Assembly: GCA_001600815.1 (NCBI GenBank)
Contig: BCKZ01000001.1
Location: 1,707,389 to 1,771,388 of the forward strand
Reading direction: 5' to 3'
DNA: 64,000 bases
From: Alloascoidea hylecoeti
Lineage: Eukaryota
Positions 1-64,000 of this stretch are shown piece after piece (the stretch's first letter is position 1; every line of letters starts with the position of its first letter). The notes beneath the pieces were generated by a model. The model made no database searches. It had not been told where the DNA came from and saw nothing but the letters and a program-made list of their open reading frames with translations. The position numbers and the translations under genes were made by a program.

Positions 1-3000
1 TGGTACGATCTTCTATATTAAACGATTAAAATCCATTTTTAATATCAAATGTTCTACCAGAATAACCAATGACTTTATAGTTCGTAAATTAAATATTTTT
101 AATTTAATTCTAAAAGGTAAATGGTCTTTACCGGTATATGATTCATACTAAGAGTCAATTTCTGAAAAAAAAATCACTATAGTACTTACTACTTTCAAGA
201 TTTTGAAACATTGATACACATACCTGATCACTATCAATTATCTGTTTCCATGATTTAGAAACTCCTCTACGTGTACAAATGAGAAAAAGTGGTCGATGGA
301 AAATCCGAGACGACTATTTCACATATTTCATAGGGAAGATAAGAATCAAAACGATTGTAGTCTCAAGATTATTCTCTAAACAATTGTTAAAATGGTTGTC
401 ATATATGTACTTGTGGTGGTCAATAATGTTTCCGCTTTTTCCAATCGACAGTTTGAGGAGCGTTATTTAAAGCATATAAGTAAAAACCCCAAAATGAAAG
501 GGTTTACGACCTTTACTCATTATCTCTGCGAAATCTAGTGAACTTAATAAATGAATCCAGATAGATGAAAAAGTAGACAATTAAGTTTCTAATATATTAT
601 ATGGGTGCGTGTCACAGAAAAAAAAATAAACTTTTAGGAAAATCCATAACATATGAACACTCGTGCAAAATGTTACCACAGCAGCAAAATCACTTCCTTT
701 CTCACATATAACAAGATGATTATCTAGATGCGTGCATGCAGAACCGTGTGTTATGCATATTTCCATGTGACGTGTATGTTACTTAATTTATTTTTATAAC
801 TATGGTACTGTTGAACTTTTACCTAGTGGATCGTAAACTCCACTAAAACATAGTAAGAGACTATCTCTATCTCTAGTAGTGGCCCCTGAGACAGTCTCTT
901 TCCTTTTATTATGATACTACAGCATAAATTATCAAAGTGGTTCATCATAACCTGAGTATAATTATCATCCTGTATATATCTGATAAACTGGTATCAAATT
1001 TTATTTTCTGTGATTGAATATGGTGTACGTGTGACGAGATTATACAGAGAGCTCTGGGTTGCTGGTTCGCCCAAAGAGGAAGATGATAGAAGCGTTCTGG
1101 AACGTTTCGAAATGAAAGGATTTTAGAAACGTCACCATACAACAGTATGTTTGTGGTGTATGCTGTTCAGATTAATATATATTACTCGGGGATAGCCAGA
1201 CGTTAATAAGTTATAGGGTTCTCCAACTACTTTTAACAGGCACCGACATTCGATATCGATTGTAAATAAGAATCGTAAAATTCTCTAAAGCCAGCGCTTC
1301 TATACGATCAGATACAAATTATCAGATACAAATCCGAAATTTACCGGAATTAGCAACATCAACAGCCTCAAATATTAATTTCTTAGGCTATTTGTATTCA
1401 TGTTGTTGTAGATGAAGATGCCGGTAACATCTCCGAAAGAGAAATAACCTATGATAGATGTCCTCAAAGACTTTTTGAGAAAAGAACCCGTAGAAGTATG
1501 AAGAAAAATATAAAAAAGATACTATTGAAATAGTAGTAGCTAGGGATCGAAAAGGCAATCAGTAATTACAACATCTGCTGCTGTATCTAAACTATATACT
1601 GGTCTTAACTATGTTTGTGAAAAGGTGAATTTAAGAATAATATTAATATTAAAAATTTAACAGTGATTAAATTGGGATATAATCCGGTAATCATCATATT
1701 GATACAAAAATCAAACATGTCCTAGTAATTTTTTTCTCATTCAAACATTTCAAATCTATAAATAAAGTAGGTACTAAAAATCGTCAGATATCCATCTGTT
1801 TTTGTTATAGTTCGTCTAAATTCACATATTTTTTGTTATGGTTTGTTTAGAATCACGTAATGTGTTATACGTCAACATGCATAATTATAGATCTCTACTT
1901 CTGCTGTGTTATTTAGAAGTTTTGCTAAGATAGACAAACACAGTGATAATATATCACAAAATGAGTACCATGATGGAGAAATCCGATTAATAATTATAAT
2001 CAAAAATGAATATAAGCATCTAGCTGAAATTAGTAAGCCAACACTCTTAATTTTATAACTTAGAAATATTGACATTTATAGGTAAGGAGGTTAGATAGTG
2101 CAAAAAGAAAAGAATGTTTGTCTAATAAAATAAGATTAACGTAACCTTAACGGTTAAATATATTATAAGTTGCAACCTAAATCCCAGTTAAACTGCCGTA
2201 CTATTAAATATAGTAGATTTCCTATGTTTATGATTGTTGAATACAAAATCGTGTATCGATATTGATATCTAATATCTAGATTTAGGATATTATGAAATTC
2301 AAGATCTATTAATAAACATTAACGGTTCATGCTCCGTGCCGTTGAAACGGTTACATACGATTAAAGTCCTACAATTGTATGAATATGTTGTTGATTAAAC
2401 ATATATTATCAAAATATATAGTCCTAATTAGGGTCAATTACAGCTTTCACTGGTGGTATAATATGCATAGATATACATTATTTAAAATTATTCATAATAT
2501 TAATAATCTGCATGCACTCCACGATCAATCATGAGATTATGCAAGCGAAGATTGTTTAACCATATTTTATGCAAAGGAAAATTTCTTTTTAAGCTTAATT
2601 AATTTATGCTTTTGTTTGTCTCTTTTTTGGAAAAAAGATTATTCTCCATATATATTATGTTCATTCTAGAACGACTTCTTCGAAAATTTCAAATCATAAA
2701 TATAATTAAGGGGAAATTTCATTATACTTAACAATTATACTAGGTACGGTTTGTTATTGTCAACTATTGGAACACAATTTTAGGTTGTAATATATATGTG
2801 AGAGTCATTATAATTCTAACTTGCGACACATACAGAGCTACCCGTTATGCTCTCTTAAAGAACATATCATGGATTCCAAAAATTTACTGTTGTAGATTAG
2901 ATGGAACATAATGATCATGCAAAAAGTTTAAACTTAATTATAAGTGTGTATCCTTGAAAAAAATGATCATGGTAATTAACATTGAAATTATGTCTAGATA

Positions 3001-3346
3001 ACTGAATATATAACGATAAACAACTTATAATGATAGATTTAGATGTTAATAATTAATAAATAAATGATATATATGCGGTTTTATTTATAAAAGAAAGAAA
3101 ATATATAAGAATCATTAATTGTTATGAATAAAAGAAAAGGTAACCCGAAAACCAACCTAGAAAACTACATTCTCAAAATGTGTTTTTTAATTAATCAATA
3201 TCAAATAGTAAAACAAAATGTTGAACAATGTTAGTAAGAAAGAAAATATGGATATAAATGGTATTTATGGTTCATATAATGATTTATGATTTTAATTTTT
3301 TTAATTTTTTTAATTTTTTTAATTTTTGGCCTTTTAACACCTGAAT

Positions 3347-4117
3347 TTATTTGATATGCTTTGAGAGCCATGCACGGATTTTGACATTAACAACAGTAAT
3401 CGAATTTCGTTTCAGATTTCGGTTACTCTGGGATTGATCGTCAATTATATTAGTTTTAACCGGTGGTTGATTTATTTCATCAGCAAGAAAAATATTTAAG
3501 GGCACAGAATTTGATCGTGGTGTAGTATACGTTTCTTTATTATTATGATTATTGGATAAGGTTGAAGAATTTAAAAAAGATTTTGAATTCCATTTTGATA
3601 AGTCGACGCTGGGACCAGGTTCACCAACGTTTAAACTGTAAACTGTGCAAGGACTTGAGACTGTGTAATTAGAAGAGGATAAAACAGAGGCGTCAGAAAT
3701 TGAAGAAGCATCTCTCATTATCGAGTCAGTATCGGTATCTGTGTCTTCATCTTCCTCCTCTTCCTCTATGATGGAAGACTCTTTAATGGGAGCAAAAACC
3801 GGACCAGCCGGAGCCCAAGAATAGGAACGGGGGAAAGAAGCCAGATCCAGGTCAATGATAGGGATTTCGCTTTTGGGGGCCGAGCTTGGGTGTGAGTTGA
3901 ACCTGGCGCGGGGGACGTTGAATGTGACTTTGGGGCATGTGGAGGTGGGGGAGGTCTTATCTTCCGGCCGCAGTTGCAGATCAAGTTCATTTGATATGGA
4001 GGCAGATCGGCGATGCGAGTGTTGGATGGGTCTACTGCCACTATAACTCCCAAGGGAGCTGGAGTTGTGGCTGAATGGACTCTTTTTCTGGGTGAAGTTG
4101 GAAAAATGATCAGACAT
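3347..4117 (-). CDS. Uncharacterised Ser/Pro-rich, probably disordered fungal protein (256 aa)
   Basis: ATG-initiated 256-codon ORF, GC-richer than its flanks. Contains an RRSAS basophilic kinase site, an acidic EEEEEEDEDTDTD run, and short IDLD and GEPGP motifs. No domain recognised. Confidence 0.7.
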   Translation of the reverse strand: MSDHFSNFTQKKSPFSHNSSSLGSYSGSRPIQHSHRRSASISNELDLQLRPEDKTSPTSTCPKVTFNVPRARFNSHPSSAPKSEIPIIDLDLASFPRSYSWAPAGPVFAPIKESSIIEEEEEDEDTDTDTDSIMRDASSISDASVLSSSNYTVSSPCTVYSLNVGEPGPSVDLSKWNSKSFLNSSTLSNNHNNKETYTTPRSNSVPLNIFLADEINQPPVKTNIIDDQSQSNRNLKRNSITVVNVKIRAWLSKHIK

Positions 4118-6952
4118 AATGATGAAGTATGGAAATAAGAGATTGCTTTAGAAACTGGCGTCTTTTGGGAGGTATAAATATTCATGTAAATAGCCGGTAT
4201 CCAGAGTACGGCCCACGTGTAACTCTGGAACTATCTGTTCGTAAGCTGCAGTTCTGCACGTCGAACCCTATTTACAGAGCAACAGTTCCCTGCAGCCGGC
4301 TCGAAGCAGACTTTCTATTGCACGAGACGCAAAGCACGCAGATCTCGCAGAAATCTCGCAGAAATCCTTCTTCTTTGTTGAATTCACCATACAGATTCCA
4401 CAGAAGGAGGTTTCAAGATATGCAATTAATCCAGTCGCTGGCATGTCCAGATCCAGATCTAGAATATTAATGGCTGGTCTTTAAAGTTAACGTGAAACTC
4501 ATCTTTAATCTTACTTCTCTATTTTATCTGTATAGAAGTTATATTTTATCTTCATTTTCGATTTCAATTGAAATTTCTCCAGCTAGTTGTAATGTAACTA
4601 TCTGTAATATATAATCAGCTAGTTCATTAATATAATACTCTGCTCGTTATAGCATAACCGATTATAAATATCCATTAATAATGTTGTAAATGAAGTCGAT
4701 ATCAATATATCTGTTATTAATGTAATTAATCATGTATGATCTCAATATACTTATTAATATTAAGATGCACTCATTAGAACTATTGGTTACTTTACAATAA
4801 GTTTTTATGGCGCTATAACTATAGCACAAATTATTTAACATCCGTATATATACCATTTTGTAGCAATGAGTATATTGTTTACTCAATTTTCCTTGGACTT
4901 CTATACTAAACTTTAATTTCTGATGTTATCAACCTAAAGTTAAGCAAAATTGTGTTATTTGTGAAAGGTTTTCAACATATAGAATATATGATCCATGCAA
5001 TTTGAAACTAATTCATTGCATTTATATTTATGTATGGTAAATTCTTACAATTACTATGTTCAAATTAAGACTATCTGCAACGTGACCTTCTTGAATTAGC
5101 ACTATTTATTCTTAGTTTAGTTTACTAATTCTATTTTTGTTGAGGAATCAGGATATAGATTTTATAATATTAAACCTATTCACAATTGTGCACGTGAAAT
5201 CAGTGATGGGATTCTGCTTTAAGTTTAAACCATTGAGACACCACTAACTCTAATTGCTTTATATGGTGTGTATACGATTATAGGTGTATGTTACTGTTTT
5301 GAGAGCAATGATATACAAAGTTTAAATAAAGACCTCAGCCGTGCGATTAATATTTATGATCGTATACATACAGAGAGCGTCCATTCTAAACATAATATTC
5401 TAGATAGATCGACATTTTTGATATCTTTAGAAGTTTATCGTTTATTATAACTAGCTATAGTATAGAGAGATCAAAAAGATATAAATGTTTTCAATTCATA
5501 CATCACTTGTACTGGCTCACTATATAATTTATAATATCTGCATACCGGTATACGTATGTATTTATGGTGATGAGAGATTTTAATTATCTTCTTATCTTAT
5601 ATATTGGGCGATTTACAAGAGAAGCTTAATCAGAACTTAACTAAAAACAAATATTATTGCTATGGAAGTATAGTACTTTAAATAAATAGTACAGAAGATG
5701 TATAACGTTAACCTAATCTTTCAATATTAATCATTCTACAATATTAATTCAAAGCTCTAGATCTACTATAGCTAGTTGACGTTATGAATCTAAATTTACA
5801 TTTGTAAAGAGCTCGATCCTCATTGTAGTTATTTCGAATTCATTAAACGGAGATCATTAATCATAAATAGATTATCAATTTTTCCTTTAAAATAATCCGA
5901 TTGTCTATTTAGTATCAATAAGAAATATAAATTGCATATGATATAAAATTTTTCTTTCGATAATTGTAATTTCGAATTCGTTAATACTTTCTGCGGTTAT
6001 AATTTTTCCTATACTAAACTTTTATAAGTTTTAGAGATTAAGTATATATTAAATCAGGAAGCCTAATACATTTTTAAATTTAGCTATTAGCTGTATAAGT
6101 TAAAATTTTGGAGGAAAATAATCAACCTTTCAATTCTTAGATAAAAATTAGTTGGCTATAGTTTCAATTGGCAATTGCAATTGGTGCTTGATGCATTAGA
6201 GCCATTTCATATCTGTAAATGTGATATTGGGCTAACTTATCAATGGGCCTGATTTAAAGAGATAGCTTCAGCTGATATTCAATTACTAATTATATTAAAC
6301 CTTAGGCTTATAATTACCGTATAATGAAAACTACCAATATATTATTGTATTCTATTTCTAACACTGCAATTACAATTGGAATTTACAATTTGGCTAGCTA
6401 AATTCTTTAACAAAATTAATATGCTATTAATCAAATTCTAAAGATTCGAATGTTTTTCTTCTTTTGAATCGGACTATTATAATTAATTATAATTATGGAC
6501 TATGGACTAGATTAAATTACTGTTATATATTCTAGATTATAATATTATAAGTTCTGAAAGCCGGTAAAACTACCAATGAAAATGTAATAAAATTCGGATA
6601 ATATGCATAGAACTTGATACCAATTGGGTATAACTTATCGTTTTTTAGGATGATTAATCAATATTAATGCAGCGAAGCCACGAAGAATGCAAACTCGTAA
6701 TTGTCAAATGCTTGCAAATATAATAATTAACACCGCCAGATCTAGATATATTGATATTAATATTTGTCAACCTGTTTTACTAATGATTCTAGTTAAACAA
6801 TGCTTAGCTATAGAGTATAAGCCTCTAATCTCTATATTAGTTCTAATATCATAGGCTACCATAGCCAGTCAACAAAATAGAACGCTAATTATATTGTAGC
6901 TATAGGAATGCGCAAATTGTTGTAGTCTTAATGTCTCATGTAGTAATTTTAG

Positions 6953-7025
6953 TATTCAACCCAATTTCGCCCACCCTTTAAACTAAATACTCGGCCAGAC
7001 TACAAATTATTGGTCACCCCCTTCA
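6953..7025 (+). mobile_element. Decayed left end of the dispersed 'CACTTAA-TTCGGCCA' TIR/MITE family
   Basis: tattcaacccaatttcgccca resembles the family TIR. It is followed by periodic tcggcca / tggtca sub-repeats like those in the copies at 14.7, 43.1 and 50.5 kb. Confidence 0.4.
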
Positions 7026-7052
7026 CTAATTACAATTTCTATACTATCGATA

Positions 7053-7986
7053 TAAGGTGACTCCAACTTAAAAGATAAAGGAATTTGGAGACATCACTTA
7101 AATCTGTACTTTCCGTATTTTCTTTCTCTACTCCACAATCTCTGAAAATGGTAATAAGGAAAAATAAACTTAATCCTCTTGAATCGATATATAAATGTTT
7201 TGAAATATACTAATTGAACCGACCAGGATTTCACAACATGTAGAATCCTAGTACGTGCCCTACCACCAACACAAAAGCCGCTCAAACGGGATACTATCGG
7301 ATAAATTCAAAATGAATTTACAGTTTTCTTGATAAGAATCCACGGATTAAGTATGTTAAGGTTAAAAGTTCCCACATTACCGGTCTTTTTCTGCATCTCG
7401 AAATTTGGTACTACATGACCTAGTGGAATCAAAACGTTCATGATGAAAGAGATACGCTGAAGTTGGTCACTTCGTTAGAATGTGTCAAACACACTAAAAA
7501 GGCTAACCTTATTAAGGCAATTGTTTACGCTAGAGAAGTAAGTATGATAGCAACATCATCACCAGATTTTCCTCCACTAGTACACACCCATCTAGTGTTG
7601 CTCAGGCTGCTTCAGTCGACATAGGTCCCACACAAAACGACTTAGAATATTTGGATCAGGTTGCCTGAAATTATGGGGAGCCGCTGAGTTTGTAAAGAAG
7701 AGTACTGTACAGTAACCAGGATATAATCCATTTTACTATAAGAGAAATCTACTGGAGAAGGGTAGAAGAGGATTATCTAAAAGTCTCCATGTATTAGTAT
7801 TGAACTAAAGAACAAGAAAAGGTTGGTTGATTGTGAGCCTCCAAAAGAAGGTCTCTATAGCTACAGAAAAATTTAAACAATAAGAAAGAGAAACAAAATT
7901 CAGAATATTTACAATACAGCAGTCAGTTTTTACAAAAATGTTGTAAATCTTTTGATGGTTATCTCTCCAAGTTGGAGCCACCCCTA
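7053..7986. mobile_element. Decayed TIR-bounded element relic (about 930 bp)
   Basis: ggtgactccaactt (7056-7069) matches the reverse complement of aagttggagccacc (7969-7982) at 13/14, extending loosely to agataa/ttatct. The interior looks like broken coding sequence. No TSD found. Confidence 0.4.
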
Positions 7987-8203
7987 CAACATAACGTTAA
8001 CGATAGTGTAGAAATAGTAATTCGTGAAGGTTTTTTAACTTTACATATAATTCCCAATTAAAATATCTTAATAATTTAAATCTTCTAACTAGAAACTATT
8101 AAATTGAGGAAATCACACCTCTTCTTTTCTTGTGCCCTTGAAGGGGTGGCCGATAATAATTCATCAAGCGAATATATTTTCATCACGTGGCTTCATAGAA
8201 GAC

Positions 8204-8305
8204 GCTCCGTTGGCTCAGTTGGTAGAGCGTCAGTCTCATATTAATTTCCGTGTCATACGAAAACGTGTGATCTGAAGGTCGAGAGTTCGAGCCTCCCACG
8301 GAGCA
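8204..8305 (+). tRNA. tRNA-Met(CAT), elongator type, with a 29-nt intron (8241-8269)
   Basis: Acceptor stem GCTCCGT/ACGGAGC, D-arm GCTC-AGTTGGTA-GAGC, anticodon arm TCAGT-CTCATA[intron]ATCTGA, T-arm GAGAG-TTCGAGC-CTCCC. Nearly identical to the yeast elongator tRNA-Met. A T5 Pol III terminator follows at 8311-8315. Confidence 0.95.
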
Positions 8306-8513
8306 GTATATTTTTAGCGGCGATGCTACATGCGGCCAAAATTAAGTGGAATGGTTATACCTAAAAATTCTTATTTATTTTAAACTTCTCTTTAAATTGC
8401 TGTCATTAATCTTACAACAATCATTGAACAATGTCATCAGAATTTCAAATTAAAATTTACTTTCAATTAAGTACTTAACTTGAAAAATAGTATATAAAGC
8501 AAAGAGTGTGAAT

Positions 8514-8691
8514 TAGGCCGCGCATCGCGCAAAATGCTTGAGCTCGACCCCAAACTTGAACTCAGTTGAGGGAGATTTCTGAAAAGCTCGACATTTAGGG
8601 CTGAGAAGGTCGAGCTCGAAACTCGACTGGTCTGAAATTCGCTCTAGATCGGCTCGAAAGCTCGCTCGAAAGCTCGGCCATGCGCGACCTA
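8514..8691. mobile_element. hAT-type MITE (178 bp)
   Basis: 12-bp TIRs taggccgcgcat / atgcgcgaccta (11/12) and a perfect 8-bp TSD gtgtgaat (8506-8513 and 8692-8699). Many internal (g)ctcga sub-repeats. GC-rich relative to the flanks. Confidence 0.9.
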
Positions 8692-10526
8692 GTGTGAATT
8701 AATTTAAATACAATTGCAACGATGATATCGACTGAAGTTAACATTATCATTATAAGGAAATATTCATACAGCATGTGAAGTTTGTGAACCTAACAATCAT
8801 GGTTTATTATTACATTCTTTTATGATAATCACATCGATATATGTCAAATTGTCAATTGCAAATTGCAATGTTGAGCAACTATTTGTGTTCATAAATAAGG
8901 TCATTAGACTCATTTCCAAGGTTTTCGAGTGGTTAAGATAATATAATTATTAATTATTTATTGTAAAATATAAGCTTTTCAACCATGTGGATTCAATAAT
9001 ACTAAACCAAAGTGTTAATAATCACTAACAACATCGATGTTTAGATATCATTAAATATATTGATCATAAAAAGGAAAAAAAAGGAAAAAAGGGAAAAATC
9101 TCCGGTATTTTGGTTCTGTTACTTTATGGTTAACGTTGGTATGAAAGAGAAAGATGAATAAATATTAGAGATCGACGCATTAAATAGCTACGTTTACAAC
9201 TTGACAGTTAATTTTTCCTTAACCATGGAACCCGATTCTTAGGATTATTTATTAGCTAGCAATCTCCATCTCCAATGCTCCATCGATATTGACCAATTGG
9301 AATTATATTCAGAGGGTGCCGATACACGTGATGCCATATGATCACGATCGCAGACGTTTTAGTTCCTCAAAAAATAAAATTTTCTAATATTTAAATAGGC
9401 GTTTAATTCTTTAAAAAAGGTTAAAAAGATCGAATTAATTAGTAATTTAGTAGCATATTATTAGATAATCACAATATACAGAATTCGAATGAAGAACGAA
9501 ACTAGATGGCAGAAGTTTGGGTTTCCGAACCCAAGTTTTCCAAAGAATTCTCCCGAACGCATAGAATGAAGAGAGGGTTAGATCTTAATTATAATTTAAC
9601 ACCAGCCAGTATATTAACAATTGTATTGCGACTCTTAGAGGAATGCTACCCCGCCCACTCCAAGAAATTGGCTATAATTATCAGAACCGTTTCCAGTATA
9701 TAAATCTATAGTAATATCGTTAAACTGGAACTGAAATATGGGCTCATTACGGTATCGTTCAAATCAATTTTTTGCTGAGTCAAAAAGTTCTAGTGTTGTG
9801 CATATGGTAGTTTGATCATTTGGGATTTAACGGGTTATATATTATAATAGGGTGCGATAAAGAAATTGAATTAAGACTTATCATAGTGAATTCGGAAATT
9901 ATAATTTATAATCAAATTCCAAAATTACGTACGCGTATTCTTAAGACCAGCCTTTAAATCCACTATTAATTGTGATTGTAATCATTAAATAGTACCATAG
10001 TATACGTAATTAATTGGACATAGATCTATACGACTTATAATGATGCAGTTCGAATTTCACAGGTTCCGAGGCGCCATTATCATGGAAAGTCACGATGTCT
10101 CGATACAAATATACATGGCAGGAGGAGAATCCGGATATACCAAAAAGGTACAAGCAGGTGCAAATAAAAATATATCCGGACTTGTTAGAGTTCGCTTGAC
10201 CAGTCAACATTTCACGGTAGGCCCCATGAGACTCCCAACATGCAATGAGTGATAGCGTTGCTGATCATGGGATAATTGTGTGGTTTCAGCACTGCCTACC
10301 CGACCATATGAGTGGTTGGCCAACTAGTCTGGACTTCAGCGTGTTCCGTGATAGGCCAACGGATGGTATTGTTCAATATTTTTGTTGGAAAACCCCAATA
10401 AACCTTAAAAGTGCCCGGAACTAGTCACGGATCTTTTTCCGCACCCGTTTTGTATATATACTTCTTCTTTTGCCCCTCATTCTTTCTTCTTCAACACTTT
10501 CCCTGTTTTTTTAGAATACCGGATAA

Positions 10527-12620
10527 ATGGGCAAATTAGTGAACATCCCCGTCGGGAAACCGGCTAACGAGAACGAAACTGCCCCACGGCGTGCGTATAG
10601 TGCAAGAGCTGAGGCTATTACTAAAGTCCCGGGCTACAAGGCAGCAACCGTCTTTGAGCTCATGAATGAGGCCGTCGCCAGTTTCGGACCGAACCATGCC
10701 ATGGCTTGGAGAGATCTGATCGATATTCATGAGGAAAAGAAACATATCAAAAAGATAGTCGATGGTAAAGAAACTACAATTACAAAAAACTGGTACTATT
10801 TTGAGAAAACTGGTTATAAATACATTACTTATGATCAACTATCTAAATTGGTTGTTGATTACGGCAAAGGTCTTGTTGAGTTGGGGATCAAACCTGCCAA
10901 TGAGGAGCGCTTACATATATATGCTGGAACTTCCCAGAAATGGTTGCAAACGTTTCTTGCCGCCACTTCTCAATCGATTCCAATTGTTACTGCTTATGAT
11001 ACTTTGGGTGAATCTGGCTTAACCCATTCAATCCGAGAAACTAGATCGGTAGCTGTTTTCACTGATAATAGTTTGATCCATACTCTTATTAATCCATTAA
11101 AAGAAATTGATCATATTCGATACGTTATTTATTCCGAACCTATTGATGAGAATGATACAAGATGTGGTGGCAAGTTTTATCGTGAAGCAAAAGATGCCGT
11201 TGATCAAATTAAAGAAATTAGACCCGATATTAAATTTTATTCTTATGATGAGGTTATTGAACTTGGTAAACAATCTAAATTGGAACCGACTCATCCAAAA
11301 GCTGAAAATACCGCTTGTATCATGTATACTTCGGGTTCCACCGGAACTCCAAAAGGTGTTGTTTTAACTCATGCAAATATCGTTGCTGGTGTTGCTGGTA
11401 TTTGTCCAATTATTCCAAGATCTTATATTACTTCGGGTGATAAATTGTTGGCATTCTTACCATTAGCTCATATTTTCGAATTAACATTTGAACTGGTTAA
11501 TTTCTATTGGGGTGGTACTTTAGGTTATGGAAATCCAAAGACTTTATCTGATGTTTCAATGAGAAATTGTAAAGGTGATATTAAAGAATTTGGTCCATCA
11601 ATTATGGTTGGTGTTGCTGCTGTTTTTGAAATGATTAAGAAAGGTATCATGGGTCAAATTGCTAAAAAACCACCAATGCTTCAAAAAGCTTTTTGGGCTG
11701 CTTATAAAACTAAAGTTGCTGCTACTAGATATAGTATTCCTGTGATTGGTAGTGTTATCGATAATACTATCTTTAAACAGATTAAAGAAAATACAGGTGG
11801 AAAATTAAAATTAATGTTAAATGGTGGTTCTGCTCTTTCTGAAGAAACACAATTGTTTATCTCTACAACAATTTGTCCATTACTTATTGGTTATGGATTA
11901 ACAGAAACAAATGCAAATACAACTGTTATGAGTCCAGCTACGTTTGAAATTGGTGTAGCGGGTACTCTTACTTCAGCTGTTACATGTAAACTAAAATCAT
12001 TCGAAGAAGGCGGTTACTACGCTAAGAATAATCAAGGTGAAGTTTGTTTAAGAGGTGCTCCAATTACAAGTCATTATTATCATAATGAAGAGGAAACTAA
12101 AAATGCTTTTGATGAAGATGGATGGTTCTGTACTGGAGATATTGGTGAATGGACAAAGACCGGACAACTAAAAGTTATCGACAGAAAGAAGAATCTTATC
12201 AAGACTTCAAATGGTGAATATATTGCTTTGGAAAAGATTGAATCAATCTATAGATCTAATCCTTACGTTGGAAATATTTGCTGTTATGCAGATGAAACAC
12301 GAGTTAAACCAATTGCTATTATTTTCCCACATGAAGCAAATATTCAAAAATTAGCAGGAGATTTAAATTTACCAGAAGAGGAAAGAGAATTGGAACACTT
12401 ATGTGATAATGAAGAAATTCATAAAGCTATAACGAAATCATTAATTGAAACTGGTAAGAAACAAAAATTACAAGGAATTGAATTAATTCAAGGTGTTGCT
12501 TTAACAAGTGTTGAATGGACTCCTCAAAATGGATTCGTTACTAGTGCTCAAAAGTTACAACGAAAGAAAATTTTGGCTGCTAATCGTGATCAAGTTGAAG
12601 AAGTTTATGCAAGAGGTTAG
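10527..12620 (+). CDS. FAA1: Long-chain fatty acyl-CoA synthetase (Faa1/Faa4 family)
   Basis: YTSGSTGTPKG AMP-binding motif, GYGLTET, DGWFCTGDIG, IDRKKNL; 697 aa. FAA1 versus FAA4 orthology cannot be resolved. Confidence 0.92.
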   Translation: MGKLVNIPVGKPANENETAPRRAYSARAEAITKVPGYKAATVFELMNEAVASFGPNHAMAWRDLIDIHEEKKHIKKIVDGKETTITKNWYYFEKTGYKYITYDQLSKLVVDYGKGLVELGIKPANEERLHIYAGTSQKWLQTFLAATSQSIPIVTAYDTLGESGLTHSIRETRSVAVFTDNSLIHTLINPLKEIDHIRYVIYSEPIDENDTRCGGKFYREAKDAVDQIKEIRPDIKFYSYDEVIELGKQSKLEPTHPKAENTACIMYTSGSTGTPKGVVLTHANIVAGVAGICPIIPRSYITSGDKLLAFLPLAHIFELTFELVNFYWGGTLGYGNPKTLSDVSMRNCKGDIKEFGPSIMVGVAAVFEMIKKGIMGQIAKKPPMLQKAFWAAYKTKVAATRYSIPVIGSVIDNTIFKQIKENTGGKLKLMLNGGSALSEETQLFISTTICPLLIGYGLTETNANTTVMSPATFEIGVAGTLTSAVTCKLKSFEEGGYYAKNNQGEVCLRGAPITSHYYHNEEETKNAFDEDGWFCTGDIGEWTKTGQLKVIDRKKNLIKTSNGEYIALEKIESIYRSNPYVGNICCYADETRVKPIAIIFPHEANIQKLAGDLNLPEEERELEHLCDNEEIHKAITKSLIETGKKQKLQGIELIQGVALTSVEWTPQNGFVTSAQKLQRKKILAANRDQVEEVYARG

Positions 12621-13780
12621 ATTTTTATAATTGGTGGTTTAACAACATAAATTATTGATTCCAAAATTTTATGCTTGTGTTTCTTTTTTTTCTTTTTAAT
12701 TTTTCACTTTTTGTGGTTTAGATTGTGTTTTAATATTATTATAGTATAATGTTCAAATTTTATTTATTTAGTTTTGCTTTGAACTATCAAACATACTAGT
12801 ACTAGTTAAGGGATTGTACACCTCACAAGAATTGCAATTGTTATAATAAGCTGGATTGGCAATAATTAATACAAAATAAGTTTATCAGATATAGCTATTG
12901 ATTGTAATTACAAGGCGTATGTATAAGGGTGATAGTAAGATTCCGATGGATTTTGATGTTTTGACATTAAATTTGCAATTTTGATAAGCCCTTTCTAAAG
13001 TTAAGTCCAGTCTAAAGTTGTTTTCCCCACTCAATATTACCATATAAGCCAAAAGCGACTACTGAGTAGTAAGTACGTTATCAAACCTTAAAATAAAGAT
13101 ATAAAGTTGAGAGCAGTCTTATGATTCCACTAATCAATTATATCTCAGTCATATTTTGCACTACAGCATCAGTTATATCTTATAATGATGTCTTGATGTG
13201 AATTGGCTCTATTCCCCCAAAACGATTAATATTCCATTTCATATTTATGCACGATTTAGTGACCTCAATGTATTAAATGATTTAACTCGATATACCTATA
13301 TTATTTTTATATCTATCGATATTAATTGTTTGTTTAAGAAATAAGATTGATTCTGCTTTTGAGTGTAAATAATATATGACAATTGCAATTGCATAATACT
13401 ATTAGATTAACTTTTTTATAATCAACATTTTCCAGATGCAGAATCTTCTCCACCAACGTTAACATTGATATTTCATAACTGAAACATAAACTTTTACGAA
13501 CAGCTGATAATGGTGTCTGATAATGGCACCTAGTTCCAAAGATTGCTTAAAAACTATCTATATAATATTACTATGATTGCTATCTGAATATAAGCATATA
13601 ATTATAAATGGAATTAGTACTTGCAAACGAACTAATTTGTATTTAAAACGTAAACTTTACTTGTATTTGGCAGGATGATATTTATATATGTATATGGTTA
13701 ATAGAACTATTGCAATACTAGTGTATATGAATCTTTTACAATGTTCGTCATTTGATTGTTATTTTTTTCTTTAATGATCA

Positions 13781-14578
13781 TTAATCCTCGTTAGTGATGG
13801 GATTGCTTTCTTTAATATCATTCTTTTTGACCAATTCAACTAAAGCCCTGTTAGCACCTTCAACAATTGCAATGTGTTCAAGTACATGAACTCTATTTTC
13901 ATAAGACTCTAGAGTCTCCCCTTTAATCAAATCAAGTTCTTTTACAATCAATGGATCACCTTCATCAACCTCAACAATAACTTTATGAATCATGAGCCCA
14001 GCTTTAGTAATGGTACCATCCTGACCAGCTTGCCATGCTCTATCAATTGCATGTGTTCCAGCAAAAGCGCCAGGAAGAGCAGGGTGTAGGTTTATTATCG
14101 GTATATATTTTTCTGCCAATGGTGTTAGAAAACTTGGTGATAAAATGAGCATCCAACCAGCACAAACAATAAGGTCTGGTTTAGTATATGAAGATGTATT
14201 TTCCTTTATGTCGAGCTTCTCCAATCCCTTCTCAAGTGTCGAATCGTTTTGATCTTCCATTTTAGTACCTTGTGTCACTTCCTTAGGAGCACCTTCTAAT
14301 ATGATTTCTGCTAGGTCCTTATTGAATTTTTCCCTTGCTAATCGTCTACCTTCTTTATTTTCTTTAGGAATTCCTTTAAAGTACGTTTTTAGAGTATGAA
14401 CGTAACTTGGGATCCCAGCATTGGATGCTCTTATCAGACCATATGCTGACGGACTTGAAGAGATCACATATGAAATTTCAGCCGGCAATTTTCCATTTTT
14501 TGTAGCATCAATTAGAGCCTGTAGATTAGACCCTGATCCCGAGATTAAGACAAGAATTTTTGGTAATGGTGAAGACAT
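13781..14578 (-). CDS. ADE8: Phosphoribosylglycinamide formyltransferase
   Basis: VLISGSGSNLQAL, AGWMLIL, INLHPALPG and VDEG motifs. Confidence 0.95.
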   Translation of the reverse strand: MSSPLPKILVLISGSGSNLQALIDATKNGKLPAEISYVISSSPSAYGLIRASNAGIPSYVHTLKTYFKGIPKENKEGRRLAREKFNKDLAEIILEGAPKEVTQGTKMEDQNDSTLEKGLEKLDIKENTSSYTKPDLIVCAGWMLILSPSFLTPLAEKYIPIINLHPALPGAFAGTHAIDRAWQAGQDGTITKAGLMIHKVIVEVDEGDPLIVKELDLIKGETLESYENRVHVLEHIAIVEGANRALVELVKKNDIKESNPITNED

Positions 14579-14664
14579 TATTGAGGAAAATATGGAGGAA
14601 GCTTAAATTTAAAAAAGATTGAAATTTTCCAGGTATCTACACACGTGACATGAATATAAAACGG

Positions 14665-14820
14665 TTTCACTTAGGTTCGGCCATTCTGAATGCTATTTTC
14701 GGCCGCATTAGTACCAATGTGACTTGTTTAGATTTATAAGGAATCACTTCGGATGCGCGGGTGAAATTTTGTTATGTAAAATGACCGATAATTAGGTATA
14801 ATGGCCGAACTTAAGTGAAA
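14665..14820. mobile_element. MITE of the 'CACTTAA-TTCGGCCA' TIR family
   Basis: tttcacttaggttcggccatt (14665-14685) matches the reverse complement of aatggccgaacttaagtgaaa (14800-14820) at 20/21. A second cggcc/gaccg sub-repeat lies about 20 bp inside each end. Confidence 0.8.
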
Positions 14821-15193
14821 TAGCTATTGTACACCATCATAATTTATGACCATAATTACGTACTCTCTAATATAAATTTAATTACACCTCTATGACAAAT
14901 AAATATATAAGATCACTTCAGTCTCTGTTCTGTTTCGTAAATTGATATAGAAAGACAATTTTTAGATAGAAAAACTAACAACCAATCTGCAGCAAATTAA
15001 TATGTTTTAAATTATTAGTTTTAAACAAATAAATCAAAAAGAGTTCCCATACTAACATACATTAATACTGCGATTAGGTAGACAATATAAATCTTCCCAC
15101 AAAAATATTTCATTTCTATAGCAAATATACAAAATAAAACCTAGAGCAGAAAATCATCATTTAAATAATAAATATTTATAAATATAACTGTGT

Positions 15194-16671
15194 TTACAAT
15201 CTGCTAATGACTTGTTCAGTGAAATGTTGAGTTGAAGAAGTTCCCTTCAAGTCTCTGGTAATGTTTTCTTTACCAGATGCAATTGTGCTTAAAACAGCAT
15301 TCTCAATCTTATCACCATATTCATTCAAACCCATATGTCTCAACATCATAACTGATGATAAAAGTAAAGCAGTTGGGTTAGCCAGACCTTTACCAGCGAT
15401 ATCTGGAGCAGAACCATGGACAGCTTCAAAAATAGAAACTTCATCACCCATGTTTCCAGATGGAGTCAAACCAAGACCACCAATTAAACCAGATGATAAA
15501 TCAGACAAAATATCACCGTATAAATTTGGCATAACCATTACAATGTCCTTGTATGGAGTTGGGTCAGTAACGAGCTTCAAACAAGTATTATCAATAAGCT
15601 CAGTGTCTAAAGTGACATCTGGGTATTCTTCAGCGACTTCTTTGGCAGTTTGTAAGAATAAACCATCAGAAACTTTCATGATAGAAGCCTTGTGGACGAC
15701 CAAAACATGTGGTTTGTTGATTGATCTAGCGTATTCGTAGGCATATCTAATAACTCTCTCGGAAGCTTCACGGGTAATAAGTTTGATTGATTGAACAACA
15801 CCTGGAACAACGGTATGCTCAATACCAGAGTATTCACCTTCCGTATTTTCTCTAATCAAAACTGTATCAACGCCATCATAAGGAGTTTTGAAACCAACAA
15901 TGGATTTACATGGACGAACATTGGCAAATAAGTTAAATGTACGACGTAAGGTCAAATTTAAAGAGACGTGACCTTTTCCGATGGGAGTAGCTAAAGGACC
16001 TTTCAAAGCTACTAAATTTCTCTTGACGGAAGCAACAGCATCGGCTGGAATAGTTGTCTTACCATCAACGAGAATTGGAGTGACATCGACTGGTTCCCAT
16101 TCGATGGGGACTTTAGCAGCGGAATAAATATCCTTGACGGCTTTTGAAATTTCAATACCGATACCATCACCTTCAATCATAGTGACGGTGTAATTACCCT
16201 AATAGCAGCATGTTAGTATCCGATTTTCCAAAGAGAATAACAGTTGCCCATAAGACATCGAGATATATATTTTTAGGTTGTTCATTTTTCATTTTTCATT
16301 GTTTTCTAACATTTTTCAGCTTTTCATAAATTTTCATGACATGCTTTGTTTCCGAATCGGCAAAGCCAAAAAACCGCGGTACAAAAGAATAACCTTTCCA
16401 AATGAAAAACACCAAAAATAACAGAATATACTCACATTGGCATTTTTCTTTCCATTGAAACTAGCAACGGAAGTAGCATACGTTCGAGCCTATAAAAATT
16501 GAATATTGGTTAGAGACCCGGAGCTCGAAGAACAATAAACTGCCACAGATAATTGAATATTGAAAATTGGATATTTTGCGTGCACCGGCAATAAAACTCG
16601 GGGAAAACACATACTATGCTTAATCTTGGAGCCATGAGAGCAGAACGGGATAAAAATCTGGAAGACATCAT
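15194..16671 (-). CDS. IDH2: Mitochondrial NAD-dependent isocitrate dehydrogenase subunit 2; exons 16615-16671, 16436-16489, 15194-16198 (371 aa)
   Basis: [28 protein letters not shown] and [10 protein letters not shown] motifs. Introns 16490-16614 (GTATGT..CTAAC..TAG) and 16199-16435 (GTGAGT..TACTAAC..TAG) join in frame and give an Arg/Ser-rich presequence [26 protein letters not shown]. Confidence 0.95.
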
Positions 16672-16912
16672 TTTGGAAAGGTCCTTTTTCGGTTGAAATT
16701 ACGATGGTTGAAGAAGAAAGAAAAAAGTGTTTTTCCCGGAAGAAAGCCTGCATTTTATACAATACCTTAACTATAAACTTCTTTTCCGTATTTAGGAATT
16801 GAAAAATACAAATTTTTAAAAATTATATATTTATAAAAATATTACTATAGAAAACATACACATTGTTAAAAATCTGTATTATAATTATGATCAATGAGGG
16901 GTTGTGGGTTCT

Positions 16913-18172
16913 TTATTTATAGAAATCAAATTTATCTACATCTGATCCTGTTTTCACTTGACTTGTATACGCTTCCTCTAAGTCAGACTGTATAATAACA
17001 TATCGGTTCTTCCTCACAGCCCGCAGACCAGCTTCTTGCATAATTGCAGCAATGACAGCTCCCGATAGTGCATCATTTCTGACAATTAAAGAATCTAAAT
17101 CAACTTCTGGTGCTAAGGACATTTTTGAAGCAATCGTTGAAAAAATCAATCGTCGTTCTCTTCTATCACGCAATGATGGGAATTCAATTTTACGATCAAG
17201 ACGACCAGGACGTAATAAAGCTGGATCCAAGGTATCGGCTCTATTGGTTGCCATGATAACCTTAACATTTGAAGTTTGATCAAACCCATCCATTTGATTT
17301 AATAATTCCAATAAAATACGTTGAACTTCTCGATCAGCACCTGTTTGAGCATCAAAACGTTTTGTCGCAATAGCATCAATCTCATCAATGAAAATAATAG
17401 AAGGTGAATTTTCACGAGCTAACCTAAAGACATCTCTTACCATTCTTGGACCTTCACCGAGATATTTTTGAACAAACTCAGAACCAACAACCCTAATAAA
17501 AGAGGCCGTAGAACTATTTGCAACAGCTTTAACTAACATTGTTTTACCTGTACCAGGAGGTCCGTAAAGTAAAACCCCTCTTGGTGGATCAATACCAATT
17601 TGTTTATATAAATCAGCTTGTGTTAATGGTAATTCAACAGCTTCTCTAATCTCCTGTTTTTGCATATCAAGACCACCAACATCGGCATATGAAACATCAG
17701 GTTTTTCATCAGAGCCCAAAATAGCAATACTTGAGTCAGCCTCAGGTGGTAATATATCAACCAAGGCATTTGAATGTCTATGTAAAGCAACAGAAGATGA
17801 AGGTTTCAACAATTCTCTATCCAACGTCGACAAAATCCTAACAACATAATTAGAACCAGTAGTAGAAGACACAATTCCAGTATGTTGGTCAATAGGTTCC
17901 AAAAATTGACCAATTACTAATGGAACAGATTGAATTCGCTTAACTTCTTCTTGTGCACGAACCAATTCTCTTTTCAAGTGGCGTTGTTCATCTTTAATAT
18001 AATCCTCTTGTAATTCCAATAACTCTAAATCTCGCTCCAATTTTTTCAGTCTTGCGTATAAATCCGCTGGACTAGAAGATGAACCATTGGCATGTTTGAC
18101 AAATGGCTTGATGTTGTTGTTGGATGGCTTGGTAAGCTTTGGTTCCGATGGAGCAATACCTAGTTCTTCCAT
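16913..18172 (-). CDS. RPT3: 26S proteasome AAA-ATPase Rpt3
   Basis: MEELGI N-terminus, GPPGTGKT Walker A, FIDEID Walker B, C-terminal HbYX-type DFYK. Confidence 0.96.
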
Positions 18173-18412
18173 TATGTGTCCCTGTTGATATTTTTACTTT
18201 CGGTGTTGATATTTTATACTCCTTCCAGATGGAATAATGATTCTGTCAAATAATCGGATATAGTTGATTTTCTGTCCAGAAATGATTATGGAGGGAGGAT
18301 GGGACGAAAACAGAGATTTGTTGGAGTGAAAAGTAAAGGTGGAAATTTAAAGAGGTAAAGGTGTAACCTTCTTTCACAGAACACAAAATACCAACGATCA
18401 TAAATTAGAGTA

Positions 18413-19239
18413 ATGCCTCCAGCCCAACCTCAACAAGCACAAATTTTACTGCCTCAGACGGAGGATCTGACGGTTCTTCTTGGGCTCGTGGATCAGCTGT
18501 CTGATCTTCTCCAGGAAAACAGGGAAATCAAAGATAGAATCATGCGAACCATAGACGATATTGATGATGATTGCACAGAGGTGGAAGATAACGACGAGTC
18601 TTTTGAAGATATCGAAATAACGGAAAGTAAGAGTCCCGATCAAGGTTCAATTCAAGCAACAAAAAGCAACGACAGTCCAAGGAGGGATCCTCATGTTGTG
18701 GAACTGCTTGAACAGAGACAGAAACTGGCACATAGTATAAAAGTACAGGCACGGCAGAATTCAGCTACGTTCGCCTTGATAAAATTATATATCGCTGCCA
18801 TTGAGAAATGTTTAAATGGAATAAGGACAATTATTGTACGTCTTGCTTTTGCGAATGATTATTGAATACAAAAAATATTAACATTTTGTAATAGATCAAC
18901 CGAGTGCACGACTTTCTTCAGTTACACAAATCATACTTTGAGAAGCTTCAACGGAAACAGCTGATATTCCAGACTGAATATGACAGTTATATAGGATTGG
19001 AGATGAAGTTACTACAAATTTCCCAACTTCTGAGGACAGCGTACAAAGCTTTGATTCTCGACAAGGATGAAACTCTAGCAGGAGTCAATAATCACAACGT
19101 TAACGATAAGAGGACGCCTCCGATTGTTCAAAAAGTATCGAAGACTGGAAATCTAGATAAATTTAGTGCTGATTATTTATCGGCAGAACTGCTTACTATT
19201 CATGATTATCTCCAGGCAGTGAGTAAAATGAGTCCGTAA
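18413..19239 (+). CDS. FAR7: Far7-like coiled-coil subunit of the FAR/STRIPAK complex; exons 18413-18835, 18895-19239 (255 aa)
   Basis: A 59-nt intron GTACGT..ATTAAC..TAG joins two ORFs in frame. The N-terminus PQTEDLTVLLGLVDQLSDLLQENREIKDRIMRTID resembles S. cerevisiae Far7 PQAENLNHMYLLVNKLVIQLRENQAEKAKILRNID, as recalled. Confidence 0.65.
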
Positions 19240-19420
19240 AGTACACATTTATCATAAGAGTATATATTTAAGTAAATTTAAATGTATCGATTAATAAAGA
19301 ATAGTGAAAAACAGTAATAAACTCCTTCACTTGAGCCTATTGTTATAGCCACGTGCACTGGGAAAGTAGACAAACCTCCCAGATAATCAAATCACCAAAA
19401 GTATAATCGCTTTTCAGACG

Positions 19421-22400
19421 ATGGACAACGCAATCCTACTTTCTGCGTTCACCGACACCTTAAACCCGAACCCAAACATCCGTAAACAGGCGGAGTCTGA
19501 TATTGACAAGGCTTCTGTTCAAGAGGGGTTCGCTGCTGGATGTCTTCAGCTAACAGTTTACTCAAAGGCATCTGTTGCAGTTCGTCAATCTGCCGCTATC
19601 TTTTTAAAAAACAGAATAGTGCATCATTGGTCACCATCCTTCTTAGGAAATGATGCTACAAAAGATCCAGCTCCAATATATATAATTTCTGATAATGAAA
19701 AAGAAATCATCCGGAGTAGAATCGTGGGAATGATCGTGTCATCTCCCGACGGGATTAGGTCTCATTTGATTTTGGCTTTACGGTTTATTATACAAAGTGA
19801 TTATCCCAATCAATGGCTTAATCTTACCAATGACACAATTGCATTACTAACAACTGCCAATGAAAAGTCTGTCTTTGGAGGTCTCATATGTTTATATGAA
19901 ATCACAAAATATTATAGATGGACTCTTGGATCAGCAAGAGGTTTCTTACACAAAATCGTGGATGAAACATTCCCATTGTTGATACGATATGGCAATGAAA
20001 TGATCGATTCAGGTACGGATAGTTCAACAACTGCAGAATTATTACGACTGATCCTAAAAATATTCAAGTTTGTGACGTATAACGAGTTACCACCTTATTT
20101 CCAGACAACATCGCATATTACAGCATGGGCCAACCTACACCTTCACACTATCCAAAAACCCCTACCTTCCGAAGTCCTAAGTATACCAGAGGAGGACAGA
20201 GAAGAGCATCCTTGGTTAAAATGCAAAAAATGGGCCTATGCCAATCTTGCTAGACTTCAAATGAAATATGGTGGTGGTGTTTTAACCCAAAATGACACGA
20301 AAAAAAATAGTCAGTTTTATTTATTATTCCCTTCAACCTATGTTCCTGAAATTCTAAACGTTTATTGGGGTGAAATAAGTAAGTGGAGAAGCAATGAAAT
20401 ATGGTTGAGTAATCCTTCGTTATACCATTTGGTTTCATTATTAGAACAATGTATTGGAAATAAAGTAACATGGGCTTTAGTATTACCTCAAATAAATACC
20501 ATAATATCTCAAATTATATTTCCACTTTTTAAACTAACAAGTGATGATTTGGAATTATTTGAAAATGAACCAGATGAATATGTTAGAATTAAATTCGACC
20601 CATATGAAGAAGGTACAAGTCCTGACTTGGCAGCTTCTAGCTTTTTATCAACTGTTGTTGAAAAACGAAAGAAAGCAGTACTAAATGATATATTACAATT
20701 TGTTAATACTGTTCTATTAACCTACTCAAATGAAAAAGACAATGGTAATAATACTCAGAAATTGAATATAGCCAAAGATAAAGATGCTGCATTAAGAATA
20801 ATGGGATTAATATCGGTTATCTTAACTCGTCAAAATAGTCCATTCTTTGATGTTACTGAACAATTCCTTGAACAATTTGTTATTCCTGATCTTAATACGG
20901 GACCAATGTTCTTAAGAGCCAGAGCATGCGATACAATTTCAAAATTCATGAATATTAGGTTTAAGAATAGAGCTAATATTTCAGCAGCATGTACTGGAGT
21001 ACTACAATGTTTAACTGATGCAAATGGCAATTTACCTGTTCAAGTTGAAGCAGCTTTAGCATTACCTGCACTAATTAAAAACGAATATACTTATCCTTCA
21101 ATTGGTGCATTGGTTCCACAAATTGTTAAAAAACTTTTAGATTTATCAAATTCAATTGATTTAGATACCTTAGCGATGGTTATTGAAGAATTTGTTGATG
21201 TTTTTTCAACTCAATTGACTCCATTTGCAGCAGATTTAGGTCAACAACTTAGTGATCAATTTATTAGAATAATGTCCGAACTTTTAACAAAATTGAATGA
21301 TGCCCCTGATGATATTGAGGAAATTGCAGATTTAGGTGAAGCTGATAAAGAATTGGCTGCTGCTAGTGTTTTAAATGCTATCATAACAATGTCTGTTACA
21401 ATGGATACTTCAGTTGAACTTTCTTTAAAATTAGAAGAGTATTTTGCACCAGTAATGATTATTGTTTTGAAAAATGGAGCTGTTGAATATTTAAGTGAAA
21501 CTCTAGGATTATTAGAAGGAACTATTTTAGCTTCTAAACAAGTTTCCTCTAGAATGTGGAATGTTTTCCATGTTGCTTTGAAAGCTGTTATTGAATGGGC
21601 ATGGGATTTTTTATTAGAATTCTTACCTATTTTTGAAAATGTTTTAATATATGGAGCAAATGATTTAAGAAATAATCCTGATTTAGTTCGAGAATTTTAT
21701 CAGTTTATTGAGTTTGCAACAAGAAATGATCAAGATACATTTGAAGATAGTTATTTTTTAACATGTCAACTTACACAATTTTTCATAATATCATTGGGAG
21801 ATGCTAGTGGTTCATTTATTACTGATATTTTAACGCGAGTAATCAAGCAGTACTCGATTTTGACCGCAAAGGATAATACCGATGAATCAAAGCCAAATGA
21901 AGTACACTTGGTAGTTTCAGTTGTTGAAACATGTTTAGCTGTGATTCAATATCGACCAAAAGATGGGTTACATTTTTTACAACATATTAATTTCTTGACA
22001 CCATTTTTTGAAATTTGGTTTAATAATTTCGATTCTTTCAAAAGAGTTTATGATTTGAAGTTAGAAGCAATGGCCTTAACCATCATTGTTTCATTATCTG
22101 AAAATGATATGCCACCTGGATTACGCGATGTACTGCCTCAATTGTTCTCACGTTTAGTGACTGTTCTTTCAAGACTTCCAACAGCAATTTTTACAAGAGA
22201 AGAAACTGCTAGAAAAGAAGATGAATCCGCTAGGAATAGTGGCTTATCGGACTCTTATCAACAACCAAAATCAACACAAATTGATGCAGAAGGCTGGGAT
22301 GTTAATGATGCAAATGATGATGAAGATGTTGAAGAAACAACAAATTTTACTGGTTTAGATTATTATGGCAATGATTCCTATTATTCAGAGGTAGATGCTG

Positions 22401-22597
22401 AGCAATTATCGGAAAACACTCTACAAGAAACACCATTGGATAACATTGGAATTTTTAATATCTTCAAGGCAGCTATTGTTGATTTTAAAATGAATAATAA
22501 TGAAAGATATACATGGTTAACTTCTAGCTTAACAGCAGAAGAGATGAATGTTGTATCTTCAGCAATTGAATTAGTTGAAACTCAAAATCATCATTAA
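19421..22597 (+). CDS. Importin-beta family karyopherin, importin-7/8 type (Sxm1/Nmd5)
   Basis: IBN_N domain (VRQSAAIFLKNRI), WLKCKKWAYANL, FLRARAC, HEAT-like repeats and an acidic C-terminal loop; 1058 aa. Confidence 0.9.
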   Translation: MDNAILLSAFTDTLNPNPNIRKQAESDIDKASVQEGFAAGCLQLTVYSKASVAVRQSAAIFLKNRIVHHWSPSFLGNDATKDPAPIYIISDNEKEIIRSRIVGMIVSSPDGIRSHLILALRFIIQSDYPNQWLNLTNDTIALLTTANEKSVFGGLICLYEITKYYRWTLGSARGFLHKIVDETFPLLIRYGNEMIDSGTDSSTTAELLRLILKIFKFVTYNELPPYFQTTSHITAWANLHLHTIQKPLPSEVLSIPEEDREEHPWLKCKKWAYANLARLQMKYGGGVLTQNDTKKNSQFYLLFPSTYVPEILNVYWGEISKWRSNEIWLSNPSLYHLVSLLEQCIGNKVTWALVLPQINTIISQIIFPLFKLTSDDLELFENEPDEYVRIKFDPYEEGTSPDLAASSFLSTVVEKRKKAVLNDILQFVNTVLLTYSNEKDNGNNTQKLNIAKDKDAALRIMGLISVILTRQNSPFFDVTEQFLEQFVIPDLNTGPMFLRARACDTISKFMNIRFKNRANISAACTGVLQCLTDANGNLPVQVEAALALPALIKNEYTYPSIGALVPQIVKKLLDLSNSIDLDTLAMVIEEFVDVFSTQLTPFAADLGQQLSDQFIRIMSELLTKLNDAPDDIEEIADLGEADKELAAASVLNAIITMSVTMDTSVELSLKLEEYFAPVMIIVLKNGAVEYLSETLGLLEGTILASKQVSSRMWNVFHVALKAVIEWAWDFLLEFLPIFENVLIYGANDLRNNPDLVREFYQFIEFATRNDQDTFEDSYFLTCQLTQFFIISLGDASGSFITDILTRVIKQYSILTAKDNTDESKPNEVHLVVSVVETCLAVIQYRPKDGLHFLQHINFLTPFFEIWFNNFDSFKRVYDLKLEAMALTIIVSLSENDMPPGLRDVLPQLFSRLVTVLSRLPTAIFTREETARKEDESARNSGLSDSYQQPKSTQIDAEGWDVNDANDDEDVEETTNFTGLDYYGNDSYYSEVDAEQLSENTLQETPLDNIGIFNIFKAAIVDFKMNNNERYTWLTSSLTAEEMNVVSSAIELVETQNHH

Positions 22598-22870
22598 AAA
22601 AAAAAAATGCACAACACTAATATTAATATTAATATTAATATTTAAATTTGTATCTTTGACATTAAACATTGACTTTATTAATTATACTCGAGCAGTTTCT
22701 TTTAAATAATAGTATAATTAAGTGATAATTTATCAGATATTCCTTTTCAGTACGTTAAGTGTGGAAAATCTATCGAAGAGAATTCCAAATACAAATACTC
22801 CAGTAGTATACATTGAAATATATTCCTTCTTTCTAGTCCAAAAAGTAAAACATTGTCGATAATATATCAA

Positions 22871-23416
22871 CTAACTACTCATATTCTCGGAAACATCAGA
22901 ACTCACGGAAGACGAAGTTGCACTCTGATGACTTAACCTTGACTTCGCTTGACCAAATAGTTTTTGTTGAGTCTTAATCAATTCTTCTTCGGATAACCCA
23001 GAATTTTGTAGTTTTTTACTTTTCTTATCCCGTCCCTTTCGATGTAATTTATGATCTTCTAAAACTTGTTGAATAAGGCCTATATAATCATTGAATCCCA
23101 GGGCCTCAATTGCTTTAATAACATGTTCAGATCCAATAGTCTTTTTGGAATTTTGTTCCGCTATATCATTGGATTCTGTGGCAACAATCATGATGAATTC
23201 CACGCAACATTGTATTAAAGCTTCCCTAGCTTCTTTGGAAAATACAATATCCGAAGGAAGAATTTCATTTAGAATTTTTTGAACAGTAGCTAAAGATAGG
23301 TCAGAAATTGAAACTGTCGGAAGATATCATCAGATATGCTGAGATGACGGGAACGTACCTTTAGGGAGGGATAAATCTCCTGCCAGCAATTCAGCAGATG
23401 AACCGAATTCTGACAT
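22871..23416 (-). CDS. NCB2: NC2 beta subunit (Dr1); exons 23359-23416, 22871-23289 (158 aa)
   Basis: Splicing the 69-nt intron (GTACGT..CTGAC..TAG) restores DLSLPKATVQKI. Histone-fold motif KKTIGSEHVIKA; EEELIKTQQKLF. Confidence 0.93.
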
Positions 23417-23697
23417 GAGACAAAATTTGTAATATTCCAGCTATATTTGAAGATTTTTTCCAACTTTTATGTTAACCTGTAAGATTTATGAGTTATGAAA
23501 AGATAAGCCTCGGGAAGTTGTCTAATAATGTGTAGAAGCTTGAATTTATCATTTGTAAGAAAAAGGAGAAAAATGCAGAATAAGTTGCCATTATATAGAC
23601 AAGTGGAGTATTTGGTGTGATATTCTCAATGTATCCGGGTAAATATCTTGAGATCTTTGAATTTTTACTCTCTTCTTGGAAAAATCAAATAAATCTA

Positions 23698-24324
23698 ATG
23701 TCTCAACATATCGGAAGAGTATGTCAGTTTTATAGCCCAATTTTTATCTCTTGATTGTTGCTAATATGGTTTTTAGACCTCTTTAGCGTTCGCTAGGGTT
23801 TGGCACCATGTGGACGTTGCTGCTGATGAACGAACTCTTGGTCGATTGGCTTCCAGTATCGCTACCGCTTTAATGGGAAAACACAAGCCAATTTATGAGA
23901 AATCTAGTAAGTTTTTATTCTTGTATTTAAATCCTTTATATATGCTAATATCTGTATAATAGTGGATTGTGGAGATTACGTTGTCGTTACGAATTGCTCT
24001 CACATTAATGTTACTGGTAAAAAAATGGAGCAAAAAACTTATTGGAGACATTCAGGAAAGCCAGGTAATTTAAAACTCACAAATATGGAAACTTTAATAG
24101 CTCAAAAGGGTGCTAAAGAAGTTGTGCGGAAGGCTGTTTCCGGTATGCTACCGAGGAACAAGCTTAGAAAATGGAGATTAGCAAGATTAAAGCTTTTTGA
24201 TGGATCTGATCATCCATATAAACAAAATTTGATTGCTTTTCATGATGAACAACCAATAGTAAAAGATAAAATAAAGAGAATAGAAGCTAAAAAGGCGCAA
24301 GGTTTTGTTGATTCTGTTGATTAA
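23698..24324 (+). CDS. MRPL23: Mitochondrial ribosomal protein uL13m; exons 23698-23718, 23777-23906, 23963-24324 (170 aa)
   Basis: The spliced product reads [61 protein letters not shown]. Both introns are GT-AG with GCTAAT branch points. Confidence 0.93.
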
Positions 24325-24581
24325 TTATTATTAATCACCTAATCTTCATAGGTATACAATTGTAAATACAAGATATAATCCTATTATGTATATAATTATG
24401 GTGAACATAGAATGGAATAAAGTACTAGTCTTTTAATCATGAAGATAAAACATAATTTTTATGTATTAAAAATTTACTGTACATATTAATATTAATATTA
24501 ATTCATTTATATTTGCTATACTAGATAACTTGTGTATCGTAAACTTTTCTTTTCTTTTTGGTTCCTCCTTCTTACTATGTT

Positions 24582-27500
24582 TTAATTCCTCACAGATATA
24601 CCAGAATGATCAGTAAATAATCTAATTGCAATGTTCATAGACATCAATTCTTGGAATAGTAATTTAGCAGCATATGGGATATGAATTTGATAGATCTTTG
24701 TTTTGTTTTTACAGGCACGACACTCAAATTGATTTTTCTTCAGATTTGCAATAACCGACATTAGACCGCAAACACCACAAACATGGATTCTAAAAGCATC
24801 CGATGCCTCCATAAGTCTTTCTTTCAAGAAAGAAGCAGCACCGTGAGCAATCATACAATCACGTTCCATTTCTCCGAAACGAAGGCCACCATCTCTTGAT
24901 CTACCTTCTACTGGTTGTCTTGTCAATATTTGTAGTGGACCTCTAGCACGAGCGTGAATCTTATCATCAACCATATGACGCAATCTTTGATAATATGTTG
25001 GACCAAAGAATACTTGAGCCATCAGCTTTTTACCAGTATGTCCATGGTATAATACTTCAAACCCTCTAGAATGATAACCATGTTCACGTAACAAGTTAGA
25101 AACCGCATCAACTGTAACATCTGTGAATGGACTGGCATCACCTTCATAACCTGATAAACAAGAAACTTTACTCAATAGACATTCAATTAAATGGGCGACT
25201 GTCATACGTGAAGGAATAGCATGTGGATTAATAATGATATCAGGGCAGATACCTTCAGCAGAAAATGGAACATCTTCATGTCTATATGTCACACCAATAG
25301 TACCCTTTTGACCGTGACGAGAAGCAAACTTATCACCAATTTGAGGAATTTTTGTAGTTCTCATACGAACTTTAACAAACTTCAATCCTTCTTGGTTCGT
25401 AGTTAATACAACTTGATCTACAATACCATTCTCAGTACTTCTAAGAGGAGTTGAAGCATCTCTCTTTGTATGATATTTTGTCCTTTGACCCAATTCTTCA
25501 TTATCTGGTGGAATAGGAGTTGTTTTACCAATAATAATATCATCACCAGAAACACGAACACCAGGAGCAATTAGACCATCTTCATCCAATTTCTCATAAG
25601 TACCATGTTTCAATCGTAATGTATTGCTCCTCAAAGGTTTCTCAAATTCTTCGACAACAGACATTCCGACACGTCGTTCTTGATCCATATAAGATCTAAA
25701 GAATAAACTTCTAAACAGACCTCTATCAATACTACTTTGATTCATAATAACAGAATCTTCTTGGTTGTAACCACTATAACAGGCAATCGCAACAATTGCA
25801 TTCTGACCAGCTGGTAGTTCTCTAAATTTCAAGAATTCCATAGATCGTGTTGTAGCCAATGGTTTCTGAGGATAATAAAGAATATTTGCCATTGTATCCA
25901 TTCTGACGTTATAATTTGTAAGGAACACACCCATAGCTTGTTTACCCATAGCAGATTGATAAGTGTTACGAGGAGATTGATTATGATCTGGGAAAGGAAT
26001 AATACTAGCGGCAACACCTAGAATCATACTTGGATGAATTTCACAATGTGTATAGGTATGTGCATTAGGATTATAGGCCGGTTTAACACGTTTGAATGTA
26101 TTTAATTCTTCTTCTGGCATTGGAGCACCTGCTTGAATTTGTCTTGACATATCCAAATCTTCTGGTGTCATGGCAATCATGGCGGTTTCCTCTTCTTCTG
26201 CATCAATATATTCAACAATACCATCCGCCACAAGTTGCGTCCAACCATATGGTTGTTCTTCCGTACTATTTTCTATTTTGACCACATTAGATTTTTGTAG
26301 AACTAATTCACCTTTTCTACTACTATTTTCATCATTATCAACCACAAATAATGGTCTAAAAACACGACCAGCATCTGTGAAAATTCTGAATTCTTGTTCT
26401 CTGATATCACGAATAATACTAACTTCAGGGCTAATATCACCTTTTCGTCTTAATGATCTCATAGTTTCAACTAAATTTGTAGGAGATGAATGTGTGCCAA
26501 TCCAAACACCATTAACAAAGATTCTAGTAGCATTTGGAGAAGCATGTGGTACATAATCTTCTAAAGGTTCCATACCCCATTCTTCCAAGAAATATGCAAT
26601 TGGTTCCGAAGGACTACCAACAGAAATACAAGACATTAATGATAAATTTTTAACTAAACCACAAGCTTGACCTTCAGGTGTTTCAGCAGGACAAACAAGA
26701 CCCCAATGTGTATTATGTAATTGACGTGGTTTTGCAATCTTACCATCTCTACCAATAGGTGTATTTGTACGACGTAAATGAGAAAGAGTTGAAGAATAAG
26801 TATATCTGTTTAAAACTTGAGAAACACCAGCTCTTGACGACATTGCTTTTTTTTGTTCACCCCAATTACCAGTAGCTAAAGAATATTTCAACCCACTTGT
26901 TATAGTAGTTGCTTTAACAGCTAAAGTTAAATTGAAATCTTTATTAGTTTCAACACATTTCGTCATATATCTAAAAATGTCTTTAGATAATTTTCTAAAA
27001 AGAATTCTGAATAAATTTGCAAGTAATGGACCAGCTAAATCTAATCTTTTTTTACCAAAATGATCACGATCATCTTGTTCTTTTCTTTCTAAAGCACATA
27101 ATAATAATCTGTGAATCATATAACCTAAAAAGAAAGCTTTTCTTGATTCATAACCAGTTTCTTGTGTAATATGTGGTAATAATTCTTTTTGTAAAATTTC
27201 TTTTGCATAATGAATACGTCTTTCCTTTTTAATATTTGTAACATTACCACGACGACCAATAAAATCAAGTGCAACTTCTCTATCTTGAATAACAAAAGCT
27301 TCTTCAACACATGGTTTTAACATTTCTAACATTTGCCAATCATTAGGATCATAACAAATATGTTCTAAAATATCACCATCTGGTACAATTCCCAATGCCC
27401 TGAAAACAATAACAATTGGAATATCTTGTTTAATATATGGTAAGGTTGCTTTTAATGTTCTACCGGATGATGAACCTTGTTTATCACGACCATATAATTT

Positions 27501-28262
27501 AATTTGCATACTGCTAATTAATCTTGAACCACCTTCAGTAGCACTTCTAATTTCAGCAATATGACTAACAGGAGATGGGCCTGATTTTTTAAAAACTTGA
27601 ACAATATTTGCAGCACTTCTTTCCTGCGCAATTAAAACTTTTTCAGAACCATTGATTACGAAATAGCCACCCATATCATAAGGACATTCTTTTAATTCAT
27701 AAAATTCATGTTCTGATAAATCCCTTAACATACAAAATTTTGATCTTAACATAATAGGTACTTTACCAATATAAACTTGAGATTCAGGTTCTTCTTCTTC
27801 ATTTGGATCAGTTTCCCACACAAGGTCATTTGAAGGAGTTGTACCATCATCTCTTGAATACATAACTTTTTTCTTCATGTCGACGTATAAAGGAGATGAA
27901 TACGTTAAATTTCTTAATCTGGCTTCTTGTGGGAACATTGGATGTGTAGTACCATCAGCTTCAGTCATTGTTGGTCTTGATAAATAAATTTTGCCAAAAG
28001 TAATAACATATCTTTTATTAATATCATCTTCAGGATTAGCATGTTGTGCAGGTTGTTCTAAAGTTAAGTTTGGATCTTCATTTACAATTTCTTGTATTGT
28101 AGTTTCAATGAATTCATCAAATGAGTCAAGTTGTTGAGCTGCTAATCCACGTTCTTGGAAAAATGAAGAAATTACAGTCCAACAATCTTCAGATGTGATA
28201 TCTGTTTCTTCATAAGCATATGGATCCTCCTCATATTCTATATTCATATTAATATTCATCAT
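24582..28262 (-). CDS. RPB2: RNA polymerase II second-largest subunit (about 1226 aa)
   Basis: [38 protein letters not shown] and [11 protein letters not shown] motifs. The ORF track starts at a TTG; the first in-frame ATG is at 28262. Confidence 0.97.
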
Positions 28263-28921
28263 AGTAATTGATTGTCTGGTGTAATAAACTCTTACCGAAA
28301 TCCATTTTTGTTTCCGTTGCTTAGTAGAGGGATTGGCTACTGGAAACAAAAGGCTTGATGCTACTTACTTTTCCAGAGTGTGAAATACCAAACACCCGTA
28401 CATTCATATGTGGTTACCCTACTTAAACATGTTAAAAAAAAAAAAAAAAAAAGAATATTATTAAAACAATGATTATGTATAAAATAAAAGTAAATATATA
28501 TATGAACAAGCTTCACCAATTATAAATTGCAATCAATTAGTTTATAATTATAGCTATAGGATCGTAGAAAATGTTGCAATTGAAACTTTTTTAATGACTC
28601 TCTAAATATTAATCAAATGTGATATATGATGAACAATTTTAAACAAGCAAACCATATTGATGCTAATAAACAATAATAAATTTTAAAATAAAACAAATAA
28701 CAATTACAATAAAGATTAAATTAAATTAAAAGGTGTAGTAGGCCCTATATAAAAAAACAAAACTAAGAGAAGATTCAAAACGATAACGAAATTTCTTTCA
28801 AAACTTTTTTAAAGGAAACGATTGAGAAGACATGAAAAGGATGGTGAGTTAATGAAACTAATAGAAATATTTTTAAAAGTAACGATCGAGCTCAATTCAA
28901 TTCAATTTGAAAAGTAAAATA

Positions 28922-29038
28922 ATAAAATGATAAAATGATAAAACGATAAAACGATAAAATGATAAAATGATAAAATGATAAAATGATAAAATGATAAAAT
29001 GATAAAATGATAAAACGATAAAATGATAAAATGATAAA
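28922..29038. repeat. Octamer tandem repeat (ATAAAATG)n, about 14 units with some ATAAAACG variants
   Basis: Read directly from the sequence. Confidence 0.95.
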
Positions 29039-29090
29039 AATATGTTAGTATCAAACAGCATAAAATGTAATAAGAAGAAAAGATCAAATA

Positions 29091-29094
<4 letters not shown>

Positions 29095-29181
<87 letters not shown>
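29095..29181. repeat. Poly(dA) tract of about 87 bp with one T interruption
   Basis: Read directly from the sequence. Confidence 0.95.
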
Positions 29182-29183
<2 letters not shown>

Positions 29184-29423
29184 AAAAAAATTATAAAAAA
29201 CAAAAATGTAAAATGCAGATCATAATCGTAATAATGATAACCATAAATTGTAAACCATGCAATTATAAATCATATTCCTTTCTCATATATATATCATTAA
29301 TTAGCTACTATGATAGCTTAATTTTTTGATTGTTTTTCAAATTAATTTTTACAACTAAAAATTGATTTTAAAAAAAATATAATATCTGCATTTAAATACC
29401 TTTAAACATCGATATTCTAAAGA

Positions 29424-31589
29424 TCAAGAAAAATCCGGATTTAAAAAATTAATAAATGAAAAACCAGCAAAATGTTCTCTTCTACCTTTTTCACCCATTC
29501 TAACACTTGCATTTTCATCTAAAATTTTACCACTAATTTTTTCATTAACATGATCTTTTGAATTGATACCATTTTTATGATGAATTGTACCATTTCTTGT
29601 TATAAATTCTTTAACAATAACTTGATCCATTAATATACTACTACTTAAATCTTTTGATTTTTTTGAAGATAAATCAATTATTCTTGATGGTGCATCAATT
29701 TGTAAATTTTCTAATTTTAACCAATTTACAGTTTTTAAATATGAATGTTTAATTAAACTTGATGCACCTTTATCAGAACCAATTCTTTCTTGAGGATTTT
29801 TATTTAATAAATCTAATATAAATTGAAGACATTGTCTTGATATATTAAATTGTTGAAATTGTGGTGGGAATTTAATAGAATCTTGTAAAATTTTATTAAA
29901 TAAAACATTATTATTAAAACCATTGTTTTGGTTATTATTTTGATTACCATTTATAACAGCAGCTTGATTTAAAGGTTGTCTTTGTTCAACAAAAGGAGTA
30001 AAACCAAATAACATTTCATAAAATACTATACCTAATGACCAAATATCAATTGAAAATCGATAACCTTGTTTCCTACCATAATAAGCATCAATCATTTCAG
30101 GAGCTAAATACTCAGAAGTACCACACATTGATGAAGACCTTTCAACACTTGTACCAGAAGAATTTGAAGGAATTGAAATTGAAGTGGATAAGCCTAAATC
30201 ACAAATTTTAATATGACCTTCTAAACCAATTAATATATTTTCAGGTTTTAAATCTCTCAATATTATACCAGAATCATGTAAACAAGTTAAACCAGATATT
30301 ATTTCACATAAATAAAATTTTGATTCAAATTCATTAAAATGATGTAATTTATTTAAATAATAATGTAAATCACCAGAAGGAACATAATCAATACCCATAT
30401 AACAATTATTCCAAGTTTGAAAAGCAAATTGAATATTAACTAAGAATTTTAATCTTCTATTATGATCTTTTGAATTTTCAGAACCAACATGAGTAAGACA
30501 TCTAACTAAATTATTTCTTTCTTTTAATATTAAAGGTAATGATAAATCACTAACTTCTTGATTAAATTTATAACCTTTTGAACATTGTTTTATTGCATAA
30601 AGAGAACCAGTTTTATTATATTTCATTAATTCTACTATTCCAGAAGCACCAATCCCTAAATGTTTAACTAAAGTTAAATCGGAAAGGTGTAGGTTTTTCA
30701 CTCTTTTACGATAATTGTATTGCATACATACAGAGAATTTTGAGTAAGAAGACGATGAAGTAGAGCCAGGATACCTTGATGGAGGAACGTATGAAGCTGT
30801 GCGGGTGAGGACAGCACCATCAGAAGCCCCATTTGGAGAAGTATGGATTGGGTGTTTTTTCATTCGAATGGTATGCCATTTTCTGATAATGATGTCTTCT
30901 TCAAGGTCAGCACCCGTATAACTAAACTCGCCCATAAAGGAAGGACTTCTTTTATCCAACTCATCCCAGGCAGGGTCGAAGTCCGAATCGGGGTCTGGGT
31001 TGGCAGGGGCTGGTGTTGGCGATGAGTAGAATTGGATATTCAGAGTGAAGCCCGACCGAATTTTAAAATGCTTAATTGAAGGAGCTCTTTTGTAAGTCCA
31101 GGAGGTGCTGGCCCCAAAATGGGCACCTGAAACAAAATACACATGAATCCCCCGGTCATCAGGATTATTGGGGAGAACGGAGACTCTGGCAATGCCCTCC
31201 ATGTGGTCTGTTTTAATGAGCGAGACCGAGAATATGAACATGTTTGCGGAAGGTTTTGATCTGGTGCTCTGGTCTGTGTTGGCGGTGATGGCCGTGTTGG
31301 CTGTGCGGGTGGTGTTGGTGGTCAGCAGGCTGTTGTTGGCGCTGGGGGTGTGCGAGTGTGCTGAGTCCACGTCCATATGCGAAAATAAAAAATCCACGTC
31401 CAGCAGCGACTCTGTGGGTGCTATCTGTGGAAGAGGTGCGGGCGGACTGGGCGGGGCGGCGGCGGCCGTGGGACGCGTGGGGTAGTACGAGGGCCGGGGC
31501 TGTCCGTCCCTGGCGGGCTTGGGGGCCCTGGGGGGCCTGGGGGCCCTGTCGGACTGCTTTCTGTTTTTACGTCTGTGCCAAAGTTTCAT
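29424..31589 (-). CDS. Divergent AGC-family Ser/Thr kinase (Sch9/Sck-like, about 721 aa)
   Basis: GIGASG Gly loop, AIK Lys, LRDLKPEN, DLG, CGTSEYLAPE, and a C-terminal hydrophobic motif FAGFSF. A putative C2-like region precedes the kinase domain. The start is taken at MKLWHRR; a further in-frame ATG lies at 31703. Confidence 0.85.
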   Translation of the reverse strand: MKLWHRRKNRKQSDRAPRPPRAPKPARDGQPRPSYYPTRPTAAAAPPSPPAPLPQIAPTESLLDVDFLFSHMDVDSAHSHTPSANNSLLTTNTTRTANTAITANTDQSTRSKPSANMFIFSVSLIKTDHMEGIARVSVLPNNPDDRGIHVYFVSGAHFGASTSWTYKRAPSIKHFKIRSGFTLNIQFYSSPTPAPANPDPDSDFDPAWDELDKRSPSFMGEFSYTGADLEEDIIIRKWHTIRMKKHPIHTSPNGASDGAVLTRTASYVPPSRYPGSTSSSSYSKFSVCMQYNYRKRVKNLHLSDLTLVKHLGIGASGIVELMKYNKTGSLYAIKQCSKGYKFNQEVSDLSLPLILKERNNLVRCLTHVGSENSKDHNRRLKFLVNIQFAFQTWNNCYMGIDYVPSGDLHYYLNKLHHFNEFESKFYLCEIISGLTCLHDSGIILRDLKPENILIGLEGHIKICDLGLSTSISIPSNSSGTSVERSSSMCGTSEYLAPEMIDAYYGRKQGYRFSIDIWSLGIVFYEMLFGFTPFVEQRQPLNQAAVINGNQNNNQNNGFNNNVLFNKILQDSIKFPPQFQQFNISRQCLQFILDLLNKNPQERIGSDKGASSLIKHSYLKTVNWLKLENLQIDAPSRIIDLSSKKSKDLSSSILMDQVIVKEFITRNGTIHHKNGINSKDHVNEKISGKILDENASVRMGEKGRREHFAGFSFINFLNPDFS

Positions 31590-31795
31590 GTCCTCATTCT
31601 GTCTATTGTTCCTGCGACAGATGGAGGCGCATATCGGCCCCCTGTTACCCGGCCGCCCGCCGCAGGGTTTGGCCCTACCCCACGTGACGCCCGGCACGCG
31701 CATGTGACTGCTCCGGTGTAGCTCTCAGCACGGCTCTCAGCTCCATCCGTCGAAGATACCAGCCGGAGACTCAGCCAGTCTACCAACCACTCAAC
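31590..31795. promoter_or_regulatory. GC-rich bidirectional promoter shared by the kinase and RPS4
   Basis: Head-to-head genes about 200 bp apart. Contains a Reb1-like TTACCCGG (about 31645) and a Cbf1-type CACGTGAC (31681). Confidence 0.55.
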
Positions 31796-32581
31796 ATGGC
31801 AAGAGGTCCAAAGAAGCACTTGAAGAGATTAGCAGCTCCGTCCCATTGGATGCTCGACAAACTGTCGGGCACCTATGCCCCTAAGCCTTCCCCGGGTCCG
31901 CACAAGCAAAGAGAATGTCTCCCACTAGTCATTTTCATCCGTAACAGACTCAAGTACGCTTTAAACGGACGTGAGGTTAATGCCATTTTAATGCAACGAC
32001 ACGTTAAAGTAGATGGCAAAGTTAGAACAGACTCAACCTATCCTGCCGGCTTTATGGATGTCATTTCTTTAGACGCAACAAAGGAAAATTTCAGACTGGT
32101 GTTTGATATTAAAGGTAGATTTGCTGTTCATCGAATTTCAAACGATGAGGCTTCTTATAAATTAGGTAAAGTTAAAAGAGTTCAATTAGGAAAGAAAGGA
32201 ATTCCTTATTTAGTTACTCACGATGGTAGAACAATTCGTTATCCTGACCCGTCAATAAAAGTCAATGATACTGTTAAAATCGACTTAGCTTCTGGTAAAA
32301 TTACTGATTTTATTAAATTTGATACTGGTAGATTAGTTTATATCACTGGTGGTCATAATTTAGGTCGTATTGGTGTTATTGTTCACAGAGAAAGACATGA
32401 AGGTGGTTTCGATATCGTTCATGTTAAAGATTCCCTTGATAATTCTTTTGTTACTCGTTTATCAAATGTTTTTGTTATTGGTCAAGAACAAGGTAAACCA
32501 TGGATCTCTTTACCAAAAGGTAAAGGTATTAAATTATCAATTGCTGAGGAAAGAGATAGAAGAAGAAATATTAGTAATTAA
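31796..32581 (+). CDS. RPS4: 40S ribosomal protein S4 (eS4), intronless
   Basis: [23 protein letters not shown]; 261 aa, full length. Confidence 0.98.
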
Positions 32582-34557
32582 TTCAATTTCAAATATACAT
32601 CATTGGTTTATGTGATATGATATATGATACTTTGCTTAATAAAACAAATCATTTTAATGTACATTATTAGTTGTGATACTTTTTTTAATTCAAGATATTA
32701 GCTCTTGAATATTAAACAGCAATAGGTATAGGCGCCTGTAAGATCAACGCTATGTCAATATATATAACATAATATATGTATTAATATTACATTTAGAAAT
32801 AAAACTTTTGCAACTATTTTATAACTTATTGGTATTTATTTATTTATTTATTTATTTATTCAATGTTTACTCTTACCTCTTATCATTAATATTGATATAC
32901 AATGGCTAATTAAGACATTTAAAATCAAAACTCTGATCTTTTCTTGAGTTGTATAATTAATAAGTACAAGTTTTATGAAGGATTTTTCATTTGATAGTTC
33001 GAGATCAATTACAATTATGGTGTCCTATGATGTATCCACGGGAAATAATGTTAAAGCTATATATATATTTTTTCTTTTCTTTTATAGTTTAATATATACT
33101 CCTATACATGTATTAATTTGTTTATTATATAGAGCATACGGGCAATTGATATATCAGTAGAAAAGGTGCAACATTATTCCACTCAGAAAAGCTCTGACCC
33201 GTCAGACACTTTAATTGGATAAGTAGTTCGTAGATTTCATTCAGTATTATTTGGAGACCTAATAGTTCTTTAGATAATTTTGATAGTGTTAGGTATTCTT
33301 CCCCAGTTGCCAAAGCTGTGGTATACCTTTGAATTCAAAGCTTGCTCCATGTGATAATACATTCCAATGGTCGTAATATACCCTGATGTGATGTTGAACA
33401 TTTCATCTGATGGTGGTCCATAATTTGAATCATATAAACTTGCAAGTAGAAAAGTTGATCTTGTCCCTTCATAAATTAGGGTAAGATCTTTCGTAGTGTT
33501 TTATTATATTACTTGTAAAAAAGTTGTAATGATAATATTCGTGGGTTATTTTCCAGTGTACAGTAACACATTATCCGAATTCATGGCAATTTGAGAGACA
33601 AAAAGCAATTTTTTAAGATCCATTCAAGATTTTACATTTTGAATAGGTTATAGTTACGTGATAGGATAGCCGTTCAGATAATAAATATCGTCAATTCTCA
33701 ACATATTATTGGTGGATTTATATGTAATATTTTCACCGCTTTGCAAAACTTTATTAGGGCCTACACCTGATCAGATCACTTTCAACTGTCCAATCGGCGT
33801 TTGATATGAATATATTTTCGACGCTTAGAACAGAATTCGAAGTTATCTATTGGTATTTTGAAAACTAACTTGATGATCCTCGATATATTCATAGAACGTG
33901 AAATGGCATGTTGCAGCGCTAGCTGGTTTATAAAATATTAGTAGATTGGGATTTGATATTAAAGGTAATTTTGTGATTCATCGAGATTCTAATGATGAAG
34001 CGTCTTATGAATCACGAAAGTTAAATTTGATACTGATAGATTAGCTTATATTACTCGAGGAGTCGAGGCCAAAATTTATGCCCTATCGTATTTGTTATTA
34101 GTCAAGATATAAGTTAATTATAAAAATAAAGGTAAGCCTTGGATTTTTTTAACACAACGCAAGGGTAATTGAAGAAAGGGTTAAGTGAATTCAATTTCCA
34201 TTTTTAATCATTGGTTTATATCATTATTATTATATGATGATATGCTAAATGATTGATGATTTTCAAAAAGCGATTAATTATTTATAGATGTGATAGCCAA
34301 CCTTTTTTTTTTTTATTCATAAGATAATTTCTGAATACAACCACATCTATTAATTAAACAGTAACGCCTGTTAACTTAAGGCATATGCTCATACAATTAC
34401 ATTTCTATAAACAGCAACAAGACAAATTCAAAATATTTTATAAGTCACCGGTATTCTCCATTATTCATTTTTTTAAATTTTCACTCTTTGATATTAATAT
34501 TGATCGTTCAAAACCTTCAAAGAAAAATAAAATATAACCGGTCATAATTAAATCAAT

Positions 34558-35304
34558 ATGCTATTCTATTGTCTTAAGTAAGTTCATGAATGCTTTTATG
34601 GTTGTGTCGCTTAAATATGCTATTGTAACTATAGACACAATGGGCTACTGAATATTAATCTGTTGAATAAAGTATTAACATTTATAACGTTAACAATTAG
34701 TTTCATGGTTTCCCTTGGTTTCCCGCTTTATTCTTGTTATAACCTACTCTCTCCTGAAAATAACACTGCCGGTATAGATGATAACCGCTCTATAGCTAGC
34801 TATGAATCATCCAATAACAAATTCACAAACAGCACATCTGCTTCAAGTTTAAGGTCTACAACATCCTCATTACCTAAAACAATATCAAACCCAACCTCCA
34901 CTGGTATAAACATCTACAAAGATTGGATAATTTATTTCATTATATATGCCATAATAATACAGATCAAGAATATCTTTCAACTCATATTATTTTTCATACC
35001 ATTCATTGATATCTTTGAATTAGGAATGTGGATTTGGTTAGTTCCAAAAGATTCATTATCATCATATCTTGATTATTTAAATATTGATTTTAGTATAAAT
35101 GGATCTAAAATCATTTATGAATTATATTTAAAAGATTTAATTGAAATGATAATAGAATATTGTGATTTGAAAAAAGCTGAGTTTATAAAATTTGGTATTA
35201 ATATAATTCAATATATAATTGATTTAATTTTTGATATTCCTGTTAGTACTCTTGTTAACGGAGATAAACACAAAGAGATTTTTTCAATGGAGAAAACAGA
35301 ATGA
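34558..35304 (+). CDS. TB2/DP1/HVA22 (REEP)-family ER membrane protein, Yep1/Atg40-like; exons 34558-34577, 34701-35304 (207 aa)
   Basis: Intron GTAAGT(34578)..TAG(34700) supplies an in-frame ATG exon (MLFYCLN-FMVSLGFPLY). REEP-like pattern FPLYSCY..WIIYFIIY..FIPF..WIWLVP..NGSKIIY. Confidence 0.7.
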
Positions 35305-35767
35305 TTAATCTTGAGAATATTATTATATTGGCTGGATGGGAAGGTGGATTGCACTAAATGTTTATTATTGATTTTTGTGTGGACTTATAATTACATATAT
35401 TTATTTATTAATGCATATCTCGTAACTTGAAATCTCAACCTAACGATGATAGTAGATGTGCCGGTGGATAAGAAACACCCCGGAAGTTTGGTATGGTTTC
35501 ACCCGGGTGAATATGGATATCTCATGAAAATGATGAAGAGGGGTGGAGCTACCGAATGAGATTAGTGTTTGATATAAGATCTTTATATTCATTATTACCA
35601 GTAATAACAGTCTTAGTTTTGTTGCTCGCCGAGGTATACTTCCCTTTAAGGGACTAGGATTCTCCAACATAATCCTTTTAACTTTATCCCCACTTTTTAT
35701 TCTACCCCAGAATTTTATATAATTGACATATCCCGAGAAATTTAAATAATTGATAAAAATCACGAAT

Positions 35768-37132
35768 ATGAAGTATTTCACAGAAACAAGACATGTATTC
35801 AACACTTCCTTACCTAGAAGTTTACCAAGATCTACAAAAGGTTTTAATGCAGATTTACAAATAGTGGGCAAATTGTATGCTCCCATTGAATATAAATTTC
35901 AAGACAAAGAAGAATCATCTTCGATCTCATGTTCCCCTTCTTTTGTCTTCTGTCATGGAAATGGATTTCCAAAGGTAATATTGCTAGATTTTATTTTACT
36001 AAAAATTCTAATTCACATATGTTTTTGATGTAGGAATTATTCGAGCCCATGTTGGATGAACTCTACATCTACTTAAAACAAAAAGGAATTAAAATAAATC
36101 TAATTCTAACATTCGATGCCTTTCATCAAGGAGAATCTGGCGTTTTGAATGAATCGAAACTTGGCGACGCTTGTACGTGTTTTTCTACTTATCTTTCATA
36201 GCTACATAAAGCATATTTGATCTGTCTAACTTAAATTATAAATAGATGCTTGGTTTGATACAGCACGAGATATTGGGTTAATTCTTCATGATTTAAAAAC
36301 TAAAATAACTCCATTATTCTTTAATAAAGGTCCATTAATTGGTGTTGGACATTCAATGGGTGGTACTACACTATTAATTGCCTCTCAATTATATCCTACA
36401 CTATTTAGTTCAATAATTTGTCTTGATGCAATCATTGGACCTTTTCATCATAGTTTCGTTTCGGGTGTAGCCAAGTTGGCATCATTAAGTATGCGCCGAA
36501 AAGACTCGTGGAAAAGTAGATCAGAAGCATTAACAAGTTTTCAATCAAATCCTTTTTACAAGACTTGGGATCCTATTGCATTGGAGAAATATGTTGAATT
36601 TGGATTACGTGATCTACCTACATTTTTATATCCTAATCCAAAATTTACACCTGGTAGTGTTACACTAACTACAACTAAAAAGCAAGAAACCATTACTTTT
36701 TTAACTGCTAATGGTCAATTAAAAGGTCACGAATCAAAGCCTTATAACAATATAATGAGACTTGAGCCAAATTATGTTTTTGATACCTTAATCAAAACCC
36801 CAATCCCTGTTTTTTTAGTAGTTGTTAAAGATGGAGCGTTATCAAGAGTTTACCCCTATTTTCAAGAAAAAATTAAACAATTAAATGATAAGGATCACAT
36901 ATCACAAGTGGTTTGGATTGATAATGTAACCCATGCTCTACCTTTTGAAAATCCTAAAAAGGTTACTGAATGTATTACACCGTTTATCATTAAAAGCTGT
37001 GAAAAGTGGATGAATGATAGAGAAAAAAAGATTGAATCTGATAAAGAGGCTTTTGAGGTTGGTATTAGTGGATTTAATAAGGATTATATAGAATTTTTTG
37101 CGGACTTAGGCAAGGAGAAATCAAAGTTTTAA
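35768..37132 (+). CDS. Alpha/beta hydrolase, Lpx1-like putative peroxisomal lipase; exons 35768-35974, 36034-36172, 36246-37132 (410 aa)
   Basis: Two GT-AG introns join CHGNGFPK-ELFEP, D..HQGESG, WFDTARD and the GHSMGG nucleophile elbow in frame. The C-terminal SKF is PTS1-like. Confidence 0.85.
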
Positions 37133-37424
37133 ATATTCAAAATAGACAGAGATTAGTCAAGCAAAAGAAGATCTAGATAATAATTCTTACCATATACATA
37201 ATTCGTAGCATAACACAAAAATTATCCGCACCATTACTCCCCGTACAAACCCATTGGCACTGTAGATAAACATAGCAAAATTTAAATTCAATTCGATCGA
37301 CATTCTTGAGGATATAGGACTATATAATTCTCTTGTGTGTATGTTGAAGATAAGATATCAATAAACAGGCATAAATTAAAAAAAAAAAACAAGTTGCTCT
37401 ATTTTATCTTTTCTTAATAAGTTA

Positions 37425-37621
37425 CAGTTTTTCCATTCTGAACTCGCTGCATTGGAGAGACATTTTCGTTACTTACGTGAGGGAATTGTCAGATTATGGC
37501 GAAATAAATTAAAGCCAAATAGCGGTTACGCCGGAAACTATTTATCAGATGTGCCGAAAATCTACACACGTAGATGACGAGAATGTCTCTCCAGTATGGT
37601 AAATTTAGATGGGAAAAACTG
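37425..37621. mobile_element. Tc1/mariner-type MITE (197 bp)
   Basis: Imperfect TIRs of about 55 bp (cagtttttcc..tggagagacattttcgt..tacgtg / cacgta..acgagaatgtctctcca..ggaaaaactg), flanked by TA on both sides. Confidence 0.88.
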
Positions 37622-37638
37622 TAATTATTGTGATAGGC

Positions 37639-37713
37639 CTAGGGCTTCATTATGTTAGGGCTTTTGCAATCGTTAGCTTTCCTTTTAAAAAAAAATTTTC
37701 TTCTGAAAAAATT
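37639..37713 (+). promoter_or_regulatory. snoRNA-gene-type promoter: two Tbf1-like sites and RRPE-like motifs
   Basis: ctagggct (37639) and ttagggct (37655, reverse complement AGCCCTAA) match the aRCCCTaa Tbf1 motif of yeast snoRNA promoters. aaaattttc and tgaaaaaatt are RRPE-like. Confidence 0.6.
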
Positions 37714-37827
37714 ATTCAAATAATAAAAATTTTACCAAATTTGTAAGTTGAAACATTAACCCCATCTTTCATGATATTCCATAGTATCCTAATGAGATGG
37801 AGAAACTTGAAGGTTTATAATTAATGC

Positions 37828-37906
37828 TTATGTGATGATTCTATGTACTGCGTTATCGATCTGATTACAACTGAAGAGATAATACAAGAACCGCTACTCT
37901 GATTAA
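37828..37906 (+). ncRNA. Intronic box C/D snoRNA with two guides (snR68-like and snR50-like)
   Basis: C box GTGATGA 37832-37838, D' CTGA 37861, C'-like TGAAGA 37872, D CTGA 37899. The D' guide CTGCGTTATCG complements 25S CGATAACGCAG. The D guide AGAACCGCTAC complements 25S GTAGCGGTTCT. Confidence 0.88.
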
Positions 37907-38409
37907 AGTCTTATAAACTCGAATAATATCTTCACACATTATTCTAATAATTAAATTTTTAACTAACCGATATATTTATACATTAGTTTATACCTTCATT
38001 TAAGTTGATCTTAAGCAAATATATTTAGATGTTCTAGCTAGGCCTTTGAGGTACAAGTATTATGGGTGCAAATTGAAAATTGGAAACGTGGTCGTACTTC
38101 GGTAGTTCCTTTTTTTGTGCTATCTGCTCATGGTATTTCCCATAATGAATCCACTTCCTATTTACCAACACAAGCTCGATCAGCACAGTTTTAGGATTGG
38201 TCTCGCTCGACATCTGATTCACATAGACTTATGGAGTGGTTTCCCCTCAAGGTCAATCCCTATAATTGATCGCACATGGTTCATTACATAGGTGAAGTTC
38301 CACATGTTTCCGTAAGCGTGGCTTTCAGTGTTCTTTTTTTTTTCTTTTTTTTTTTTCGCTAACATTAAATTTAAACGAAAGCTACCATCGAGAGACACTT
38401 CTAAATGGA

Positions 38410-38544
38410 CATCTTCAAGTCCCAATGAAAGAGCTTTCAGTTCTTGTAAGTTCTTTCCACTAGCTAGTTAGAAACCGCTTGGATTGAAGTTGCGTAGCAC
38501 CATCTGACAAGAAGTGAAAGCTCTTTCATTAGGACTTGAAGATG
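38410..38544. repeat. 41-bp inverted repeat (38/41 matches) with a 53-nt spacer
   Basis: catcttcaagtcccaatgaaagagctttcagttcttgtaag (38410-38450) versus ctgacaagaagtgaaagctctttcattaggacttgaagatg (38504-38544). Confidence 0.92.
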
Positions 38545-40001
38545 AGAAATTCGATGCCAAGCTTGAGATTTACAAGCGTAATAAAGATTAAATTTGGGGA
38601 GGTTATAATAATAAGTCTTATAGTTTTACATTGCTTATAGTTTATTTCGTAATACAAATTCATTCTTTCTTCACAAATGTTAATTTTTATCACAAATCTC
38701 GTGATCTTTCAGTCCACATATATAGCTTAATAAACAGACATTCCAACAGGTTATGAGCGCATCTTCCTCTTCGCTCCAGGACATTATCTTTTTAACACAT
38801 TAACTCAGACGGCTTTCATTGGTCAATCAGATACAATCACGTGGTGATTGCTAACAATTGCAAGGTCAACTTTCCCTGGGCTTTAATACAAAGAAAGAAT
38901 GAAAGAATGAAAAAAAAAACTGAGCTCCAGATCCTTTTGCCAGATGCTTTGTATGAAGTTACTTTCTCAAGTATAACTTGTAAAAATAAAAATAATAAAT
39001 TAAATGTGAATAATTGACCTATATTCACGATTGTGGATGAATCTATGTGTATAGGTATATTTTTACCGTTAATTAACGTTAACGTTAACTGGCCCCGCAG
39101 ACCTTGCAATTAATTAATGGCATTTAACGTTCTGACAGCATGCATAAATGAGCCAACATGTATAATATCTGTCTTGTTTTGGTTAACAATATTTTTGAAA
39201 AAGGCATTTAATGAGCAAAAATGGTTACTTTATAATCTGAATGATGTAATTCAAACAAAGGCAAGGAAGTAATGCTATACTAGCTTTAATTTACCATCTA
39301 AATTTAACTCATAGAATGGTTATAGCGATCGCGATCGCTCTAAAGCTTCTAAATTCATACAATACTAATTGCAATTGGACAATTAGTATGATTCGATGAT
39401 TTATAATTATAACATATGATTAACTTCATGACATCAACCCCCATGGCCAGCAGTATTGATATTAACTATTAACCGTTAATATGTATAACCGTGACCATTT
39501 ACCAAATTTAAGTCAATTTTAACTCAAAGATTTTCTTTTAAAATAATAATGACAAATATCTAAATTAAAATACAACTCTGTATATTATATTTATACAATC
39601 ATGTAGATCAAGAAAGGAATGATCAAAAGAATTGAAAGATATCTACTAACATTATAATTCTATACAATATTAATTGATATAACATATAACTTATACTCAG
39701 TAGAAATAATATATATTTATGGTAATGGAAAAAAAAAGAAAAGGAAAAAAAAGTGTACCAACTAGTACCGAACATTCATGATAATCCTTCATATATAGTA
39801 ATAGTAATGGATATATAAATTCAAAAAGTATAGGAAATTTAGATTCCAGCATAAAAATAAACGACCTATATCCAGTGATATAAAAATGATACTGAGACAT
39901 AATGGTGAATCCATAATTTAAATATATAGTAATTATAAATGATATAAACCCGTAAGCTTGTTATGTTTTTATTGTTTTTTTGTGATAATCGTTCTACTTA
40001 T

Positions 40002-41102
40002 TTAATACTGACTGGCAGTTGGGTCCCGTTGTCTCAAGTCATCAACAACGCTACCAAGTAATCTTTCAAATCCTTGTTTATCTAAAACCACTAATTTCAA
40101 GTCTTGGTCACCTGAAACAGTGACAGTTGCTTGTCTTGGTACTTCATGTAATAAAGCCACTTCACCAAAGTAATCACCCTTTGTTACTTTTTGAACGATT
40201 TGTGAATCCTTTGAAATCTCAGCTTCACCGGATTCAATAATAAAGAATTCAGTACCAATATCACCTTGCTTGACGACAACTTGCCCTTTAGTAAAAGTTT
40301 TAGAAGTTAAAGCATCTGCTAGTTTTAAGATATCATAACTTGATAATGGTTTTAAAATTGGAACATCACGTAAGAAACCTTCATATAGACTTCTTTTTCT
40401 TGCTGTAGCATCTAATAAGATCCTCCTGAAAGTGATTCTATCTAATGCCCAAACGATAACATCTGTTTGTGCTTGAACGGTAGCTGCTCTTGGAGAATTA
40501 TACATCAAAGCTAGTTCACCAAATGAACCACCAGGGCCAGACTCATTAACTTTTTTATCATTGACAATAAAATCAACATGTCCAGACTCAATGCAGTAGA
40601 AAAAGTCACCCTCATCACCTTGAGTAATAATCTTATCATTCGTTTTAAATCTTTTTTCTTCTAGTGCATGAACAATGGACTTCAAGGATTCTGGGTCGAT
40701 GTTAGAGAATAAAAATGACTTTAAAACAGTAGATTCAAGTCTTGACAATTGAGAAGGGGTCAAAGGATGATAAGGTGGTTTCCATTCTTTGGAAGAAATG
40801 GAATTGGGATTCATTGACTCAGCAGAAACAGAATCTCGACGAGGATTAAATCCACCAGCTAGGAATTTTCCTGTTCCAAGACCACGGGAATCGGCAAATG
40901 ATTTCTTGAAAAGACCAAAACCACCACCAAAGGCAGTCTGAGCTCGTCTGGCGGAGTGCAATTCTGGTAAAGAGTCCCTTGACTCATGTGGGGACGGAGG
41001 GATTCCTGATGGGCTCTCTGGGATGGACATTGAAATAAGAGATGGTTTGGTTGTGAGTACAATCGAGTGAGTTGATAAAGGACATAATATACACCCAGAC
41101 AT
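40002..41102 (-). CDS. BCY1: cAMP-dependent protein kinase regulatory subunit (alternative start at ATG 41030)
   Basis: RRDSVSAES inhibitor site and two cNMP-binding domains (FGELALMYNSPRAAT, YFGEVALLHEVPRQAT). Confidence 0.95.
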   Translation of the reverse strand: MSGCILCPLSTHSIVLTTKPSLISMSIPESPSGIPPSPHESRDSLPELHSARRAQTAFGGGFGLFKKSFADSRGLGTGKFLAGGFNPRRDSVSAESMNPNSISSKEWKPPYHPLTPSQLSRLESTVLKSFLFSNIDPESLKSIVHALEEKRFKTNDKIITQGDEGDFFYCIESGHVDFIVNDKKVNESGPGGSFGELALMYNSPRAATVQAQTDVIVWALDRITFRRILLDATARKRSLYEGFLRDVPILKPLSSYDILKLADALTSKTFTKGQVVVKQGDIGTEFFIIESGEAEISKDSQIVQKVTKGDYFGEVALLHEVPRQATVTVSGDQDLKLVVLDKQGFERLLGSVVDDLRQRDPTASQY

Positions 41103-41394
41103 TTGCTGGCGATCAGACCATGACGTAAACCACGGCGTTCCCAGATATACCGTGAGTTCTCTTGGTTCGGAAGTAAACCTTATTTCCGGATCTCACCCGC
41201 TTATAATTATATTTAAAGTCAACTTGTGGGTAAATATAATTCGCTTTTAGCTTCCGTAATTGGTTATTTACGAGAGAAGTAGTAAGTATGAAATATACCC
41301 GATGGGAGTGACTATCAGCACGCTCCAGTATAAAGTGGTATAAATACCTTCTTATCGTAACTGAAAAATGAAAAGTTGCTAGCACTAATACTTG

Positions 41395-42591
41395 ATGAAG
41401 CTCTCTTCAATACTTTTTAGCATATGTGCCACTGGTTCTCTGGCTCATTTTCTTGATTCCGTTGATGAACAATTATCATTAGCTGCTCAGAGTACCAATG
41501 ATACCGAAATTTCAAAAGAAAGACAAGCTGAATTGGATCTGTTATGGGGTAATGATTGGCCTTTCACTGGTATAAACACTTTTGCTCATTTACCACATAC
41601 TAAATGTTTACTCCGACCAAATGAAAAATATGACATTGCTGTTATAGGTGTACCTTTTGATACTGCTGTTTCTTATCGCCCTGGTACAAGATTTGGACCT
41701 AGAGCACTTAGAGCCGCAAGTCAAAGGCAATATGCTCCAAGAGGTTTTAATACGAGAGGTGGAATCAATCCTTACCAAAATTGGGCTAGGATCATTGATT
41801 GTGGTGATATCCCTGTTACCCCAATGGATAATGATTTAGCTTTAAGACAGATGACTCAGGCATATGATGAATTATTAGCACATGATACTGTTTTTAGACC
41901 TAAAGATGAAAAAGAAGCGGAGAGCGAGAAAAATTCGGTTACAGTACCAAGGTTAGTTAGTTTAGGTGGTGATCATTCAATTATTCTACCTGCTTTAAGA
42001 GCATTACATAAAATTTATGGTCCGATCTCCGTTATTCATTTCGATGCCCATTTAGATACTTGGTTACCAAGAAAATATCCAACTGGTTGGGAATCAAAAC
42101 AATCAGATTTTACACATGGTACAATGTTCTGGATGGCTTCAGAAGAAGGTTTATTATCAAATGGTTCTTGTATTCATGCTGGTTTAAGAACAAGATTAAG
42201 TGGTATTGATTGGGAAGATTATGAAGATGATGAAGCGCAAGGGTTTGCTAGAATTCATTCTGATGAAATTTTTTATAAAGGTATCGATCATATCGTTGAA
42301 ACAATTACAGCAAGAGTTGGTACAAAAAATCCAGTTTATATTTCTGTTGATATTGATGTTTTAGACCCTGGGTTTGCTCCTGGTACTGGTACTCCAGAAG
42401 CTGGCGGTTGGCAAACGAGAGAATTAATTTCATTAATCAGAAAATTGGAGCATTTAAATATCGTTGGTGCTGATCTTGTTGAAGTAAGTCCTTCTTTTGA
42501 CCATGCTGAAATTACCGCTCTAGCCGGCTCTCAAGTTGTCTACGAATTGATTACAAGTATGGTTAAAACGGGAAGACCAGCAAAATATTGA
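41395..42591 (+). CDS. Agmatinase/guanidinobutyrase-type ureohydrolase with an N-terminal signal-like peptide
   Basis: [25 protein letters not shown] and DIDVLDP..APGTGTP Mn-binding motifs; hydrophobic N-terminus. Confidence 0.92.
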
Positions 42592-43130
42592 ACTATAAGC
42601 TTATGATATATAAATCCCAATAGCATTGCTGTAAATTTCTATGCATTGATATATAAAATTGAAATTTAAATGAATTGAAAACTGAACTTCTCAAAATTTA
42701 GGAGACGCGGTTAGCGTGAAACTACTAACTTATAAGTATTATAAACAGCAACTCACAGCGCGATAGCTCTTTTATAATAGCCGCCCAGCACGCGCTCGTA
42801 TCTGACATTTTATAATTAAGCTTTTAATTTATTTTGATAAATATGATTCTCAATTGCAAGCATTACATAATCATATGATATGACAATCGTTTAATCAACG
42901 AATGTCGATCGTGATCGTGAGAACCAAACTAAATTATAATTGGAATTCAAGAAGAACCAGTAGAGCATTAACTATATATCGATTAGCTAAGTATTAAATG
43001 CCTCTAGAGCTGGATCATTGAACTTATATAATTATAATTAGTTAAAGTTAAATTTCAGATACGGTATGAAATAAACATACGGCACTTCCTCTTCGTATTA
43101 AGTTCATAATATCGGTAGTTAAGTTCAAAA

Positions 43131-43175
43131 GTGGCCGAATATTTCGCTCAAAAGTGGCCGGCATTAAGTAGAAAC
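43131..43175. mobile_element. Decayed right end of the 'CACTTAA-TTCGGCCA' family
   Basis: gtggccgaat..23 bp period..gtggccggcattaagtagaaac. Confidence 0.5.
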
Positions 43176-44560
43176 ACACACTAATCATATGATTATCATC
43201 GGGAAACTAATAATTGTCATTATACTCTTAAGACCATATAACTATCAATAGGATATGCTTATAGTTAGCTACAGCGCTGGTAATGTAACAATCTCTAAAC
43301 TTTTTCGATCCAGTTTAAATGGCAATCTCGTGACAAGTAAGTCCGTTCATGTTTCTTTAATTTCAAGTTCCTTAGATTTTAGAACAAAAAGCGCTAGCCA
43401 TTAAAACAGTGTGACTCTACAAATTTTACAACTTAAGTTTTTCTAGATGGTCACTTTTAAAACATTTTCATAATATGATATAATTGTATCAGCTAGTAGT
43501 TCCTACACCTCTCAATTTATTAAAAACTTTCGTTGTACACATAAATCATCTCCAATCAAAATGTTACCCATGTTCAGATCTTTTTTTTTGTCACAGAATT
43601 ATTAACGTCAGTGGCACAATAATCATAACCAAGCATCATTAGAAGCCGACTTTGCCTGTTGAAAGGATCTAGGGAAGCCACCATTGCAACTATCAAAGTT
43701 TAATAGTGCTTCTTCTGGATTTACTTGTCCGGTCTCTTCGTTTAACTTTCTTAATATCAGTCATGAGTTAAATCTTCGCCGAGATGGTTCCTATAAGCGG
43801 AAATGCCATCAAACTCTAAGCAAGTCTTGATACAAATATTGACATCGGTGATAGCACACAGTAATGCAACAAGGTTAATAAATCCATTTTCTGATTCAAT
43901 GAGTGCAACGTGAGGTATAAGGCTTATGGCTTTTTGGAGATGGGCTGTTCTCCAGTGTTTTGGCAAAATATACTTTAAACCAGCACTAACACCCGAGAAA
44001 GAATCACCAATAGTTACCACATTGATTATTAGCTTGTCTTAGATATTATGGAATTCGAAGGTAGACTTAGTTTTTTAATGATTAGCGCTAAGATCCACCT
44101 TTACCGGTGTGAAAAAGCTTTTTAATTGATCCGGAAGGAGCCAAATTATTTCCGGAATTTGCTTTGTGATCTCATCAGTCGTAAGTTTGATGTCATTGCA
44201 GTTTTGTGAGGATGATTTTCTTTTATAAGATATTAACCGGTAGTAATCGGAATATTAAGTAATTTCAAAAGAAGGGCAAAACGACCTTCAAATAGTCTCA
44301 AACTTTGTCGTACGTTTAATAGTAAGATTCAAGACCAGCGTTGATTTGTTTGCATCTTCTATTACTGTCTCCACAATTATCAGCCCCTCAGAGCAGATAT
44401 CGGAAGGAATGAAAAGTCTCCTAGCCGGAATCATTAAAATTTATTCTGCAAGATAAGATGATTACACTTCTACAGTAATTTCACGCCACATTTTGACTAT
44501 AAAATACGCCACATTTCTACATAATTCGCCACTTCCTTACAAACGGAATTCGAAATTTAA

Positions 44561-44962
44561 ATGTTCATCTACGATATAATCATGAGTTTTTTCCAGACTT
44601 CTTCCTCTCCCACATACACCTACGAGTCCATTAAGGCTCTTTCTGATTCACCGAAAGAAGGGGTGATCATAATTGATGCTAGAGAAAAAGCAGAATTAAA
44701 AGATGGTACGGTCCCAAACTCCTACTCCGTCCCTTACCTCTCCCACAAGGATGCCTATTCGTATACCGACGAGAAGTTCAAGTCTACATTTGGATTTGAT
44801 AAACCTTCTAAGGATACTCTTATTGTTTTTACCTGTCAATCTGGAAGACGTGCTATGATGTCGGACTCTGCTGCTAGAGCTAACGGTTACGAAAAGACTG
44901 CTGTGTATCCTGGCTCCTGGAATGAATGGTCACAAAAGTCTAACACGAGAACAATTCTATAA
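44561..44962 (+). CDS. Single-domain rhodanese/sulfurtransferase (Rdl1/Rdl2-like)
   Basis: IIDARE..E...G.VP, FGFDKP, active-site CQSGRRA and YPGSWNEW. The start may be the second ATG at 44582. Confidence 0.9.
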   Translation: MFIYDIIMSFFQTSSSPTYTYESIKALSDSPKEGVIIIDAREKAELKDGTVPNSYSVPYLSHKDAYSYTDEKFKSTFGFDKPSKDTLIVFTCQSGRRAMMSDSAARANGYEKTAVYPGSWNEWSQKSNTRTIL

Positions 44963-45466
44963 ATATACGGTCTCCTTATATATAATTCTAATTAAGCAAT
45001 TAACTTTTATTTTATAACAAATTCATATAATATAACAAATTAAGCTCCTTAATAAGCTCTAATTAGATAAGTGGTAACTGTATGTTCCATACCCCTATAT
45101 CCTGTGTAAACATGAATAAACCTTTGAGATTTCTCTTGAATTTTTTTTTTCTAGGTTGTAGTTAACAGGCTAACTACTCTATTATGACCAAGAACAATAT
45201 CACAACCCATATATATGGGAGTAAATTTCGGTATGTAGCTTCATATCCATACGCGTAACATATTTGGGCTTGGCTATAATATATGAACCAAAGATAGAGA
45301 GAATATTCAAACAAATTAATGTATTGAATTAAGTAATGCATTTACAATCAGCTAGAGCAAAGACCTTATAATTAAGCCTAATTAATCTTACAATTGGTTA
45401 TAAGCCTATGCATTTATATAAATAATTCTAATGATGCTTTATCCAAAATATAAAACTATATAAGGA

Positions 45467-48400
45467 TTATGTATGTGATAATTTTTGCTGAGTTCGTAAG
45501 CCATTGGTAGTTTGTTCTCGGCTTCGTCGCTTATCTCGTTTGATTGTCCTTTCTAACGTCTTAGATCTATTGAATAACTCAACAATGAACCTCCTGGTTA
45601 TATGTCGATATCTATACTTTTCTAATAGTTTCATGGCTTCCATAAATAATTCAGGAGACTCAAACTTATCTCGATTTTTTGACTCAAGCTTGCTTAATTC
45701 TTTGGCTGCATTAGTTGCCAACATATGATTACTGAGATTGCTTAATTCTATAATGATCTTTTTTTGAATTGGGTCCAGTAATACACTAGATGTATCTGTC
45801 TGCTCAACATTTGTTTCTATTAATTGATCATCAGTTATTTTGATATCATCACTAATTATAGAAAGATCCTCTTTTTTAATATTACTTGTAATTTCCATTC
45901 CTAGTGGGATGCAATATCCCTTAGGATTCCCAATACTGTCAGATACAGAGAGCCAATCAAATTCCTCAAGAATTTCCATTCCTTCAAAGGTGCTAGAAAT
46001 TAACCCCAATGCGAAATAAGCAACTCCTTTCAAACTCCAAACCTCTGAATTTTGGCACATGCCAATAATTTCTTCGATAATACCACTAGCTTCAAGATAT
46101 GAAATACCTAGTTTTGACGATCCAATATGCCCAATAGCCCATAAACATCCCTTAAGTTGAGTAATTATTGTTTGATCTTTTGATTCCATGGAATTTTGTC
46201 TAACAAAACTACACATCTTACCAAAGTTCCCTGATCTTGTAAGTAATTGACAACCTTCTTCCGTTTTAACCAATTCTCCAAAAAAATGATGAGTTACCAA
46301 GAATCCATATTTTTTCTTATCAGGTTCTAATGAATAGTATTCTCTATTAATAGCCATTTCAACTTGATGTGCATATAATGAATTTTTGTAATTAAACCAT
46401 GAATTCATCTCTTCATCAACATAATTGATTTCTTTTAAATATTGAAACCCTTCAGATGTAGATAAAAATCTTAATAATAATGGTGAGCCAATAAATCCTA
46501 ATTGATCCAAAGAAGGATGACTTTTAATAACAATATGCATATTTTCATCATTTCGACAAAATTCATATAAAATTTGAACAGCTAGGTTACAAACATCAAT
46601 ACTTGGATCATATAATTGAGTTACTAATTGTTTAACTGCCCATGTTTTAACATTTTGTTGAGATTCAAGTAATTTTCTTAAATGTTTTGTTGCAAATAAA
46701 CGAGTACTTTCATTTCCAATGGTTAATATTTTTGATAAAATGATTCTTGGATGACTAACAAGAGAATAATCAAATGAAGAAATAAAATACATCTTTAAAT
46801 CATTCCTATCTTCCAATTCAACAATATGATAAATCATATTAAACATCCTCCACCTTTCCATCATTATTATACCATTTTTATGTGCACTTAAGACTCCCAA
46901 AAATGCAAAATATCCATAACTAATAGTAATATCTAATCTTTGTTCAGAAAATAGTGGGTCAGCAGAAGATATACCACTAGTTGGATCCAATTGTGCCAAA
47001 CATTCAGCAATTTGACGTAATAATTTATTCTCTGATAAATATCGAGCTCCTTCATCACAACAAAGTAAAGTTTTAAATAATTCTTTACCTAATCTTATAT
47101 ATAAAAGATTTGATTTTGTTCTTTTAATTGCACTAAATCTATATTTAAAAGGTCTATAAAAAGACATTAATCTTTTCATAAATTTTGTACTTTTAATAAC
47201 TTCTTCTAATCTTTTAGGATTTCTTAAAGGACCTTGTACAAATTCTGTAAGTTCTTTCCAATCCCATTCTTTCGATGATTTTGTTGTTAAAACTAAAGTT
47301 TTACCAAGAGATTGTTTAAAATGTGTATCATCAATTTCATAATTTAATTTAGCTTGTAAATTCTTTGATGCGGTAGCAGCATATTCTTCAGTTTTTGGTT
47401 TTCTTGGCTCAATGATTGAATTTGTTGTTGGATGGGTTGAAGTATTTGGTAATTGTGATGGATCCATAGATATAGACCGTGTAGCACCATGTGAACCTTT
47501 TGGAGCAGTTAGTTTTGCTTTATTTAACATTTTAGTTATTTTTTCAATTCGATAAATAGCAACCATATAATGTGGTTTTTGTTCACCTTCTTCGGGTCCA
47601 ATTAAAGATAATTCAACCAAACTAGGGAATGTGAATTTATTCTTCCATACTTCAAGTGGTAAGACATTTGAAGCAAGATTAGCCATTTCAGATAGTAATA
47701 ACATTGCTTTACTACTATTTAGTGTATCAGAGTTTTCTTCAATGATTGATATTAATAAAGTAGTAATATCACATTTAATAAAAATAAACAATAATAAGGA
47801 CATAAAATGATTTAAAGCTCGATATTCAATACCAGATCCAGAATTTGGTTCTCCACTTTTATCTTCAAATTGTTTTGCATAACTAAGTGACCCTTTACCA
47901 TTTGCTTTTTGTAACCAAGGAAGTTTTCTTATTCTTAAGATATCAGAAACAATATCCATAATAACATCCCTTAAAACGGGTATTGAATAATGAAGACAAT
48001 TAACTAAACATTGTATAGGCCAGAAATTATCAAATGCAAAACTAATTAAACCAGGCCATGTTTTGAGAAAACCAGTTAAAAGAAAAGCACTATTTTGTAA
48101 CCTTTCAATATTTACATGTCCTTTTGTTTGAATATCAGTGAATGTTGTTATTAAGTACCTCATATCATAACCACCTCGAAGATATCTTCTTGCTTCTGGT
48201 TTGTCAAGAACACTTAAGAAACTCATGGTACATATACTAGCTAGATCTCGTGGGCCTTCTGTAGCACATTGAATCATTATTTTAACACCACCTCCTTTAA
48301 AAACAACTTCAGGATTCATAATGAAAATTTCAGCTAAAGTTTCAATACAAATGTATCGTAATTTATCATCAGTTTGATCAGCGATTGCAGCTAAAGATCT

Positions 48401-49754
48401 TATCATACTAACTGTTATTTCACTTGCTCCATCTTGAACATCAAGAAAAGCTCTGATTAATTTTATTGCTTGTTCTTTTTCCACTTGACATTTGGTATCT
48501 TTTGCAAGTGACCTTACGATAAAATAATCCATTCGTAATAGTTTGATTGGTTTGAGGGAGTAGAAATCCACAATGGAATATCTAGCTAATCTATAACCAG
48601 CTGCGGCTACCTCTTGTTCATTTTTCAGTAGTAATGATTGAATCCTAATTATATGTCAGTATTAGTCAATATTAGACTTGTTAAAAGAGAAATAAAAAGT
48701 AAAAAAAGTAAAAAAGAAAAACTTGCCTGTTTCCTACAGCTGCAAAATTTAGGTCGTGTTTTAACTGGGGATTGTTTTGAAGTACAGTTATCAAATCATT
48801 AGCTCTTTGTACTAGATAATCTGCATCTCTATCTTTATCACCCAATGATTGGAGAATGTCACCAAGAAGAAAAGTAGGACTTGTTGGGTCGCCTTGGTCG
48901 AATTCCAGGTTTTGGTCATAATCATCATCATCATTATCGTAGTGATAGCCATTTTCATTTTTTGAACTTGTAAACGTGGAATTATTTCCAGTAGTAGATG
49001 AAATATTTAGTCCAGCTAAACTGTTGACACTTTGATTTCCTAGAGTGTAATTAGCGGTTTGGAAAGTACTGATACTTGCTTGGTTCGTTTGTTGTCGTGA
49101 TAACTGATGTTGTTGTTGCTGTTGTTGAGAAGCTTTAAGTGCTCTTTTTGAATTTATACCATCAAGTTGTAGTTGCAAGTCGTGGATAGTCCGATTAACT
49201 TCATCCAGTCGATATTCAGCCTCTTCTCTAAGGCTGTTTTTACTATCAGATTTATTTCTACTCTTTGTTTCAGCCTTCTCTGCGGCTATGAGAAGGTTTT
49301 CTGTGCCTTCTTTTAGTCGTCGTTGTATTTCCAAGTCATCCATTATTTTGTTTATTTTCTCTTCATCTTCATCCTCATTGGTATCATATGATGGCAGGAA
49401 ATTCTTTAAAGAGGATGTACCTATACTATTCCGACCTGCTTCATTAGTATCGAAGATTGGGCCAGGTGAAGGCAGTGAAGATGCAGATGGGACTTGATAG
49501 GAAACGGGGAATATTGGCTGATTGAGATTCATGTGTCTTAGATCCGGAGGGTACAGATCATAGCCGTCAATATGAGAAGTGGCAGCTTGGATTGTAGATA
49601 AGGAGTTCTGAGTGGGAGTGATATGAATATTAATGGGGTTCCTAGTGGGTGCAATTGGGGTTGATGGATAAGTGCTAGTGTTTTTAGTGGTTGCAAATGG
49701 CTGGGAATAGCCCGTGTTGCTATGTAAGGAGGTTTCGTTTTGGGTTCTGTTCAT
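45467..49754 (-). CDS. TSC11: TORC2 subunit Avo3/Tsc11 (Rictor); exons 48727-49754, 45467-48644 (1401 aa)
   Basis: HR1-like LEIQRRLKEGTENLL, EKEQAIKLIRAF, RLMSFYRPF, LVTQLYDP and LKGCLWAIGHIGS motifs. The two ORFs join in frame through an 82-nt GC-AG intron. Confidence 0.92.
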
Positions 49755-50452
49755 GCGAAAAGTTATAATTATAAATTATATACCATTACTAATATTAACT
49801 ATAACGGCTGGGTAGGTAAGAGCATCAAGAAGAGATGGAACGCCTAGGGATGTTTGATGTTGGAAATTACAGGTAGTATTACCCTATATCGAGCAGGGTT
49901 AATTATTACTTTTGTTCTGTATGCTGCCGGGTTAAGGCTAATGCTACTAAAAACTAAAAAGACTGTACAGAGACCCCCCTAGGAACCCTAAAAGGGCACT
50001 TAAGCTTGGCTGCGGAACACGTTCGGCATACAAATATTTTATAAAAGGCCTTTTTTTTTGAATGCGAAGAACCAAGAAACAGAAAGATGTGGTCTCTGCT
50101 TTCGGTGACGAACCGGGCTGCAGGGCCGATCCGGGTTCGGCTACACTCGCCAGGCCTGAACCTCAGAATATATAAGTCATAGTATAGGGAAATAAGTGTA
50201 CGCATGGCCTGATATTTGAAAAAAGGAGGCCGTGCTTCGTTGTGGTAGGGCTCCACTGGCATCTGTTTATCGCGTTAAGGGCGCTAACACCATGCTCATA
50301 TTAATAGAATCGTTACTATCCACAGAACATTATATTATTATAAATTTACACCATTTTAGGAACATTTTACGGCCTTCTAGAATGGTTATAATATTGACGT
50401 CGACATTTTTATTCGGAGCCGAAAAAATAACTTTACATTTGACCTGGCTTTG

Positions 50453-50640
50453 TTTCACTTAATTTAGGCCATCACGGCTGCTAACTATCTGCCATTCATC
50501 ACTAAGTTTTGGCTGCACTATTACCACTAATCCGCTAATATGCAAGGAGCTTCGGTTGCCACATTAGGCCCAAATTATTGGTTATGCCAATGGCCAGTAA
50601 TTAATAATCCAAATGGCCGAAATTAAGTAAAATTACCGTA
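50453..50640. mobile_element. MITE of the 'CACTTAA-TTCGGCCA' family
   Basis: tttcacttaatttaggccat at the left end and atggccgaaattaagtaaaattaccg-TA at the right end, with ggcc sub-repeats inside. Confidence 0.75.
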
Positions 50641-50738
50641 TACAAAGAGAATATTTAAGAGTGCTGAAGTACTACTAATTGCAAGTTTTTATTCAGAGTT
50701 GTCTACATATAACAATAGAAATTGACGTATATCGATGA

Positions 50739-52241
50739 TCATCGAGAGAAAATGTCATCACCACTAAACTCATTCTCATCTTCCTCAATATCTTCATCTT
50801 CATCTTCATCATACTCCTCTGAGGATTCAGATGAGAATTCTTCGACCATATCTTCATCTAAACCCTCCAATGAAAAGTTTACTATTGTTTCACCTTTAGC
50901 TTGTGCTATGAAATTAATATGTTAGTAAATTATTGATAATGCAATTAAACTGAAGTACTTACTGCCCTTCTTAACCACGTATGATCCTTCAACATTACAA
51001 GAAGTAAGTTTTACCCTTGATTCTATTTGTACATTTGTCCCGATGATACAATTTTCAAGTTGAACACTAAAAGAATTATTAAATTAGTTTCAAATTCACC
51101 AATAATATAATCCAAAAAACATACCCATCACCAATTATGGTATTATCTAAAATAACACATCCTATCAATCGGTTTGATTTCCCAACCAAACAATTATTAC
51201 CAATTGCGCTCTTTTTAATATTTGTCTTTTCACCAATAGTTGTATTTTCACCAATTACACAATCAGAACCTCTTCCTGGGGTTTCACCAGACTCTACCAA
51301 TTTAGCTAATCTTTGTTTAATAACAAATCTATTTGATTCAATATAAGCAGGTAAACTGCTAACTCTTATAAAAGTAGATTGTTCTGGTATAACGAAAAAT
51401 CCAATAGATTCCTTTGGCTCTCTATGTTGCCAAGATCTTCTTGCAAAATCCCTTATAACTTTTGGTACAGGCCTTAAACTACTAATATCATTTCCTTCTT
51501 CATTAATATCTGAAATTTCTATGATTCTTGAAGAACACATATAAATAAATGAATCTAATAATTGTGTTGAAATAACTGAATGTGGATGAGAAGAAATCAT
51601 TTTATTTCTAATTTTAAAAATTTTAGAAACATCTGTTGATTCTTTTGAATAAACGTCTAATAAAATTGAATTTGTTATATTAATTGGTGTATGAATTGTA
51701 TAATTTGATTTTAAATTTTTCTTTTCGATTGATTCAATTGAATTATTATAATGGATTGATATTGCAATTTGATCTTGTTTTCTATTTCGATAAACTTCTA
51801 ATAAAACATGTGGATCTAAATCTGTTATAAAATCACATGGTAAAATTATAAAATCTCCATTTAATTTTGGACTAATTGTTCTTAAAATTTCTCCTGTTGA
51901 TTCACTTGAACCAGAAATAACATTAATTTTTTGATTTGGGAACGTTGAAGTTGGAATATATTTCCCAACTGTATTACTTATTGCTTCTAATGCAGTAGGA
52001 TGACAAACCACGGTAATTTCTATTTTCAAAAATAAGTTAATATTTATATATGTATAGAAAAAGTAGAAAAAATATATGAAATACCTTTAAATGAAGCTTT
52101 ATTACACCATTCGAGAACATGACTGATCATCGGTTTATTTGCAATTGGCAACATGGCCTTTGCCTGTCCTGTTGATCTGAGAGAAGAAAAAGGAACAAGG
52201 CCTTTTCCTTGGCCACACAATATAACAGCATGAAACTCCAT
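50739..52241 (-). CDS. GCD1: Translation initiation factor eIF2B gamma subunit; exons 52085-52241, 51125-52019, 50963-51066, 50739-50905 (440 aa)
   Basis: MEFHAVILCG.G..L.P, KAMLPIANKPMI, LPCDFITD, hexapeptide repeats and an acidic tail ending DDIFSR. Three GT-AG introns, all in frame. Confidence 0.92.
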
Positions 52242-52411
52242 TGATATATTTTATTTATGGAGTATTACTCACTTTTGATTCTTTCGTTTGATTTTTCATT
52301 TTGGAGAGATCCGGGTAAATCTCATAATTCACCTTGATACCTTTTTACCATCTCCAACACCAACACTCCATCCATCCACTTTCACCAATCATTATTCCAG
52401 ATATTGCCAGA

Positions 52412-53839
52412 ATGAGCGGAGAAACAGATCCTTTGTTAGATGCCTTGAATATGGAAGAAGGTACAACCGCCTCTTCGTCCACACCAATTGATCCTGAAAG
52501 AGAGAAGGCTTTAGATTCCTACAAAAAGAAATTGATTGAACATCGACAATGGGATGCTAAATTAAAGGACTTACGTTTTGCAATTAAAGATCTTGATAAG
52601 GATTTTGACAAGACTGAATACGTAAGTTTTTTTCTTTTTCAAATTTGCTTATTAAACTATTGGTACCGTTATTTATTTTGATGATTACTTTTCAAGGTGG
52701 CAACATCAAATCTAACATAAATTATTAATAATAATAGGATATTAAAGCTTTACAAAGTGTTGGACAAGTTGTTGGTGAAATTTTAAAACAATTAGATGAT
52801 GAAAGATGTAAGTTCGTCTTAGATATTTCATTTGTCATGAGTTTTAACTAACTTGTTTTTTTACTTATTATTAGTTATTGTTAAGGCATCTTCAGGCCCC
52901 AGATATATCGTTGGATGTCGAAACACAATTAAAAAAGATAAATTAAAACAAGGTGTCCGGGTTGCACTAGATATGACGACATTAACAATTATGAGAATCT
53001 TACCACGAGAAGTTGATCCTTTAGTTTATAATATGACAACATTTGAACCTGGTGAGATTTCATTTTCAGGAATTGGTGGTTTAACTGATCAAATTAGAGA
53101 ATTACGTGAAGTTATTGAATTACCATTAAAAAATCCAGAATTATTTTTAAGAGTTGGTATAAAACCTCCAAAAGGTGTTTTATTATATGGACCACCAGGT
53201 ACTGGTAAAACATTATTAGCAAAAGCTGTTGCTGCAACAATTGGAGCAAACTTTATTTTTTCACCAGCTTCTGCTATTGTTGATAAATATATTGGTGAAT
53301 CAGCAAGATTAGTAAGAGAAATGTTTGGTTATGCTAAAGAACATGAACCATGTATTATATTTATGGATGAAATTGATGCAATTGGAGGTAGAAGATTTAG
53401 TGAAGGTACATCATCAGATCGTGAAATTCAAAGAACATTGATGGAATTATTAAATCAAATGGATGGTTTTGATTATTTAGGACAAACAAAAGTAATTATG
53501 GCAACTAATAGACCAGATACTTTAGATCCTGCTTTACTACGTGCTGGTAGATTAGATCGAAAAATTGAAATTCCTTTACCGAATGAAGCAGGTAGATTAG
53601 AGATTTTTAAAATTCATACATCTGAAGTTAAAAAACATGGTGAATTTGATTTTGAAGCAGTTGTTAAAATGAGTGATGGATTTAATGGCGCTGATATTAG
53701 AAATGTTGTTACTGAAGCTGGATTTTTCGCAATTAGGGATGAGAGGGATCATATTCTTCAGAATGATTTAATGAAAGCTGTTAGAAAAGTGGCAGAATCA
53801 AAGAAATTGGAAGGTAAATTAGAGTATGAAAAATTATAA
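52412..53839 (+). CDS. RPT4: 26S proteasome AAA-ATPase Rpt4; exons 52412-52621, 52738-52807, 52875-53839 (414 aa)
   Basis: [31 protein letters not shown] and [12 protein letters not shown]. Two GTAAGT..CTAAC..TAG introns. Confidence 0.96.
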
Positions 53840-53902
53840 GTCATTACATAGAGATATAATTGATTGATACTTCAATAACATTATAAATTTAAACTAAACA
53901 TC

Positions 53903-53929
53903 TACAATTATTCCACTTAACTTCGGCCA
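53903..53929. mobile_element. Solo TIR of the 'CACTTAA-TTCGGCCA' family
   Basis: tacaattattccacttaacttcggcca aligns with the reverse complement of the 50640 end (tacggtaattttacttaatttcggcca). Confidence 0.55.
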
Positions 53930-54422
53930 AAGGGTAATTGTTGTTCACTGAGCATGAGACATATGAAAATCGGGCGAGTATCCTGAGAAATAACTAAATT
54001 AATGCTAATAGTCATATTAATGAAATCGCTGAATTTTAACATATTGATCCTCTAATTGATCTTAAGCTTCTTGGTTAGAAAAATTGTAGCACAATACACA
54101 CATGTAGATACCTAGACACTTACGAATCACTAGCAATATTAATTTTGCTATAGGCAACTCTTCTATAAACATAACTTCCAAAAAATTAGCTAATTCATTA
54201 CTACAACACTAGTTTCTATTATTTTTCGAAAATAAAAGAGTAGGAGCAAAAATTGTCCCCTATATTGCTGGTAATTAAATCATGAAAAACAAATCAAAAT
54301 CAAAAATGCATTTTAATTACACCCATTAAAGTATAAATATAACTTATACGAGATTTCTAACATTATATTTATTAATATCACCTCTATTTACAAGAAATAT
54401 GTATCTTGATCGCTATTTACAA

Positions 54423-55295
54423 TTATTTCTTTAATTCACTTTGAGATCCAAGTGAATGTGCAATAACTTTTGCTCCGATATGTTCTTTAATTTCATCAGT
54501 CAATTTATAGTCCTTAGCTCTCTCCCTCCATTCTTCTCTTTCTTTTAAGTAAGCCTTTCTTGTTTCAGATAATGGCATCTTTGGTGGAGTTAATTTCCTT
54601 AAAATGTCTTGTGTAACCTTTGGTTTATCATATTTAGAGTAAGGATTACGGAAATCTTTTAGTGCAAGTTGAGGAAATGGGGGCTTAATAATGGAAGTTG
54701 TAAAATATGATCTTCTTTCAAGTTCTTCAGGTTGTGTAGCAATTTCAGATGCTTCAGTTTCAGGAGGATTTGGCCATGGAACTTCTAATGAATCATCACC
54801 AAAAACATAACGTCTTTTTAAAAATTTCCCATAACGAGGATCCCAATATTTTTCACCTAACTGGACGTTTTCTATTGCTACTTGTTCCATTTTCCCACCA
54901 TCTCCCTCAATCGTTGCAACTAATCTAATATCTTCAAGTTTAACAGGTGTTGGAATCATGACCACATGAGAAGTTTGTCCCTCTTGCCAAAGATCTTTTG
55001 GAACTACAACAACTTTCGTTGGAGACTCTGAAAGACCAACTTTATTAATTTCATATTGCTTGCTTAAAACTTCAACAATTTTACCAGCGAGTTTTCCCCG
55101 TTTAAATTGTACTTTATCACCAATATTGACAGGCCAATCTTCATCTTTAATTCTCTCGTCTTCACTTACGGGATGCTCCATACGATAAACTGGAGGAACA
55201 GACCTCAGTCTCATTGCCTCGAGAATTTTTTGTTTCGAAGGACTGAACTTCTTTGGATTGAACTGGTACCGAGTGGTCTTTAGCAATGAGGCCAT
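54423..55295 (-). CDS. MRPL40: Mitochondrial ribosomal protein uL24m (290 aa)
   Basis: KOW-like GDKVQFKRGKLAGKI, VVVPKDLWQEGQTSH, DIRLV and VPWP. The first ATG is at 55295 (the ORF track starts at a TTG). Confidence 0.82.
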   Translation of the reverse strand: MASLLKTTRYQFNPKKFSPSKQKILEAMRLRSVPPVYRMEHPVSEDERIKDEDWPVNIGDKVQFKRGKLAGKIVEVLSKQYEINKVGLSESPTKVVVVPKDLWQEGQTSHVVMIPTPVKLEDIRLVATIEGDGGKMEQVAIENVQLGEKYWDPRYGKFLKRRYVFGDDSLEVPWPNPPETEASEIATQPEELERRSYFTTSIIKPPFPQLALKDFRNPYSKYDKPKVTQDILRKLTPPKMPLSETRKAYLKEREEWRERAKDYKLTDEIKEHIGAKVIAHSLGSQSELKK

Positions 55296-55442
55296 TTTGA
55301 TGTGATGATTCGGATTCAGACGATGGTTATTAAAAAGAGAAATAGTTTTAAGGATGTTTGAGCCAATCAAAGAGTTTTATACGCACGTGATATAAATTAC
55401 TAATCATATGGTACAAATATAATAGAAAATCCAAATATTATG

Positions 55443-56182
55443 CTAATTATCACGAAATAAAGCAATAAATTCTGCTTCGTTAATCGATCCATCATTATCC
55501 AAATCAAATTCATCAATCATAGCCTTTAATTCATCTTCATCTAATGTTTCTCCCAATTCGGTAGCAACCGCTTTCAAACTTCTTAATGTGATCTTAGAAG
55601 ATCCACTATCTTCAAATAATGTAAATGCTCTTTTAATTTCTTCAAGCGGATCGCGTAGGCGCATCTTCTCGGACACTAGTTGATGGAATTGTCAGTCTAT
55701 AAATCGGTATTAACACACAAGCAAACAAATATACTTACTGACTCGAAAGAAATCGTCTTTGTTTATTGTTCCCTGCTTAAGTCTATCGTTTTCTTTTAAA
55801 ATTTGCAATATTTCTTCTTTTGAGGACTCAAATCCAAGTGCTCGCATGGCAACCTAAAAATTATATCATATCAGTATGATGATCAAAAAATGCAATTTAT
55901 AGACAAAAGGAGGGCATACCTTTAGTTCATGATAATCAATACTTCCATCAGAATCCAGATCAAAAAGATCAAACTATAAGACGCGTTGTTAGAATATCCG
56001 TACCAATTACGGTGATCTAATGAGATGTGTCTTACAGCTTCTTGTATTTCTGTTTTTTGTTCGTTGGTTATTTCCCGTTCTGGAGAATGCTGTTGTTGCG
56101 AAGTATAGTTATTACCCATTTGTTTTAACATGCTGATACCGGCTCGCTTATTATTAAAAGTTGAAAACTTTGCGGATGACAT
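55443..56182 (-). CDS. CDC31: Centrin; exons 56036-56182, 55920-55973, 55739-55853, 55443-55675 (182 aa)
   Basis: The spliced product reads [60 protein letters not shown]. Three introns of 62-66 nt. Confidence 0.95.
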
Positions 56183-56330
56183 TTTTTCTAATGATTTATT
56201 AATTTATTTAGATATTCGTATAAATTTGATGCTGTTAAATGTTTAGATTAGTTGTTTGGAGGTTTAAATAAACCTTCTGTCTGTTACGCGTTTTCCACGT
56301 TGTGATTTAGCGTAAATCTCTGATGGTACA

Positions 56331-59300
56331 ATGACACACAATCAGAACGACCTCATTGGTCTCAAAATTATTTCGGAATTCGGAAAGGGGACAATTAGAT
56401 TTATTGGCCCAACTTCTTTTAAGGCTGGCATCTGGGTTGGTGTAGAATTAGATTCACCATCTGGTAAAAATGATGGATCTGTCCAAGGTATTAGATACTT
56501 TTCTTGTGAGAAAACAAATGGGAAATATGGATTATTCATGACCAAAGGGAAATTAGATAATATATTGGCACAATCCAATGAAGATCCAAATGTGAATTCG
56601 TTAGCTATGAAACCACCAAGTTTACCACCTCCTAGTCGGAATAATAATGGTAGGACCTCAATATCCCCTAGTACTATGAATAGAGCCTCAACTATTGCTT
56701 CTACTCCAACGAGAAATATTATGCGTTCAAATTCAATAAGTAGGTCAAATAGCGTATTGAATCATCAGAGTAACAGGCGAGATTCGAGAATACAATTCAA
56801 TGATAATAATAATCTCAACAATAGTATCCAAAGAGAAACCTCACTAAGTAGATCTAGGGCTTCTTCAAGGATATCAAATGTTTCAATCTCAACCCCAAAG
56901 TCGAGCAGAATGAGTTTATCAAACAATATGAGCCCCATAGCTTTTAGAGGAAGAAATGTTAGTCCCATAGCTCTTAGAGGGGTATTAAATCCACTTAGTC
57001 CTGAACCTCCAACACCAACTCGGAAGAACAATAATAAAAGCATATATATGGGCTCGAATGGCTTACCTTTAAGAACTGGGTCTGTCTCTGAAATGAGTGA
57101 GGAAGTGTTAACTAATTCATCAAAGATATCATTAACAGATAATAACCAAAATCATGAACCAGAACCAGAATTACAATCACCTACATCTTCACCCTTTCAA
57201 ATTCAACCACGTTCGCAGCCGGTATCATCACCTACACCCTCACCTGTTGAACAGACTTTGATTGTATCTACTGAGTCTTCGACTCCTGTAGTTTCGACTC
57301 CTGCTTCTATTACCTCTTTTGGGTTACCTTCTACTCCAGATTTACAAACAACTTCTGTACCCTCAACACCGCCAGTTTTATCATCCGTTTCAATATCTCC
57401 AGTTCCCGTGTCACCTTCACCACCATCTTCTTCGCCTCCGGTTCTAGTTTCAACACCTACTCCGTCAACCACCTCTATTAATTCTTCCAGTGAAGGGCAT
57501 CTAAAGAAAGTCATTAGTAAACTTCAAGAAAAACTTAAAACTATGCATGATAATATTACAACCCTTCAATCTGAAAAGAGTGAATACGAAAAGCTATTAA
57601 CTAATTCTACTACTCAAATTTCTAACTATGAACATGAATTTGAAATTGCGACTATCGATAAAGAAATGGCAGAGGAAAAAACTGAACATTTAGAAGAGGA
57701 TCTTAAAATCTTACAACTAAAATATAATAAATTAAATAAAGAATGTGAATCTTTAAAAGAAGAATTATCATTAACGAATGATATTGCAAATATAAATGAT
57801 AAATCAGATGATATCATTGATAGAAAAGATTTAACAGATTATGAAAAGATTCAGTCATTACATCAAAGATGTAATTTATTAGAATCAACATTAATTAAAA
57901 TGCATGAATCTTCTGAATTAAAAGAAGAAGAATTAATTTTAAAAATTAAAAATTTAGAAGAAGAACTTACATCCTTATCCGATGAATTGCCTGAATTAAA
58001 AGATGCTGATAAAAAATTAAAAGATGCTGAAAATATAATTTCTGAATTACAACAAGAATTAGAAGCATCTAATGAATCAAGAGATATGATTGAAGTTTTG
58101 TCATCACAAAATTTTGAACTTTCTACTAAATGTGAAGAATTAATGAAATCAAATGAAGAATTAGAAGAATTAATTAAAGTTAATGATGATTTAGAAGCTG
58201 ATCATATATTAGTTGAAGAAGAACTTCAAAATGAAATTAAAGATTTAACAAATCAAATTAATAATGAAAAGAATACAATTGAAATGATGGAAAGAAAAAA
58301 TGTCTTTAATGAAACTACAATATCATCATTGCGATCAAATATAAATATTTTACAAAAAGATATTGATCATTTAACAAGACAACAGATAGGTAATTCAGGA
58401 GATGATGAATTAAATTCAAATTTAAATTCAAATCAAATTGAAGAAATTTCAAAACTAAAAAGATTATTACAAAATTCCATTTTTAAATCACAATCATTAT
58501 TACTTGATTATGATATATCAAATTCTAATAATATTGTATTAGAACAAAAACTTGAAATTTTAAAATCTTTTATATTTGATTTAGATGATTCAAGTAATGA
58601 ATTAATTAATACAATAATTAAATTAAAATCAATATCATTAAAATCAAAAGTTTTAATAAATTTTATAAATATTAATATCAACAATAATAATAAAAATGAT
58701 AATGAAAATTTTAATCAAATTGATAATTCAATTTCATCAAAAGTTAAATGTTTTGTTGCAATTGCTTATTTATATACAATTTCAAGTATATGTGAATTTC
58801 TATTTTATTTAATTGAAAATGGTAATAATGAGTTAATTATTCAATTTAATGGCTTATTAACAGAATTAAATTCAATTGATAAATCATTAAGTAATTGGGT
58901 CATAAAATTAAAAAATCAAGAACTGGTAATCGATTCACAAATGGTTAATTTAAAAGAAATAAAATCAATTATATTTGGTTGGTATCAGACAGGTTTATCA
59001 TATAATAATGATATTCCTGGTTTCATAAGAGAATCTTATATTTCAAAAATTTCACAATCTTGGGCTAATATGAATTCATCACATGGTATTGTTGAAATTT
59101 TCACAAATGTATTAGAACATTTTAGTAAATCAAATCAAGAAAAAGGTGTTTCAATTTATCATAATAAATTAATGAATTTATTAAAAGATTTAGGATTTGT
59201 TAAAAAAGCATTATATGATTTAATGAATCAAGGTCTTAAATTACGCGATGATAAATTAGAATTAATCAAAGAAAATGAAGAAGGATTTGATTTTAATTTT

Positions 59301-60326
59301 TCAAACGTATTCCAATATGTTGCTGCTGTTGGACTTGGACTTTGTCAACACTTTGATCATGTGGAACAGAATGAAACATCATTTTCTGTTGTTAATTATA
59401 TGAAATTATTTGATGAAAATAGTAGCTTTTTATCTTCTTCCAAACCCACGATGATTGATTCAAAAGATAGTTTAGATACACTACACTCTACTATTACAAA
59501 ATCATTATCTATATTACAAGATATTTTAACAAGGCCAATCAATACAGAGTCTATAAAACCTATAACTAATATTTGGAAAATCAAATCAGATCAAATTAAA
59601 GAAAAATATAACGCAGCGAAAATTAAAGATGAAGAAATTGAAGTATTAAAATACGAACTTGTTAAAATGGCCACTCAATTACGAGAAAAGGATAAAACCA
59701 TTGAAAATTTAAATGTTAAAGCAGAAGTTTTAGAACTAAAAATCAATAGATCTGAGGAACAAGAAACATTACTTTCAACATTAAGAAAACAATTAAATGA
59801 TGCTGAAATTATAAAAGAGGAATTAGAAGTTAAAGTTGCAGAATTATTAAGAGCATCTGAGGAACAACAAAGAAATCTTTCAAAAGTTTCTTTTGGTTTA
59901 CAACAACAAGCAAATATAATGGTACCAGTTTTTGATAATATTGATGATGAAAGAAACTTCACAGAAAAGATTGCATTAGTTGGAGAAATTAAAGCATTAA
60001 GATCAACCATCAATTTCTTAAGCACTCAAAAAAGAGATTGGAATGTTAATACAAAAGATATTGAATGGTTAAAACAACCACTAACAAAATCAAAGGATGA
60101 TTTAAAAAGATGTGGAATTAATACAGAATATTCAACAAAGACTCGAGTTTGTTTTCAACAATTACAGCACTTATCCGCTGATACAGAACTTATTCAAATT
60201 AAGAAACCATTAAATGGAAGTCATCGCTGGAGACGAAAGGCTTCTATACCAATATATTACTCAAAAGCTATTAATGAAAGATATCAAAAATATGAGTTAC
60301 TCAAAATGGAGCTGATTAAAAACTAA
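56331..60326 (+). CDS. NIP100: Dynactin p150(Glued) subunit
   Basis: N-terminal CAP-Gly domain (WVGVELD..GKNDGSVQGIRYF), a Ser/Pro-rich linker, ATIDKEMAEEK and long coiled coils. Confidence 0.88.
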   Translation: MTHNQNDLIGLKIISEFGKGTIRFIGPTSFKAGIWVGVELDSPSGKNDGSVQGIRYFSCEKTNGKYGLFMTKGKLDNILAQSNEDPNVNSLAMKPPSLPPPSRNNNGRTSISPSTMNRASTIASTPTRNIMRSNSISRSNSVLNHQSNRRDSRIQFNDNNNLNNSIQRETSLSRSRASSRISNVSISTPKSSRMSLSNNMSPIAFRGRNVSPIALRGVLNPLSPEPPTPTRKNNNKSIYMGSNGLPLRTGSVSEMSEEVLTNSSKISLTDNNQNHEPEPELQSPTSSPFQIQPRSQPVSSPTPSPVEQTLIVSTESSTPVVSTPASITSFGLPSTPDLQTTSVPSTPPVLSSVSISPVPVSPSPPSSSPPVLVSTPTPSTTSINSSSEGHLKKVISKLQEKLKTMHDNITTLQSEKSEYEKLLTNSTTQISNYEHEFEIATIDKEMAEEKTEHLEEDLKILQLKYNKLNKECESLKEELSLTNDIANINDKSDDIIDRKDLTDYEKIQSLHQRCNLLESTLIKMHESSELKEEELILKIKNLEEELTSLSDELPELKDADKKLKDAENIISELQQELEASNESRDMIEVLSSQNFELSTKCEELMKSNEELEELIKVNDDLEADHILVEEELQNEIKDLTNQINNEKNTIEMMERKNVFNETTISSLRSNINILQKDIDHLTRQQIGNSGDDELNSNLNSNQIEEISKLKRLLQNSIFKSQSLLLDYDISNSNNIVLEQKLEILKSFIFDLDDSSNELINTIIKLKSISLKSKVLINFINININNNNKNDNENFNQIDNSISSKVKCFVAIAYLYTISSICEFLFYLIENGNNELIIQFNGLLTELNSIDKSLSNWVIKLKNQELVIDSQMVNLKEIKSIIFGWYQTGLSYNNDIPGFIRESYISKISQSWANMNSSHGIVEIFTNVLEHFSKSNQEKGVSIYHNKLMNLLKDLGFVKKALYDLMNQGLKLRDDKLELIKENEEGFDFNFSNVFQYVAAVGLGLCQHFDHVEQNETSFSVVNYMKLFDENSSFLSSSKPTMIDSKDSLDTLHSTITKSLSILQDILTRPINTESIKPITNIWKIKSDQIKEKYNAAKIKDEEIEVLKYELVKMATQLREKDKTIENLNVKAEVLELKINRSEEQETLLSTLRKQLNDAEIIKEELEVKVAELLRASEEQQRNLSKVSFGLQQQANIMVPVFDNIDDERNFTEKIALVGEIKALRSTINFLSTQKRDWNVNTKDIEWLKQPLTKSKDDLKRCGINTEYSTKTRVCFQQLQHLSADTELIQIKKPLNGSHRWRRKASIPIYYSKAINERYQKYELLKMELIKN

Positions 60327-61223
60327 CTATAAAGATATTTTTAAGTTCATAATATACTTCACTTTCATAATGATTTTCCAAGCCAAGTGCATCACTCCAC
60401 AACAAGTGTGTATCACAATGTACCCAAGTTCCATATATTTTTATTCCAAAGTAAATATTATCATCATCAGGCAGAGAGTTTTTGTTATTAGTTACGTATA
60501 TAATATACCGTTATAGGTAATATATGGGATGAGCTCTAGGCTCATTCGTATTATATACAGCGATCGATACCATGAATTCCATTTTAAAACGATTAATACT
60601 TTATAGTCAGGCTTAATAAACTATTCTAGATCTAAATTACATTTAATAATTATCATTTAAACCAAATTAATATATAGTTGAATAAACCAGAGAGGTAAAT
60701 ATTAGATTATTGCAAAAGATATCTTCCATCATTTGGTTAATATCAAAGTTATAAAATTCGTAATTTTTTTTAAAATCGATATTGGTACCATATTTGTTAT
60801 TAATATTCTGGTCTTCTTATAGAGTGGTTTGAAGAAATTTGGACAACTAAATGAGCTCCACCTTGGCATAAACAAAAATATAACCTCTTATTCATATGGA
60901 CGATAAACCTGTTATAACAAGAGTCAAGACTTTACAAAATGTTGAAGATCATAATAAATTGCATATTATCCTAAAAGCTTCTTCATTATACTCAAATATT
61001 AAGGTGAACACAACCAAATCTTCTTTATAGTGTATTTTGCCGGAGAGTTGTTTACTATGGGTAGTATTGGGTATAGATTTTACTTTATGGTCCAGGGTAC
61101 TCGGGTCCGTGTTACAGATCACTCGGTACCTTTATGCATTAATACAGAGTTTCTTCATTTGTTAGATTACATGCATGAAAAATCAAAAAAATCTGTTATT
61201 GAACGAAAATGCATATAGATATA

Positions 61224-61457
61224 CCCTGAAATTGCCAAAATGAAATTTTTAGCAGGGCAGATTTCGATGCACCCGTACTGTACTTTACACGCTCCCGAAC
61301 CTACTATTGTACCGAGTATCTTTCTATGCACTTCAAGCTCAAAATATTACCTAGTTACCGATAGTTAATAAATGGGCTCGAGTACCCGGTACGGGTACTA
61401 CCGGTTCCTTGGTTTTCCTTTATCATTTTGGCAGTTTTCATTCTGGCAATTTCACCG
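61224..61457. mobile_element. Tc1/mariner-type MITE (234 bp) overlapping GGGTAC-rich repeat debris
   Basis: TA-ccctgaaattgccaaaatgaaa matches the reverse complement of tttcattctggcaatttcaccg-TA at 21/24, counting the TA. Confidence 0.7.
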
Positions 61458-62143
61458 TAAGCTTATATAAACTTAAAGAGATTTATTTTTATTATTCAAG
61501 GTGAATGAGGCATTATGAGAGTGAGTTTGAACCGACTTGTCTTTTACCAACTATAATTACATGTAGTTTAAATTCGGTACAAACCGTCCGTGCATATGTA
61601 TAATAAATCTACCATATAGAAAACTTAAGGAAGAACAATATGTAGATATAGGAATGGTAAATAAAATTTGGTACACAATTAAAGATGTTAGCATAGAAGA
61701 GCTACCAAGGATTCATAATCCGGATCCTGTTTGAGCTAGAGAAAAGTCTCGTAGTAGTCAGAATCATGTTCCTCTGATTCAAATGGTGGAACACGGGCTT
61801 AAAAAGTTGTTATTGGAGATTGACAGCAACATAGAAGATCTGGGAATTGTAACGGAACCGGCTTTATAATTTGAAGGTGAAGCAAGCTTAGGCATACTTA
61901 AAACCAGTATGATTCGTATATTTAGCTAAATAAATTAAAATTTTGGTAACGGGTAGAGGTAGGATTCAGAGAATATTTGAGTAAATATGTTGTATAACGA
62001 ATATAGTTTCTTTGCTGCACTGCACCATCCTATAATTTATGCACGTGTTTTTTTCCACCTCCAAAAAAGTTATAAATCTAAAACCCGTATTAAATCATCT
62101 ATACCAGTCTCAATTGATTTGTAAAACCTGTAGATAATACCTG

Positions 62144-63216
62144 ATGGACCAGCCTAAAACTAGACGCTTTACGGAATCCGAGAAAATACAAATGTATACT
62201 TTGAGAAACGATGGCGGCTTCTCCATTTGCCAGATTTCTAAAAAAAATAGACGCGTCCTACAATGATGTAGTGGTCTCGTGCTTTACGCGATTAAAAGGT
62301 CGACACTCTACTATCCCTGCAGCTAAAACCAGTGGCAGAAAGCCAAAATATTCAGCTAGGTCCACAAGACACTCAGCTCGTATGATAGTAGGTGACCATG
62401 ATTTGCCGTTGGAAGATATCGCAAAACAACCCTTGAAGTAACAGTGTAGAGAAACATACCAAAATGTCCTGGCATCCGTAGATTTAAACCATCAAAAAAG
62501 AGGTCATTACATCCCCTTAATGAAACAGCACGTCAAGGATGGCAAAAGTTGGGAGGAAAAGCCCCAAAAATGGACTTCTGATAAGTTCAAAGTGGTGGTC
62601 TGGTGGGATGAGTTTATGATCCGAGGAAGCCATGGGAATACCGTCGGATTGGTCACTTGTAGCTTTGTAAAAATACTTAAAAAAGTATGAAAGTAGAAAA
62701 GGGAATTTAAGAGGAGTGGGAGTCACGGTTTGGGGCTGTATCGGCTGTAAATGTTTTCTGTTATAGCAGTTTTTTGGAAAGGGGTAGAAGGTAACTATGA
62801 AAGTTTATCTAAATATTTTGAAAGATGTTTGGAAATCTCAGCTTACCAAATATTTGGCTGAAATTTTCAGGAAGAATATATTATTTATCCAAGATAATGT
62901 CCCCATTCACAAAGCTGGTGTCATCAAGTCGTGATTTAGAGAAAGGAGAATTCAAGTGATGGAGTGGCCTGCACATAGCCTAGACCTAAATGCGATTGAG
63001 AAGGTTTGGGCTCAATGCAAAAGAATTATCCACCAAAGTGAAGGAACCCTAACAAACCTGCATGAAGGTAAATATTCTCAAATAAATCAACTTCGAGAAT
63101 TCGCTACAAAGTCTCTCAAAAGTATTGACCAAAATTTCTACTCCAAAATTGTGGCCCAAAAACTGGGAGTCGTAGATTTTCAATTGAAAAGTAGAGGTGG
63201 TCTTGTGGTAGATTAA
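62144..63216 (+). pseudogene. Decayed Tc1-family (DD34E) transposase
   Basis: Fragments in shifting frames: SGRKPK, VVWWDE, VTVWGCI and FIQDNVPIH..EWPAHSLDLNAIEKVW, with exactly 34 codons between D and E. An in-frame TGA lies at 62932. The start coordinate is approximate. Confidence 0.9.
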
Positions 63217-64000
63217 GCCAGAAATACTAGTTGTGAAAAATCATAATTGATATAATTTGATAGAGGAGATTCAGATCATATTTTTCCCTACAAAGTATTT
63301 ACCTACTTTAATATATATGTTTTGTAATGTGTGATTGAACTAATATTTAATTTGACTCGCTTATATGTATGTACGGTATTTTTTGGGTGACTGTTTGTTT
63401 CCCTAATTGGAAATATCTGTACATTGCATACGGCAGTTGATGCATATCGAATGGGTATTTTGGGCCCCGAGTACAAGTATGGCAAATAAATGTATACCAT
63501 AAAAAAGTAAAATTGGTACTGTACTAGCAATTCCCAAAAAGAATATACGATTAATTATTAATTGCAATATCATCGATATGATGTTTAATACCAATATCTA
63601 AACCGAATTACATTTTAGTAATCTTTAAGCGATTCTCAATTATATTTGATTTCACTTGTTGAATCTAAATTAAACCAAAAGTTATTCTTAAACCCCCACG
63701 GCAATTGGCACTGTTATGAAGTTTTTTACGATGGAAGCTTTACAATTGAAAAGATGATACCTTCTCAATGTAGGTCTATATGATACCCACCAGCTATCAA
63801 GTTCGCAAGAAAAGTTTGGTTTAAAACTATAAATTGTCAACCAAACAACACTATGTATTAGATTTTCAATTTTCAAGAGTTTTTGAAGTTCTGTATTTGG
63901 AGTGAATTCTTTATCTGGTTGTAGTATTTATCAAAATGAAATAATAGAGATGTTATGTTATTAATAATAAGCTATATTATGTAATTAGTGGTGATACAAA

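Follow-up and report, generated by a model that had tools for sequence, protein, structure and literature searches.

A probable intronic snoRNA host gene of Alloascoidea hylecoeti, followed by transposon remnants and a copy-specific hairpin

The 64-kb stretch of DNA analysed here (the window, positions 1707389-1771388 of contig C1) belongs to the 24.8-Mb, 136-contig, budding-yeast-type genome of Alloascoidea hylecoeti and contains what is very probably an ordinary RNA polymerase II non-coding snoRNA host gene, followed by unconstrained downstream DNA with transposon debris. An earlier note had read this region as a three-exon RNA with two introns. In the following, positions refer to the window unless another locus (L) or contig (C) is named.

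The candidate gene is located in a 2.9-kb intergenic region that separates a hydrolase-like ORF from a BCY1-like gene. The hydrolase-like ORF lies upstream and ends at 37132; its last 258 amino acids gave no Pfam match, and the earlier note alone presumed it to be LPX1-like. The downstream neighbour is the cNMP-binding BCY1-like gene on the minus strand. Over 37438-39000 and 37466-39000, respectively, contigs from two DNA data sets, one of them a possible source of the present DNA, do not differ from the window and thus provide no usable polymorphism; two further DNA runs cover 8/30 and 4/30 bins of the region. When the whole 64-kb window was searched with Rfam at the gathering level, nothing besides one tRNA gene with an intron (8204-8305) was found. 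Between 37100 and 40000, no Rfam family scored above threshold, the best match being to a generic miRNA hairpin model (E 0.042; 24.5 bits versus a cut-off of 97).

The predicted transcription unit begins with two copies of TAGGGCTT on the plus strand at 37640 and 37656 (37640-37663, 16 nt apart), which we take, according to the presumed Tbf1 consensus, to be Tbf1-type sites. They form the only same-strand TAGGGY pair within 40 nt among the 22 TAGGGY sites of the window. A/T runs on the plus strand at 37691-37713, with pattern matches at 37691-37699 and 37704, presumably constitute one or more RRPE-like elements, again by an assumed consensus; two such patterns are frequent in the AT-rich window, with 15 and 16 matches window-wide. 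The Tbf1-like and RRPE-like motifs reported in the earlier note are thus present, the first as a unique doublet and the second as a common pattern. TBF1-type elements are likewise found upstream of C/D snoRNA genes in yeasts, including C. albicans and D. hansenii (PMC4138321). Just upstream of the Tbf1-type sites lies an inverted repeat, the second of the region, with 69-nt arms (37422-37490 and 37556-37624) that are 72% complementary. Because a contig from another site in the genome matches 37418-37478 with 10 differences, the repeat (37422-37624) may be a MITE-like or fold-back relic.

A presumed short exon 1 on the plus strand starts around the RRPE-like element and ends at 37742. The predicted intron 1 (37743-37986, plus strand, 244 nt) has a GTAAGT donor, an ACTAAC branch motif (37962-67) with its branch A 20 nt from the acceptor, and a TAG acceptor. 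It is well formed, as stated in the earlier note, and hosts a box C/D snoRNA with a complete layout (37832-37902, plus strand), which was recognised by its boxes and by guide matching. This snoRNA comprises a C box (GTGATGA, 37832-38), a D' box (CTGA, 37861-64), a C'-like box (TGAAGA, 37872-77) and a D box (CTGA, 37899-902), the latter 64 nt from the branch A, and carries two guides. Between 37790 and 37940, Rfam gave 9 matches on the plus strand, all of them to C/D snoRNA families and all below the respective gathering score. The likeness to snR68 and plant snoR27 (RF01287), the best of these matches, lies in the D' guide (37848-37858, plus strand) and its box, where 17 of 18 letters agree with the snoR27 consensus of Rfam, whereas the whole-gene score stays below the cut-off (20 versus 41 bits).

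The D' guide pairs without interruption over 10 nt with the eukaryotic LSU consensus of Rfam, the fifth base from the D' box facing an A, and a decayed LSU fragment of the organism itself retains 9 of the 11 letters of the guide target. Judged by this pairing and by the likeness to snoR27, the D' guide is predicted to direct the snR68-type methylation of 25S Am2640, where the numbering that links the pairing to this site is our assumption. The D guide (37887-37897, plus strand) is probably of the snR50 type, with 25S Gm867 as the presumed target. Among the sub-threshold Rfam matches in 37790-37940 snR50 is absent, none of the LSU fragments found in the genome spans the 25S G867 region, and a literature search with the D-guide motif returned unrelated items only. 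A table of 25S sites assigns Am2640 to snR68 and Gm867 to snR50 (PMC5699541). Thus, an snR68-type and an snR50-type guide are probably joined in one snoRNA. This joining was not found in literature that names both snoRNAs; the main text of PMC5824354 contains neither 'snR68' nor '2640', and its supplements may list the combination. A metagenome pattern search for an orthologous snoRNA gave one match inside a bacterial coding region, which was rejected as a chance match. As to the rDNA, scattered fragments are present (L028 3150-5600 on C2, L029 on C5 and L030 on C10), comprising a partial 18S-ITS1-5.8S piece beside a frame that by eye resembles a decayed Tc1/mariner element, and two decayed LSU pseudo-fragments. 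A strict search of the assembly revealed no intact 25S gene.

Intronic C/D snoRNAs in non-coding host genes have been described for S. pombe and N. crassa, as have fused double guides (PMC4138321, PMC2780460, PMC3596301). The N. crassa snoRNA CD5 joins the two single guides snR72 and snR78 in one molecule (PMC2780460), an organisation that corresponds to the one proposed here. In contrast to the described fungal hosts, the present locus has a single snoRNA, transposon remnants downstream and possibly a second intron without a snoRNA. With a snoRNA in a consensus intron and exons that lack a conserved ORF, the locus has the properties of a host gene. The proposal of a non-coding snoRNA host under Tbf1- and RRPE-type elements, as made in the earlier note, is therefore supported, but the arrangement is one that had already been described.

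Exon 2, for which high foldability had been claimed, is not more stable than expected by chance. Its fold has a z-score of -1.28 with 11 of 100 shuffles equally stable (25 of 100 for the opposite strand), and six 120-nt windows starting between 38000 and 38200 gave z-scores from -0.56 to +1.25 (40 shuffles each). The unstructured 5' half of the exon (37987-38152, plus strand, 166 nt; window z near 0) has no non-self match, and no paralog was detected in a genome search. A resemblance to the 5' end of the hAT family described below is seen at 38086-38115 and is weak (47 of 1000 shuffles). This half may hold the true end of the host transcript, the position of which is presumptive.

The following 145 of the 325 nt, corresponding to 45% of exon 2 (38153-38297, plus strand), are a piece of a dispersed repeat family. 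They show 70-76% identity to loci on C27, C1 (357 kb) and C15, and profiles that were built from other copies alone match this segment with E-values of 1.5e-21 and 3.6e-23. At least 12 other loci belong to the family (C15, C27 twice, C1, C48, C7, C2, C5 twice, C6, C12 and C29). The copies are ridden with indels, and among 8 that were aligned, 7 terminate at a common A/T-rich 3' motif; other copies reach upstream into a Cys/His motif, recognised by eye, which is followed by a short hydrophobic frame end. The Cys/His motif and the shared 3' end suggest that the repeat is probably the 3' end of a LINE, of which the window would contain an internal fragment with the end of ORF2 and the start of the 3' UTR. 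Copies that are 5'-truncated and share a common 3' end are typical of LINE anatomy (PMC3956500). Fungal non-LTR elements of the Tad or L1/Zorro clades resemble the family in their common 3' end with variable 5' extent, in a Cys/His motif that precedes the frame end and in an A/T-rich terminus (PMC3956500); they differ from it in that no link to a reverse transcriptase was found for the family and in that the window contains an internal 145-nt piece only.

Several searches for the origin of the exon-2 family were performed. A Pfam search with four family fragments assigned a relevant family to none of them (0/4), and two homolog searches were blank. The family profile had no match in the 46 loci, many of them with 1.5 kb of flank, that were fetched around PF00078 matches (59 in total). 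For one fragment, the first Atlas matches (0.94-0.95) were unnamed eukaryotic clusters, and 2 of 30 clusters carried zf-RVT on 11% of their members; a second fragment gave a blank result in the Atlas. A full-length source LINE was not found in the genome searches. C38 contains a decayed Tad-like LINE (L069, ~101-104 kb) with a reverse transcriptase (RVT_1, E 4e-9), a Cys/His end and a poly(A) tail. As a source of the exon-2 family it was rejected after a profile search without a match, and hhalign of the family against the LINE end gave a non-significant E-value of 0.1. A derivation of exon 2 from the catalytic part of the same hAT gene as that found in exon 3 (see below) was also discarded, since the exon-2 family has a separate 3' end and no hAT library protein matched it. 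Many reverse transcriptase matches with in-frame TGA only are located on small contigs (C53, C63-C67, C72, C76, C80, C125 and C133), which suggests genes of mitochondrial-type group II introns or another genetic code.

Exon 3 is largely derived from a mobile element of another family. The region 38454-38709 shares 72% identity with a locus on C9, and its open frame led to further copies on C18 and C30. The C18 copy is recognised as PF05699 (Dimer_Tnp_hAT) by Pfam (E 1.7e-9), and a fragment of it retrieves 20 library proteins with E<=0.001, several of which have hAT-type motifs. The window, C9, C18 and C30 copies are collinear, and a profile of four hAT copies from outside the window matches the window once (38434-38610, E 3e-12). 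The frame in the window is too decayed to match Pfam in a direct scan. In addition to the window copy, the family includes at least 9 loci on nine contigs (C9, C18, C30, C17, C10, C91, C23, C32 and C16), six of which, beyond the first copies, were recognised by the ends of the family. By homology, 38410-38709 (plus strand) corresponds to the decayed 3' part of a hAT element, with the dimerisation motif, the rest of the coding end and 3' non-coding sequence. It accounts for 135 of the 163 nt (83%) of exon 3 up to 38544, and this comparison identifies exon 3 as largely the decayed C-terminus of a hAT transposase gene. The earlier note had named membership of the exons in a transposon as evidence against its own proposal, and this is what is found for 38410-38709 and probably for 38153-38297.

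The hAT relics and mRover1 MITEs of Lachancea (PMC4316626) resemble the family in their internal deletions, the few C-terminal coding residues that they retain and their subterminal repeats; in contrast, neither terminal repeats nor a target duplication can be recognised in the window copy. A hAT 5' profile likewise missed the window copy. The C9 copy (L002 ~1239-1908, minus strand) is a non-autonomous hAT element of ~670 bp with repeated subterminal motifs; it has a weak candidate for an 8-bp target duplication (7 of 8 letters), the left copy of which lies inside a short microsatellite. The best-preserved hAT remnant is the C18 copy (L020 ~5330-5700), which occupies the narrow space that separates a TOP2-like gene from a convergent neighbour. 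A genome search with PF05699 gave three matches, one relic and two long genes, and neither of the latter matches the region at the DNA or protein level. These two genes are intact ORFs of 1007 and 1118 amino acids (L018 2893-5913 on C11 and L019 2379-5732 on C33) with a weak hAT dimerisation domain and Asn-rich inserts, and look domesticated. We presume that they are comparable to Vid22/Env11. The full-length source transposase was not found in the genome searches.

Between the two relics lies the candidate intron 2 (38312-38381, plus strand, 70 nt) with a GTAAGC donor, a T-tract, a GCTAAC branch motif and an AAG acceptor, which occurs in 8 of the 15 unverified intron-like candidates of the window. 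An intron-like signal appeared in 53 of 2000 shuffles of 37987-38720, and the strict pattern in 14 of 1000 shuffles of the intergenic region. Since intron 2 thus exceeds most chance signals and has a branch-acceptor spacing (19) like that of intron 1, the transcript may well be spliced twice. On the other hand, a post hoc comparison with five hAT copies (0, 2, 13, 14 and 617 of 1000 shuffles) revealed a likeness of the donor region to the subterminal repeat of four of them; this likeness is moderate, 7 of 8528 window tiles reach it equally well, and a hAT 5' profile search of the window had no match at the donor. A hAT subterminal repeat would supply a GTAAG donor without selection. Intron 2 may therefore be a chance assembly of a subterminal hAT motif and a T-tract, or a real, empty host intron; a text search of PMC3596301 gave no passage on host introns that are empty. 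A nested insertion of the retroposon piece into a hAT 5' end was matched by 67 of 5096 control joins (post hoc) and was missed by the profile search. Two further ideas were rejected: a shared intron 2 in the C9 copy, the branch-like motif of which aligns with the hAT coding remnant at 38455-70, and an origin as an intron of the transposase gene, because the sequence without it matched C18 or C30 no better (749 and 595 of 1000 shuffles). The claim of two well-formed introns thus holds for the consensus signals of both, but the donor of intron 2 is possibly of hAT origin. Real or accidental, intron 2 links pieces of two unrelated repeats and gives the exons no function.

The 41-bp hairpin in exon 3 (38410-38544, plus strand), which was also described in the earlier note, is real. 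Its arms (38410-38450 and 38504-38544) form 38 of 41 pairs around a 53-nt loop, and the exon-3 fold has a z-score of -6.81, with 0 of 200 shuffles being equally stable. The conserved dimerisation motif is encoded in the left arm, for which a match to the coding strand was found in both the C18 and the C30 copy (0 of 500 shuffles each). Read on the coding strand, the right arm matches neither C18 (186 of 500 shuffles) nor C9 (297 of 500) and has a weak match to C30 (7 of 500), but its reverse complement matches C30 equally well as the left arm does. The hairpin is absent from all three paralogs examined (z 0.19, -1.86 and 0.16 versus -9.47 here), and the arms are 93% alike, compared with 65-75% for the copies of the hAT family. 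Because of these matches and the absence of the hairpin from the paralogs, the right arm can be read as a younger inverted copy that replaced coding sequence; by these comparisons, the left arm is ancestral transposase sequence and the right arm a later addition. The three mismatches (C-A, G-G and A-G) all break pairing, and none is G-U or has been compensated; in comparison with C30, each arm carries one change. These three changes are weak evidence, and not proof, that the hairpin is decaying neutrally. Template switching is a described source of hairpin-forming inversions (PMC10710096).

An alternative is a small-RNA gene, in which the host transcript would span the hairpin and the stem would be diced and loaded onto Argonaute, making the locus an endogenous anti-hAT hairpin-siRNA gene that was born in one template switch under a snoRNA promoter. 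In this reading, a housekeeping host gene would have turned into a trap for transposons, with the retroposon piece and the fold-back both contained in an exon RNA that is produced constitutively and has no other use. We consider this unlikely. The genome does encode an Argonaute (Piwi domain, E 4.5e-74, within a 983-amino acid open frame; L105, C6 146302-147270), and the hAT motif with the best conservation lies within the stem, on the strand that is presumably transcribed. In Naumovozyma castellii, palindromic loci are the main source of siRNAs, with 74% of the siRNA reads (PMC7528652); the present locus shares with them an inverted duplication, a transcript of which would fold into a stem-loop, and an Argonaute-encoding genome. 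Template-switch hairpins can, in addition, turn into small-RNA genes when a promoter is given (PMC10710096). However, with 38 pairs and three pair-breaking mismatches the stem is very short compared with the N. castellii loci (PMC7528652). Moreover, the PF05699 genome search with its three matches provided no intact autonomous hAT element as a target, and in the closest paralog ~7 of the 36 stem positions are different. Should the stem be diced after all, this budding yeast would offer a clear example of how a small-RNA gene can originate de novo by borrowing a promoter of the ribosome-biogenesis type.

Very unlikely is the reading of the earlier note, namely a structured lncRNA of three exons that has its own function and is co-expressed with ribosome-biogenesis genes. 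It is in line with the consensus signals in both introns, the strong promoter motifs and the absence of a long ORF, and the identical sequence in the contigs of a second study indicates that the assembly is right. Transposon origin as such does not exclude a later function. However, the features of a structured functional non-coding RNA are not observed here: exon 2 has no fold excess, the hairpin is specific to this copy with pair-breaking changes, the above-mentioned shares of both exons are repeat-derived, and Rfam recognised nothing above threshold between 37100 and 40000. The proposed function of the spliced RNA is therefore not supported.

It is even less probable that the host transcript codes for a 53-amino acid micropeptide from exon 2. 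After in-silico splicing, the corresponding ORF (ATG at 38130, stop at 38289-91) is both the first and the longest of the spliced RNA, and short parts of it can be aligned with the translated sequences of three paralogs. However, in these paralogs the aligned parts are spread over different frames and separated by stops, the ancestral-looking frame of the family is another one that ends at 38214-16, and the ORF straddles this family frame and its UTR. Its genome search returned only itself and no Pfam family was found, which confirms the earlier statement that the exons contain no credible ORF. Finally, a telomerase RNA or another large RNA (RNase P/MRP, U3, snR30 or a spliceosomal snRNA) that is interrupted or ended by introns has a nearly negligible probability: the TAGGG repeats resemble a telomeric motif, introns are possible in structured RNAs of fungi and a splice donor can form the end of a yeast telomerase RNA, but Rfam gave no match, the repeat families account for the exon sequence, and inspection by eye revealed none of the conserved boxes expected of such RNAs, no Sm-type site before the second donor and no template-like direct repeat in exon 2.

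For the snoRNA host gene, which we prefer, the following course can be proposed. The Tbf1-type and RRPE-type elements, as suggested by the motifs and the literature, would drive the transcript jointly with ribosome-biogenesis genes. Splicing of intron 1 would free a lariat, which, given the canonical layout, would be trimmed to a box C/D snoRNA of ~75 nt. Its D' guide, which pairs with the Rfam LSU consensus, would direct the 2'-O-methylation of 25S A2640, and its D guide probably that of the presumed target G867, while the ligated exons would be a by-product. Downstream of intron 1, the 145-nt retroposon-like piece and the hAT 3' end would have been retained because there is little constraint on this side of the intron. 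Fold-back repair is, like template switching, a described source of inversions that form hairpins. Long after the insertion, one of these two processes may have produced an inverted copy of 41 nt of the hAT remnant, and the hairpin formed in this way would since have decayed in both arms.

As it stands, the locus is of little importance and adds one more intronic snoRNA host gene to those already described. Two points are of minor interest: an snR68-type guide is probably combined with an snR50-type guide in one snoRNA, and the origin of the hairpin can be read directly from its paralogs. The locus also illustrates how remnants of transposons, together with a fold-back scar, can give the false impression of a structured, spliced lncRNA.

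Follow-up and report, generated by a model that had tools for sequence, protein, structure and literature searches.

A predicted intronic box C/D snoRNA carrying the guides of both yeast snR68 and snR50

The predicted snoRNA locus and its candidate host intron

The window, i.e. the entire 64-kb stretch of yeast DNA under consideration, contains on its forward strand a predicted box C/D snoRNA lodged within a candidate spliceosomal intron (Table 1). The features characteristic of the class can be recognised in it: a C box of the RUGAUGA form, a CUGA D box, a terminal stem and an internal, closely spaced D'/C' pair, together with guides of at least 10 nt at D and D' that set a methylated nucleotide opposite their fifth base, this last feature being evident from identity with the published L2640 and L867 guides. 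The first-pass annotation, made from the letters alone, had described four canonical boxes and two 11-nt antisense elements. Both elements were located, one upstream of D' and one upstream of D; the description of the boxes holds for C, D' and D and was slightly generous for C', which departs from the consensus UGAUGA at one base. The box spacing is typical of such RNAs: a 22-nt spacer that ends in CTGCGTTATCG-AT separates C from D', 7 nt separate D' from C', and a 21-nt spacer that ends in AGAACCGCTAC-T separates C' from D. Five bases 5' of D' stands T37856, opposite an A, and five bases 5' of D stands C37894, opposite a G. The 9-bp outer stem joining the C and D boxes appears in both the minimum-energy and the centroid folds. 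The overall folding energy of the region is unremarkable (z 0.44), as is usual for box C/D snoRNAs.

Table 1. Features of the predicted snoRNA and of its candidate host intron, in window coordinates
Feature	Position	Strand	Basis or remark
Candidate spliceosomal intron, 244 nt	37743..37986	+	consensus splice signals only
5' splice site GTAAGT	37743-37748	+	consensus
5' arm of 9-bp outer stem, GGTTTATAA	37812..37820	+	fold prediction
Predicted mature box C/D snoRNA, ~79 nt	37828..37906	+	ends inferred
C box GTGATGA	37832..37838	+	sequence inspection
D' antisense element CTGCGTTATCG, 11 nt	37848..37858	+	complement of 25S 5'-CGAUAACGCAG-3'
D' box CTGA	37861..37864	+	sequence inspection
C' box TGAAGA	37872..37877	+	7 nt 3' of D'
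D antisense element AGAACCGCTAC, 11 nt	37887..37897	+	complement of 25S 5'-GUAGCGGUUCU-3'
D box CTGA	37899..37902	+	sequence inspection
3' arm of 9-bp outer stem, TTATAAACT	37911..37919	+	fold prediction
Branch site ACTAAC, branch A 37966	37962-37967	+	consensus
3' splice site TAG	37984-37986	+	consensus

The snoRNA is separated from the 5' splice site by 84 nt, and the branch A comes 64 nt after the D box, in agreement with the distance of about 60 nt to the branch point originally given. The same succession of signals, GTAAGT...ACTAAC...YAG, is found again in other candidate introns of the window. The candidate intron has a G+C content of 28%, against which the two guides stand out. The host transcript appears to be non-coding, because stop codons interrupt all three frames on both flanks of the intron.

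The host region is flanked by two long hairpins on the forward strand, which are the longest among the eight inverted repeats of the 16-kb neighbourhood. The first of these (37446-37600), long and nearly perfect, lies about 150 nt 5' of the intron; its predicted energy is -57.1 kcal/mol (z -6.1), and none of 200 shuffles folds equally well. It is present as a single copy in the window and draws from Rfam only weak matches, all to generic miRNA precursors. Its loop includes TAGCGGTT, an 8-nt complement to the D guide of the snoRNA that may be due to chance. By way of speculation, this hairpin could serve the host transcript as a processing signal of the RNase III type. The second hairpin (38410-38544), about 420 nt 3' of the intron, has 41-nt arms of 93% complementarity (-64.9 kcal/mol, z -7.8), is likewise unique in the window and has a GTAAGT just inside its stem.

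Identity of the guides and of their predicted rRNA targets

File S1 of van Nues et al. 2011 (PMC3116282), where yeast box C/D snoRNAs are aligned beneath lines displaying their rRNA targets, provides the reference for both guides in its snR68 and snR50 alignments. There, the S. cerevisiae snR68 row contains ...TACTGCGTTATCGTATTGA..., with ...ACTGCGTTATCGT preceding the D' box, the label L2640 and the target line 3'-GACGCAAUAGCA-5'; the S. cerevisiae snR50 row contains ...CAGAACCGCTACACTGA, with ...CAGAACCGCTAC-A-CTGA, the label L867 and the target line 3'-GUCUUGGCGAUG-5'. Both 11-nt guides of the window are identical to these published guides, letter for letter and in the same fifth-base register, the D' guide to that of snR68 and the D guide to that of snR50: T37856 is the T of ...TATCG... 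which faces A2640 in snR68, and C37894 is the C of ...CCGCTAC... which faces G867 in snR50. The full D' guide recurs in 18 of the 26 snR68 rows of this alignment, with the remaining eight beginning ATGCG..., and the D guide core GAACCGCTAC is invariant across all 23 snR50 rows. Judging by the S1 target lines, the predicted duplexes would be of 11 bp each and would cover rRNA positions 2638-2648 and 864-874 in S. cerevisiae numbering. In the entries for these sites in Table 1 of Sloan et al. 2016 (PMC5699541), 25S-867 Gm is attributed to snR50 only and 25S-2640 Am to snR68 only, and neither snoRNA is given another site. The two sources bear out the earlier assignment of the D' guide to Am2640 (snR68) and of the D guide to Gm867 (snR50), as well as the statement that S. 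cerevisiae divides the two sites over two single-guide snoRNAs. The claim that a single intronic snoRNA carries both sets of guides stands at the level of sequence: the RNA predicted in the window has the guides of both snR68 and snR50.

Several controls bear on the reading that the locus is a chance look-alike or a dead relic which yields no stable RNA. A search for the boxes alone (C, 15-30 nt, D', 3-12 nt, TGANGA, 15-30 nt, D) produced one match on the forward strand of the 64-kb window and none on the reverse strand, and 200 simulations of that sequence with a first-order Markov model never gave rise to this layout. The joint arrangement of the two guides has a single match in the window and was absent from all 100 shuffles. 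Taken singly and with at most one mismatch, the two 11-mers found at least one match in 23 and 24 of 100 shuffles; as the single guides are not rare by chance, the weight rests on their combination and register, the combination being far beyond chance. The two-guide pattern had no matches in metagenome_contigs and none in genome_contigs (prokaryote, 596 billion bases), and this lack of an orthologue in either set would fit a fortuitous or decayed locus. Such a locus is nevertheless very improbable given the failure of the simulations to produce the box layout, the exact match of both guides, in the correct register, to two known modification guides, and the suitable placement of the whole inside a candidate intron.

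A different reading would have the snoRNA be real with just one of its guides acting, either because the C'/D' pair is inactive or because a separate snR68 elsewhere in the genome serves A2640 and the D' element is redundant or decaying. The single-base deviation of the C' box is compatible with this, as are the redundant guides reported in fungi in the part of Canzler et al. 2018 (PMC5824354) that deals with them. With one mismatch allowed, neither guide recurs in the 64-kb window, which argues against a redundant guide, and we consider this reading unlikely. A rough search of the window for other C/D snoRNAs yielded a single, unconvincing candidate (46939-47063, reverse strand).

A 3,406-nt contig from a wood-decay metagenome spans positions 37466-40871 with zero differences and is therefore from the same species. 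Two runs of other organisms, taken from the same study, leave the snoRNA without coverage. A contig from the wood-decay run X4 joins position 37389 to 39807 and so skips 2,417 nt, the entire snoRNA host region among them; the shorter side of the junction has 22 letters, and seven unrelated letters lie between the two sides. An artefact at A/T-rich repeats, or an origin in another organism, most likely accounts for it, and we set aside its interpretation as a deletion allele.

Comparison with Rfam had been suggested as a check on the annotation. There is no gathering-score match at 37828-37906. In a scan of 97 nt, all seven weak matches were to box C/D families on the forward strand, and the best of these was snoR27 (RF01287; 20.0 bits against a threshold of 41, E 0.47), which aligns ACUGCGUUAUC-AUCUGA and UGAAGA. 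Since the Rfam listing collapses overlapping matches of the same clan, it displays the best clan member, here snoR27, without a score for RF01235 itself. RF01287 and yeast snR68 (RF01235) share clan CL00079, and the portion of Hoeppner and Poole 2012 (PMC3511168) that covers them lists the two as counterparts which target one and the same adenosine of the LSU. The sub-threshold match is thus to the clan of snR68, and the result is a hint of, and not membership in, that clan. The sole gathering-level Rfam match in the window is a tRNA gene (8204-8305, forward strand, 50.7 bits), whose anticodon loop is followed by 31 inserted nt that are presumably a tRNA intron.

The rRNA side was approached with a 15-nt motif of the A2640 site, by which at least 117 metagenome loci were fetched. 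Among the matches listed, 16 have an LSU context, the remainder look like chance matches in other DNA, and none is yeast rDNA. Rfam confirmed full LSU genes in both loci tested (L050 and L019), and in this eukaryotic LSU rDNA the 11-mer target of the D' guide places the targeted A at 2637 in the LSU of L050 and at 2685 in that of L019. L050 comprises a full SSU-5.8S-LSU unit, in which the LSU site is the sole all-Watson-Crick pairing of at least 11 bp available to the D' guide; L050 having been selected by this very motif, only the uniqueness of the pairing counts as evidence. A stretch that is homologous with the G867 site is situated 1,745 nt (L050) and 1,750 nt (L019) upstream of the A2640 site, the corresponding distance in S. 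cerevisiae being 1,773 nt, and it lies about 1,730-1,830 nt upstream in six loci among the matches listed. None of these six non-yeast LSU loci has the exact yeast 11-mer of the G867 site, each differing by at least one base, and the D guide forms no run of nine or more pairs there. The metagenome LSU loci thus confirm the spacing of the two target sites but not the D target itself, which, for want of an exact 11-mer in the six loci, rests on the published yeast alignments. Both rRNA targets are inferred from other yeasts, and the 25S sites of the host are predicted to read CGATAACGCAG and GTAGCGGTTCT, about 1.77 kb apart.

Relationship to known snoRNAs and the lineage of the host yeast

The 26 snR68 and 23 snR50 rows of S1 (PMC3116282) are all separate single-guide RNAs, and none carries both guides; the snR68 rows extend from Saccharomyces to Kluyveromyces, Wickerhamomyces and nine CUG-clade species. 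With snR50 the RNA of the window has in common the D guide core, its register before CTGA and the target 25S Gm867, as seen in the aligned rows of S. cerevisiae and 22 other yeasts. By eye and over short stretches, it also resembles the Wickerhamomyces and Scheffersomyces rows of that alignment in the bases that follow the C box (GATGATTCT) and in those that precede the D guide (GAGATAA..TACAAGAACC). The snR50 gene of C. parapsilosis, too, is intronic, and its host transcript is non-coding (Donovan et al. 2016, PMC5033589). The difference lies in the D' region: van Nues et al. call the C'/D' motif of snR50 guide-less in their treatment of it, and all 23 published rows are devoid of an A2640 guide there, whereas the window RNA has a perfect one and so departs from the single-guide form of snR50.

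With snR68, it shares the antisense element for 25S Am2640, which is placed upstream of D' as it is in budding yeasts and plants. The window RNA lacks the accessory element TTAACAG (pairing with L2630-2639) that is conserved within the second guide region of the aligned budding-yeast snR68 rows, lacks their unusual D' (ATTGA/CATGA) and C' boxes, and falls far short of the length of the S. cerevisiae row, in which there is a 27-nt insert; conversely, the G867 guide occurs in 0 of the 26 snR68 rows of that alignment. The snR68 of S. pombe differs further in having its guide in the D position: it is intronic and single-guide, the guide standing directly before the 3'-terminal CTGA (25S-Am2734, 12/0; supplement of Diao et al. 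2014, PMC4138321).

In the whole S1 file, GCGTTATC occurs 27 times, i.e. in the 26 snR68 rows and in one filamentous-fungus row before the D box of an snR56-type RNA, and AACCGCTA occurs 24 times, in the 23 snR50 rows and in one snR56-type row. A guide marked 'cf snR50' is annotated in the D position of snR56-type RNAs from some filamentous fungi in that part of the file (PMC3116282). Thus, to judge from S. pombe snR68 and the snR56-type rows, the A2640 and G867 guides are borne by different carriers in different fungal lineages. In the snR66 alignment of S1, six filamentous-fungus rows have ...TGCGTTATGG... before the D box, a stretch left unlabelled by the authors there; it is one base off the A2640 guide, and these rows may carry that guide in those fungi.

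The neighbouring genes place the host yeast. An agmatinase-type protein has its best named match in Sugiyamaella lignohabitans (70% identity), and in a tree of Bcy1-type proteins the window protein, on a long branch, groups with Nadsonia, Yarrowia, Sugiyamaella, Magnusiomyces and Geotrichum with a support of 99/99. This tree is of one gene with a midpoint root, and includes 23 named yeast homologues, one for each named species from 120 listed matches, with unnamed ones excluded. The Bcy1-type ORF itself (40002-41102, reverse strand, 366 aa) matches the cyclic-nucleotide-binding part of its homologues, many of which also have PF02197, a dimerisation domain at the N terminus; probably either another exon of the gene lies upstream or the start of the ORF is miscalled.

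The Yarrowia/Nadsonia-type group is represented by no row in the snR68 (26 rows) or snR50 (23 rows) alignments of S1, and Y. lipolytica is present in other alignments of that file. Because the host lineage is outside all the yeasts sampled for these two snoRNAs, it is quite possible, although we hold it only tentatively, that the dual guide is the ancestral state of budding yeasts, retained in the Yarrowia/Nadsonia-type lineage, and that snR68 and snR50 of Saccharomyces, Candida and their relatives are duplicates which each lost one guide. Duplication followed by specialisation is a live option for snR72/snR78 in the relevant discussions of Liu et al. 2009 (PMC2780460) and Canzler et al. 2018 (PMC5824354), and would lend such a history a parallel. 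Against it, snR68 of S. pombe stands alone with its single guide in the D position, and snoR27 includes the plant counterpart of snR68 (PMC3511168, in its entries for that clan), in the family consensus of which only the D' guide stretch looks conserved. These single-guide forms in S. pombe and plants suggest that a free-standing snR68 predates the budding yeasts. The searches of metagenome_contigs and of the prokaryote genome_contigs, which brought up no second dual-guide copy, also speak against an ancestral dual guide.

Probable function and origin of the dual-guide RNA

Most likely, the locus produces a functional box C/D snoRNA from an intron, and both of its guides are active, as suggested by the concurrence of boxes, stem, guide register and intronic placement. 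In the manner general to intronic C/D snoRNAs, RNA polymerase II would transcribe the non-coding host gene, the 244-nt intron would be spliced out and debranched, and exonucleases would trim it to a particle assembled on C/D and C'/D' with Snu13, Nop58, Nop56 and two copies of the methyltransferase Nop1. The biogenesis of intronic snoRNAs is summarised for Candida by Donovan et al. 2016 (PMC5033589). The D' guide is predicted to pair over 11 bp with the equivalent of 25S 2638-2648 and to place a 2'-O-methyl group on A2640; the D guide, with 11 bp at the equivalent of 864-874, would methylate G867. A single RNA would in this way do the jobs of both snR68 and snR50. The observations that tell against this account are the sub-threshold Rfam score, the lack of two-guide matches elsewhere, the deviant C' box and the inexact G867 site in the six LSU loci.

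As to its origin, the RNA probably has an snR50-like backbone. This is favoured by the intronic location of C. parapsilosis snR50 in a non-coding host, by the similar flanking letters noted by eye, and by the absence of two marks of snR68, its accessory element and its peculiar D' and C' boxes. An snR50-type gene that was already intronic in a non-coding host and had the G867 guide at D would then have gained the A2640 guide in its idle D' position, either through recombination between two snoRNA-bearing introns or through capture of a guide. We lean towards such a gain having taken place within the lineage of this yeast: a later merger is slightly more economical than an ancestral dual guide, as the lone snR68 of S. 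pombe and its plant counterpart in snoR27 argue that the lone form of snR68 is old.

Precedents for such merging are presented by other fungal snoRNAs. The relevant part of Liu et al. 2009 (PMC2780460) speaks of 'extensive separation and recombination' of guide elements and equates N. crassa CD5 with snR72 plus snR78. Recombined snR78/72 and snR61/U45 introns are described in the corresponding section of Luo et al. 2013 (PMC3596301). An snR78/72 RNA is on record for Yarrowia (Y. lipolytica) and filamentous ascomycetes, and an snR61/U45 hybrid for Candida (PMC5033589; PMC3596301, same section). Such reshuffling of guides is discussed as target switches, with the snoStrip clans CD_5 and CD_19, in the pertinent part of Canzler et al. 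2018 (PMC5824354). N. crassa CD5, Y. lipolytica snR78/72, Candida snR61/U45 and CD_5/CD_19 are all like the RNA of the window in that one dual-guide RNA takes the place of two single-guide RNAs of S. cerevisiae. These merged or split snoRNAs are likewise intron-borne, and intron recombination, or duplication followed by loss, has been proposed for their origin; they differ in involving guide pairs other than A2640 with G867. We did not find the pairing of snR68 with snR50 described in the literature on these two snoRNAs, a scope beyond which lie the per-family tables of Canzler et al. 2018 and Mitrovich et al. 2010, where it may already be listed. What is new is this pairing, the merging and splitting of guides in fungi being already known.

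The combination of A2640 with G867 would add a third documented type of guide pairing to the merged or split snoRNAs of fungi, and the yeast lineage in which it occurs has had little coverage in snoRNA catalogues. With relatives of the host surveyed, the locus would offer a clean test between the splitting of dual guides and the making of dual guides by intron recombination. Should the ancestral reading be true, with the dual guide surviving in the early-branching Yarrowia/Nadsonia-type lineage only, two textbook snoRNAs of S. cerevisiae would be the halves of one ancestral gene. The dual guide by itself leaves the understanding of how box C/D guides act unchanged. As pure speculation, a single particle holding 25S 867 and 2640 could link stretches about 1,770 nt apart during late folding, an idea prompted by the late placement of both methylations in S. 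cerevisiae, where the entries for the two sites in Table 1 of Sloan et al. 2016 (PMC5699541) time them as 'late nucleolar/nuclear'.
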